Positions 1-64,000 of a stretch of DNA of 64,000 bases are shown in pieces. The translations under genes were made by a program, and so were the position numbers. The stretch lies in contig OZ316898.1 in the NCBI GenBank assembly GCA_973895155.1, positions 16,165,420 to 16,229,419 on the forward strand. Reading direction: 5' to 3'. Below the pieces are notes generated by a model. The model was not told where the DNA came from and did not search any database. It worked only from the letters and a program-made list of their open reading frames with translations. This DNA is from Marsupella aquatica. Taxonomy: Eukaryota; Plantae; Marchantiophyta. The first letter of the stretch is position 1. Each line of letters begins with the position of its first letter.

Positions 1-257
1 ATCGCGCATGCTAAAGTGCATACCAAACAATGTCGGTTGCAGCTCTAACTTTGCCAGTGATACATTCTCGCTGTTTCCAATGCTCTGGCAAAGTCTGAGC
101 TTAAACCGCAACCGATTGCCCTTCCAACTCGAAGTGAAATTTTGCCCCGAGCTCAGAATCGCAAAACTGGAGACGTAGCAGATCGCGCATGCTAAAGTGC
201 ATACCAAACGATGTCGGTTGCAGCTCTAACTTTGCCAGTGATACATTCTCATTGTTT
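1..257 (-). repeat. 181-bp tandem monomer array (>=1.4 units, runs off window), inverted relative to 401-902
   Basis: atcgcgcatgctaaagtgcataccaaac at 1 and 182 (period 181); reverse complement of the units at 401-902. Confidence 0.95.
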
Positions 258-400
258 TCGTTGCATTAAAGGCTTTACTTGTGTTGCTTTCGTTGTGATG
301 TCCTCTGTTCACGTCCTTTGATGAACAAGGTGAGCAGGAGGTCGACTTGCCTCGCCAACAGTACGGCTAGAGTTTCAGCAGTACGCCCTCCACATTCGCG

Positions 401-902
401 AGTTTCGCGATTCTAAGCTCGGGGCAAAATTTCACTTCGAGTTGGAAGGGCAATCGGCTGCGGTTTAAGCTCAGATTTTGCCAGAGCATTGGAAACAGCA
501 AGAATGTATCACTGGCAAAGTTAGAGCTGCAACCGACATCGTTTGGTATGCACTTTAGCATGCACGATCCATGACGTCTCCAGTTTCGCAATTCTGAGCT
601 TGGGGCGAAATTTCACTTCGAGTTGGAAGGGAAATCGGCTGCGGTTTAAGCTCAGACTTTGCCAGAGCATTGGAAACAGCGAGAATGTATCATTGGCAAA
701 GTTAGAGCTGCAACCGACATCGTTTGGTATGCACTTTAGCATGCACGATCTGCTACGTGTCCAGTTTCGGGATTCTGAGCTTGGGGCGAAATTTCACTTC
801 GAGTTGGAAGGGCAATCAGCTGCGGTTTGAGCTCAGACTTTGCCAGAGTGTTGCAAACAACGAGAGTGTATCACTGGCAAAGGTAGAGCTGCAACTGACA
901 TC
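401..902 (+). repeat. 181-bp tandem monomers (~2.8 units) directly upstream of LINE ORF1; candidate monomeric 5'UTR/promoter
   Basis: agtttcg..attct starts at 401, 582, 763; array ends ~65 bp before the ORF1 ATG; CpG-rich versus the CpG-poor LINE body. Confidence 0.9.
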
Positions 903-967
903 CTCTACTGCTCCCAATTTCTATTTGTCGTCTAAGAGTACATTCTAACAACAGTTTCAGCTTTGTG

Positions 968-1738
968 ATGGCAACGGAGGAGATTGCCCATCTCAAGGCT
1001 TTGCTTGAGAAAATCTTAGTTGTGGTTGAAAACTCCACAATTGAGATTACCACACTCAGCAAGGAGGTGACGGAGCTAAAGAATGAGAATGTCAAGCAAA
1101 AGAGGTTGATTAGTGATCTTCGATCTCAAACTCAGGAGAATGGTAAGCAACTCTCATTGCTTGCATCGTGTTTTGGAGACATGGAGAAGAGTATGTGCCC
1201 AGAGAAATCAGTGATACATGAGGCTGTAGGGGAGATTGAGGAAAAGCTCAAAACCTTTGCACAGGCTGCAAAACAATCACATATGGAATTTGTCCAATCC
1301 AAGGAGGAGGAGAGGAGAGCACTAGAGGAAGAACACAAGAACCAGCATGCAAGAGTCAGCAACTGCAAAATATCAGGCCTTGTTGAGGAGGAGAAGGAAG
1401 ACACCAAGAAGGTAGCAATTTCATTCTTCCAATCTCAGATGAAAGTGCATGACCCTATCATTTTGCAAGCATATAGGATTGGGCAAAAGAAAGGGGACCT
1501 TCCACGTCCAATCTTGGTGAAGTTTGCAGCTGAATCCGAGAAAGCTAGAGTGATGGCTAACAGGAGCATGCTTAAAGGGCTAAGGATTTGGTTGGATGAT
1601 GATCTGACTCCCACACAAGTCCAAGCAAGGAAAATTGAGCTTGAGAAGGTGAGGGTAGCCAAAGACCAAGGATTGGTAGCCTACTTGCGCAATGGACAAG
1701 CTGTTGTTACCAATAAGAAGAGAGTTGTTTCTAAATGA
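968..1738 (+). CDS. LINE ORF1p: coiled coil + RRM/CTD (Transposase_22/L1-type RNA-binding protein)
   Basis: Heptad-rich N-half; motifs NCKISGLVE, AYRIG, PRPILVKF, IWLDDDLT. Confidence 0.85.
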   Translation: MATEEIAHLKALLEKILVVVENSTIEITTLSKEVTELKNENVKQKRLISDLRSQTQENGKQLSLLASCFGDMEKSMCPEKSVIHEAVGEIEEKLKTFAQAAKQSHMEFVQSKEEERRALEEEHKNQHARVSNCKISGLVEEEKEDTKKVAISFFQSQMKVHDPIILQAYRIGQKKGDLPRPILVKFAAESEKARVMANRSMLKGLRIWLDDDLTPTQVQARKIELEKVRVAKDQGLVAYLRNGQAVVTNKKRVVSK

Positions 1739-1750
1739 TGGATCGGGACC

Positions 1751-2740
1751 TTGAGAGTCATGGCATGGAATGTTTCAGGACTTTCCATAGAAACAGCAAT
1801 TGGAGGGGAACCTTTGTTTGAGAATTTTGACATCTTGCTTTTCACGGAGACTTGGGAATATGAGGGAAATGCTCTACCTAGCATTAAAGGCTTTACTTGC
1901 ATACAATCCATCTTCAATGAGAAGAAGACCACACGGGGAAGAGGGTTTGGAGGCATTGCTGTCTACACCAAGAATCAACTTCAACACATCACCTCTATTG
2001 AGCATGAAGATCCCAGCAAACAGTTCATGGTGGTGAGACTTCATACTCTATCATTTCTGATTGTCACCTACTTTGCTCCCCTTAATATGAATGTCTATAA
2101 GATGGGAATTGCTGATGCACATTATCCATTTCATAGGTTAATCCAAGTCATTCATGATATATCACCACTAGGGGAGACATGGATAGTGGGGGACTTTAAT
2201 GCCAGGATATCTAATGAACAATTTACTGAAAGTGAGGACTTAGGAACTTTACCTTGGTCATCATGTAGTGAAGAGCTACCTTGGGTGAGAGAGGCTCTTG
2301 ACACCAGAACAAATGACATGACACGTCACTTTTTGCATTTGGGAGCTTCTTGTAATCTAAGAATATTGAATGGGCTTGAGAGATTTCCCCAATCATCTGG
2401 TTACACTTTTAGATCTAAACAAGGATGTAGTACCATTGATTACCTTCTTGCCACACCTACCTCTGCCACTAGAGTGGTTGACTTTCAAATACTTGATCAA
2501 CAACCAGAGTCTTCACACTTGCCTTTGTTGTTCCATCTTGACCTGACCACAATCCCAAACAAAGTGCATAGAAAGCCAGTACCCAAACCTCTGTTTCTAG
2601 ACCCTGATAGAGAAGTCATCTTCAAAGCCAACTTTGAACATCTTCTCCATACCCTGGATGATCAGATTGAGCTCTCAGAAGTCATAGTACAAGCAGCAGC
2701 CTCTACTTTCTCCACCAAACCCCCAGAAAGCAAAACATGA
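1751..2740 (+). CDS. LINE apurinic-like endonuclease (N-terminal part of ORF2)
   Basis: WNVSGL, LFTETW, GGIAVY, GDFNAR, STIDY, SSHLP (SDH variant); first in-frame ATG at 1760. Confidence 0.9.
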   Translation: MRVMAWNVSGLSIETAIGGEPLFENFDILLFTETWEYEGNALPSIKGFTCIQSIFNEKKTTRGRGFGGIAVYTKNQLQHITSIEHEDPSKQFMVVRLHTLSFLIVTYFAPLNMNVYKMGIADAHYPFHRLIQVIHDISPLGETWIVGDFNARISNEQFTESEDLGTLPWSSCSEELPWVREALDTRTNDMTRHFLHLGASCNLRILNGLERFPQSSGYTFRSKQGCSTIDYLLATPTSATRVVDFQILDQQPESSHLPLLFHLDLTTIPNKVHRKPVPKPLFLDPDREVIFKANFEHLLHTLDDQIELSEVIVQAAASTFSTKPPESKT

Positions 2741-4944
2741 AGGCTTGGTTTGACGAGGATTGTGCTAGAGCAAGGATGCAAGCAAGATCACATTCAGGGG
2801 AAAAGAGACTTTTGGCATTCACTATGTACAAGAACTTCATCAAACACAAGAAGAGGTGCTTCTTGAAGAGTCATCAACAATCACTATGTGAGGAGTTCAT
2901 CAAACATCCAAAACGTTTTTGGGAGAGAATGCAATCAGGCAAGACTACTCCCCCCTTGGATCACCAGGACCTGGTAACCTATGTCACATCCTTGTATTTC
3001 TTTCCAGATGCTAGTGGCATGCCTTTGCCCCTTGGGGACACCATTCAGTTTACAGAGAGGGAGGTGAAGGTGCATCTTTCCCACATGCAACATGGGAAAG
3101 CTAAAGATCTGTTGGGCCTGAACTTGGAGCTTCTTTTGTGGGGAGGACCCTCTTTATTAACAAACTTGGTGCATGAGCTGAATCAAGCAATGGCTTTAGG
3201 TTTACCTAAAGCTTGGATGACCAGAAGAGTGGTGCCTATCTTCAAGGCAGGCAACAAGGACGATGTGCACAACTACAGAACCATCATGGTAGGCAATACT
3301 TTTGCTAAAGTTTTGGGAGGACTACTTGAAGCCAGATTAAGCTCTTGGTTGGAGAGTGAGATGAAAAGGGCACCTTCACAAGCAGGTTTTAGGAGAGAAT
3401 TCAGCACTATGGATCACATTCTCTGCTTGAGGGTGTTGTGTGAAAAGGCCAAATCTCCACATAAACCATTATTTTGCTTGTTTGTGGACTTCTCCAAGGC
3501 CTTTGACAAAGTTTCCCGATCCAAACTTTGGGATAGGATGGTGGAGTTGGAAGTGCCTGAAGAGCTCAGGTTGGCTGTTTCTAAATTGTACCAAGAAGTG
3601 CGCATCAAACTTTCAAAGGAAACCTCTGAAGAAATCTGGAGCACTCTTGGGGTGATCCAAGGTTGTCCTCTCTCACCAACTCTATTTGGCATCTTCATTG
3701 ATCAGCTACACAACATTTTGGAGGAGCATGGTGGAGTTGGCACTCAATTGGGTAGGTTTGTCCTCCAACTTCTTATATTTGCAGATGATGTGGTCCTACT
3801 TGCTCATGCTCAAGAAGCTTTGCAAAGACATCTCAATGCCTTGGAGGAGTTTTGTCAAGCAACAGGGATGGTAGTCAACCTCAAGAAGACCAAGTGTTTG
3901 GGCATTGGCACACGACAAAATCCAGAGCTCTACTTCCAAGGGAATCTGGTGGAATTTGTGAGGACCTACAAATACCTTGGGGTGGAGTTCTCTCAAAACT
4001 TGAGTTGGGCCTCATGTGTAAAATCTAGGGCTGCCAATGGGTACAGAGCTTTTTATGCATTCATGAACAAATGCAAAAGAGCTGGTCTACACACTTGGAG
4101 GTTAAGGAAACATCTCTTTGGAGCTTTGGTGAAACCAGTCATTCTTTATGGAGCACCAATTTGGGGAGCAGGTGTGTCTAAATCTGGGTGGCAACAGATT
4201 GAGGGGCTGCAAAAGCTATTTCTTGAGATGGAGCTTGGGATCAAGTCACAAACCCCATATACACTTACACTTGCAGAGGCAGGCTTGTTTCCTTTGGAGG
4301 TGGAGGCACTCTTCCACACACTCAAATACATCATGCGTGTAAGAGAGTTGGAGGAAAACAGATTTCCTTTTCATGCCTTGCGCTCATCTTCAGCTAAAGG
4401 GTGGTATGCAGATGTGTGCAGGTGGGCCCATGCTTGGGATTTTCCTGAACATGAATGGCCAACACACCCAACCAAGCTAAGAGCAAAACTTGAGCAAAAG
4501 GCTTTGCACAAACTTTGGCATGAACCTAGCCCACGGCAGCAATACTACATGAGAGATGTGAACCCCATGAAGAAATATCGAGAACAAGAATACTTATCTA
4601 GCACTATCTCAGTACAACTTAGACAACTTATTGCTCAGTATAGACTAAGCTCACACCACCTTGAAGTAGAACAAGGGAGATGGAGGGATATTGACAGGAA
4701 AAAGAGGGTTTGTCAACTATGTGATAGCTCTAGTATAGAGAATGAATATCATGTATTCATTGCTTGCAAGTTTTATGAGGGGGTTAGGATGGCATCTCAA
4801 ATCTTGGTGAAAGATTTGTATGCATTGTTTGGTCTGCCCCCTCAGCAACTTGGAAGATATATCTTTGCGGTGGATAGGGAAAGGAGAATAGGTTTGGAAA
4901 ATCTTTCAGGGCTCTCTAGGTCCATAGTTTCTTTGAGGACATAG
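2737..4944 (+). CDS. LINE reverse transcriptase + C-terminal CCHC-type domain (735 aa)
   Basis: WFDEDC, NYRTI, QAGFR, DFSKAFD, GVIQGCPLSPTLF, FADD, YKYLG; ATG overlaps the EN stop (ATGA). Confidence 0.95.
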   Translation: MKAWFDEDCARARMQARSHSGEKRLLAFTMYKNFIKHKKRCFLKSHQQSLCEEFIKHPKRFWERMQSGKTTPPLDHQDLVTYVTSLYFFPDASGMPLPLGDTIQFTEREVKVHLSHMQHGKAKDLLGLNLELLLWGGPSLLTNLVHELNQAMALGLPKAWMTRRVVPIFKAGNKDDVHNYRTIMVGNTFAKVLGGLLEARLSSWLESEMKRAPSQAGFRREFSTMDHILCLRVLCEKAKSPHKPLFCLFVDFSKAFDKVSRSKLWDRMVELEVPEELRLAVSKLYQEVRIKLSKETSEEIWSTLGVIQGCPLSPTLFGIFIDQLHNILEEHGGVGTQLGRFVLQLLIFADDVVLLAHAQEALQRHLNALEEFCQATGMVVNLKKTKCLGIGTRQNPELYFQGNLVEFVRTYKYLGVEFSQNLSWASCVKSRAANGYRAFYAFMNKCKRAGLHTWRLRKHLFGALVKPVILYGAPIWGAGVSKSGWQQIEGLQKLFLEMELGIKSQTPYTLTLAEAGLFPLEVEALFHTLKYIMRVRELEENRFPFHALRSSSAKGWYADVCRWAHAWDFPEHEWPTHPTKLRAKLEQKALHKLWHEPSPRQQYYMRDVNPMKKYREQEYLSSTISVQLRQLIAQYRLSSHHLEVEQGRWRDIDRKKRVCQLCDSSSIENEYHVFIACKFYEGVRMASQILVKDLYALFGLPPQQLGRYIFAVDRERRIGLENLSGLSRSIVSLRT

Positions 4945-5051
4945 TTGTCCTCTTCTGAGCAATCTCTTTTGGTTGCTCTTTTCTTTGATTGCATTGTACT
5001 TTACTTTTTGTGGCAGCTCCTTTGACTTTCATGGTCCCGGAGCTTATAATA

Positions 5052-5072
5052 CATTACCATTACCATTACCAT
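5052..5072 (+). repeat. (CATTAC)3.5 LINE 3' microsatellite tail
   Basis: cattaccattaccattaccat, 107 bp after the RT stop. Confidence 0.85.
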
Positions 5073-8000
5073 AACAGCAACCACCTAAACTAATCAGTTC
5101 CCACTCATTGTCTTGGTTCCAACTACAGGTCATAGTATACACATAGCATGAAACGTGCATAGTACATATTTGATTCTGAGTTTATGAGTTTCCTAAGACA
5201 AAGAGCTTGGTGATAAACCCATATTCTCGATGGACATGTATATCAATCATATTAAAATCCTGTTTTTTCATCCAGAAAGACCGAAAGTCTCACCTTGCAG
5301 GTTGCAGCAGAGAGAAAATTCACTGGTTGTCGTGTTGTGCAAGTGAACCTCCACTGATGCCCCCGGTGTAGCCCCTCAGATGCAGGTGACACTTACCAAC
5401 TCCCAAGTTGCCTGGTCTAACAGAAAATGCTTATATCTTCAGAACTTTATAGAGCAAGTACATGATCACATACTTCTGGATCTATTCATATTTGGAACTC
5501 TTGCCAACTACAACTCCCATTATGCACAAGCTCACATCAACAGAGAAAAATACAGAATGCATACTTACTATGGCTCTAAGCACCTTCACTACCTTGTTGA
5601 ACCCAGTCCTGAAGTCTTTTCAGCGTGTTTGTTGTGCTGTCTCCTTTGGCACCCAACACCTTAGTCCTTGATGTAACAGAATGCGATTTTACAAGTTAGA
5701 TGCTTTGGAACCTTCTATGGTCTTAGCTGAATTGATGTCATCGTAAGTGGTGAAAGACAAGGAAGACGAAAGCTGGTTGAAGAGCTGTGGACAACACACT
5801 AGCATGAAGTGCTTCAACCAATCCACTGCCAAACGGAACTCTTACACAGTCACATTCTTTCAGTAAACAGAAACTCAATCAAACTTCATAATCAAAGTAC
5901 AGACTCTGAAGGACCAAAGGAGGATGTTGTGAGTTTCTCTGTTGTTTAATGTGTTACCCTTCTAGTTTCGAAGTTAGCAAATGCTGAATAATGTGTCTAC
6001 CAGATCTTCGAAAAGAAGCCCACCACAATTAAGAACTTTGGTATCTGGGTGAGGTATCAGAGTTGTACAGGTTATCCCAACATGTACAAGAAATATTGTG
6101 ATACCACATTAAACAACCACACAGCAGATGTATGATGAGATGGCTTCTTGTCATAGAGTTCGGTTCCCTTGCATCCAGATCATCAAGACTACGACAGTCC
6201 CTGTCTCTCTGTGCAAGCGAGAAAGTACCAAGTAGTTCCATGATTCAAAGATCAAGTTCCCCTTGACGTACCGCAAGATTCAACCTCCATCGCGAAAGCT
6301 AAAGACGACTTACAAGGCCACCAAGCCCAACACATTTGTTTGAGTAGTGCGGGTGTAGGTTCCCAATTTTGAAACAATTTGGCTCATTTTATGTCCCGAG
6401 GGACTCCAGGAGTTTATGTATTGAGTTTCTAGGTCAAGATGCTTAATATAAGGAAATTCAATTATCACCTCGTTCCCAACTTCTATTAATTGAATATACA
6501 CAAGCTGGAAGCAAGAAGACAAGCCACAATCTAGCATCTTAGCCAAACACAATCGTCCCGACAAAGCAAAACTCAGCTGGACAGAAGTCACTCGGATCCA
6601 CAAAAAATTGAAGATTCACCTCCAAGCCGGAGGCCGATCACTTCAGTACAGCAGCTTCTGGACGGAACAAACTCTGCTCAGCCCCACAAAAACACAAATG
6701 TTAAGGCTCCAAGTCAGAGCTCACAAACAGAAACTCAGATAAATAACATTCAAAATCTGTCCAGGTTTGTGCAAAGTGTACATATTCATTCTTCTGGAAT
6801 GAACACGCAATGCATACATCGCCTAGACACAGTCATTATAAATCATTGGGCAATTGGGGACCACTAAGCAGGTGTGTTCCTATTTCGAGGCTACAAGAAA
6901 GGATAGAGTGACACCAAACTGAAGAGTACACCAAAAGAAAAACAGCAAGAACCAAAGTCAATCATGTGTGGATATTTTGCACATGGGAAGTTCCCCTGAA
7001 GAAGCACCAGTTGCTAACATTGTCACCCGAACCACACCCAGTTTATTACCTCAATGTCTTCAGCCTCAATATCCAATCCTCAGCCCCCTGGTGCTTCCGT
7101 GTTTGTTCTGAAAATTTCTGTGATGAAATAATTATTCAATACATTCAATAGCAAAGAGAACTCAATCACAAAAGAAAAATAGTTAGTGTGAATGCTAATT
7201 TCTCAACACTTAACTAAATTCAAACCACCAATTCAAGTAGTAAGTTTCAAAAACTTGCCTTTACATGAAGAGAAACCAATTGGCCATGCATGTTACTAAA
7301 GCAATAAACAAATAATTAGGCTCAACCCCGGGCTCAACACACAGGCAAACTACTCGAAACATGCTGCTGAGAAGTAACATTTTTTGAATGTCAGACTATG
7401 TGTAAGTGCCATGATCGTGCTCCTACGTTTCACAAGGAGGGCTGGCCCGAAAGGGAGAAGCAACAATGTGGAGTCTATACACGTAGCACAAATCCCAGTT
7501 TAGAAGGGTGGATGAAGTTCAGACAAGAGTTCAGAACTTGCCATTTGAGATTGCCAATCTGAACTTCACATTCAGACAGGACTTCATCCAGTTCAGGAGT
7601 TCAGATAGGAGTTCAGACAATCTGAAGAGGACTTTGGACTTGAATGAGGGACAGCGTGGCCATATAGTTATCCTTGTGGCCTTCAGCTGCGTGTCTCAGG
7701 CTGAATTTCACTTTCCAGTTTCGAGAGTTCTGAAGGTCTAGTTTTAGTAACTTCCTCCTGACTCGACTTGGGAGCATTCTCCCTATTTGCTAGCTTGTAG
7801 TTAGCTTTGACTCCTGTGAGCTTAGTTGACGACCCTCTTGAGATATTAACAATTAGAACAAACACAAGTTGTCAAGACAGATTCCACCGGAGCAAAAAGT
7901 CCAAAATCAGGTGAAAGAAAACCTAAGGAAAGTCCATAAGAACGAAAGTAGGAAGGCAGGTGCACGGGCCACCGAGAAAAGTAAAGGATGCATGTGATTA

Positions 8001-8182
8001 GTGGGGAGGGATCTTAGCAAAAATAGGGGAAAGCAAGGGAACTTGCTGCTAAAATCAGCTGAACGATTGCACGGTTCCTATAAATTTAGTGGACCTTAAG
8101 GCCATCTGTTCAGCCCCCCACCCCATTGCCAGAGCACGGGGCACAAGGCATGTTCTGATACAGGGAGGAGCAAAACAGTCAT

Positions 8183-9228
8183 GTCAAGCAAGAAATGTGG
8201 AGAGACCAATCAGTAAGCAAAAATAGGGGAGAACATACATACATGATCAGCAGCAGCAGGAAACAAGAAAGATGATTTTGGGTGGCATCTTAGGGTCGGG
8301 GACACCACTGCAACACCGGGACTTAGGATATGAGTTGTTCTTAATCTGCTAGTAGCATCCGGCAGGCCGGCGACCCATGGCAAAAGGGTAGAGCAACAAT
8401 CCGCTAAAACTACCGAGTCTCACCTTTGCGCTACTGACTGTCACCTTTGTCCAAGGTAGCTAGTAATAGCAAGTTGAAGTCCCGCTCCAAGTTGTCGGCT
8501 TCCACTCCAAGCTCCCTAAAAGATTGTGGCCTCAGGTCCAAGTCGTTAGCTCGCACGCGCAACTCCCTAAACCTACACACAGCGGAAGCTTAGCTCACCA
8601 ACAACTTGCAGAAACAATGACCTCCCCTCTGAAACTGATAAAAACACCTGAATACAAATAGTGAAGCACGAGGACAGAACAGGGAGAAGCGTTTTGCAGT
8701 TTGGGACGACAATGCTAGGAGTGTATACACTTCGGGCAACAGGGAGGTCCAATAATAGTTTGAATCTGACGGATGAAGCTCTAGGCGAATGAGCTCCAGG
8801 AGATTGGGTGCATGATTGAGTAGGCAATTGTAACAGCAGGCACCTGGCGATTGAAGGAAGCAGCATTCGGCAATGGACCTAGGCAGCTCGCGAATTTTGC
8901 TCAGCAGCGATGTCACCTAGACCCTAAACACGCAATGCATACATCACCTAGACAACTATACTTGCAGCCACGAGGTGAGTCCGCGATAGGGGATTGAAGG
9001 AAGCAGCAAGTCAAGCAAGAAGCGTGGAGAGACCAATCAGTAAGCAAAAATAGGGGAGAATAGACATACATCAGCAGCAGCAGGAAACAAGAAAGATGAT
9101 ACTCTGTTCCATCTTAGAGTCGGGGACACTACTGCAACACCGGGACTTAGGATATGACTTGTTTTTAAACTGGAGATAGCATCCAGCAGGCCGGCGACCC
9201 ATGCCAAAAGGGCAGAGCAGCAATCCGC
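8183..9228. repeat. Diverged ~220-bp direct repeats (8183-8404 and 9010-9228)
   Basis: Shared gagagaccaatcagtaagcaaaaataggggagaa, cagcagcaggaaacaagaaagatgat, actgcaacaccgggacttaggatatga. Confidence 0.85.
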
Positions 9229-11001
9229 CATGTAGCGATAGGCGAGAGCAGCGATTACGACGATGAAAGATGGTCAAAGCTGAAGCAAAACCCCTAAAGA
9301 TGCAGCTTGGCCATACTCTCTTTCCTCACCTCATAGCGCTAGGCATTCAACCTCCCTCTTCAATGAACCTCACAACAGCTTGAAGGTCGATAGATTTTAC
9401 CTCGTCTCCTGAGCAGAAACGTCTGCATTAGCTGAACAGAGCCCGGAACAGAGCTATCGCATTTAGCCTCCCGACTCCAAAATTGAACGCAACACAACCT
9501 CCAACTCCCAATGGCAGCTCAGTAGGTTGATCAGCTCGGTCAATGCAGGTCAGTCGACCTCAATAGCCACACTAGAAGCTCACCGCAAGTCACTCAAAGG
9601 TCAGACTAGAAGCTCCGCCGCCTTCACACCGTAGCAAAAAACAATGAGACCAATATCGAGCAAGGCGACCCTGTTTGAATATTTGGCGACCATCAGGCTC
9701 CACCCCTCCTTTCTCGCTACCGTTCCCCCATGTGATGGTTAAGCTTCTGAGGACACAATCAATCGCACAAATGTAGCTTAAAGCAGGACCTCACTAAGCA
9801 GACTATCGGTTAGGACCTTATAGACATAGAGATAGATAGGTCAATGCAACCTTACTTGGGCCGATGCAGCATGTCTCTTCACAATGTGAAGCAGCGCAGC
9901 ATTCCTCCACCTAGCTCGCAGTGATCCTCCGCCTTGCTTGCAGTAACCAGCCTCCGCCTAGCTAGTTTGCACTGTCACGGCTGCAACTTTTTGTGCAATG
10001 ACTTGGCCCTCCTACCAACTACGAGCTCCCAAAAGTATGTCGAGCAGATGTACACTCAGGCACCACCTCGTAGAGCTCAACTCCAAGTCGGCAGCTCTCA
10101 CTTGAAACTCAATAGCAGCTTAGCTCACCAGCAGGTTGAAAAGCGACAATGGACTCCCCTCAAAACTGATTGGCAGACCTCCACACTGACGCTCGTAGCA
10201 GGCCCAATCCTAAACACATTTGCACCCTAAAGTCCAGTCGCGCTCAAACACTTTCAAACGACCCTGCAGGAAGTTCGCGAAGAGTGCAGCTGGAATGAAG
10301 GTCGTCGACTCCCAATTTCCCTCGCAAAACCAACCTCTGCGGCACACTGACCCTGAACACTTAGGGCAAGTAGTACCCCCAAAATCTCTCGCAAAACCAA
10401 CCTCCAAGGTACACTGACCCTGAGGGAAAGTAGTACCCCTCACATGTGGGCAGCCATCGAGTGACTTAGCAAACAGGTTGGTTTGGACATAAAAGAACCA
10501 ATGCAAATGACTTAGCAAAAAGTTCAATGTGGGGAGAGTGCACTTTGGTCAAGAACAAGGCCAAATATAGTCAGGTATGAATCCACATTATAAGTGAAAG
10601 TACCCACCATTCTGATGAAAACCCCCATATTTATACCCATTATATTTGGACTTATTGAACCATGAGTGTGCAATATGTAGTTGCACCGGGAGTTGCATAT
10701 TAGGGATTGGCATCCGAAATTGGCTAATGGGGTATGCATGCTGACGGAATTTTAAAAAATGATGTCCAATTCATATTGCACTATTGTGGAGTAACTAACA
10801 TAACTTACCTATTTCTTACTTACTAGTGTTACAATAGCGACATTGGATAAAGTTGTAAGCATGACTTCCCACAACCTCACCAAAACTTAGTTGGTATGAT
10901 GTAACTAACATGACACCCACAAACTTGGAGTCGCATATTTATGAAGGTCTCGCACAAGTCACATAGGGGAGGGTCTCAGAATGGGTGGTTTTCTTCTAGT
11001 G

Positions 11002-11374
11002 TGCTTTTACCAAAGTGATTCCTTTGGAGAGTTACTCAAGACACCGTGCTATTTTGCAAGTTTTGCATTTACAGCACAAGTAGAGTAACTTAGCAATATA
11101 TAATTTTTGTATATGGGTTACTCAATCTTGTTATGGCTACTGCTTAATTCTAGTTAACCCTTAGTTAACCTTAAATGGTTTTTAGGGGGACACCTATGGT
11201 TTTAGGTGATTGTCTAGAATTTCTTGTTGAGTATCTCATATGGATAGACAAAAATTGTGTTTGTGTGGACGTAGCCTTGGAAAAGAGGTGAACCACGTAG
11301 AGATTGTGTTGGCTACGTGTGCATGGTATGAGTAATGATTGGGTCATCATGAAAGAAGACGTCATAGTTCAACA
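11002..11374 (+). mobile_element. Copia 3' remnant (RNase H end, 3'UTR, LTR 3' end) with internal deletion
   Basis: Reverse-complement match to 36225-36471 and 35852-35965; ends atagttcaaCA. Confidence 0.85.
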
Positions 11375-12993
11375 GCCGGGTGGGACTTGGTGGCGGCACG
11401 ACAGGCACATAAGATTGGGGTGCAATCAACAAGGCAAGGGCGGGCATGACGCGGAGTGGGGTGTTTGAGTGAGGGAGCGGTCACGACACGGGGCATTGCA
11501 GGGCAAGGGGGTCTTTTTTTCTTGTTATTCTTTCCTTTTTTTGTTTTAATATTTTTCCACCCAAAATAGCCGGCCAAATTTGAATGACAACCATTGCATA
11601 CAAAGAGGGAATGTTGTATTATAGTTTTTATTTTCATGTTGACATCTACAAGTCATCATATAGTACAACTTGCTTGTTCTAAGACACACCTATTTTAACT
11701 TATTCACTATAAAGTATATTTTATGCAACACAAGCTATCATATTCTATTCAAGACTATTGAAACAATAATTATAAAAAAGTACATATCATTAAAGTGAAG
11801 AGATGTATGGTACTATGTGGGTGAAACAAGTACATTAAGTTGAATGTACAAGTCAGTGTACCTTGTAGGTCCAGTATTTTGTGGTGAAAGCGAAGTAAAC
11901 TAATTTTGTACCTTTCTAAAATTTGAGGGACTCTCTATTTAGTTAGGGGCTCTGTTTAGTTGACATCTATTAACCTATAAACCATAAGCATTTGAATGTT
12001 TTTAAACAATAGACATATAAGTTACAGGGCATCGTTGGATAGTGTTCTAGAGTAGTTGTCTGATTGAGTTTGGAGAGTTTACCTTATCAATGAATTCTCA
12101 TGAAAAGGAGGAGTGCCTATAGCATAAATAAATAGTTAAACCAAAGAATATGATAAGGTACCATAATAAAAAGATTAATAGAAATTTAAGCAACATACTT
12201 AAAACTAAGTGCTTGAAAAAATTAAAGGGGTTGGAAGAAATCACTAAATTCAGAAAAATACAAACAAAAAGCATAGAATAGACCAAATTGATACAAAATA
12301 TGTAACAAACAATTCTAATAAGACAAGGTAACCAAAGTGTGTCCCGCCATATAGCAGCATCTACAAGTCATCATATAGAGCATAGTATGTCATTATGTTA
12401 ATTTTCCACCATTGGAATAAAATGTAGGGTTTTCTCTAGCTTGAACATTGCCATCAAGTTTTGCCCCTTGATGGAAAAAATTCTCAAGTTGGGTTATTAG
12501 AATGCATGGGGAATCTACTTTGAAAAAATAAAATTAGTCGGGCTAGTTGGACATACATTGCATGACAGTACACACTAAATACACACCTCAGAGAATAGGG
12601 TCCCGACTTAGAGCATCTCCAGCGGAGCCCCCAAACAGCCCCGTAAACACCAAACCATTGAGTAGAGGTTGGGTTTTATAGAAACCAGTCTCCAGCGGTT
12701 GTGCCATCCGTATTTTTTTAGCGGATGCCGCTGCTTTTGCCAACTCCACGCTGCTACTTTTGTGCAGGAAGGAGGTCGCTGTTTGAAGCCCCTCCGCCAG
12801 CCCCCAAAGTGATCAACGTCGGTAATCAGCCCACGCGGCACTCGCAATGTGTAGGCTTCACCGCTCGCGCCAGAATATGAACTCTTTCCGGCTTGGACTG
12901 TCAATAAACAGTTCTCGTGGGCCAGGACAGATTGTGCAAAACTAACATTGCACACGAGGACTCCATTGAGATTGTGTGTACCTTGCTCTGAAG

Positions 12994-13795
12994 ATGGCAG
13001 CAAGTTGTGGGAAAAATTATGGTCCCGAAGAGCTCAAACAACTATGCTACAGTGTACTCCATGTCTCCCAATCCTTGTGTAGGTGTAGGGCAAAGGGCTG
13101 AGCAATTTTGGGACCAGGTCACTGAGCATTACGAGAAGCACAAACCAAAGGGAGCTGAGTCAAGAGGCCAAAAATCACTGGAAGGGAAATGGTCTGACAT
13201 TAAACATGATGTCTCAAAGTTCATAGGGTGCTTTCAACAGGTAGAGGACCTTCAAATTTTGGGGACAAATGTTGATGACACAGTGGTGAAGGCAAAAGAA
13301 TTATTCAAGCAAAACCATCCGAAAGGGAAATCTTTCAGTTTTGATTCTTGCTTTTGGATTTTGAAAGATTGTCCATGGTGGGGGAATCCATCAGACGATA
13401 TGGCCAACGGGAAGGGAAAAAAATCAGCAACGCCTAGGAGTGAGGCAACAGACAATGAATACTCTAGCCCAAATCCAATTCTCATAGACAATGGTGACAA
13501 TGAGAGTGTTGACAGAGACCAGGATGAAGCTCGCAACGATCAACAAAGTGATATGAGGAAGAGGCCTCAAGGAAACAAGAGGGCGAAGGAAGATCACAAG
13601 CGGATGAAGGTTGAGCAAGAGGCGATGAAGATTAGTGCCAATGCTCAAAAGGAGATGGCAACTGCAAACAGAGCTCGAGTGATAACTTTGCAAAATAATT
13701 TTCTCATGAAGCTGCTCACATTGTCTACTGACAACATGGAACCGGAGCTTCAAGATTTTGTGAAACAATGGAAGTTGGAAGAGGCAATGAAGTAG
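12994..13795 (+). pseudogene. Harbinger Myb/SANT-like (NAM-associated) DNA-binding protein, frameshifted near 13070
   Basis: MAASCGKNYGPEELKQLC..HVSQ / NPCVGVGQRAEQFW..KSLEGKWSDIKHDVSKF..FSFDSCFWILKD..RPQGNKRAK. Confidence 0.85.
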
Positions 13796-14049
13796 AAAGC
13801 ACAGATGCAAAGTAGTGGAACTGCTCCCTTTGTTGTTTAGAACCCACTTCCCGTATTTCCCAAGAGCACGGTTGGCCCGACTGAAAGCCCACATGCAGTT
13901 GAGGACAGTGCAGATTGTGAGTGCAAAATTCAGCCTGATCAAGCTGGATTTTCATTCCAAAGTTTATTGGCTAGCCAATTGTAGTCATGGATTTCTCAGC
14001 AACCGTGAATGGCTTCAATTGTATTCATGTGTTTCTTATCAATAAAATT

Positions 14050-14169
14050 GCTTCCTTGCACTCAGTTAACATTATAGACATTGCATATTGAACTGTTGCA
14101 AATAGAGGCGCTTCCTTGCACTCAGTTCACATTATAGACATTGCATACTGAATTGTTGCGAACAGAGGC
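14050..14169. repeat. 60-bp tandem duplication
   Basis: gcttccttgcactcagtt.acattatagacattgcata.tgaa.tgttgc.aa.agaggc x2. Confidence 0.9.
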
Positions 14170-14334
14170 CGTTTCATTACATTTAAACAGTGTTGTTACA
14201 AAATTGAATGCAAACAAGGCCTTTCATATTCCTCATGGGCATTTTTAATTTCAACCTTAGCCTACTTGTGTTGAACTGTGCCATAACAAAACAGAAGTCT
14301 GTGGCCAAAAAACTAACGTAAAACCCCACGTAAA

Positions 14335-14752
14335 CTAACTAGCTCCACCATGAGACCTAAGATTGAGCCCTTGGTGGTCTGTGCTTTGGGCTAGGGGGAG
14401 CTGAGTAAACACCACATAGCAATCGTCACACCCGGTTGCATTGTTGGTGCTCTTTGCATCTGTCACAACATGCATCCTCATCTTCAGGGTCTTCCATGCT
14501 TGCGATTAGGCGCGCCTCTTCAAAATTTTCAGGTAGAAAATCCACAACTTTTGTCTCCAATGGTGATTTCCTGGTAATCTTTCCCTTCCCTGGTACCTTG
14601 ATTGGCAGAGCCCTGGGTTTTGATTGGGCCTCCGGGAATGATTGTGCCTTCTCCATGTTGGCGTGAGTGGATGGGCTTGGCAAAATACAATTACTTGCAG
14701 TTGAGTCTGCAGCAAGCAGCGATTCACTTGTTCCACCAATTGATCTCCTCAT
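14335..14752 (-). other. Candidate third (frameshifted) ORF inside the Harbinger, with two CxxC pairs
   Basis: 108-aa ORF ending CCDRCKEH; adjacent frame continues ATGCDDCYVV; splice acceptor 6 nt before the ATG. Confidence 0.35.
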
Positions 14753-15109
14753 TTTAGCCTACAAAATTTTATTTAGGGCTTGTCAATTGCTTCAACTGAG
14801 GCAGCAAAATGAGAAGTAAAACTCAAGCTCCAATGTGAGTAAACCCTAAACTCTAACTCGATGTTGTTTATACCTGGTGTGTTCATTTCCTCTCGTGGAC
14901 TACATTTCCTTTCGTGGACTTTTGTTCCCCTAGTACCAAACAAACTGCCTCGACAATATCCCCCAAGTGTGTTGTACCTATTCAATGAGTCAATCCAAGT
15001 GTGACTCGTACCCTGGCATTGTACCCTGGCCTCAAGATGTTCAATTTGTACTTTCACCTTTGACTCCAAAAGAAATGCAGATTTTAGAAAGAAAGACTCA
15101 CCTGACTTT

Positions 15110-16382
15110 CAATGGTCAGAAAGGTCAGACCCTCTTCGATTCTAAAGGTGGTCAACAATGTCATTTCTTAGACAAAAATGGTTGGCCTTGTTGTTAATTC
15201 AGCTGTTGCAGCAAGGAACTCCAACCACGGCAAATTTCCCGTGTTAACTCTTGCATCACCAACTCTTAAATATGGATGGAAATTGTCATCCCTTTCATCC
15301 TCAATAATCATATTGTGAATGATGACACATGCAAGCAAAATGTTAACAATGTTTTTTTCATACCAAGACCGTGCAGGCCTCTTCACTATCTCAAATCTAG
15401 CTTGGAGTACCCCAAAAGCCCTCTCCACATCCTTCCTTGCTACTTCTTGGCACCTTGCAAAATGCCTCAACTTCTCAGATTGTGGCATGTGCATAGTGGA
15501 TATGAACATAGACCACTTAGGATAAATTCCATCAACCAAAAGATTAGCTTGTTTGTACTCTGTACCATTCACATGGAAACTAACATTGGCTGAATCATTA
15601 TGCAACCATTCATTTAGAAGTGGTGAACGGTCAAGGACATTGAGATCATTGTTTCCCCTAGCCAGTCCAAAAAAGGCATGCCAAATCCACAATTCTTGAT
15701 CAACAATGGCCTCCAGGATGATGGACTTATTCTTGTCCTTGTCAGTGTATTGGCCTTGCCAAGCAACAGGGCAATTCTTCCATGCCCAGTGCATCTATTT
15801 GCATTAATTTGAAGATGATTATGGAAATCTTCAGCAATTGGCTTCCTCAAATAGTGACTCTCATACAATTCTCTGATGGCTTTCACAAAGCGATACAGAG
15901 ACTCCAATGATGTGCTTTCACCAATTCTACAATACTCGTCCAAAGCATCCACCCCAATTCCATAAGCTAATTGCCTCAATGCTGCAGTCAATTTTTGATG
16001 TGGAGACAAGCCTACTTTCCCTGCAGCATCAACCTTCAGGCAAAAGTAAGTGTCATGTGCACACACATCAACAAATTTTTTTCTATACAAACTGCTACTC
16101 ATTCTGAATCTCCTCCAAAATTTCAACTCGTGTTGGACTAGCAGAAAAATAATCATTCCAGAGATCTTCTGCCCTCTTTTCTCTACGCCTCTCCACATTC
16201 TCACTCCTACCTGGCCTAGACCCTCTGTGCTTTCTTTTCTTGGGGTGCTTGGCAAAATTTGCAGCAGCAAGGGGTCCACTGAACATCATCAACTCCCAAA
16301 ATCTTTGTTCCTCATCCCATTCAGTCTCCTCCTCTTTGAATTCTTCATCGAGATCCGCCAACCATCTTTCCAGTTGCTCCAT
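15110..16382 (-). pseudogene. PIF/Harbinger DDE transposase (plant transposon protein / DDE_Tnp_4), frameshifted
   Basis: RRFRM, GLSPHQKLTAALRQLAYG, MHWAWKNCP, ILEA, GNNDLNVL, DGIYP, RKDVERAFGVLQARF, ACVIIHNMIIEDE; the GSIDC segment with the first catalytic Asp is deleted. Confidence 0.92.
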
Positions 16383-18236
16383 TGAACAGATATAGTACAA
16401 TCGTGGCCAAACTGGATTTTATTCCGATGGAAACTGTAGAAGCTGATCGAAGGTTGCTTCAATGAGATCGCATTGAAATTAAGGCACACATGCAGCACAA
16501 AACACAAAAATTGATGCGCCTGCTGCGACATGTGTATGCTGGCATATCTGGTTCTTCAGGCGGACTTTGACTCCCGCCTCTACTTCTCTCTCGCACAACG
16601 GGCTTCTCTATTGCACTTTGAACTTTGTAATCCACATGGGGCCCACTTCATATGTGTGGTCAGCGTATGGAGGTCAGAATGGGGTGTCACCATTGGGGAT
16701 CGTGCAAAGGTCTTGGCACTGGCTATTTTGGCAACCGCCGTACTCTCCGCTATACGATGGGGATAGGGGCAAGCAAACTCCAAACCGCTCGATGTCTTGC
16801 CACATTCTGGCCAATGACCAGCCTATGGGTTAATACGGTAAGTCTGTGCTTACCAGGTAGAAGATCTCTGACCTTCGCCTCTTGCTCTCAGATTCTCATC
16901 CGTGACAGCTGGGTTCTCTATCCATGTTCACAAGACAAAATCTCGATGGATCGACCGGGTAACAACGGTCGGGGTCACCTGGACATCGGACGGTGCTCCG
17001 CTCCCAAGAGGCAGGATACGGGACTCGGGCCCCTTCTCTTCAAAGACGATGATGCATCATCGTGCGGACAATGACGTCGGACTTCCAACTCGCGCTCTGC
17101 TTGTCTCTGCTCCGCCTGCTCTCTCGCTCTGCGTCGTGCTTGTGTTAATGTGTCTCTTCGATAATGGACAGGTTTGAGTAGCATTGTAGGTCGTCGTACC
17201 GCGCTCGTAGTCCCGTCCGATCCGTGTCCTGCCCTGCAATTGCGTATTACTAAGCCGCCTGCTTGCCTATGTTGTGCCTTCTGCTTCCGATCGAGCGGCC
17301 TCTCGCAGCGATTGAGCGCAATTCACCCATCACCTCGTTTCTCGGTGGTAGTTGAAGTTCTGCCTTCAATCAGGGAAAGCAAAGCACGGGGAGGGTGTGC
17401 CAACCCTGGATTGGAAGCGTTTTGTGTGTGTGATGGATTTGACTTGACATGATTCGGATAGATGGGATTCGTTAGTGTACAATCGATGGTGGACGGACTG
17501 GAAGATGAGGAGGAGGAGCAGCTAAAGGAAAGAGTTCGCAACAAGAGCATGCGTGTATGTATGTTCGGCGTGTCTCTTTATGTGTACCTTGAAAGCTTGC
17601 CTCCTGCAAGAGCGTGTGGGAGGGAGCTAATTGTATGTTGGAACGACAGTTTTCCCTATCTCAATAATGTCCATTATGTTCCAGGTTCTGTCTGTATACT
17701 GTCCCGGTTTCGAGTAGACGATGTTGCAGACATCTATTTTGACCGCTTGCCTGTCTGTAAGTAGTTTCTCACCGGTGCTTCCACGGTTGGAGGTGGTGTC
17801 TTGGAGGAGTCTCGTTGCGCACGTGCCTGATGCTTTTGTTGTCTTGCCGAACTGTTCTTTTGCCAGCACGATGACGTTTAAGAGCTTATTGACAACGATA
17901 TGGTAACGGTATGGTAATGACAACGATACCAATGGAAGTTATGATAGCTTTCAACAGCTCGCGGGGAAGCGCTCAGATTCTCGGGGATTTCTGCAGCCGG
18001 AAAAGCTTTCTTACATGCTATCAGAGGTACTCATCAGCAGGTGGTGGGCGTCTTCTTTGAGGCAGGCGTATTGACAAAAACCGGCAAGTGGAAAGAGGAT
18101 TTGACGGTGGTTGGAGGAGCTGTAGCGACTCTAAGAATGCTAATTAATATACACCTGAAGGAGCAGTAGTGATCTCTCTCGTCCGGCAGACTTCGCAGGC
18201 ACAGGCATAGCATCGGTAGGCAGAGGTTGGGACAGA

Positions 18237-21200
18237 ATGAAGTCCATCAAAAAATTGATGTCGTTCAACAACTACAAGGCTAAGGAGAAAGGGGATACTT
18301 TCTATCGTGAACCGCTGGATTCGAAGCATGTCCTCCAAGAGGATTCCAAAGAGATGCAGGTAAGAATTTGTCTTCCCCAACGTAGCCCGAATCTACCCCG
18401 TTCCCGACAATAGTTCCATTATGTTGGCCGACGGACTTTATATTTGCATTATAGTTTTAGTGAGATTAAAACGCTTGAAGTTTAGAGAATATATTCTTTC
18501 CCTCCTTATCTCCCTCTCTCTCCTGTCTGCAGTGGTCAAGAGATAGTTGGACCTTGACCCGCCCTGTAGAGTGTAGTCTCGGAACGAGTTGATTTGGCCC
18601 TTGGCGATTGTTCTCCCTAGGCAGGACTTCCGAGCTCGTTTTCAAAGAACAGTTGTTTTCCATTTTCGCCGACATGGCTGAGCTGTTACGTGCAAGCCCC
18701 GAGCTCTCACAAGAATAGCAGTGCGAGGGTTTAGAGGTGCGTCCGCTTCATGAAGACAACGTATGGCAGAGATCGATGCAATGTAGCAGAAGATAATGGC
18801 CACATCGCATTAGCAACTTCCGATCTCTCTCCGCGGGGAACCGGGGCGAGCCCTTTCTTTAGGGATGTAACCGAAGTTTGAGGATGACTGCATATGGACG
18901 AACTGTACTGTGATTCATGCAGAATGGATCTTTTTAGGAAACGGCTTGTAGGATTAGTTTCTCTCAGACAGCCCCTCTAGCTTGAAAAGCCATGCCGGTG
19001 CCAGGACGGACATTTGTTCGTTACGACACCTTATGTTTAAGGCAATTTCTACAACTAGTTCGCACGTCTGTTGGATGAATCCGCGGAAGCCTGCTGGACT
19101 GCTGGAGCTCTGTGGCTTGGCAGAATTGAGATGCAGCATGTGTCTATGCATTTTTCTGCAATGCATCGAATGGCTTTATGTCTGCAGAGAGGCGGCCTAC
19201 GGAATGGGACAGCTTGTAGACCTCTTAAATGAGTAACTATCAATGCAGTGACCTTCGCGGGTTAGCTTGTATTTCCATTCCCAGCAGGGCCTCTGTCAGA
19301 ATAGCTCTCTTCCACTCCGTTTGTTTCCTTACCATGATTGTCCTACTCCTTGTTAGCATTGATGATTAGATTTTTTTCCGGCAGTAAGGAATAGGAGCGC
19401 TCTGACTTAATCTTCGTGGTCTTCACTATATGAACGGTAGTAGTAGGTTTGGAGTTTCGTCTGCTGTTTTGTTGGCACCTGCTCTGTCGCTTTAAGCACT
19501 GCAAGCGCAATTCCCTTACATGACTCCACTTTCCGAAATTGAGTCTTTCCATGACGTTGAAGTGATTGGAAGCAACGTGTAATGAATGTGCACACGTTTC
19601 TATGGTCGAGAAGTAATGCAATGTTTTGCTTCGAATCATCACTGGAACTAGGGTTTTTACATAAGACCTAGGAATGCAGGGTTTGAAGGAGATGCGGAAT
19701 CAGTACGAGGGGCTTTGTGCTGTGTCGTCACTCGTGTCAACGCGTGCTACTGGTAAGGCTGTTTGAATGCTTCACCTTCCTACATACAGGAGCTGTTAGT
19801 ATTGATCGTGGAATGAGTTCTGGTGATTATTTCTCTGATTTCGGAGGTGTTTATCTCCCATATCCATACTACAGCATAAATTTACAAGTTGCGTTTGTAC
19901 TTCGCAGATTTTTCATCCGCCATACACGAACTAGCAAATTATTTTATCAACACATTTGGTTCTATAGAAGACGGGGAGATGAGTAAGTGTCGCGGCTCTG
20001 CTGAATGATTCGGACTACTGTGTTTCGCACTCTTTGAAGTCGTCAGGTCCGGTCAGATCTGCAGTAGAATCATGGGTTATGGCAGTAGAATGCAGTCTTT
20101 TTCGATAATGGTTCCTGGCTGACCTTCTCTGCCACTCTGCTCTTTCTTTCATTAACTTAGCTACTACTTCGATGGGCAGGTAAAATCTTCAAGATTGTGG
20201 GCAGAGTGCAATTTGAAATTTCCAAGATACTTGATATCTACGTGAGTGTCTTTTTCTTAATTTAATTCTCTCCGACCTGTACTTGCTGTCCAGTTGCTAC
20301 TGTGTTCTGCGTCCCCATTCCCCTTTCCGTGCTGGCTAGTGTCAGAAAGGTTCTACTTTAATAATGTCTATCCGCAAAATTGTGATTGCTCTCTATTGAC
20401 CACACTTCGTGGATCATGTCGTTTGGTCATCTCATCATCGAAATACTTCTATCTGAAAAGATGACGGATGTTTCCTTCAAGGATTCGTTTTGGATAAGTA
20501 TGACCGTTTAGGGGTTTCCTCACCGATTTCTCGCACTGAACGTCAAATGAATGTTCAAGGGAGGTGCCTGATAAATTGGTTGATGATCTGGCGTAGGCTG
20601 TTCATGTTGCTCAAACAATAACCGAGCCAACCGAAATTCTTCTTAGCGAACTGAAAAATGTGCAGGTCAGTCCGAATTCCCATTTTCATTTAGCTGGGAT
20701 GTTGTCCAAACGCTGTTATATTTGAATGCGGTATCCCCCTGTCCAAGATGAGTTTTTCGACTACGCATAGAAGCACCCAAGTTCCTGGTGAAAACAAAAA
20801 CATCGTTGTCTTTGGATGTGCTTGGAGTTATTTGGGGGCGAGTTCCTTATTCAGGCGTTGCGTAATTGTCTGTGTGGACTTGAATTGTAATGGCAGGATT
20901 CCAAAACGCAGCACGACGAAAAGAGGTAATTCCATGAGATTTTCATTCTATGGGCTCGGTCATTTGGAATCTTGATTTCTCTGTATTGCTTTTGTATCTC
21001 AATTAACTTATTTCAGACTGTCATTCGGCCGAGGAAAGGGTATTGAGATAGTGCCGTAACTGCTGCAGGCAACTGTATGAACAGCTCAGGGCTCGGACTT
21101 TGAAAGGACGATCCAAGATTGGGAAGGGGGAAGCATTTGCAGATCAGCAGATGCAGATTGTTAAAGATGAGTTTGACAAGCTCTCCTTGTTTGTAAATGC

Positions 21201-24200
21201 ACGCTTCAATTCCTTGGAGCAGGGGCAGGCTCGTAGCCTGATCACCCAGGCAGCTCGCCATCACACAGCTCAGGTATGATCCCCTCACTCCTAACTCGTA
21301 GCCCCTTCGACATTTTGAATGTTCCTCGTATTTTTGCGTTCTCTAATCTTTAGAGTTGATCAATGAGAAAAACGAAGGGTGTGCGGAGGCTACATTTTTG
21401 TCGGTATTTGTGGTTCTAATTGAACTTTATGGCTTGGACAGATGCATCTATTTAGCAGGGGACATTCATCCCTGCAGGCTGTTGAGCCTTATATGAGGCA
21501 AGTAGCTCGGGAGCGAAGTATAGACCGTCAGCTTAGCATAGGTATGAATGAGCAGGACGATGAAAGCGACTCTAAATCTGAAGATGATGTCTCATACATT
21601 GACGAGCTTGATGACTCCTCTGACCCTCAAAGCCTGGAACCGGTATGTTATTTTGATGTACTGAGTGGAACATATCAAGGTTATATGATTATGTTGAAAA
21701 AGTTGTTGCTCAATTGTTGCCAACAGTGCTTCAACAATCCAGATGTATGATAAATTGTTAGGGTATACGCAACGAACTTTTACTTTCATGAAAAAGAAAG
21801 TCTCGATCACCCGAATGTTACCTGATATCCCGTGTGGGCCAAAGGGCCAGGTGATTGAATTCTCAAGAACGACTGGAGATTCAGAGTTAATAGCTTTTGT
21901 ATCTTATCTAAATGAAGGTGACATGCACTGGGCTGACGTATTTGCTGGCAAAAGCTATGTGATCTGAATCGTGCGCCATTATCGCTGCATTTTATTTGGA
22001 CAGTCGAACAGATGGGGTTCCCGGATTGATTCTCCAGGGAGGTCACCTGATAATCGGGATGAGGTAAGAAGTTCTTTTTAGTTTCTGATGATAATTAATC
22101 TGAAACGTTTGGTCTCTAGGGATGACTGTCACTTGAACAAAAGATTTTGTCAGATGAGATAGAATTCTGATCTTTTGATGAAAATGACCATAATAATAGT
22201 CAAGTGGGAACACGTCTCACCGAATTAATATTTTGCAGGAAGCAGAGGTACCAAAGAACCTTTCGAAGGAGTGGACTTCTTTGCTCTCAAGACTTAATCG
22301 AACTAGTGGAGAAATTCCGCATCTAAGATCTGGAGATTCGACTAGTTCTGCTGTTCCCCAGCCGTCAAAGAAAGAGCTGGGTAATGCAACTGACACAGCT
22401 CATAGCTATCGTACTCGAATGGTTCCTGATTCCCACCAGGAGCAGAGTACCATCCATGTTACTGAGTTGATAGAAGAGCTTAAGTCTTGCCAAGGCCGAA
22501 CTTCCCCGCTTTCTCCCCCCTTAAGACCACCTCCAGAAGTATCCATGACCACCGCAAGAGGACATGACGGGGTTGGTTCTTCTGAATTAAGTTCACAAAG
22601 TGTATCCACGTCTGGAAGGACATCGATAGATCAGCGTTCCTCTTTAGACGCAGAGGGGCCAAGGGATGGTACGCACGTTGATTCTTCTGGAGTGCCTGCA
22701 AAGTTTAGTCATAACTCCACATCTTCCCCTGAAGCCTCCCAGCTTAAGTTTTCAGTTCCTGGCCAAAAACTTCCGGGACCAGTGCCAGGGAAGCCCCCAT
22801 CGTTAAGCTTTGTTTCTCCGACTTTATCTTCCACGCCGGTGGGATTCACAAGTAATGCACAAGAATATACCCGGCAAGGGCGACGATACAGCCAATCAGG
22901 ACCTCTGACATTCAGCGGTTCGCCATGGTCTTCCCAGCCTTCTTCGGGGAATGTGGCTCCATCAACAATTCAGTCGAGCAGTCTGTCTGATTGTCATAAG
23001 TCGGGCCCTTTGGGTAGGTCCCCTCTAGGGCGAACGTTTGGGCCCCCCCGTATTTCCCCAAGTATGTCCCCGCCAACAATGTCTCCTCCCCGAATCAGCG
23101 AACTTCACAAACTTCCTCCACCACCCCTCAATCCAATTAGCACTAAAGCCCCTCGCTCACCACCAATTGTTGCCCATTCTGCGCCCATCATAGCTCATTC
23201 TGCACCTTTGTCAAGATATCCTGATGCTATTGGAAACAGTTTTGTAAATGCTACTCCTTTACCCCCTCCCCCTCTGGGATCTGTACCCCGGAGTCTCTCC
23301 TTGCCTTCCAGACAAAAGACACAACGCTCCAGGGCTCCCACAATTTCACAGCTACCAGAAGTGAATGAAGAGGACAGTCAACCTTCATCTCCTGCGACAA
23401 ATAGTTCCTCATCATCAACTCGGGGAACTGGAAGCAGTCTCACCTCTCAGGTATTCATCTCTGAGATCCTTTTTCTGGATATATTCAGGTCTTGCTAATC
23501 GTTGACTTGGAATGCTTAGTTGGTCACGTCCAAATTTTCTGGCTTTTGGGGGCTTCTTTCAGGTACAACATGTCAGCAAGAGGGTGTCATCTGGGAATAT
23601 GCTTGGCCAAGAAAATGGGTTCCCGCCTTCAGATATCAAATTTGTACATTTCAACGCAGCAAGGTCTGCTAGTGGGACTCCGACGTGGAGTTCTCAGCAA
23701 ATGAGACAGCCACTATGTGAGTTGGGAAGCAGCTATATACCATTCTGTTTGCATGTTCTACCTACAAAATCCATGAAATAGTCACTAAGGATTTGCTTCT
23801 GCAGGGTCCTTTTTAGTCGTATAGCCTGATGATCGTTTCATTCTGTAAATCAGTTGGCTCTTCGTAACTTGCTGTAGTGCAGTGCAGTGCCTGGTGCTAG
23901 GAGCACTGGATGAGAAATTAGGTGAAATTATAGTTTGACAGATTGGAGTAGCAATCATAGCTGGGAACGAGAGTGTCGTAGTTCTGGATTGATCGGTTGC
24001 TGCCTCTACTATTGGAGCATCAGCCCATGAGAAGTTAAAAAACCAGTTATGGTACGTTGGGTTTTCTGCGACATGTTGTAAGTGGAGCAGTTTTTAGCCA
24101 AGTGCTAGAGATTGTCTGCTTAATGACATGGATGATGCAATCCCGAATGGAAGTTTTGGGAGTTGTGTCCGTCTTTCGTTAGATGTCCATAGTGGGAATG

Positions 24201-24496
24201 CGAATCGGAGAGTTGCTGGACGTTCTTGGTGCAAGACTTATTTCTCTCTTGTCAATTTTGCAGCACCTCCTGGTGGTGGAAATGATAAAGCACAACAGAT
24301 GGATGGACGTCGAGGCGACAGTGGGTCACCTAGGTCAGTCTATGCATCTCCGTTGAAGTCTGGTGGGTCACTAAATCCCTCAAGGTGGCGATCTCTATCC
24401 ATAAATGATAAGGACAACTATGTTCAAAGCATAGCTAGAGCTGTCGCAATTCAGAGGGAATTTCACCCAGAAATGGTCGCTCTGAACCCCACGTAG
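18237..24496 (+). CDS. BAR-domain + Pro/Ser-rich protein, At2g33490-like family, 12 exons, 831 aa
   Basis: GT-AG exons with consistent phase: 18237-18359, 19680-19752, 19908-19982, 20180-20241, 20597-20665, 20897-20925, 21069-21273, 21442-21642, 22004-22063, 22239-23450, 23563-23716, 24264-24496 (2496 nt). Motifs EMRNQYEGL, GRVQFEI, QTITEPTE.LL.EL, DEKR, QGQARSLITQAARHHTAQ, SPPRISELH, HSAPL, PRSLSLPS. Confidence 0.88.
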
Positions 24497-25459
24497 TGTC
24501 ATGCGCTGATGTGGCAGCAAGGGGCACCTATGTATTTTTTGAGCTGTTGGGCTTATTTTACATTCCCTATGGAGGAATTCTTGTAGTGCAGAATGAGCCC
24601 ATCCTGATGCTCACTCAAAACCTGCCTCTGTAACATATTCGAAGAAACGTTAGAGATTTTCAAAGGTTGGCTGGTTTCAGGGTTGCGTGCCTGATGTTCC
24701 TCACAGGGCTCACGAAGACATTATTTCGTGGAGATGCCCAGCCACTAGACCTGCGTTAAGTTGGCGAGGTTTAGTACCACCAAATTAGGTAGATTATGTT
24801 TGGGTTAGAAAGTAATGGTAACGGCTCTATGGTTTGCCCTGCCTCGTGTTTGGGAGTGTAACTTCGATGGTCCTCGTAATTGCCATCGCAAAGTCTGGTG
24901 CGTTTGGCTTCTGCTGTTTAGTTGAATGAAATAGTAGATTGTTGTTGGTCCTGTTGTTTCAACCAATGAACGGTGAGGTGAAAATTTTGTTTGGATGTGG
25001 CAACCACCCTCGAGCCCCGCCTATTCCTGGCATTGATTGCGCGAAATTACTTGAGACCAATTTGGGAAAACAGCTAGAGCCTTAGGCTTTACACGTCCGT
25101 GGCAGTTTCCATTTTTCTTTTGGTCTCTAAAATGTGATACGGCCATCCATTGGGGAAATTTACTTTTGTTCGGTCAATTTCAATCTAATTGGTTGCTGAT
25201 TTTATATGAAATGTAAGAATGGGGCCCAATTTTTGCTCATGTGAAGCACATCTGTCCCAAATTTTAGATCCCTCTTGTAATTCTTTTCTTGTGACCCCTT
25301 AAGTCCATTCTTATTTTGAGTATTTGCATCAAATCTGGATCCACAAGTCCATAAGATCTAATTTTGTCAGAGCTAGAAACTTCATTTGCATGAAATGTGA
25401 CATACCATGACATCCAGGTGGAGTAGATCACTAACATGTCTTTTAAGAATTTAAACTCC

Positions 25460-25980
25460 AAGGAATACTATGACAATCAGGTGGAGTGGCTCCCTCCCAT
25501 GCCTTTTTAACAATTTACTATGTAACCAAAGGATACTGACATTGAGGTGGAGTTTTTGAGCAATTTACTCTAGCATCAGTTATTGCACACATATACAAGA
25601 CCTTGGGGATCACAAAAAGATTCCAAAAGAGCTTTCCTTTTAACAATTTTAACTCATCCAAAGAATACTATGACATTGAGATGGAGTGGGTCCCCAACTT
25701 TAGCATTAGTAATTGCACTTACCTTTACAAGACCTTGGGGTCATAAAAGGATTCCAAGCACTTAGCTTCACAAGACCTTGGTGGTCATAAAAGAATTCCA
25801 AAAGCGCTTTCAGCCAGTACACTATATTTAATGTGAGAAAATAGCCTGGGTCATAAAAGGACTTCAAAGAGCTTTTAGCTTCGATACATTATTTTTAATG
25901 TGAGAAAATAGCCTGGGTCATAAAAGGACTTAAAAGAGCTTTTAGCTTCCATACATTATTTTCAATGTGTGAAATAGCCC
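25460..25980. repeat. Patchwork of short local duplications ending in a ~67-bp minisatellite
   Basis: acaagaccttgg..tca.aaaa x3; aatgtgagaaaatagcctgggtcataaaaggactt x2 plus a partial third unit. Confidence 0.75.
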
Positions 25981-26679
25981 TCCTGTTTACATTGGTGGAA
26001 AAAGCTCATAAACACATCCCCCCACTCTAAAGCCACCCATTGGGGTTGTGTTCCATTCAACGGCCTTTCTGGCCTACCCCCATTTCGGTGACCCACTCCA
26101 GGATTGTCAGAGCGAATGATGGGTGGCTGCGGTTTTGGGGTCACCCTTGAACAGATTGATGGCCAAATGGGAAGACAGCGAGTGCCTTCTGGTTCGCGGT
26201 TCCACCCTTCGTCTGACCGGTGAAGTCTGTTGCACAAAATCTTTTACCTGCAGTAGCCCGTTTTGTGACTAATGAAGTGTTTGGCTGTTAGTTGCTTTGA
26301 CAAAGCTTTGACAACATTTTATGTCCCTTTAATTGTCAATCTTCTCATCTCACGCCTTGAGTTCGTTTCTCATCCTACTCGTTCCCAGAAATCTCCAGGC
26401 CCAATTACACAGGTTCTCAAGAATGGCATCGTTGTTAGTGGATTTCTTGAGCATGGATTATGCTCTTTTTGGTTCGAGACTAGGTTGCAAGCCAGAAGTA
26501 ATTTCATTTGCAGCACTTGTGATTTGGTAATGGTAATGTATTATAAGCTCCGAGACCCTGAAAGTCAAAGGAGTTGCAACAACAAACGAAAGTGCAATGC
26601 AAAGAAATGAGCCATTAAAAGAAATCTATCCTCTATCAAACTAAGGACCTAAAGAGTACTCAAAGATGTTCCAAGCTTT

Positions 26680-29147
26680 CTCATAACGCATGAGTCTGAT
26701 GTCTTGTCCATTTTTAAGAAGTCAAAGGCTCAGGTGGAAAATCAGACTCGAAACACAGCCAAGTGTTTGGATACAAGGGTGAAGAGTTTGAAGTCAGACA
26801 ACGGCGGGGAGTACACTTCAATGGAATTTGAAGAGTATTGTTTAGAACAAGGGATAACTCGCCATCTCACCACAATTTATACTTTGCAGTAGAATGGTGT
26901 CGTTGAGAGGCTCAATTGGACACTATTGGAGCGGTCACGGAGTATGTTGAGCCAATCAGGTTTACCACAAGAATTTTGGGCAAAAGCTATCAATACTTGA
27001 GCTTATTTGATAAATCTTTCTCCTTCCAATGCAATCAATTTCAAAACGTCATTTGAGATGCACTATAAGCGGCAAGACTATCATGGCTTGGTAGTTTTTG
27101 GAAGTGATACACATGCTCTCACATTGAAGCAAAATAGGACCAAGTTGGATCATACCTCCAAGATATGTATTTTTCTTGGATACCAGAGTGGTATGAAAGC
27201 CTATAGGCTATGGAATCCTATTGCCCATAAGCTCGTTGTTAGTAGGGATGTTTCCTTCAACGAATCCAAATTATTGAAGGAGAGGGAAAATACTCAGGTC
27301 TCCCATACTAACAAAGGAAAATCTCCTCTCCCGGATCTCATTGAGGGGGAGATTGGTCATGGGGTGCATGATAAAAGAGAAGGAGTTGCTCCAATGATGG
27401 AGTTGGTTCATGTGCTAGAGGAACCAAAGGAGTTTGTTGATGTTGGTGAGCAACAAGTGGATGCTATTGAGCTTCAGATTGTACCAACAAAATAACACAG
27501 ACCAACAGGAGTAATCGACTAGAAGGACATCTGGTCGCATTGTACGCGCTCCACCAAGGTATGGACAGTGGGTTGATTCATCTCAGTTACAAAAGAAGGA
27601 TTCTGTTGTTGATCATGAGGATGATGCGTTGATTTTGGAAGTATGGGAAACTTCTACATTTCATGAGGCAAGTGCTTCAAAGGAGAAGCATGAGTGGATT
27701 GCAGCAATGCAAACGAAGATGCAATCACTGAAGGACAACAAAACTTGGGAGCTTGTCAAGCTACCCGAGGGACAACAAGTGGATTTTCAAGCTGAAGGAT
27801 CAGTCCATAGGAGGTGGATCAAAGGTCTACACGGCTAGGTTGGTAGCCAAGGGATTCATAAAGGAGAAAGGTGTGGATTACAATGAGGTCTTCTCACCAG
27901 TTGTTAAGTACTCTACAATACGGCTATTGTGTGTGCTTGTTGTTATGTTTGGTCTACTACGATCAGATGGATATTGTCATAACTTTTCTCTATGGCACCT
28001 TGTTTTATGAAGAGAAGATAAGAGGATTTGGTTTGAAAATTGCTAAGATCCTTGTATGGGTTTGAAGTAGTCACCAAGACAGTGGAATAAGAGGTTTGAT
28101 GATTGCATTTGTGCACAAGATTTTCACAAGAGTAAGTTTGACCCTTGTGTGTGTATCTTAAACCGTGAAGAATGTTGTCTTTGGATTCATTTTTTTAGTA
28201 CTTTATGTGGATGATATGCTTATTGCGGCCAAGGATAGATTGTCTGAGATTGTTAAGCTCAAGGCACTGCTTAGTGTAGAGTTTAAGATCAAGGACTTAG
28301 GACCAGCTAAGAGGATTTTGGGTATGAAGATCACTAGGGATTTGGAGGTTGGTAAGCTATGGTTGACAAAGAGCAGTTATGTGAGGAAAGTAATTGCAAG
28401 GTTCAACATGGGGGATAGCAAGCCAGTAAGTACGTACCCCTTTGGCTCCACACTTCAAGTTGTCATCAATTTTCTATCCTATGGATGAGATAGAGAAGGG
28501 GCTGATGTCAAAGGTTCCTTATGACAAGGTAGTGGGGAGTCTCATGTATTTGATGACTTGCACTAGACCTAATCTTGCTCAATGATCTTGCCATGGCTAC
28601 TGACAAGGTGAGCAGGTACATGTCAAATCTAGGGAAGGTACACTGGGAAGCAGTGAAGTGGATTATCCGATACTTGAAGGGTACCGTGAATCATGGTGAT
28701 GCATGTGTTGATAATGCTAGATCATTGATGGACTATGTAGATGTTGACTATGCATAGGGTCTAGACCAAAGGAGATCAATAACAGGGTATATGTTCACAC
28801 TTGGCGGTGGATGTGTAAGTTGGAGGTCAACTTTGCATAAGTGTCTTGCTCAGTCTACTATATAAGCAAAGTATGTTGCCCAATAACGGAAGTAGCAAAG
28901 GAAGCAATTTGGCTGGATAGATTGATCACTTAGATTGGATTTTCACAGGGGAATGTGGAGCTTCATTGTGATAGTCAGAGTGCGCTTCACCTTTTTATGA
29001 ACTAGGTGATGGACAATAGAGTGAAACACATTGACGTCAGGTACCATTTTATCAGGCAAACTGTGCCTGATAATATGTTTGAGCTAATCAAGATTGACAG
29101 TAAACTCTACCTGGCTGACACCTTTACCAAAGTGATTCCTTTGGAGA
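26680..29147 (+). mobile_element. Ty1/Copia pol remnant (integrase-RT-RNase H), no LTRs
   Basis: SDNGGEY, KICIFLGY, ARLVAKGF, LYVDDML, KVHWEAVKW, KHIDVRYHFIR; many stops and frameshifts; same family as the minus-strand Copia. Confidence 0.93.
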
Positions 29148-29149
29148 GA

Positions 29150-32100
29150 CCAGACCGGCAACAACTGAGGGAGCTACTTACGGGTTGGCGGAGAAGATAG
29201 CTATCCCGTGTAGATACTACGGATTGTAACATGATTTGTGAAGACCTGGGAGCCCCGGATATCTCAATCAAAATCAAGGGCTGTACCATCAAGATGGTCC
29301 TCGTGGGCGGTGAGACGGGAGTCAATATCATAACTGAAGAAACGTCCGTAAAGTTGGATATCTCATGTATCAACCCATGGCCCGCGCTATTCGACTAGCA
29401 AATGGAGCAAAAGTACTACCCCTGGGTATGCTTACCAAGTTCAAGCCTTAGTAAGGGGCGTGGAATTTTACCTCAACTACTTAGTCATGAGACCGGTCTG
29501 ACCATCCTCCTACCTAGTCCTTTTGGGAAGACCATGGCTGTACGGAGGTTGAGTAGTCTCCGACTAGGGAAAGAAGGAGCTAAGGTTTGGAACACCCACA
29601 GTACAAGTGTTATGGGCGGTGGATGATTATCAAGGTGAGACTCCTCAAGGACCTGAGGAGTACAATTTGGAGACCTTGGAGGAGGAAGAAGAGCTCAACA
29701 TGATTGAGCTCATTTCATCCCTCTCCAAGGAGGATGGTTTTGGAGTAGAGGCAACCCAAGAAACACATTTGCTGAACTACCCAAAGGTAGTAGTAGACGC
29801 CACCACCATGAGCCTCTATAGCACCATGGTGGAGCAGGAAGAGGAAGTCATCATTGCGGTGGATACGAAAGCTATGGCTCCATCTAAGAAAAAAGTTGAA
29901 CCTGACACCATTATCCTGGAGCCTGCTCAGACACCGCCCAAATCCAAAATCCACATGCCAAAACGAAAGAAATGGATCTCTTGGGACCCATCCATCCCCC
30001 GTTAGTAGAAGAAGTACCCCCGATTCCGAAGGCGATCCTGATCCCTCTGACGTACGGGGGAGTCCGGTTAGCCAAACTAGATGCTAGTCTGGATCCCAGC
30101 TTACGGAATCAAGTGGAGGTCATAAGGAAGGAACACTACCGGAAGTACACCATTGGCATGGATAAGTCTTTTAACCTTGGTCATGCTCTAACAGGAGAGG
30201 CAGATAAATCCATCCAAACACTGCTTAAGGAGTATGAAGACGTGTTTGCATGGAGCCATCATGATCTTACCGGCGTCTCTCCAGAGTTAGGAGAACACAC
30301 GATTGATTTAAACTTGGGAGCTCATATTGTACGACAGCGGCAGCGTCGCATGAACCTACAGTACTCCATCCTGGTAAAGGAAGAGATTGATCGACTCCTA
30401 GCTGCGGATACCATCTACCCGGTAATGGCCACTGATTGGGTGTCCCCTATCATCATTGTACCAAAGAAGGGAGGTATAGACGGGAAGCCCAAGATTTGCA
30501 TCTGCCAAGACTATCGTAAACTGAACGATGCCATCAAAAAGATCACTACCCGTAACTACCATTCACGGACATGGCCCTGGATATGGTAGCCCGTAATGAG
30601 ATCTATACGTTCCTTGATGGATATTTAGGCTACAATCAAATCTGGATCCTGCTTTTGGATCAGCTTAAGACAACGTTCACCATGGAGTGGGGGACATTTG
30701 CATTTCGTAGAATGTCGTTTGGATTATGGAACGAGCCGGCCATGTTCCAGAGACTCATGATCAATATCTTCCATGACTTCTTGCAAGAATTCCTGGAGAT
30801 ATTTATTGATGACTTTGCCATATTTGGGATGGTCACCATGCACCCCAAACAACTACGCCGTACGCTACAACAATCCAGGGAGGGAGGTAAATTTGAAGTT
30901 GCGTCCGACCAAGTGTTTTTTTGGGGTAGAGGAAGGGGTGTTACTTGGACATCGTGTGTCAAAATGGGGTATAGAGGTGGATCAGGAGAAGGTCGCGGCC
31001 TGGATGGCAGTGGTGTTCCCTGTGGATCATAAAGCAGTACGCTCATTCCTTGGATGCGTTGGCTACTATTGCTACTTCATCAAGATTTTGCAAAAATTGC
31101 GCTACCCTTAACGAAGATGATGAAGAAAGATGCATTGATTGACGAGATGCCCCGAAGACGCATAGCCTTCGAGGAACTTTGGCGACTTACCACGGCACCC
31201 ATTATGGTGACCCCGGATTGGAATAAGGAATTCCATGTTTATGTTGACGTCTTGGGGTTTTGCATTGGGTCTGTGCTGAGCCAGCTTGACAAGGATGGTC
31301 ACAATCATCCAATCTACTTTGCTAGTTGTCAGCTATTTACGGCCAAGAAAAATTATTCCCCCCGGATTGAGAGGCTCTTGGAATTATCTATTCATGTAAA
31401 ACCATTTGTCACTATCTGCTCGGATACAAAGTCATTTTCCATACGGATCACGATAGCCTAAAATATATGGTAAACAAAGCGGACGTCACGGGACGGATAG
31501 CCAAATGAGTTATGCTCTTACAGGAGTTTAATTACAAAGTTTGGGTTTAACCAGGGAAAGCGCACCTCAACGCTGATTTCTTTTCACGATTGGATGGCGT
31601 ACTCGTAGAGCAGGCTATCAACAATACTTTCCTAGATGAGGAATTATTCCACGTAGGGGAAGGTACGCCCACCTGGTACGGACCACTCATTACGTTCCTC
31701 CTGACAGGGGCGGATACCCAATGGGATTAACCAAGAGGCTGCAACAGTGTTTTTATGTAAAGTCGAGCCGTACATGATGATACAAGGGCATTTGCACAAA
31801 GAAGGCGTTAATGGGAAGCTACGGCGTTGTCTTCAATATAAGGAAATGCTCATCTTTATGCGGGTCTTACATGAAGAGGAAGCGAGGGGCCATTTTGCAG
31901 CCATCACTACTGTTCAAAAGATTCTAGATTTGGGATATTGGTGGCCAACACTACATCGAGATGTACAGCGCTTTATTAAAGGGTGTGATTTATGCCAATG
32001 GGCCGGAGCCCCAAGGAAATCACACAATCACCCACTCACTTTTGTACTTTTGCTCGCACCATTCAAAAATGGGGCATTGATTACATCAGGCCATTTACAC

Positions 32101-32950
32101 CGGTCACCCGCCAACATTGGTGCAGGTACATCCTTCTCGCCATCAATTATTTGACCAAGTGGATTGAGGCTTGGGCTACCATAAAGGATGACATCGCCAC
32201 TAGCGCTAGGTTCTTATACGAAAAATCTTCCCCCGCTTTGGGCCGCCCTTAGAGTTAGTCAGCGATCGTTGAACACACTTCATCAATGAGACAATAGAGC
32301 GCCTTACTGAGCGGTACTTGGTCAAACACCACGAGACCACCCCGTACCATCCTAAGGCCAACGGAATGACGGAGAGGGAAAATGGGATCATTGGGAAGAT
32401 CCTCAACAAATTGGTAGCTGCTCACAAGACGGATTGGGACAACAAGTTGTGCGCCGTGGTGTACTCCTACAACTTGGCTTACAAGACTACTACCAATCAT
32501 AGTCCGTACTTCCTTATGTTCGGACAACACTCTTTGGTCCCGGTCAAGTTTGAATTAAGTTCACACACCACAGGTAAGTATTCGGGATCGCTTGCCCAAA
32601 GCCAAAAGTTCTTTAGATAGGGCTTACCAGATTGAGGCATTGGAAGAAGCCCAAACATTAGCCGCCCGACACGCAAAGAAACAGTAGGCAACTTCCAAGA
32701 AGCATCACGACAAACAATTATGGAAGGTTGATGTCGTGACAGGGGACCTTGTCCTCTTGTACCATAGTCGGTACATGTAGTTTCCTGGGAAGCTGCATAC
32801 TCGCTGGTTGGGACCTTTCCTCCTCAATTAGATCTACCCAAATGGATCCATCAAACTTGCGATGTATGCCGGTGATTTACTTCCCACAAGAGTTAGTTAC
32901 AACCGTGTGAGAAAGTACCATCATCAAGATGATACCGCAGATAGTGATGT
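29150..32950 (+). pseudogene. Ty3/Gypsy (non-chromovirus, Athila-like) pol: protease-RT-RNase H-integrase, degenerate
   Basis: GETGVNI, DYRKLND, LDGY.GYNQI, FIDD, FHVYVD, GHF..CDLC, WGIDY, YHPKANG.TER, WLGPF. Confidence 0.92.
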
Positions 32951-33456
32951 TTGCAAGGACGCTTCACAGTTAAGTAGGGAGCTATGTGATGCCGCCAGAA
33001 TGACTTGTAATGAGTAATTTGGCTTAATCCGTGTTACGCACGTATGAAGTAGACTTAGGAATCCATAGTTATTAGCATAACGACACAAAATTAGCTAGTC
33101 ATGATGCTTAGGAAAGATTTTAGTAATAATGGGAGTTCATGCTCGGGCTGGTGGCGCGGCACTTGACGTACCACCGGATTAGGGGCGTGTTATGGCTGTC
33201 TACCTTGGATCCATATAACTGATCCGGAGGCAGCTATTTGCCACGCTCTGACCTGGATGAAAGGAGGGATCGATAAGCCTCATGTGTGACAAGCTTGGCC
33301 TATCCTGAGCAAGAGGAGCCGACCGATCGAGGCAGGGTAGGGGTAAATAAGGTGGACCCTTCCCCTATGGGGTTCACCAGTTCTCTCCTCGCGCAAACTT
33401 TGAGCCCAACACCTTTGCACACTTAGTAATTTAGCCAACCCTTGACACTTTGCCAT

Positions 33457-35677
33457 ATGTCTATCACGGTTATGTCCAGTTTTGCTATTTGCTTCTGGTA
33501 CCAATTTTTGTGCATTGGTAACCATCTAGCAACCTCACTTAGTGAGCATAACCCGCGGAAGTACAAAGCCAAAAGGCATTATGAACAGCTTATCCGGTTG
33601 AACGGGTGCTCTCATTACAACAACAACCTCAACCTTCCGTTTGAGAGCAAGTACTGTCGGGACGCTGAGATCTCTGAGTTCTTCTTTGAGGAGACCAAGT
33701 ACCTAGGTTTTGGAGAAGCACTCCTCTGACTCCCGGATGAGGTTTTCAAGATCTCTGGCATAATGGACTTATAGCATCATCACTTTGATGCCATACCCGC
33801 TAGGGTGCAGGCCTTCCTTGACTGTCAGTTCGGGAATAGGCCGAACTCGGGTGGACCACCGTCAATCTCAACATCGCTCGGCTTCCCATTAGGAACTCTA
33901 GGTCCCATGGCACCTCCTCTAGAAACACTTGCGGCCAACTCACCAGCGCTAGGACAGCCATAGACGCCGCCCCAAGCACCCTCCAGTAGCTCTCCGCCAC
34001 TAATCACACCACTCGCTCGGGTGTGATCCATGGTGAACGCGGTCAACCTGAGCTTGAAGGACAAGGAAGTTCCTCCGCCACTTCTCCGCAAACCTCCGGG
34101 AACCCGTCAACCCAGGATGGGTAATGCACCATCGCCTCAGCAAGCCCAATCCGGGAGGTGGCCCCGATAGACAACACGGTGATGGTTGCAGCCTTGGCAC
34201 CAGTACTAACGGCGGTAGCAATCCAGCCACCACCGGATAAGGAAGACAAGGAGTTTTCCCCCTCAACAAGTCACCCTGGATCCTGAGGTAAGAAGCGGAA
34301 GGAGATGGCTTCAGTATTGGGCTTACTCGTAGCCACCATCACAATGGCCAAATTAACAATGCATTGAATGGGGGAGAATGTCCACAAAAACATTCTCCAC
34401 CCAAAGCATGCATGTTACTTGAAAACCAAGGGTTTGAGCACCTTGTTGCTCTCCCTTGGAACATCTGCAGGTACTATAGGCGGGTATAGCGACGGAGACA
34501 AGAAACAGGTAAACATGAATTTTTTTTCCTGTTTTTAATATGTTGTTACCAGGAAAAAATCACTGTTACCAGGAAAAATGACAATTTAAAAATGTTTCCT
34601 AAAACATGTTATTTCCAAAAAAAATTAACAATGCAACATTTTTGGCTAGCTTTGGGCGCTACTATTAGCAGCGCCGGGCGCTAGCAAAAAAAACTGGTCG
34701 ACTGGAAAAAAAAACTTTTTTTTTTCTCAAAAAAAAAAATTCAAAAAAATTCAAAAAAAATTCCACCCATTTTCCTGTTACCAGTTTCTGTTATTAAATC
34801 CTGTTTCCTGTTTGCTGTCTTTTGTAAACACCTCCTATAGGCAAGACATGACAGAGTTCATCTAGAACTTTGACGAAGCCCAACAATAGACCCATGCTTA
34901 TGGACAAGTGATGTCCTTGAATGAGGCACGGCTTAAGCTCATCTTTGGCCTACCCAAAGGACCAAAATTGGGTAGAATCACGGCCACCAAGGGGCAAGGG
35001 AGCCAAGTCCTAGTCCTCTAGCTTCCCACTTGAGGGATTGATGGACAACGGCTTCCTCATGCAAACATGCCTCATCCTAGAGATAGTAGAGCATTGGAGT
35101 TCCAGAGGTATGCGCTCCACATGATGGAGCCGTGGGGAGAGATATCCACTACCCAGGTGATTCAGGTCAAGAACTATTGGCCTAGGAAGTCGGCTTCTTT
35201 CTTTGTCAAGAAGTTCCACAAGGAGATGGAACGACAAAGGAAGACCTTGTACCTCGCGGGAAAGGTGTACCTTTCAAGCCACATAGAGTCGGGAAGGATG
35301 CAAAGATTGCTTGGCTTTGGGCGTAGATTGACAACCTAAAAGGACAAGCTGTCACTTGGCAAAAGGACGCGGAGGATGCTGATGCCCGGGCCTAGAGAGA
35401 TATTGCAGAAATTGACGCCCTGAAAGTGAAGGTGGCATGACTTCTACAAGAAGCCACAAAGCAAGACCAACTTGTGGCGCAGTTGACAAGCAACGCCCAA
35501 CAGTCAAAAGAGGCGTGCCAAAACGCGGCGGAGGAGACATACATGATGAAACGAGAGAACGAGTCTCTCATGGATCAAGTCCAACTACTCAAGCAGGACG
35601 TAGACCGACTAAGGAGACAACGGGATGGCCGCTCCAAGTCCAACTTGGGGGGGTCTGGCAAGCGTGCCAGACATTAG
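33457..35677 (+). pseudogene. Gypsy 3' accessory gene (copy 1), internally deleted and MITE-interrupted
   Basis: Collinear homology to 58101-60716(-); sense orientation and downstream of pol. Confidence 0.75.
34479..34835. mobile_element. 357-bp MITE-like insertion, GG..CC ends, TATA duplication
   Basis: tacTATA|ggcggg...cacctcc|TATAggcaag; removal restores collinearity with the homolog at ~59700; imperfect TIR (gaca..aaacagg). Confidence 0.8.
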
Positions 35678-35851
35678 TGGAGGAGTAGGTTTAGAATAGA
35701 GTTAGGATTAGATAGGGAGGCCAAACGCTGGGGACAACCGCTGAAACTAGTTAGCGACACTATCCTATACGACCGACCCTACTTAGCGTAGAATCTTAGA
35801 ATAAGACACGTCATTTTTTGGCCTGACAGTTAGATGAATTTAGGTCAGAGT

Positions 35852-36181
35852 TTTTGAACTATGACGTCTTCCTTCATGACAATCCAATCACCACTCATTC
35901 CATGCACACGTAGTTGACACAATCTCTACGTGGTTCACCCCTTCTCTAGGCTACGTCCACACGAACACTCAAGCTTTAGTTCAAGAGTAGTCAAACACAC
36001 AAGCTCTCTCTCTTCCTCAAGTTGTTTTGTTGCAATGAGCAAGCACCATTTACCATCGGCTTACACTAGCCCTAGTATATGCAAGGTCCCACATGACTAA
36101 CCTAACCTCAGCTAGTCCCTAACTGAGGTTAACCTAATTACCGTAACCTTTGAGTCACAAGACTAAGAGCAATCCTTAACA
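35852..36181 (-). repeat. Copia 3' LTR (~330 bp) with PPT at 36182-36195
   Basis: Minus strand gtttagggggagtt|TGTTAAG...; end matches the 11374 copy. Confidence 0.8.
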
Positions 36182-39100
36182 AACTCCCCCTAAACTCTAG
36201 TCTTGGGGATTGCAATTTGTACTATCCATATGAGATACTCAGCGGGAAATTCTAGACAATCACCTAAAACCATAGATGTTCCCCTAAAAACCATTTAAGG
36301 TTAACTAAGGGTTATATAACTAGAATTAAGCTGTAGCCATAATAGGATTGAGTAACCCATATACGTAAATTACATATTGTTAAGTTACTCTCCTAGTGCT
36401 GCAACTGGAAAACTTCCAAAGTAGCACGGTGTCTTGAGTAACTCTCCAAAGGAATCACTTTGGTAAAAGCATCAGCCGGGTTGAGCTCCCGGTTGAGCTT
36501 TCCATCAATCTTGACTAGCTCAAATATTTTATCAGACACTGCTTGCCTAATAAAATAGAACCTGATGTCAATGTGTTTCACCTTGCTATCCATAACCTGG
36601 TTGATAGCTAGGTGAAGCGCACTCTCGTTGTCACAATGAAGAGCCATTTTTCCATGTTCCAATCCCATCTCAGTGACGAGCTTATCCAACCAAATTGCTT
36701 CCTTTGTTGCTTCTGCTGCTGTAACATATTTTGCTTTCATAGTAGACTGAGATACACACTTCTACAAGGTAGATCTTCAACTTATGCATCCTCCTCCAAG
36801 AGTAAACACATACCCAGTCATTAACCTCCTTGTTTCCAAACAACCTCTATAGTTAGAATCTACATAGCCAACCAAAGATTTGGTTTTATTTGATCTACTT
36901 TCAAACAATAGACCATAGTCTATTGTGCCCTTAAGATACCTGAGAATCCATTTCATAACCTCCCAGTGTACCTTCCCTGGATTTGACATGAATCTACTCA
37001 CTTTGCCCATTGCTAGGGCTAGATCAGGCCTGGTACACGTCATCAAATACATTAGACTACTCACTGCCTTTTCATAAGGAACCTTAGTCATCAAGCCTCT
37101 CTCCACTAGATCCTTAGCCACTGTGATGCCTAGCCAAGAATCACTAGGCCGTGTAAAATGGTAAAACTGGGTGGTAGACACCCCAAGACCACTAGTATAA
37201 GGAGGAAAAAATGAGAAAATTTAAACAATTAAGGGTATCCATGCAACCCAAGCCGAGGCCGGGAGTAATAGGTGCAACGGCCACTAAGGGGCACGATTAG
37301 GGTTAGGGTAGGCTAAGTATATATTGGTGGCTGCAGGTAATCATCGACCAAGTTAGGCAAGGTAGGTCGGGGGGGTAAGGGAGATTCACCAAGAGTGACG
37401 GTTCATTCACAAACATTGATCAAGCAGATTGTGAGGAGAAGCCAATGACTTTCAGCTGCAAAGGTACGTGAACACAGTGGGCGGAAGCAGATACCAAGCA
37501 ATGACATAAGGAGGGAATGAACAATGTCAATCAAGCTGCATATTTCTGGGGATGCCTGTTTGAACGGGCAAGTGAGTACATTGGGACCTACGAGGAGGAA
37601 GAGTCGGAAAGAGCAGCCCAAGAACAACAAGAGCTTGCTCAGCTGTGGGAAGCATAAAAGTTTGCTTTCCTAGGAGGAGAGCTCATCAAGGCTGAATTCT
37701 TGTGGACGCCTATTGCCGATGAGCTCGACAATCTTCTATTTTGAGAGAGCAGAATTGTCGGCATTCGGCAGGCCATCAACAATTACAATGACAAACATTG
37801 GGACCTGAAGGGTTGCACGAAGGCGTGGACAAAAGCAGCAGTGTTGGGGGGGCCAAAATGAAGAGGAATATGGCCAACAACAAAAAAACCACACCGGCCA
37901 AAAGAACGAGGTTGGCGGCATCAGAAAATCTGGCCAAGCAAGGGAGACAGAGGCAAGAGGAAGCTGAGGAACAAGAGGTTGACTCAGTTAATGCCATCCC
38001 CACCAGAGATGATACATGGAAGGGCTGGACGAGATCCTACCGCTGATAGTGCAGTTACATTTTGCACGATGTCTGGGGACCAGTTTAAAGCGGTATAAAA
38101 GTAGACTTTTAATGCTTTTAGGGACTTGATTATATCATTGTTTTTTCTTAGGTTGTTTCAATCTTTCTTAACCCTACTCAGTTTCCATTTTTAATACGAA
38201 ATTACACTAAGTTATTCTTATTTAAAATGCTAAACCTTCACTCTCAACTAAATTCAACGCATCATTTTCATCTCAACTAAGCATTTTCATCAACAACTAA
38301 GCATTTTTACCACAATAGCATCTTATCATTACCATCACATCAAAATAATCCAAACTCATCATTTTATTTCATTTATTCACAATATATGAAGTTTCGGTTC
38401 GGGTTTACAAAGTGTTTTTTGGTGGCTCATCTCCTAACTCAGTTCTCCGTACTAAACTCAGCTCAGATCATCAGGTCAGGTCTCGGCCTCAAGCTCATCG
38501 ATGGTTTCCCCCAAGCATTTTGAACACAATCTTAGTCTTCGTCGAGCTTCCTTCATGTCATCGTTCTTCTTACACTCTTCTTCTTGACCCTTTTTCCTCC
38601 TCTCCTCGAGTTTCTAGTCCCACCAAAAAAAAAACTTACGGCCGGTCACTTCATACCCCATGGCAACGAACTATCCCTAGTTTAAAGATGGACCCAATCA
38701 CCAGATTCCACTCGTCGAATGTAGTCAACTTCCTTATCTTAAAATCACAACAAAAACTCCACAACATCAAGTCTAAGGTGGTCAGGTGATCCATAATTCA
38801 AGTTGGAGTTTCCTAATTAACTCCATAAATGGCTCATTCTTTCCCTCCTTGTAGTACCTTAAAGTCAAAATCAGTAAAAAATAAACTTATGAAATGCCAC
38901 TTCTTCCTTTCCTTGTTTTCCCTCTTTGCAATGTCTCTTCTTAGAACTTTCGTTCCTTTGTGCTTAACCTTTTAGCTTCTGGACCTTAACCTTATCCAGT
39001 TCTACTTTTCAGCCTTGAGTTCATGCCCACTCTGAAATTTCATTACTGTATTCAGCCAGCCTCTTTTCAAATGCCCCAACACAGTCTCGCTTCTCTTCTT

Positions 39101-40829
39101 CTAGCTTCGCTTCTTTTCTTTGGGAGCTTTTAGGTAATAACAAAGACCTTCTTAGCACCAATGTTCTTCATTCTGCAGATTCATCGCTTTCTTCTGTCTG
39201 AATTATGTTCCTACTTTAGTTATTCTTTACAGCTTTTGTAAAGCCTCTTTCACTTTTGCTAGTTTCTCAATATTCCTTTTTCCGCTTGTGAATTACTCTT
39301 CATTTCTGTGTCGCTTCAAGTCACCAGTGTGCCACTCCCTATCAACTTTACTGTCCACATTCAAGCGCTTCCCTCTCCTCCCAACCGAATCACTATCGAC
39401 CTTCAGCTTCCAATTAACCAGCGTCTCGGTCCCTAGCAAGGTCAAATCAAAGACTCCCAAAAAACACTTCCAATCCACCAGCGTATCAGTTCCAAACTCA
39501 TCAACTCAATTCACCAGCATCTCGGTCGTGAAAAGGCCAATCAAAGCTCCCAGAAGACCTTATAAAAGTCAAATCAGAGCTCCAGGAGAATACGGTCTGT
39601 TCTAGCAACAAACTTTGCTTGGCGAGTCCACCCTAACTCTCACGGCATCAGCAGTTATCAAAACATCAATTGGGCCCTGTTCAATTCTAGACTCGAAACC
39701 TCCAAATCTCTCTGCCTTTTCCTTGTCACTGCCTCAAATTTCAGCAGAGAATCCAGCTTCAGTCCCCAATTTCTGTAACTCATGAAAAGTTTTTCTTCTT
39801 TTCTTTGTCAATGAAACTATAATCTCCTTACATCCTCACATAATCGTCCACTTCAGCTTCTTCTCTTTATATCCTCCGATCCAGAAGTGCTACTCAATCC
39901 CTTTTCTTTCTCACCCTTTGCCTCTCACCTCACGCGCGCAACACTCCCCTCTACTTCATTCCTTTCCCTTTCTTCCTTCGCGTATACATTCCCCACTTCC
40001 AGTCCATCAATTTCCTTGCTCCCTGACTCTCTCAAAATTGATTATTATTCCCCGATCGTCTCCTCGTTCCAAATCAAATCCACTCTTGATCATCCCATCC
40101 GTTCCGTCTTGCTCCTTACTCCCATTTGGCTGATTGCCCTGCCATCTTTGCTTCTTCTTCCCACTCCACTGATTCTCCCAAACTCAGCCTCTGCTCAACT
40201 CTCCATCGGATCCTTTCAGTCTTCTTTCTTACAATTTTTGCTCCCCGAACTCAGCTTTAAAGATGTCGCATCCGGAATTCTCTTTCAATCTTTAGCTTTT
40301 CCCTCCTTCACTCAAAAACATTCTTCACAACGACCATGATCTCCTTGTTATCCCTTTGTTGGACCTCAGCATCACCTCTCCCTCACCTCAATCTTCCAAA
40401 AAGTCCTTATCCCACAACAATCACCATCCGCAGCTTCACTCTCTTCACTCTAATTTCAATCGCTTGCCTCAGCCTTCACCTGAAAATCCAAAACCTCCAC
40501 ACAACAACAACCACCTTCGGCTGAATCTCATCCCTTTTCCCCAAGCTCTCAAGCGCGCCTCATTTCCCATTGTCTTCTTCTCGCAAACTTTTCTCTAACT
40601 TCCTTCTTCACTTTAACTGCCATGAACTGAACGTCCTTATGAATTTTGAATCCCCTCAGCCCGCCACATGTTGCGACCACAATAATTGTCTCTATTTCCT
40701 TAAACCTAAGCTTCAACTTTCACTTGTTTTATTCCTCGTTTGTCTTTTTATCCTTCAACTTAAACTCTGTTTGTTTCTTTCACTCCACAACCAGAGATGC
40801 TTCCTAAACTGAACTAAAAGCAGGTCGCC

Positions 40830-43800
40830 ATGTTCCGGCACACTCCACTTCATCCGTCAAATATTTTCCCCGCCGACAACGGGAGAGGAGGATGCATGCT
40901 TTACAGCCATGCAGACCAAGAAGTACCAAGGCTCATGGCCAGATCGGGCTTGGAGGCCTTTGTTAGATTACCGTGACTAAAGCCGGAGGTGCCGGAATCA
41001 GACTTGCTGGAATTTGTCGGATCATGGGACCACAAGTCTAACTCAACCAAGATCTACGGGAGGGACTTCTATCTCACTCCCAAGGTGATTGCCAAAGTGT
41101 TTGGCTTGCCGATGGGCAACAAGACCAAGGTAGACACCCGGAAGAACTTGCCAAACAAGGAGTTTAGATCGTTCACTGGGCCATCAACAAAAATGGCTTC
41201 TTCCAAAACACCTGCACCAACCCGCACATTGGAGAAATGATCAATTTCTTTCGAGTAACAATGCATTGCAACCTGGCAAGGCCGGAGATCGGCAAGGCAA
41301 GGTTTACCTGGCAGAGAGGTCGAGACTACAACGGGTACCTCCTCACCCAACTAAAGAAGATCTTGAAGGAGGAACAGCAAGTGATAGGCTAGGGGAGCAT
41401 GTCCTAGCTTGGTTATCACATGCCGTTGTTGTGCAGGTATGCCCGGAGTCAGACCTTTGCGCCAATACTCCCCCTGCAAGCAAGGGCGTCGGAAGAGGAG
41501 TTGGAGCCAAGGCGGGCAACAAGGAAGCCCAAACCGCCCGGCAGCCCCACGATAGCGCAGATCTTTTGGCCAACGCCCGAACCCATGCCAATGCAGCAAC
41601 GGCCATGTAGAGCCTCTTGCAGATGCTCCAGAAGGAGAAGATGGCAACAGCGACAGAGGCACCAGTACAGGGCACCACAAGACCCACTAGAGCAGATCCC
41701 ATTACCGGGGCCACGGAGAGGAGGAGGCCAGAAAACAAGCCGGGGATGCGGATGTTTGTGGGAGCCTTGAGTCCGGAACCCAAGGGGCAAGGACCCAAGG
41801 TTCCTAGTCATGATGAGGAGAGAGGAAGGCGGGTATGGGAGCCGAAGGAGAGACCTGCACACATGGCAGTTCCCGATAGGATGCCACGTTCACAGCTAGC
41901 CCAAGAGAAGATCCATAGGCACCAGTCCTCCAGGCCGGCAAGGAGGGCGTGGAGGAATACAACAAGGATGACTTTGGCTATGGGTCAGATTGTGCGGTAC
42001 TAGGGGTGCGGACTTGTGGCCGTTTCATTCCCACACTTCCAAGAGTGGTGCATGGGGACCCGCAAGAACAGAGAAGCCCGAAGTCTCCCCCACCAGACGT
42101 CCCTCCTCCGAATTACAATGGGAGAAAACAGGCCGACCAAGAGTTGTAGGAGCGACTGCAAGATCTGAGAGGGCAACCCTCGCCAAGGAGAAGGATTTTC
42201 CAGGCAGAATCCAGGCCAGAGGACATTTGGAGGCTTGCAGAGGACCAAGCCGGGCCCTTGCCCATGTTTGACAAGATTCGGAGGGCAAGCTGGGAACAAA
42301 GGCCGCGTTGGGAGATGCCGGCATCTCCTAACCTCTCCACCTATGCACGTTCCAGAGCTGCAGTACGGGAGGATGTGTGTCACCTACTTATCAAACAATT
42401 TACACAACAAACACGTATTTCCTCCTACTAAAATTGTTTGTTATTGTATGACGGGAACGTGGAGGGACGCTATTTGGATTCTATTGCATGTAGGATGAGT
42501 ATGTTTGATTCTGCTCCCGAAAGTGTAATTTTTGATCAAGTCTACCGACTAGCCCCTCTATTTTTTATCAAGTCCCATGGACTATACCACACACACTCCT
42601 ACTGGTCGTTGGTGGAGTGTTGTCACCATCCCTCCTACTCACATGGTTGACCAAACCGTGCAAGGATTCCTTAGACACTTCTTGGGGAAAGAACACAATT
42701 GTGAACTAGAAAAGATAACGCCACACCAAAACTGGAGGAATCAAACCAAATCCATATCTTTTGGCAAAACGTCATAACACATTGCAAGGACAACCCGGCC
42801 TCCTGCCATCTGCCCAACTCCTGGCCTCACTGGGGCAAGTGCTACACCTCTACCTCACTATTCTAGCTTGATTCCCTCTTCTGGCTATGAGCTAACTTCC
42901 CTTAAACCAACACTAGACTGAGTTCCCCCTGGCTCACTGCGGGGCTCCCCCCTAAATACTGAAAAAAACACACCAACGCACCCCTCATGGGGTCACCACG
43001 ATGGCGGCTACCCTAGTGTCGCTGCTAAAACCCTTCACAAAGAAATCCCTAACCTAAAACATGCGGCACACACATGTACTAAAACCCTAAACTAACTACG
43101 GGACCGTCGGTGCCTTCGACGGTGCCAACCGTAATCATCCGTAGTCTCGGGGAAGTGAGGGGACCACTCATGGTCGAAACCTCAAATATGTCCAACTACT
43201 CCCCTGAGGGGAACCCTGGATAGCTCTGCTCTTCCTGATCATGAATCTGTAAACGGCTCTGCAAACGGACTCCGGACGACCCAGTTACGAATGTTTTAGT
43301 ATCCCGTACCGACCAGCTTCGCGAGGCTCTAACTCTCTCATCCTGGCTCCATTTGAGGAGCGCCGCCTCTTGTTGGAATCATCTCCGTGAGCTATTTCCA
43401 ACAAGCCCGTGAGTGCCCACTTCCGAAAAGTTTTCAAAGTCAAGAGGTCATACGACCAAGTCTGTACTCCTCCTCCTCACTCACGGTGCCAAGGCTTGAG
43501 CCCCGTGAGTTGGTCTCCTCATCGCTCTACATTGGAGTGGATACCACTCCGATAACAAGTACTCACTTGAGTCCACCACCTCCTATCCTATCTATCTACC
43601 CCTGCCTACCAGCCTCAATCTTCCTGATCGCCACCATCGGTCCGTTGTAAAAGGAGGGGACCCCTATAATTGTCGAAACTAAAATTTTCTCAGAATTCAC
43701 TTCTGAAAACATATCTGAGGATCCCTCCTCTCCCTGATCACGAATCCGTAAATGGTGCACAAAATGGAGGTCAAACGATCAAGATATGATCATTTAACTT

Positions 43801-46168
43801 TTCACGGGGCACCGTCTCCTTCCATTTCGTCCGTACAACACTAGGGGGCCCCGGCTTTGCAAAACACGGATCACGGGTTCCCTGTATGTGCTGCTACCTC
43901 CTCCTTCCCTTGCAAAGCCGGGACCTCCTTCCGTACGGACTTCCTACGGCCTCAAAACTTTCGTATTCTCAAAAAAACGCGATCTAGTATATCTCTTTCA
44001 TCTTAGCTCCGTTTTGGCCGTGTGACACGTCGTTGGATTCAGCTCGGCGAGCTCTTTCCAACAAGCCCGTAAACTCCTGATTTTGAGATGGTCAAAAATC
44101 TTATGTTCGTACAACCAGGGTCCGTACACATGGTGGAAGCAAGCACAAGAGGGAAAGGGTTTAGGGTTTAGGTATGGGTGGAACCCCCACAAGTGAGAAT
44201 AGAGAAAAAGGGAAGGAAGAAAGTGTGAGGGCCCCTTCTACGGATGTGTTCTTCTACGGAGTGCCCCTCTATGGAGTGGGGAAGGGAACGAGAGCAAAAA
44301 CCATGTGAGGACCACACAAAGGGTGAAGGGGAACACAAGTGTGGGAACCCCTTCCTTCTAAGGGCCCTCCCACCATCACTACTCCAAGATTGCCTAGTTT
44401 GCCATTTTACAGGCGTTGAGGTCCCTCAAGATGTCACTGTTTGATATAGACCTAAAATCAACTAGAGAACCTAAGTTTCGCATGGGGCTCATTGAGGGCT
44501 TCAAAATGAATCCAAACATGACCATGTTTGGAATAGTACTAGCACAGCAACGTTTGTTTTAAGTTTCAATATTTCTATATTTTGGTCATTCTTCCCGTTT
44601 TGCGCCTTACGTGGAGCCTCCGACCAGCCCCCACCCCTCCAAGATGCCCACACCTTGGCTCCAAGTCCTTGGGCTGCCTTGTGGCCTCCTTGTACCCCCT
44701 CAATGGTTCCCTTGTCATCCATCACCGCTCGACACCCCTCTCAACTCCGGCCTCCGGTTGTCGCAGCCATCCATTTATTAGAACTCACAAAAATAAAAAA
44801 TTTGAAAATCCAAACACTTTTACTACACCTACTTGTATTTCTACTTATATACGCAATTATAAGTCATCACTAAGTTACTACCGGTTTGGAGTCCTGTCAC
44901 AATGTGCGGATTACTTGCCCTCAACATCTTTGGCGAGGAGTTGGAGTCAGGGCCTTTTCTCAATAGGGAGAGGTTGGAGAAAAGCCGATTGGAGGAAGCA
45001 CTAGCCTTGGAGAGAATGAAGAAGGAGGAGGTCATCCGACGGCTTAGAGAGAAGGAAACCGAGGCTAGAGATCTAAAGGCAGCCAAGCAGGCTCAGGACA
45101 AGCTGTGGGTTAGGAGGCATGAGATAAGCATCATGCAGGGGCAACTGGATACGGCCAAGGCTGATAACTAGTTAATTAAGACTAAACTTGCCCAAACCCA
45201 AGGGCATTTGGCCGAGGCCCTCAAGGAGAAGGAGAAGTGGAAGCAAGAGCTTAAAGACGCAAAGGTGGCTCACCTAGCGATCAGCAATAGGGCCATGGCA
45301 GAGGTGCAGAAGAAGGAGCGGGCACCGAAGGAGGAAATCAAAGACAAATTAGATGAGGCCTATAGGGGTGTTGATAAGCTGAAAGAGGACCTCAAAACCC
45401 TGTCGGCCAACTTTCGAGCCAATCTGCGTAAGAAAGACAACATGCTCGATCAAACCTACAAGAAGATGAATAAGATAGAGTTTGATGTCGTCCATGAGCT
45501 CAACGCAGAGCTAAGAGCAACCTAGGAGGAGAGGGCGGCCTTACGGAAGGAGTTGGACAAAAGCCTGAAGGAGTTGGAGGAAGCTTGTGAGGATTTAGAC
45601 GAGACCCAGGAGGAGTTGGAGGACGCCACGCGGAAATTAGAGAACTGCAGAGGCGGGAAAACAACCAAACAGAGCGGCTAAAGAAACTATCCAAGGAGTT
45701 AAATCGGCAGGCAGCAACAAGTGGACCCCCGGTGGCGGCAACAAGGTTGCAGGGCGTGGTACTGACCGAGCAACAAGCCGAGGTACCCTCACCTTTGCCG
45801 GAAGTAAGTGGCAAGGGGAAGGCACCGGCTGCCATGGAAGGGAACTCAAGGATAAGAAGAAGCGAAAACCTTCAGGGTCAGGGAGCAACACGGTTCCTCA
45901 GGCCATCGTGGCTGAGGTAGAAAGCATGGCACGGGCCTTATGCAAGGTAGTGGCTATCAAAGTGGCAGTCTTAGAGGTAGGCCAAGAAGACCAGTTGGGT
46001 GAGGCCATGACGGGCACTGACTCAAGGTTACCAATCATTGATCGGCATCAACCACAACCTTGGGAAGACAAGACAACCCGACTTATAAGATGAGCCTATG
46101 AGGAGGACCACTACGGCCAGATGGCCAATGCCGGGACTGGCTGTGCTGAAGCTGTAAGGAGTGATTAA
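40830..46168 (+). pseudogene. Accessory gene (Transposase_32/PMD-like core + coiled coil), split by a solo LTR
   Basis: LLEFVGSWD..IYGRDFYLTPKVIAKVFGLP; frame QYGRMC|GLLALN rejoins across 42378-44906; E/K-rich coiled coil 44950-45700. Confidence 0.7.
42378..44901. mobile_element. 2.5-kb solo LTR
   Basis: ATGTG|TGTCACC...TGTCACA|ATGTG; perfect 5-bp TSD; host reading frame restored on removal. Confidence 0.85.
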
Positions 46169-47302
46169 TTTACAAAAACTAGAAATAAATAGAATTTCAA
46201 ATTTTTTTTTGGAGTGTTTAAAGTTTTGGAATGATATTTAGAGTAAGTTTTATACTTTCAAACATTTATATCTTCATGCCTAGGCATGATTATGAGAGAT
46301 TGCTTACAACTGAGAGTTTCTTAGGCCACTACCCTAATGGTGAAGGTCACCACCTGCAATCATGTCAAAGTGCTAGGTATTTTAAGAAAAGCTATCCACA
46401 TTGACAAGTGTTACTTGGAAAAGAGAACATTGTCTCTACTCTACTATGAAAGACAAATCAGACATCTTCTTTATATGCAAATTCATTCTCAATAAGGAAA
46501 TATATTGGAGGTCATTCAAATTGCCCTGTGAGACAACCACATATCCTTGAGCACAAAGACATTTGACAACAAGACTACGGAGACATATTCTAAGCTGTCA
46601 TGCCCTCGCTTCTGAGCTAATAAGCCTTATTGTACTAAAAACTTGCACTTGATAGCTCTTTATCACCAGGAACTACGGAAGGGACGCTCCATAAGAAGGA
46701 ACTACCTCTATTTCCATTAAGCCTTTGCTTCTCCTTGAGACTGTGCAGATGTATTTGGTTTCCGTCACCAGAAATGGGTATTCTTTGGTTTCCACCGCTG
46801 GAAATGTCCCCCTACCCGGCAAGACAACTAATCTAGGTCTCCCTTACCCAAAGAGAAGACTTCTGGACTAACAAAGATCATATAAGCAACATGCTAGACC
46901 ACAAGGGCCTCAAGATTTCAGATGAGTGCACACATCAACAATTTCTTTCCTAGAAACGCGCTGAAATTTCATAAGAATTTCAAAGGAAGTACATGGGTAG
47001 GTTGTCACTACCTACTTGCTATACTTTAGCTTCTTCAACTCCTACTACTTAACACTATGGTCCTTTCAAGCCTCAAGGCATACACTTGAGTTCTAGTACC
47101 CCTAGAACATCTACCTTAGTTCCCCTAAGGTCTCTTAGTGCTACTCCTTGATTCTCCATACTTGGACCCACACAAAGTAACTCGCACCAACTTAAGTACT
47201 CCTTGCTTGGCTCCAACTCATCACAAAGTCCAAAACCACCCCAAAGGCCAGCAAGTGACTCATCACTAAAAAAGACCAGCCCACCTTTCAAGGGGGTCAA
47301 AG

Positions 47303-47547
47303 CTCGGGGGGGTCACTTCCATGGAAGTGACATATCATGTGCGACGAAGTATAGGGCCATTTAAATGGTTTTGGCGGAAGACTTATTAAGTCTTCTATGG
47401 AAATATAGGGTTGTTTAATTGCAAAATGCATACGTGTCATCACATGATTGGTGTCATACAACTTTCTAGAAAGTGACTTAGGGGGGTCATAAATGACCCA
47501 AACCGTCGCACGTGATGTATGACCCTTTATATAGTGACCCCCCCGAG
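47303..47547. mobile_element. 245-bp MITE, TIR CTCGGGGGGGTCACT, TSD GGTCAAAG
   Basis: Perfect 15-bp TIR, imperfect to ~45 bp; 8-bp (or 9-bp) TSD. Confidence 0.92.
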
Positions 47548-48936
47548 GGTCAAAGATCCTTACTTATCCTCCTAACTATCTCACTAACTCACTTGTTTGT
47601 CTTACCTAACTAATGAGCTAGTTGGTGACCTTTTGAAAGCCTAAATCAACTCCTTGATTTCAGCCCTTCATTCAGGTCCACCTCACCTCCTGACTTGGCT
47701 GTCCTATCCCTCCAAATCAGGGACTAAGTCAGCCTCCAAAGTACAGTCATCCCTATCTACAAAATAGCTCTAAAAATAGTAGAGGGATCAACTTCCAATG
47801 GCCCTCCAAGTTCCTCCAAAGTCTCCATGTAACTCAGGTCCTTAGGTACCCTCCATGTTAGCTTTAAGGACTCCACTCCTTAACCTCCTTATTCCTGGAC
47901 TCCAGAACCAGCCTAGGTCCCCTTGACATGAAAGAGCCCTTCTCCAGGCCTCACCCATCCGATTAGGGCCTTGCGAATGACCCAAGCATGGTACCTCCTT
48001 ACCGTACTGGTTAGTGGCTTGGTAATCTGGTTGTCCTCTCTGAAATGCTTGAGGTACACCTTGGTGAAAGCCCTCATATTTGAACTTCTGCCCCTCTTGT
48101 CCACCTTTGAGCAAGCTAGGTATTGGGCCAGCCAAATGTCGGGGTCGGCATTTGCTCTCCCATGCTTACTCCACAAGGTGAACTTAGCCTTGTGGACCAG
48201 GGGAGGAAATTGATGATCAGGCAGCCCTCTTGGATCAGAAACTCTGGGATCAACCATGCACTTTGATTGTAGTCCCACTTGACCTCCTTTTAGAGCCTTA
48301 CCACGATCGAAACCTCTCAAGTAGCTGGAAATATCAAACTGTTATACAACCTGACTTCCAAGAGAATCTTAGTGAACTCCCAATCCTCCTAGCGTGTGCC
48401 AGCCTCTAGCCACCGTCGATAGCTTTCCAATGTATTTAAAAGTACTCCAATTGAGTCTAAACTAAGCGAGTTATTCAGGTTTCAGCAGAACCCATCGATA
48501 TCGTCACTTTAATCTAGGGTCAGCCTTATCTCAAGGCTTAGTTACTGGTGTAAACTTGGTTTGCCTGACCCTGCATGTGTAAACTCAGCTGTACAAAGCC
48601 AAATAGTAACCCCGTGAGACTACAAACGTAAAGGCCCAGTACTCCTGTGAAATATAAGCCCTGGTCTTGATAGTAAGTGCATGGGTGAATGGAGAGAAAG
48701 AACTCATGGAAATGGGAGAATGAATGCTTCCCATCTATGGTAGAGTCAACTGCCTGATTCAGTTTGGAGCAAGAAGAGAACTAAGCTAGGACTTAGAGAA
48801 CTGAACTTGTTTGAAGGGATCGTGGCTTATTTGAAGGAAGTCTGGCTGGTGCTTCTGTTCATACCAGCCCTCCATTCTCACAAAAAACATCTCCCTTCCA
48901 TGTGTTCTTCTCTCGATTGTCGGTTGACCTTGGTAG

Positions 48937-49086
48937 CATTCAATTTGTGAGTCCAAAGAGCAGCCATTCTAATTTCAGAAATATCTCTATGGACTTGATA
49001 CTAATCCTGCATTCAATTCTTGAGTCCAAAGAGCAGCCATTCTAATTTCAGAAATATCTCTATGGACTTGATCCTGCATTCAATTC
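48937..49086. repeat. ~70-bp tandem duplication
   Basis: gagtccaaagagcagccattctaatttcagaaatatctctatggacttgat x2. Confidence 0.9.
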
Positions 49087-52000
49087 CTGAAGTTAAGGGC
49101 CACAGCTCAGATTTCTTGTCAATCACCCTAGCTGAGGAAATGGTCTTCTAGCTGTCCACTGTTGCCACCTCGAAGTTCCCCTCTAGAAGGTGCAAGTTGA
49201 TTTCGCCTGAAGAGCCCCCTTGTTAGCAGTCGATGACTTCTCCTTTCTGTAAAATATTCTCTCTGATTCAGAAATTTCAATCTTCTCTATTAATTTCCCT
49301 TCCAGCCTTTGCTTTCCCTTCGATCTCCTCCTTTAATTCGTGCTCCAGAATTTCCTCTTCTAGTTCAGGTCTTCTGATTCTCCTTGAGCCCAGCATTCCA
49401 GCCCAGTTCTTCTTAATTGATTTGGTGGAGTATTGGCTCTCCATTCAGCTGCAGCGTTGAGCTCCATTCTCCCTTCAATTTCACTTTGATTTTTGCTCTA
49501 TTAAATTTTGGGCTCGACACCTGGCCTTAGCTAGCTCTTTTACATTGTAACCCTGCCCTTTACAGATGTAAATGAGTCCACCACGTTTCTCTACGCAGCT
49601 GAATTACCCCTTTGTATGCACAAAGAACATTCCTCCCTTTAAGTCTCCCTTTAAGTGCTACTTATGGCATTTAACATTAGCCATCTTCGCCTATAGCTCA
49701 AAACTCACTCATAAGGAAAAAAACTATTATGAACATACTCCTGGCTTTCTTAGCCCTAGGGCTTCCTAAAACAATTCTTAGAATTGATATATAACTAAAC
49801 TTGGCTTTTCTATAATTGTTCAAAGTCTGTAATCCGTCATAATTCATAGCTATTTTTACAGAATTCGGACCACTCCCAAAAAATATCTATAAGTCCAAAA
49901 CTAGGTTTAGTAATTCTAAGGGATAGTGTTAGGTATAGTAACACCATGGCTAGCCTTCAAAATACATTTGTTGCTCTCTGGCTATTTTCCCTAGGTCCTG
50001 CAAGTTGGCTATTTTAAGTTTTGTTCCACTGTAAATAGCTTCTAATTGAACGGTCGAAATGACTTGCACTTTTACAAGGGTTCTCCAGGGCCTGCCTAGA
50101 ACCTTCAGAAAAAATCTCAGCCTAAATTACAAACTCTAAGGATCTGATTACCTATCTAATCCACTGTTAAGTTAATCATGGTTTAAACTAATGAAACTTT
50201 CTTACTCTGCTTTACTGAAGAGAGTTTACTTCAGTTTCACTTCTACTTCCCACTCATTTACAGGCATAATATGCTTACTTAGAACAAAAAAGAAAAAATC
50301 TAACCTAAAACTAATTTAACCCACTAATTGAGCGGCTCACATAAGCGCATAACTTAGTTTAAGAAAGAGAAATCCTCGTGAATTTATTGTGTAGGCTAGA
50401 TAATTCCAAAAACTCTAAAATTTCCTCAGCATATAGAGTATACATAGTCAAACATCTTGGAAAATTTTCAGCATCAACCAACTTATACTAGGAAGTTTAA
50501 AATGTTTAAATCTGCTCAGTTCTTGTTATACTGCGATTACTAGTTTACGAGATTACAAGTGTTTACTAGTATAAGAGTTTACGAGTTTACTAAGTTATGA
50601 GATTACAAGTATAAACAGTTACTAATTTACGAGTTCATACTTAGTCATTTTTCCAACTTTTTACTCACAATTTTGTAGTTTTAATATTTTGAGAGGTATG
50701 AAGAGGCATGTCTCTTCAACCTTGCGTCCTTTCATTTGGTAGATTTTCACTATAAGATAGCTCTACCACTAGTGTACTCTAAGGAGAAGTTCAACAATTT
50801 TTGCCTCTTCTTGGTGTTTAGCCAGTTGGTCATGAATGTTAAGAGTTTGAGATCAAGCTTAACACCAGGAGAGACTTTCAATCTTCCTTCTTGTGATTTA
50901 TACTTTGAATAAATCATAGGAAGTAAATTTTCATTTGTGCAAACCTTATGAGTTGTAATGCCACATTCCGTTGTTGGTGATTCATTAAATCTCTTGAGTT
51001 CTTATAGTTTACTCATTGAGTTTAAGTCTCATTGAATTTGATAAATTTTCTTTCGTGTTACTAAGTACCACCTAAATACTAAAGAAGTTACCTTTTAGAT
51101 CTTGTCTAGTACCACCTAGAAAGAAAGGACAAGACATACAGTTGATGACATTTTTAAAGAGTACTCTAGTAAGTATTTTACATCTGAAAAATAATATGGA
51201 TTTGAATTCATAAAGTCATTTCATTTTGACTTATGAATAAGGAGTAACCTTGGTAAATTCCTGACTCCCTTATGATACTTTAAGATATTTTTCCTTGTGT
51301 TTTTGTTAATTGTTTTGTTTTATTATTTGATGGTTACATAATGTTGACTTACCATTAAAAACTTTTCACCGCTATGGAGCGATCTTCAAAATACTTGAGT
51401 CAAGTAATCAATTTTGATTACTATATGCTAAAGAGTACCTTAAACTCTCATTTGTGTTTTATCTATCAAGTCAACCCCATCTTGTTCTTAAAGAGAACAA
51501 ATACCGAGTCGATAGAGATAAAATTGTGTTTTCAGTCTTTTATCAACTATTACAAAAGCCGTAGGAGCGGACCCATCACTATCAAAAGCCGGGGAAGCAG
51601 AAGCCGGAGAAGCCAAATCTGAGGTAGGAGTGGGGCCCGATCACACGCGAGGATGGGTTGACCCCATCAGGAGCCGGTAACTGGTCAGAGGACGGGACGC
51701 CTACATTGGCCACCGAAGAAGGATTGGGGGCATCCATTGAAGGCCAGCCACTAGTGTTATGATGGTGGAGGGGGTCGTCCCTTTTAGGGAGGGCGGACGT
51801 GGAGGTAGGAGGTGTGAGTGGGCACAGCGAGCGTAGACCTCCAAATTTAGAATTAGGATCAGGACCAAGAAGCGGCCCTAACACTTAGACTAGCGGGTTT
51901 TGAATCCACTGGTAAGAGCAACACTTGTGCTCTTGCCCCGCTGTACATAGGTAGATTACTCTTAGAGGTAGATTTGGCTTACACAGCAAGGAAATAGATA

Positions 52001-53715
52001 GGTGCGCTTCTAGGATAAATACCTGTGCAGCGGGGACTTTAGGGCCTCATTCTTAAGCAAGTTTTAGTGCACCAGCAAGGCTGGGATCAAGTAGTAAAAG
52101 AAGCTCTTGGTTAGTTATGCAATGACTCTTGTGTATATTCATGTTTCCTCATGCCTAAGAGTTGAATAGAGTTGGCCTTCTAGCTTAGTTCGCAGATCTT
52201 GTGTATGAGAAGTACTCTTTGTATGGCAGTTGCATGGTCTAACTTAGTTAGTATGAGTCATCTTTCTAGTTGTGTGTTGCATCAACTTGTGTAAAGATTG
52301 CCCACATCAACTATAGGAGAGAAAAGAAGTAAGTGAAGTTATCATGAGCAGGGAGAGTTGGATGTGTTGAGCTGAGAGGAATCTTAGCGGCTACCCAAGC
52401 CGATTGGGCATCATTCCGGGGGCAAAATCCAAACAAACCTGAAGGGAGACCGATAGAAGAGAATAAGGAGAGGCCTAGAGTAGGCCAATCGCATATCTCA
52501 TGACCCGATGAAGGATCTGTCCAGTATATATGGGTAAAAGGTTAGTAAAGAAGTTTTAGCAACGTCCCATGCCGATAAGCCGCGGAACCGGCCTTGGCAA
52601 GAGCGAAACCGGTGGAAATTGGCTTGTTTAGGGCGGGTTCTTGGGTTTAGAGAGCCATGGGACGCACCACGGCCATAATCAATATGTCATCCACATAGAG
52701 CACAAGAATGAGTAAACTAAATACACCATTCTTGACTGATTTTGTATACACACAAAGGTCATACACCATCCTAGTGAATCCTTGTGCAAGCATGAAATCA
52801 TCAGATTGCTTGTTCCATTGCTGAGGAGCTTGCTTCGATCCATATAGGGACTTAAGCAACCTACAAACTAAACCCTTCTTCACAAAGCCCACTGGTTGCC
52901 TCTTGAAAATTTATTCTTCCAAGGTGCCATAGAAAAAAGCAATAACAACATCCATTTGATCTAACACCAGATTAAAAAACACAACAAGTTAACACAAAAT
53001 TTGTATCATGGAATACTTGGCAACTGATGAGAAGACCTCATTATAATCCACTCCCTTCTTTTGAGTGAATCCCTTAGCAACAAGCCTTGCCTTGTATATC
53101 TTGTCTCCTCCATCTGAAGAGTTGTCCTTCAGCTTGTAAATCCACTTGCTGTCCACCACTTGTTGATCATTTGGCAGTTGCACCAGCTCCCATGTTTTGT
53201 TGTCACTTAAAGATTGCAACTCTCTCTACATAGCTGCATTCCATTTATCTTTTTTGTCTGAAATGCACGCATCATGATATGAAGAAGGTTCTCCTTCTTC
53301 CAAGATCAGTGCCCTCTCATCATCATCAGGTGCAATGTCAGCATCGTCTAGCCTTGATGAATCTTTCCACTGTCCATACCTGGAAGGAGCTCTAGTAAAA
53401 CGGCTGAAAGTTCTTCTAGTAGACAATTCAGGCTGATTTTTTGCTACTGCTGCTGGCTGAATTTGAGATACACCAATATCAATCTGCTCCTCTTGTTCCA
53501 GTATAAGAACTAGCTCCATACCCGGAGCATCTCTTTCTCTCCTATCATGAACATCATCATGACTTATCTCCCCCCCAACCGGGTCCGGGATATGAGATTT
53601 TCTCTTATTAGTATAGGAGCCCTAAGAACTCTCCCCCTCCTTTGATGATCTGGATTCATTAAAGGAAACATCTCTACTGACAATTAACTTAGAGGTTACT
53701 GGATCCCATAACCAA

Positions 53716-55204
53716 AGTCACGGAACTCAACTACCTTAACACTTAGCTCCAGTGTCGCTGACTCCAGCGCCAAGCTCCCTTATGGTCCAAGCCCAGATAG
53801 GCCACCCGAGGAGGACTTAGCATGGGGAGACTTGTGGGCATTGAGACGGGGCACTAGCCAAGGCAAGGCGCCAAGCTGGTGACACACACTAAGGACTTAG
53901 ACTAGATGAGAGCTGGTCGGGTCAAGGGGAAAAGGGTCGGGCTCAAGGTCAATCATTCGGACCCCCATACGGACTTTGAGTTTTGAGGGCTTGAGTGAGA
54001 GCTCTCCTTGGGCCCAAGGCCAATGGAGTTGACGCCATGGGCAACGGACGCTTGGGGCGCGAGTTATGGCCCGATCCGGGTTTGGCCGATTGGAGGCCCC
54101 AAGCAGCAATGAGATCTGAGGGCCTAGGCATGAGCATTGGGTCAGCCCAATCACAACGGGCTAAGGCACTTTGCTTGCAGACGCTTAGCGAGAAGGTTAT
54201 GGGCGTTGCCAGTTGGTGGCGCGCCTAGGACATGCGGGATAGGATGCGGGTTGTGGCCTAAAACGTTGAGGACCATAGTTGGTCCACGGGTGTCAGGTCT
54301 TCAGAAGCATATATGAGGGGAGTGGTGTCTCCCTAGGGGCTAAGGGCAAGCCAAAGTTGTGAGCCGTGGCGGTCGCGACACTAAGGGAAAATGCCTAACG
54401 GAAATGACGATAACTTCTCAATGGGAAGTCCGTTGGAGGACTTCTTGGGCGCGTTGGAAAGCTTTGAAGGAGGAATAAATCTTCTTGAGCTTAGCTGGGT
54501 TTAGGGCACTGTAGGTTCTCACGGTTTGCAGGTGTTATCACGCCCACTTGCCAAATCCTACCAAAACAACAGCCAAGCCACGTTCAGTCTCTCAAGGGAG
54601 CTTGCGTTGGGGAGGCAAGGCCAAGTACGCATGGAGGTTGAGTTCCAAGGGCACTTGGCCCCTAGACCATCAGTGGGGTAGGAACCGGGAGTTGGTTGCT
54701 AGAGTTGGGGCCATTCTGGTCCCTGCGCATTGGGACAAGCTTTAGGGCAAGCTATGCTAATTTGGCCATGAGCATGTCCTGGGGGCAGAGCGGTCAGTTG
54801 GTGATAGATAGGTATGAGGGGAAACCCGGGCCGCGCCCAAGGAAGGAGCTATTCTGGACAAATAGTGGGCGTGGGTTCAAGTTCCGACTTATGGCATTGG
54901 GAGTACCTATTGCTGACCTACTTACCAATGTCTGTTGATCTTGAGTTAGGATGCTAGACTTGGGGAGTTCTAGATCCTGAAGGGTTACTTACTGAGACGC
55001 TTGGTTGCTTGTGTAGACAGTGAGGACCGTTGAGTAGAGGTCGTGTTGGAGAGCAAGTGCGGCTTTGTATGGGAGGGGCTACTAGTGGTGCAAGGGGCAC
55101 TAGGTTTCTTGCTCAAAGTATTCTATGGAGGCCTTTGGGCACTAGAGGCACTTAGGCATGGGTTTTGGGATTGGTGAGGGCGCTGGGTGACAAGGTCCAC
55201 TACT
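53716..55204 (+). repeat. 5' LTR (~1.49 kb)
   Basis: 53837-55204 aligns to 60926-62294; followed by the PBS. Confidence 0.88.
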
Positions 55205-55206
55205 TG

Positions 55207-55218
55207 TGGTATCAAAGC
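55207..55218 (+). other. Primer-binding site, tRNA-iMet type
   Basis: TGGTATCAAAGC (consensus TGGTATCAGAGC), 2 nt after the LTR. Confidence 0.85.
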
Positions 55219-55348
55219 AATTGCCGGCATAGACACTAGGCTGGAGTTGTGCTAGGTCGGAATCCAAAAATCTTAACTAATTTTTGCGAGGACTTAGTGC
55301 TTCAACATGCCTGGCGGGTGACTGCGAGCAGATTTGGTTGTTGGGGAC

Positions 55349-56360
55349 ATGGCAAAAAACACACAGTCAAAGAGTGGCAAACATGCTTCCCTCGCCAAGG
55401 AGAGAGCCCAAGTTCAAGAAAAATAGAAGGAGGAAGGGTCAACTTCCCTAGATGAACGTTACAAGCAGGACGACGAGGACATGGTGGCCAAACCATCAAC
55501 TGCCGCAGCAAACACATCAAGTGCAGAGCATTGTCAACTTAAAGGAAAGGAGGTGGCCAATCCTTCAAAGGACGGGTCAAACGATGGCGGCTCCGACTCA
55601 GATGGAAGCGATGATGGTTCAGAGGCTGAATCAGAGGAAGAGGGTTAGGACCCCAAAGAGGAACTAATCCCAGCCTTGAGAGGATGATGTTGAGTCGGAC
55701 GTCAATGTGGATAATTTGACCAAGCAAAACCAGGGCGATGTGGGTGATGCCTTAGTCTGGGAGGTCATGGTGCCTATAGGTTGCAGGGGGTGTCACCAAA
55801 ATCCACAAAGGAACCTAAGGACAGCCCAACCGCTGACGATGGTTTGGGTCCGTTGACTCAAGACCAATGACTCATTTATGAGCAGTTGGAACACAAAAAG
55901 GGGGCCCAGATTAAGTACTTACTTAGTCTAGGTAGTCAGAGTGCGACGCGTCCCAAGGGGGGAATGGTAGTTGGACGGAGTATGTTCTAAGTGAACCAAC
56001 TACCGACTCCTCCAACTTGCGATGGGGCCTATGAACAAAGTGGACAAAAGTTCTTGAGTTGGCTCTCCACAATGGAGATTCATCTCCAAGCGTGTGTTGA
56101 GTGGTCCACTTGGGCTACCGCAGCCGCTCCTTACCTGAAGGACTATACCTTGACTTGGTACAAGTCTTGGAAGAAGTTGCGAGAGGACTCCTAGCCGTTA
56201 ACTTGGGAAAACCTGGTTGAGGGTCTTCGTGCTCACATCACCACTAAGTACCCAGAGCGGCACGCTCAGAAATGTGTAACGGAGATGAGCTTCAGGGGTG
56301 ATGTCCAAAAGTTCATAACTTATTACCAGAACCAGTTGGTGTGTATCCCAATGTCATGAG
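55349..56360 (+). pseudogene. Ty3/Gypsy gag remnant
   Basis: PPTCDG..FLSWLSTME..AAPYLKDYTLTWY..LTWENLVEGLRAH..GDVQKFIT; start approximate. Confidence 0.75.
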
Positions 56361-57514
56361 GTTTTTTTCCTAAGGGAGAAATCCTCATGTTTGGCTAGTA
56401 CAAAAGAAGAGAAAGAAAAAGGATGAACATGCAACTTTTGCATTTTTATGGATGGATAAGTGAAAAATGATATTATGAGAGTAGTTTTGAGCCAATGAGG
56501 AGTTGGTTGGCGAGTCCTACATGGCTAGATTTCATTGGTGTTCCTTTTTCCAATGAAGTTGAGTTTGACAAAAATGGACCAATGACATAAGTTTTTGCAT
56601 TTCTTACTATATTTAGTAATGGGAAAATAGAGTGAGTTGGTGAGATTATTTGTTGACCATTGACGTCACCGGTAATTTGGGTCTAATGGTTGTGATGATG
56701 AAGTGACTTTCATTTGTTGCATATTTGGCTTAGTCTTAGCCATTTATTTATCATTTGATTATAGTCATGGGGCTTGTTTTGGAGATAGAGAGTTATTTTG
56801 AAGGGTTAAAACCCTGGTTACTTGTTTGAATGGTGTGGTGGTGGCTTGGGGTTTGAGTATGGAAGGGGTAGGTCATGCATGGCATGCTGGCTGCCCCCTA
56901 CTTGCTGTCACGCCAAAAGATTCATCATCAATCGGATTTCAGCTTAGGCGGCCATAAACTCCGTTAATATTGAGGTTCGGGCAAGGAGGGAAGTGCATAC
57001 AATACCGTATTCTCCTAACTTGACACTAAATTTACCCAATCCTATTCTTACCCGTATCATAGGTATACTTTGTATTCCGCCGCCAGAACATACCCCAAGT
57101 TGATAGGTGGATCGACCCCGGCTTAGGGACTTATAAACCTTTGTGCTGTCCGCCTCCCATCCGGATCCAATGATTCGGGTATTTAACTTGGGCTCGCAAC
57201 CATTATCCGTAGCCGTCACCCCGTGCGCAGCTTGTACAATGCGTTTGGCCAAGCATTCTATACCCGTATACAAGACTAATGAACATAACAGCTTACACAC
57301 ATACAATCTCGGTTTACACGAAGGAAATGGTGGGGAAAGACTTTCAATTATAAATCCGTCATATGTACATATACGGTTGACTCAACTTCTTTGGGGAATA
57401 AATAGCCCAACGGCAATGAGGTGTACACTACAACAGAGCCCGGCTCCGCACTCGCCTGACAAGCTTAGTTGTACCCTCACTCCGTGGTACTCTTCTATTC
57501 ACTAAGGTTGAGAC

Positions 57515-57801
57515 CTCGGGGGGTTAACTTAGTGTATATTTTGGGGTACCACGTGCAATCCTAGCCTAATATAAACACACCTATTTTATAATGGGAATAT
57601 TCCAAAAGCATTCTCTATTTTCAATATTAATGACCTATTTCACTTTATAAAAGGTATATATTAGATAATATTCTATAAATATGGGTCTATAATACCTTCA
57701 TTTGTTTCCTACACTTTTAAAAAATTTAGCTAATTTCTATGAAAAATAACTATTTTGGATCGCACTTGGTTCCTAAGATTTTTGATAGTCAACCCCCCGA
57801 G
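57515..57801. mobile_element. 287-bp MITE, TIR CTCGGGGGGTT.ACT, TSD GTTGAGAC/GTCGAGAC
   Basis: 14/15 TIR; AT-rich interior; 8-bp (or 9-bp) TSD with one mismatch. Confidence 0.88.
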
Positions 57802-58100
57802 GTCGAGACTCCCTGCACATCCGCAGATTCCCAATTCAAAACCCAAAGTCCCCCTATTGCCTCTATCGGGGGTGCACTAAATACTAAGAGCCGTGGCCAG
57901 GAGTGGTCACGTGGGGTCACGTGCTCGAGTTCTAGCTTGTGCTGATCCTAGCTAAACACCAGTCCGCTAAATGGCTTGTCGTTACCCTAAGATGCTATGC
58001 TAAGAAAGGTTTTTAGCGCCGCTCTAACTAGTTTTGGTGCTTGGTGGTAGAGTCCTACTTTTGTGGCTAAACCTACGCTACTCTAAACTACCGGCGCCGC

Positions 58101-60716
58101 CTAATGTCTAGCCTGCTTGTTAGATCCGCCCGAGTGGGACTTGGATTGGCCGTCCCGCTGCCTCCTCAGCCGGTTGACGTCCTGCTTGAGGATCGGACCT
58201 GGTCCATGAGAGAATTGTTCTCTCTCTTCATTGCATCCGTTTCCTCCGCGGCCTCTTGGCATGCCTCTTCCAACTGCTAACCGTCGCTCGTCAACTTGGC
58301 CACCAGTTGGTCTTGTTTAGTGGCTTCTTGTTGAAGTCATGCCACCTCCGCTTTTAGGGCGTCCACCTCGGCGGTATCTCATTGGGCCCAAGTATTGGCT
58401 TCCTCTACGTCCTGCTGTTAGATTATAGCTTGCCCCTTCAAACTATCAATCTGGGCTCGGAGTCATGAGATCTTGGCGTCCTTCTCGGCTCCGGCTTGCT
58501 TGGCCAAGGTGAACTTGGCCTCGGTATTGGTGACTTGGGCAAGGGCCATCGCCAGTTGAGGACGGAGAACCTGCAACTGAGTATCCCGGTGTGCCATTTT
58601 TCCTAAGAGTTGGGCGGTCTCAACTTGGTACCACTCAATCTTTGCTGTGGCTTCAGCCTGTGCCTGTCCCGATTTCACCGCTGCCACCAGCTCCTGGCTG
58701 AAGAAGTAGGCTACCTTGCGGGCCATGAACTCCCCCATCTCTCGGCTAATTTGTTGGGAGAAGTCTCCCAGCAGCCCGTTCAAATATGTGCCCGGTGCAA
58801 AGAGTTCCGGGTTCACCAAGTTGTGCCCACTTGGGGTCGGGAAAGGACAGACCTCTACTCGGGAAGAGGCCGGGGTTGTTACGTCCAGCCCGGAGGCAGG
58901 ACGGTTAGAGGGGGCGAGGCTCCCAGCCAGAGGGTCTTTTGGCGTTGGTGCGGCTGATACCGCGATTCCCTCTGGACTAATGGCCTTGTGCTTGGGTCCG
59001 GCTTCCTCCGTCTCAACGGTCACTACATGGGCCTGGTTTTGGCTATCCAGGGTTGCAATCACCGCCAAGTTTGGCACCAGAGAGGGTGTCTCAATGGTGG
59101 GTGGTGGGGCCGGGGTGGGCAATACTGGTGCTGGAGTCCGGGCTTTGGGCTGCGGCCGTTGTTCCAACACCGGAAAGACCCATCGGGGTGGAATGAGCTC
59201 GGGCTCATTGAGCCGCGGAAGAGTTTGTCAATCAAAACGGGCGTACCACTCAATAATAATCTTGAGGTGGCTTGCAAGGTACGCCTTCCCCCTGAGGTAC
59301 ATGGTCTTCCTTTGTCGCTCCATTTCCTCGTGGAACTTCCTGACAAAGAAGGAAGCCCACTTCTAGGCTGATAGTTCTTGACCTGGATCACTTGTGCTGT
59401 GGATATCTCTCCCCGCAGCTCCATCATGTGGAGGGCGTACTGCTAGAACTCCAGCTGCTTTGCAATCTCCGGGATGAGTCATGTTCTCATCAGGAAGCCG
59501 TTGTCCACCGAATTCTTGGGCGAGAAGCTTGAGGATTGTTATTTTGCTCCCTTGCCCCCTGGTGCTCGTGACTCCACTCGGTTTTGACCCTTGGGTAGGC
59601 CAAAAATGATCTTAAGCCGCTCCTCATTCAAAGGCATTACCCGTCCGTGCGCATGGGTTTGTTGGTGGGTCTCATCAAAGTTTTGGATGAACTCCGTCAT
59701 GTCTAGCCTGTAGTACCTGCAAGTGTTCCAAGGGAGGGCAACGAGGTGTTTGAACCCTTTTAGGTATGCTGCATGCTTTGGATGGAAGATGTTTTTGTGA
59801 ACATTCTCCCCCATGCAATGCATGATCAACTTGGCCACGTCGACAGTGGCCATGGGTAAACCGGATACTGCAGCCGGCTCCTTCCTCTTCCTTCCCCGAA
59901 AATTGTTCCCAGGATGGCTTGTAGAAGGGGACATCTCCCCGTCTTCCCTATCCGGTAGGGGTAGTGCGACCGCAATCAGAACTGGTGTCGGGGCCGCAAC
60001 GGTCACCGTGTTGTCTATCGGAGCCGTTTCTTGGGTCCAAGCTTGTGCGAGCAGCGATGTGTTACCCGGCCCGTGTTGGTGTGCCCCCAGTGGTCTCCAA
60101 ACAAGAGGAGGATGAGCCTCCTCGTCCTCTGAGCTAATGTTCTCCGCATTCACCATGGATCGTACCCAAATGGGTGGTGCTGCCGGTGGTGGAGAGCGAC
60201 TTGAATGAGGCCGAGGCGGTGGTTGCAATGGTGCCAATGTGTTGGCTGTGGGTGTAGCTGAAGGCGATGCCATAGGATTCAGAAGATCGGAAGGGAAGCC
60301 GAGTGATGCTAGGATTGACAACTTGCTTGGATTTGGGCTACCAAATTGATAGTCAAGGAAGGATTGAACTTTGGCGGGTATATGGGCGAAGTGATGACGT
60401 TGCAAGTCCACCGTGCCTGGGATCGTGAAGACTTTGTCCGGGAGTCAAAGGAGCGCTTCTCCAAGCCGAGGTACTTTGAACCGTCAAAGAAGAATTTGGC
60501 GAACCTGTCGTCTTGACAGAGTTTGCTCTGAAAGGGAAGATTGAGTTTGTTGTTGTAGTGAGAGCGCCCGGCCAAACGGATGAGTTGTTCATACTCTCTT
60601 TCAGCTTTGTACCTACGCGGGTTGAATCCGACAAGCGTTTTTGCTAGATGATTACCAATGGACAAAAATTGAAGCCAAAAGCGAATGGCCAAATTGGACA
60701 TAATAGTGACAGACAT
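58101..60716 (-). pseudogene. Gypsy 3' accessory gene (copy 2, most complete, ~870 codons)
   Basis: ORF pieces 60309-60716, 59539-60411, 58463-59170; homologous to 33457-35677. Confidence 0.78.
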
Positions 60717-60925
60717 ATGGTGAGGTATGGTGGATAGCTAAGGAAGGAGCAGATGAGCTGGGATCAAAGCTAGCGCAAGGAGTGAAGTGCCAATAATAAG
60801 CAAGGGAATGACTCACCTTTTATACCCTGGTGGGACGTCGGTCAATTGGCCCTTGCCCTTTTCTGATAGGCCAAGCTTTTCACGCTTACAGTGTACCGGC
60901 CAGCCACGTACTTGGCAATGAGACA

Positions 60926-62294
60926 GGCAATGAGACGGGGCACTAGCGAAGGCAAGGTGCCAAGCTGGTGACACACACTAAGGACTTAGACTAGATGAGA
61001 GTTGCTCGGGTCAAGGGGAAAAGGGCCGGGCTCAAGGTTGATCTTCCGAAACCCCGGATGGACTTTGAGTTCTAAGGGTTGAGTGAGAGCTCCTTGGGCC
61101 CAAGGCCAATGGAGTTGACGCCATGGGCAACGGACGCTTGGGGTGCAAGTTATGGCCCGATCTGGGTTTGGCTGATCGGGGGCCCCAAGCGGAAATGAGA
61201 TCTGAGGGCCTAGGCATGAACACTGGGTTGGCCCAATCACAATGGGCTAAGGCACTTTGCTTGCGGACGCTTAACGAGAAAGTTATGGGCAGTGCCAGTT
61301 GGTGACGCGCCCAGACATGCGGGATAGGATCCGGGTCGTGGCCCAAAAAGATGAGGACCAAAGTTGGTCCGGGGGTGGCAGGTCTCCAAAAGCATATATG
61401 AGCGAAGTGGTGTCTCCTTGGGGGCTAAGGGCGAGCCAAAGTTGTGAGCTGCGGCGGTCACGACACTAAGGAAAAATGCCAAACGGAAATAACGATAACT
61501 TCCCAAAGGGAAGTCCGTTGGAGGACTTCTTGGGTGTATTGGAAAGCTCTCAAGGAGGACTAAATCCTTATGAGCTCATTTGGGTCTGGGGGGAGCCGTA
61601 GGTTCTTGAGGTTTGCGGGTGTTATCACGTCTGCTTGCCAAATCTTGCCAAAATAGCAGCCAAGCGGCGTTCAATCTCTCAAGGGAGCTTGCATTGGGGA
61701 GGCAAGGCCAAGTACGCATGGAGGTTGAGCTCCAAGGGCACTTGGTCCCTAGACCATCAGCGGGGCAAGAACCCAAAGTTGGTTGCTAGAGTTGGGGCCA
61801 TTCTGGTCCTCGCGCGTTGGGACAAGCTTTAGGACAAGCTATGCTAATTTGGCCATGAGCATGTCCTAGGGGCAGGGTGGTCAGTTGGTGATGGATAGGT
61901 ACAAGGGGGAACTTGGGCCGTGCCCAAGGAAGGAGCTGTTCTGGATAAATAGTGGGCGTGGGTCCTGGTTCCGGTTTATGGCATTGGGAGGACCTATCGC
62001 TGACCTACTTACCAATGTCTGTTGAGCTTGAGTTAGGATGCTAGACTTGAGGAGAACTTCTAGATCTTGAAGGGTTACTTACCAAGACGCTTGGTTGCTT
62101 GTGTAGACAGTGAAGGCCGTTGAGTAGCGGTTGTGTTGGAGAGCAAGTGCGGCTTTGTATAGGAGGGACCGCTAGTGGTGCAAGGGGCACTAGGTTGCTT
62201 GCTTGAAGTATTTTGTGGAGGCGTTCGGGCACCAGAGGCACTTACGTGTGGGTGGTGGGATTGGTGAGGGCGCTGGGTGGCATGGTCCACCACT
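60926..62294 (+). repeat. 3' LTR, missing the first ~120 bp
   Basis: Direct repeat of 53837-55204. Confidence 0.88.
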
Positions 62295-63764
62295 ACCTAT
62301 AACCTTTACACCTTTGTGATATCCAAGGAAAATGCACTTCCTCGACTTGGACTCCAACTTAGACCAGAGCTGGGAAGGTGTAAGCACATAAGCATCACAT
62401 CCAAAAACCCTTAAATGTGAATAATCCGCTTGACGTCCGTACCTCATTTCAAATGGCGTCTTGAATCCAATTGCACTGGATGGAGAGAAGTTTACCAAAT
62501 AAGCTGTAGTGTTAACAACTTCTGCCCAAAATTCATGTGGTAAGCATGATTGGCTCAACATACTCCTTGAGCGCTCCAATAGTGTTTGGTAGAGTCTCTC
62601 AGAATACCATTTTGCTGAAGAGTATAACTTGTTGTGAGATAACATGTAATCCCTTGCTCTTTACAATATATTCCAAATTCACCATAACCGTATTCACTGC
62701 CGTTATCTGATCAAAGATATCTCACCTTGTTACCAGTTCCAATTAGACTTATTGTATAGAAAGTATATCCACACATACCTTGAGTAATTGTCAATGAACA
62801 TAAACTCTTCTAGAATGTGAGGGAGTAGGGGCTGGTCCCCATGACTACAAGATACTCAAGTACCTCCTTGCTTGTGTGAGTTCCAACTCCAAAGGGTGTC
62901 CTGTGTAAGTTGCTTTCTAAGCACACAATGCTCACAGAAATCTAACTTACAAGATAGTAAATTAGAAAGTAATCCTTTTTTCTGAAGAACAGCCAAACCT
63001 TTTTCACTCATGTGACCCAATTTGAAGTGCCACAGCCGGGCCGTCTTCTCATGAGATAAGGTTATATTGGCTTCATCACAAACTACATTGCCCTCCAAAA
63101 CGTATAGATTTTTATGCCTTTTTTCCGTCAACACACACTTTAGTACCAGTTGAAACCTGAAGGACACCATTATTTAGCAAAACTCTACTGATGGCCATTT
63201 GCTTCTAACACTCCAAGTGAAGTAAAAAATTTCATCATACTGGGAATACGTCTCACATTCCTCAACATCCTCACAACATCATTAAACATTTGAAATCTCA
63301 CAGATCCAAGTCCAACCACTTGACATCAACACTAAACCGTTGGAAACCGTGTAAGAACATAAAAGATCTCTCATAGAGAAAATATGAAAGATATATGCAC
63401 TATCTAGTATCCAATCATCATCACCTGGATGTGACACTACGTTGAGAGCAAAACCTTGGTATCATAAAATGTCATCATTGAGTAAATCAATCATATCAAC
63501 ATCAGTGGCTGCGTTTGCTGATGGTTGATAAGTCTGCTTGACTTGACAGTCTCTCTTCATATGGCCAGTCTTGCCACATTTTCAGCATGTAATCGGTTTC
63601 CTTTCTAGAGATTTCTCTCTAGACCTAGATCTAGACTTAGACCTAGCCTTGTACTTGCCTCTATTTTGTGAAGGGTATGATTGTGAAAAAGACTTATTTT
63701 CTCCAGTCATCCGTTGTTGAGTCCTCCCATGGTTCACATTCAACACAGAGCCGGATGACTGGAG

Positions 63765-63785
63765 TTTAGGGTTTAGGGTTTAGGG
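63765..63785 (+). repeat. Interstitial telomeric tract (TTTAGGG)3 within Copia gag
   Basis: tttagggtttagggtttaggg. Confidence 0.85.
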
Positions 63786-64000
63786 TGTCTAGGCATGACC
63801 CAATTTCTTCTGTGCATCATCTGACAACAAAGAGCTTACCACCTCATCATATGAAATGGTTTTCAGATCTCTATACAAGAGAACATGCTTCAAACCCTGA
63901 TACGATTGGGGTAAGGAGCTGAGAAGAAGCAATATCTTATCTTCATCTTTCACTCCTTTGCCAAGATTTGACTAATCTACAACTAGGCTATCAAATTCAT

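What the first reader, a model, noticed from the sequence alone, without database searches (positions are those of the whole stretch)
401..967. Plant LINE with a mouse-L1-like 5' region of tandem 181-bp monomers
Seen: ~2.8 near-identical CpG-rich 181-bp units run directly into a 65-bp tether and the ORF1 ATG, while the LINE body is strongly CpG-poor. Known: rodent L1s use ~200-bp tandem monomers as additive internal promoters. I do not know of this design in plant or RTEX-type LINEs. Inference: a convergently evolved monomeric promoter of nucleosome-repeat length, and a possible source of satellite DNA.
Basis: partly seen in the sequence, partly recalled or inferred. Interest (0 to 1): 0.8.

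Follow-up and report, generated by a model that had tools for sequence, protein, structure and literature searches.

The report
Liverwort LINE with tandem 181-bp head
A jumping gene (LINE) in what looks like a liverwort genome starts with about three tandem copies of a 181-base unit in front of its first gene, much as mouse L1 elements do, and related liverwort LINEs have built similar repeated heads from unrelated sequence; promoter activity is still untested.

Summary
There are 2.8 head-to-tail 181-bp units at 396/401-902 (88-93% alike). A 65-bp non-repeated tether leads to the ORF1 ATG at 968. CpG is at expectation in the units (o/e 0.93) but almost gone from ORF1 and ORF2 (0.19 and 0.09).

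About 1.5 further units lie inverted at 1-264, cut by the window edge. The 131-bp spacer between the arrays is a patchwork that holds a 19-nt exact copy of this element's own ORF2.

The array is not a satellite that the LINE landed in: no unit occurs 3' of the element or elsewhere in the 64 kb.

The same genome is not in any searchable collection, so copy-number variation among sibling copies could not be tested. Earlier notes of this scan report 181-bp arrays at the head of this LINE at two other loci; these are unverified.

Related LINEs from other liverwort assemblies give indirect support. Six of eight 5' regions carry 2-3 diverged tandem units of 125-181 bp just upstream of ORF1. They fall into at least four unrelated sequence groups, and all show the same CpG contrast.

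Verdict: a real, element-borne monomeric 5' region, analogous to rodent L1 and convergent with it. Promoter function, the nucleosome-length idea and the satellite-seeding idea remain untested. I class it as a new variant of a known kind.

The parts
1..264 (-). Inverted array of the same 181-bp unit. Read on the minus strand it starts at about phase 91-98 of one unit and continues with at least 173 nt of the next. It is cut by the window's left edge.
   Evidence: the repeat finder I1-I3 give 92-95% complementarity to 396-749. blastn gives 93-96%.
265..395 (.). Spacer between the two arrays, best read as patchwork filler. Positions 263-281 are an exact 19-nt copy of this element's own ORF2 (1881-1899, same strand). 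The rest has no match.
   Evidence: blastn-short, E about 3e-5 for each 19-mer. The junction with the inverted unit shows imperfect microhomology to ORF2.
396..902 (+). Direct array of 2.8 units of 181 bp: m1 396-576, m2 577-757, m3 758-902 (truncated and most diverged).
   Evidence: TRF, the repeat finder D1, alignment A1, CpG o/e 0.93.
903..967 (+). Non-repeated 65-nt tether. Together with m3 it forms a 210-nt ATG-free leader before ORF1.
   Evidence: Sequence. uATG count: 7 in m1 and m2, none in 758-967.
968..1738 (+). ORF1, 256 aa: a long coiled coil followed by a C-terminal alpha/beta domain. It ends in TGA, in frame with ORF2.
   Evidence: the ORF listing. No Pfam hit. 23 homologues, 47-65% identical to the window's ORF1 in alignment A3 (76-82% over the shared C-terminal two-thirds in four partial hits), including Calypogeia fissa. 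AF2 model with pLDDT 79.
1739..2740 (+). ORF2, apurinic-type endonuclease part, in the same frame as ORF1.
   Evidence: Pfam Exo_endo_phos, E 1.9e-10. tblastn against the intact ORF2 of L002 gives 71% over residues 1-329.
2707..4944 (+). ORF2, reverse-transcriptase part, in another frame. A single frameshift between about 2707 and 2737 breaks this copy's ORF2.
   Evidence: Pfam RVT_1, E 4e-31. tblastn shows the frame change. Best solved relatives are R2 proteins (8e-27), ahead of human L1 ORF2p (7e-16).
4945..5074 (+). 3' UTR ending in three copies of a hexamer (ATTACC register), which mark the element's 3' terminus.
   Evidence: Sequence. The same terminus with two hexamers ends a 5'-truncated relative at 26525-26674 on the minus strand.

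Best explanation
The 181-bp array is the element's own 5' untranslated region and is carried along by retrotransposition. The element is a liverwort non-L1 LINE (apurinic endonuclease plus RT, coiled-coil ORF1, hexamer-repeat tail; RTE-X-like by reputation, not tested).

The head arose by tandem duplication of a 5' module, as happened independently in sister lineages. It most likely holds the internal RNA polymerase II promoter. Transcripts that start in an upstream unit carry the downstream units with them, so new copies inherit a variable number of units. The unit nearest ORF1 has decayed into an ATG-free leader.

The body is CpG-depleted in every relative, while the head keeps its CpGs. This fits a head that is either protected from germline methylation or replaced too often to decay.

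Shown: the anatomy, the CpG contrast, the absence of units 3' of the element, and recurrence in relatives. Inferred: transcription start sites in the units, additive promoter strength, and copy-number variation among siblings.

The inverted units at 1-264 plus the patchwork spacer are most simply a by-product of 5'-end resolution. In this reading the growing cDNA hopped across templates, including this element's own ORF2 RNA, and then copied an antisense monomer template. An independent head-to-head second copy is the alternative.
For: 1. Continuity: the array runs into a truncated last unit, a 65-nt tether and the ORF1 ATG with no break.
2. No unit occurs downstream of the 3' tail or anywhere else in 64 kb. 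The LINE is therefore not embedded in a satellite.
3. A second set of units with distinct variants lies inverted next to it. The spacer holds a 19/19 copy of this element's own ORF2 in the orientation expected for template switching of this element's cDNA.
4. Related LINEs carry tandem units right upstream of ORF1: L004 180 bp x2 (70%), L009 158 bp x about 3, L010 148 bp x2, L012-L017 157 bp x2, and L007 (Riccia) 125 bp x2 (85%). L001 and L011 (Calypogeia) have none.
5. Background rate: 3 of 175 control 700-bp segments had such a repeat, one of them the L007 head itself. Fisher's test of 6/8 against 2/174 gives p = 1.7e-8. That p-value counts 5' regions that are not all independent.
6. The units fall into at least four sequence-unrelated groups. 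The L004-type unit is single-copy in L001, so duplication arose within lineages.
7. The CpG contrast is clade-wide: bodies have o/e 0.01-0.13 and heads 0.24-0.96 in most Jungermanniopsida-like relatives. Exceptions are L011 (head 0.11) and the 159-nt L005 stub (0.16). Riccia has 0.56 against 1.17.
8. The 210 nt before ORF1 have no ATG, against about 3.8 expected, while m1 and m2 have seven.
9. Unverified scan notes s1-775408 and s1-777605 report 181-bp arrays of about 3.9 and 4.6 units at the head of this LINE at two other loci.
Against: - No sibling copy from the same genome could be read, so family-wide presence and variable copy number rest only on unverified notes.
- There are no transcript or TSS data and no recognisable core-promoter motif in the unit.
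- Seven upstream ATGs in m1 and m2 would hinder ORF1 translation from long transcripts.
- In relatives the units are few (2-3) and only 70-85% alike. In the L012 and L010 families they lie in the middle of a longer 5' region rather than at its tip, so tandem units need not be the promoter.
- Two Calypogeia families lack them.
- This copy's ORF2 has a frameshift, so it is not itself active.
Confidence: 0.7

Rival explanations
1. Independent satellite. The 181-bp repeat is a host satellite, and a 5'-truncated LINE happened to insert at or into it. The units are not part of the element.
For: The unit length is typical of plant satellites. Units occur in both orientations within 900 bp. In Marchantia a 162-165-bp centromeric satellite co-localises with LINE/RTE-X (bioRxiv 10.1101/827881).
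Against: There are only about 4.3 units in all, none 3' of the element and none elsewhere in 64 kb. The last unit grades into a tether that ends exactly at an intact ORF1 ATG, so ORF1 is not truncated. The same layout recurs with unrelated units in relatives. Unverified notes place the same array at the LINE head at two other loci.
Confidence: 0.07
2. Local accident. The array arose by tandem duplication or rearrangement at this one locus after insertion and is not a family trait.
For: The neighbourhood is visibly rearranged, with an inverted array and a patchwork spacer. No sibling copy could be checked.
Against: The units differ by 7-12%, while the 3.9-kb coding body has no stop codon and only one frameshift. 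This suggests that the unit variants were inherited from the source rather than built up in place. The inverted units carry a different combination of variants, not a copy of the adjacent direct units. Relatives show the same design.
Confidence: 0.1
3. The array is element-borne but is not a promoter. The units would be transcribed leader sequence with another role: structured RNA, a translational brake through uORFs, a small-RNA source or decoy, or a chromatin-recruiting site. The promoter would lie elsewhere.
For: Each unit folds into three hairpins with a 24-bp imperfect central stem (z = -3.0 for one unit, -4.2 for the whole head). There are seven uATGs. In the L010 and L012 families the units lie 100-400 nt inside a longer 5' region.
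Against: The retained CpG, which is generally a mark of unmethylated promoters. The analogy with rodent L1 and the 200-bp promoter A-module of Dictyostelium TRE5-A (PMC5381506, PMC3159450). There is no Rfam match. Fold z-scores of -3 to -4 are expected for any sequence that contains an inverted repeat.
Confidence: 0.13

Closest known systems
Mouse L1 (A, Gf and Tf monomers of about 200 bp) and rat L1 (about 650 bp) monomeric 5' UTRs
   Same: Tandem monomers are followed by a tether and ORF1. The head carries the CpGs. 5' UTRs are unrelated between lineages (PMC5381506). Here the plan is the same: 2.8 units, a truncated last unit, a 65-nt tether, and a CpG-normal head on a CpG-poor body.
   Different: The host kingdom and the LINE clade differ: the RT is closer to R2 than to L1 in the PDB, and ORF1 has no Transposase_22 hit. 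The tether is shorter (65 against about 250 nt). GC content is only 48%. The tail is a hexamer repeat rather than poly(A). Promoter activity is untested.
Tandemly duplicated 70-100-bp motifs in other mammalian L1 5' UTRs (hyrax, horse, elephant, opossum)
   Same: Low-copy (2-3) tandem duplications arise repeatedly and independently in LINE heads (PMC5381506). The 2-3 diverged units in L004, L009, L010, L012 and L007 look the same.
   Different: The units here are longer (125-181 bp) and sit in liverwort non-L1 LINEs.
5' UTR switching in plant RTE LINEs (SolRTE of Nicotiana)
   Same: Conserved bodies and 3' ends are combined with exchangeable, non-homologous 5' UTRs (bioRxiv 10.1101/2022.11.04.512097). 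The liverwort relatives likewise share ORFs but have at least four unrelated heads and two ORF1 N-terminal types.
   Different: That paper reports no tandem monomers; the words 'tandem' and 'monomer' do not occur in it. SolRTE has a single ORF and a (TTG)n tail.
Dictyostelium TRE5-A A-module
   Same: A 200-bp modular promoter unit at the 5' end of a non-LTR retrotransposon, outside animals and plants (PMC3159450). From my own memory, not checked here: some copies carry more than one A-module.
   Different: It is an unrelated clade that targets tRNA genes, with no CpG contrast described.

Membership tests
Monomeric LINE 5' UTR of the rodent-L1 type (architecture class) | Two or more head-to-tail monomers at the 5' end of a full-length element | tested here: met
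   2.8 units of 181 bp at 396-902
Monomeric LINE 5' UTR of the rodent-L1 type (architecture class) | A non-monomeric tether joins the last, truncated monomer to ORF1 | tested here: met
   Unit 3 ends at about phase 145; the 65-nt tether at 903-967 runs to the ATG at 968
Monomeric LINE 5' UTR of the rodent-L1 type (architecture class) | CpG concentrated in the monomers relative to the body | tested here: met
   o/e 0.93 against 0.09-0.19; the same contrast is seen in most relatives
Monomeric LINE 5' UTR of the rodent-L1 type (architecture class) | Monomer number varies among copies of the family | not testable with these tools
   The genome is absent from the searchable collections. Only unverified notes s1-775408 and s1-777605 suggest about 3.9 and 4.6 units elsewhere.
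Monomeric LINE 5' UTR of the rodent-L1 type (architecture class) | Each monomer has promoter activity or start sites | not testable with these tools
   No expression data. Indirect only: the ATG-free proximal 210 nt.
L1 clade | RT and ORF1 group with L1 (Transposase_22 ORF1, L1-type ORF2p) | tested here: not met
   ORF1 has no Pfam hit. The RT matches R2 proteins (8e-27) better than human ORF2p (7e-16). The ORF1 fold match to L1 ORF1p is weak: Foldseek E about 1e-2, VIA Z 4.5-4.8.
RTE / RTE-X clade LINE | Apurinic-type endonuclease plus RT in ORF2 | tested here: met
   Exo_endo_phos and RVT_1
RTE / RTE-X clade LINE | 3' end made of short tandem repeats instead of poly(A) | tested here: met
   Hexamer x3 at about 5055-5074. 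Relatives have (TTGAC)n and (AACCTT)n.
RTE / RTE-X clade LINE | RT domain groups with RTE-X reference sequences in a phylogeny | not tested
   No reference (Repbase) sequences were available. The only link is that Marchantia papers call the liverwort-expanded LINE family RTE-X.
Stand-alone satellite DNA | Long arrays independent of a transposon, present on both sides of any inserted element | tested here: not met
   About 4.3 units in total, all 5' of ORF1; none after the 3' tail or elsewhere in 64 kb

The most novel reading that the evidence does not exclude
Liverwort LINE heads are a standing source of satellite DNA of about 150-180 bp. On this reading the monomer arrays carried by this LINE clade can expand into stand-alone arrays, and the 162-165-bp centromeric repeat of Marchantia, which is tightly flanked by LINE/RTE-X, descends from such a head. 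The clade clusters in a few chromosome regions in Riccia, and in Calypogeia and two metagenome contigs its copies lie directly behind one another's tails. This would give a concrete retrotransposon-to-centromere-satellite pathway in an early-diverging land plant lineage.
Probability: 0.1. Interest if true: 0.8.

Novelty: new variant of a known kind. Interest (0 to 1): 0.52.

Why it matters
If the units are promoters, this is a convergent reinvention of the rodent L1 design in a different LINE clade and a different kingdom. Tandem promoter modules would then be a general solution for retrotransposons that must carry their own promoter inside the transcript while the host methylates them.

The clade-wide contrast between a CpG-free body and a CpG-retaining head also gives a clean natural system for asking how liverwort methylation treats LINE promoters.

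The patchwork junction and inverted head offer a case study of how 5' ends of plant LINE insertions are resolved.

The possible link to centromere-associated RTE-X elements and 160-bp-class satellites in Marchantia is worth one genome-wide BLAST.

Tried and rejected
Searches that led nowhere:
- Exact look-up of the window's ORF1 in public assemblies: not on record.
- Word searches with ORF1 and the RT part: the best full-length hits are 61-66% identical, so the source genome is not in the collection.
- Scan of metagenome contigs for an invariant 20-mer of the unit: 0 hits.
- The search for related loci with the ORF1 alignment: one short locus only.
- Three Logan contigs with the closest ORF1s or a second copy had no retrievable DNA.
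- TRF on the relatives found no units because they are only 70-78% alike. A lenient self-BLAST was needed.
- Rfam on 1-5300 at E <= 1: nothing.
- Pfam on ORF1: nothing.
- ORF1 structure search: L1 ORF1p ranks first in Foldseek but weakly, and VIA Z is 4.5-5.5, tied with ribosomal and KH-like folds. Inconclusive.
- A search for the identity of the SRR18067xxx runs found nothing useful.

Ideas considered and rejected:
- Simple snap-back hairpin. The arms are out of mirror register by about 91 nt and only 94-96% alike.
- Homology between the window's unit and any relative's 5' region: local-alignment z-scores are at most 2.6.
- A conserved nucleosome-length period: the periods are 125, 148, 157-158, 180 and 181 bp.

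Full report
**1. What is there**

The left 5.1 kb of the window holds one almost intact non-LTR retrotransposon on the plus strand.
- Tandem Repeats Finder reports a single strong array at 401-902: period 181, 2.8 copies, 91% matches, no indels.
- The repeat finder puts the units in register at 396-576, 577-757 and 758-938.
- In register the units are 93% (m1/m2), 88% (m1/m3) and 90% (m2/m3) alike. Unit 3 loses homology at 902.
- A 65-nt non-repeated stretch (903-967) leads to the ATG of a 256-aa ORF1 at 968-1738.
- ORF1 ends in a TGA that is in frame with ORF2.
- ORF2 has an apurinic-type endonuclease domain (Exo_endo_phos, 1.9e-10) and a reverse transcriptase domain (RVT_1, 4e-31).
- A single frame change between about 2707 and 2737 splits ORF2 in this copy. 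There are no other breaks.
- The element ends at about 5074 in three copies of a hexamer. A severely 5'-truncated relative at 26525-26674 (minus strand) ends in the same terminus with two hexamers, which fixes the 3' boundary.

**2. The CpG claim**

| Region | CpG observed/expected |
|---|---|
| Direct units | 0.93 |
| Inverted units | 1.04 |
| ORF1 | 0.19 |
| ORF2 | 0.09 |
| Rest of the window | 0.54 |

The head is best called CpG-normal at 48% GC, not a GC-rich island, but the step at the ORF1 ATG is about tenfold. Of the 38 differences from the unit consensus, 12 are CpG transitions, although CpG sites make up only 13% of positions. The units have therefore seen some methylation-type decay.

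**3.

Positions 1-264 hold about 1.5 further units in inverted orientation, 92-96% complementary to the direct array, and they run off the left edge of the window.

The 131 bp between the arrays is not unit-like. It contains an exact 19-nt copy of this element's own ORF2 (263-281 = 1881-1899, same strand). Each match has E about 3e-5. Where the inverted unit meets the ORF2 snippet, the two sources share an imperfect microhomology of about 12 nt.

The ORF2 snippet has the orientation expected if the cDNA of the plus-strand LINE, having reached the RNA's 5' end, went on by switching to a LINE sense RNA. The following inverted units would then need an antisense template, either the nascent cDNA or an antisense transcript.

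The arms are not mirror images. Their register is off by about 91 nt and they are 94-96% identical. The inverted pair combines an m2-type unit end with an m1-type unit start, a junction that is absent from the direct array.

I therefore cannot decide between two readings:
- one complex insertion (template hopping or a twin-priming-like event on an RNA with more units), about 50%;
- a second, independent head-to-head copy, about 40%.

Either way the units moved together with LINE sequence.

**4. Satellite or part of the element**

A conserved 46-nt core of the unit occurs only at the four sites upstream of ORF1, against 0 in 100 shuffles. No unit lies after the 3' tail or anywhere else in 64 kb. 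A LINE that had inserted into a satellite would have units on both sides. ORF1 is full-length at its N-terminus compared with homologues that share its N-terminal type (P0001-P0003), so the element is not 5'-truncated into foreign DNA.

**5. Sibling copies**

- The window's ORF1 is not on record.
- The best public ORF1 and RT relatives are 61-66% identical.
- A scan of metagenome contigs for an invariant 20-mer of the unit found nothing.
- Earlier first-stage notes of this scan report 181-bp arrays at the head of this LINE 120 kb and 3.0 Mb away, 839 and 713 letters long (about 4.6 and 3.9 units). These are unverified leads. If true, they are the variable copy number that the hypothesis predicts.

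**6. Relatives**

ORF1 and RT homologues come from Calypogeia fissa, Riccia sorocarpa and unnamed assemblies. The host is therefore very probably a liverwort.

I fetched 17 loci and looked upstream of each ORF1 with a lenient self-BLAST, because TRF misses units below about 75% identity.

| Locus | Tandem units upstream of ORF1 |
|---|---|
| L004 | 180 bp x2, 70% over 172 nt |
| L009 | 158 bp x about 3 |
| L010 | 148 bp x2, ending 65 nt before the ATG |
| L012-L017 | 157 bp x2 |
| L007 (Riccia) | 125 bp x2, 85% |
| L001, L011 (Calypogeia) | none |

The same test on 175 control segments of 700 bp found three hits, one of which was the L007 head itself. Fisher's test of 6/8 against 2/174 gives p = 1.7e-8. 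That p-value overstates independence: L009, L010 and L012 share a homologous unit, and the L004-type unit is present once in L001. Counting origins, there are at least four unrelated unit families (window; L004; L009/L010/L012; L007) among about six kinds of head. The window's unit shows no similarity to any other (z at most 2.6).

The single-copy state in L001 against two copies in L004 shows that such arrays arise by duplication of an existing 5' segment.

The window's array is the extreme of the series: the most copies and by far the most homogeneous.

**7. The CpG contrast is a property of the clade**

Bodies have o/e 0.01-0.13 and heads 0.24-0.96 in most of the Jungermanniopsida-like relatives. 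Exceptions are L011 (head 0.11) and the 159-nt L005 stub (0.16). Riccia has 0.56 against 1.17. Because independent families in different species share it, the depletion reflects long-term evolution of active lineages rather than decay of dead copies.

**8. Hints on function**

All of these are inferred, none shown.
- The 210 nt before ORF1 (unit 3 plus tether) have no ATG, against about 3.8 expected. m1 and m2 have seven ATGs with short uORFs. This fits a main start site in or near the last full unit.
- Each unit contains a 24-bp imperfect inverted repeat and folds into three hairpins (z = -3.0 for one unit, -4.2 for the whole head).
- There is no Rfam match.

**9. Classification**

The RT is closer to solved R2 proteins (8e-27) than to human L1 ORF2p (7e-16), so the element is not an L1. 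The endonuclease type and the short-repeat tail fit RTE-like elements. Marchantia papers call the liverwort-expanded, centromere-flanking LINE family RTE-X. I had no reference RT set, so the RTE-X label is untested.

ORF1 is a long coiled coil plus an alpha/beta C-terminal part (AF2 pLDDT 79). Human L1 ORF1p fills the first seven Foldseek ranks but only at E about 1e-2, and VIA Z is 4.5-4.8. This is inconclusive.

**10. Comparison with what is known**

Monomeric 5' UTRs are textbook for mouse and rat L1. Tandem duplications of 70-100 bp recur in hyrax, horse, elephant and opossum L1 heads (PMC5381506). Dictyostelium TRE5-A has a 200-bp promoter module (PMC3159450). Plant RTE LINEs are known to swap 5' UTRs (bioRxiv 10.1101/2022.11.04.512097), but that paper does not mention tandem units. 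My full-text searches found no report of monomer arrays at plant LINE heads. A blank full-text search of open papers is weak evidence of absence.

**11. Verdict**

The 'mouse-L1-like' architecture is real and convergent, and it is part of a recurrent habit of this liverwort LINE clade. Promoter function, additivity, the nucleosome-length argument (periods range from 125 to 181 bp) and the satellite-seeding idea are untested. I rate it a new variant of a known kind, of moderate interest. Interest would rise if the link to the 160-bp-class centromeric satellites of liverworts held.

Noticed in passing
L001 5915, 5931; L002 171, 366; L004 352, 549; L005 98, 115, 132; L008 192; L009 4154; L010 5105, 5253; L012 468, 624: A telo-box-like motif (TTAGGG followed by A/T then T, sense strand) sits in the 5' region of every related LINE whose 5' UTR was available. 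It occurs once per tandem unit in L010 and L012 and almost nowhere else in those loci. The window's 181-bp units have none. From my own memory, unchecked: telo-boxes are plant promoter and Polycomb-recruiting elements.
   Followed up: partly
L010 4334-4886 and 13265-13522: Two full-length LINE copies begin with an inverted 553-bp or 258-bp piece of their own RT region. Each abuts the 3' tail of the preceding LINE. Inverted 5' segments and insertion next to sibling tails therefore recur in this clade. L001 (Calypogeia) also shows copies lying directly after (TTGAC)n tails.
   Followed up: partly
window 26525-26674 (minus strand): A 150-bp 5'-truncated LINE remnant is 74% like the main copy's 3' UTR but has an identical terminus and two instead of three tail hexamers.
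   Followed up: yes
window 1736-1760: ORF1 and ORF2 are in the same frame, separated by one TGA. Translation of ORF2 could use readthrough or reinitiation at the ATGs near 1770. Scan note s1-777609 reports the same at another copy.
   Followed up: partly
alignment A3 (ORF1 homologues): ORF1 has two unrelated N-terminal coiled-coil types on a shared C-terminal domain: an 'MAT..' type as in the window and an 'MGDQ..' type. The 5' module swap therefore reaches into the coding region.
   Followed up: no
Riccia sorocarpa hits: RT homologues in Riccia have locus tags that bunch in a few runs per chromosome-scale contig (for example R1sor_026996-027230, 001268-001300, 010455-010483). This suggests regional clustering like the centromere-flanking RTE-X of Marchantia.
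   Followed up: no
same genome, 1.29 Mb before the window (scan note s1-776061): An unverified first-stage note reports a CRE-clade retrotransposon with a 197-bp monomer array at its 5' end. This would be a second, unrelated element with the same design in this genome.
   Followed up: no
contigs of P0001 and P0003 (no DNA held); L005: Three independent short-read contigs of the closest ORF1 relatives start 95, 98 and 159 nt upstream of the ATG. This may mark an assembly break at a repeated head or a transcript start. It could not be checked.
   Followed up: no
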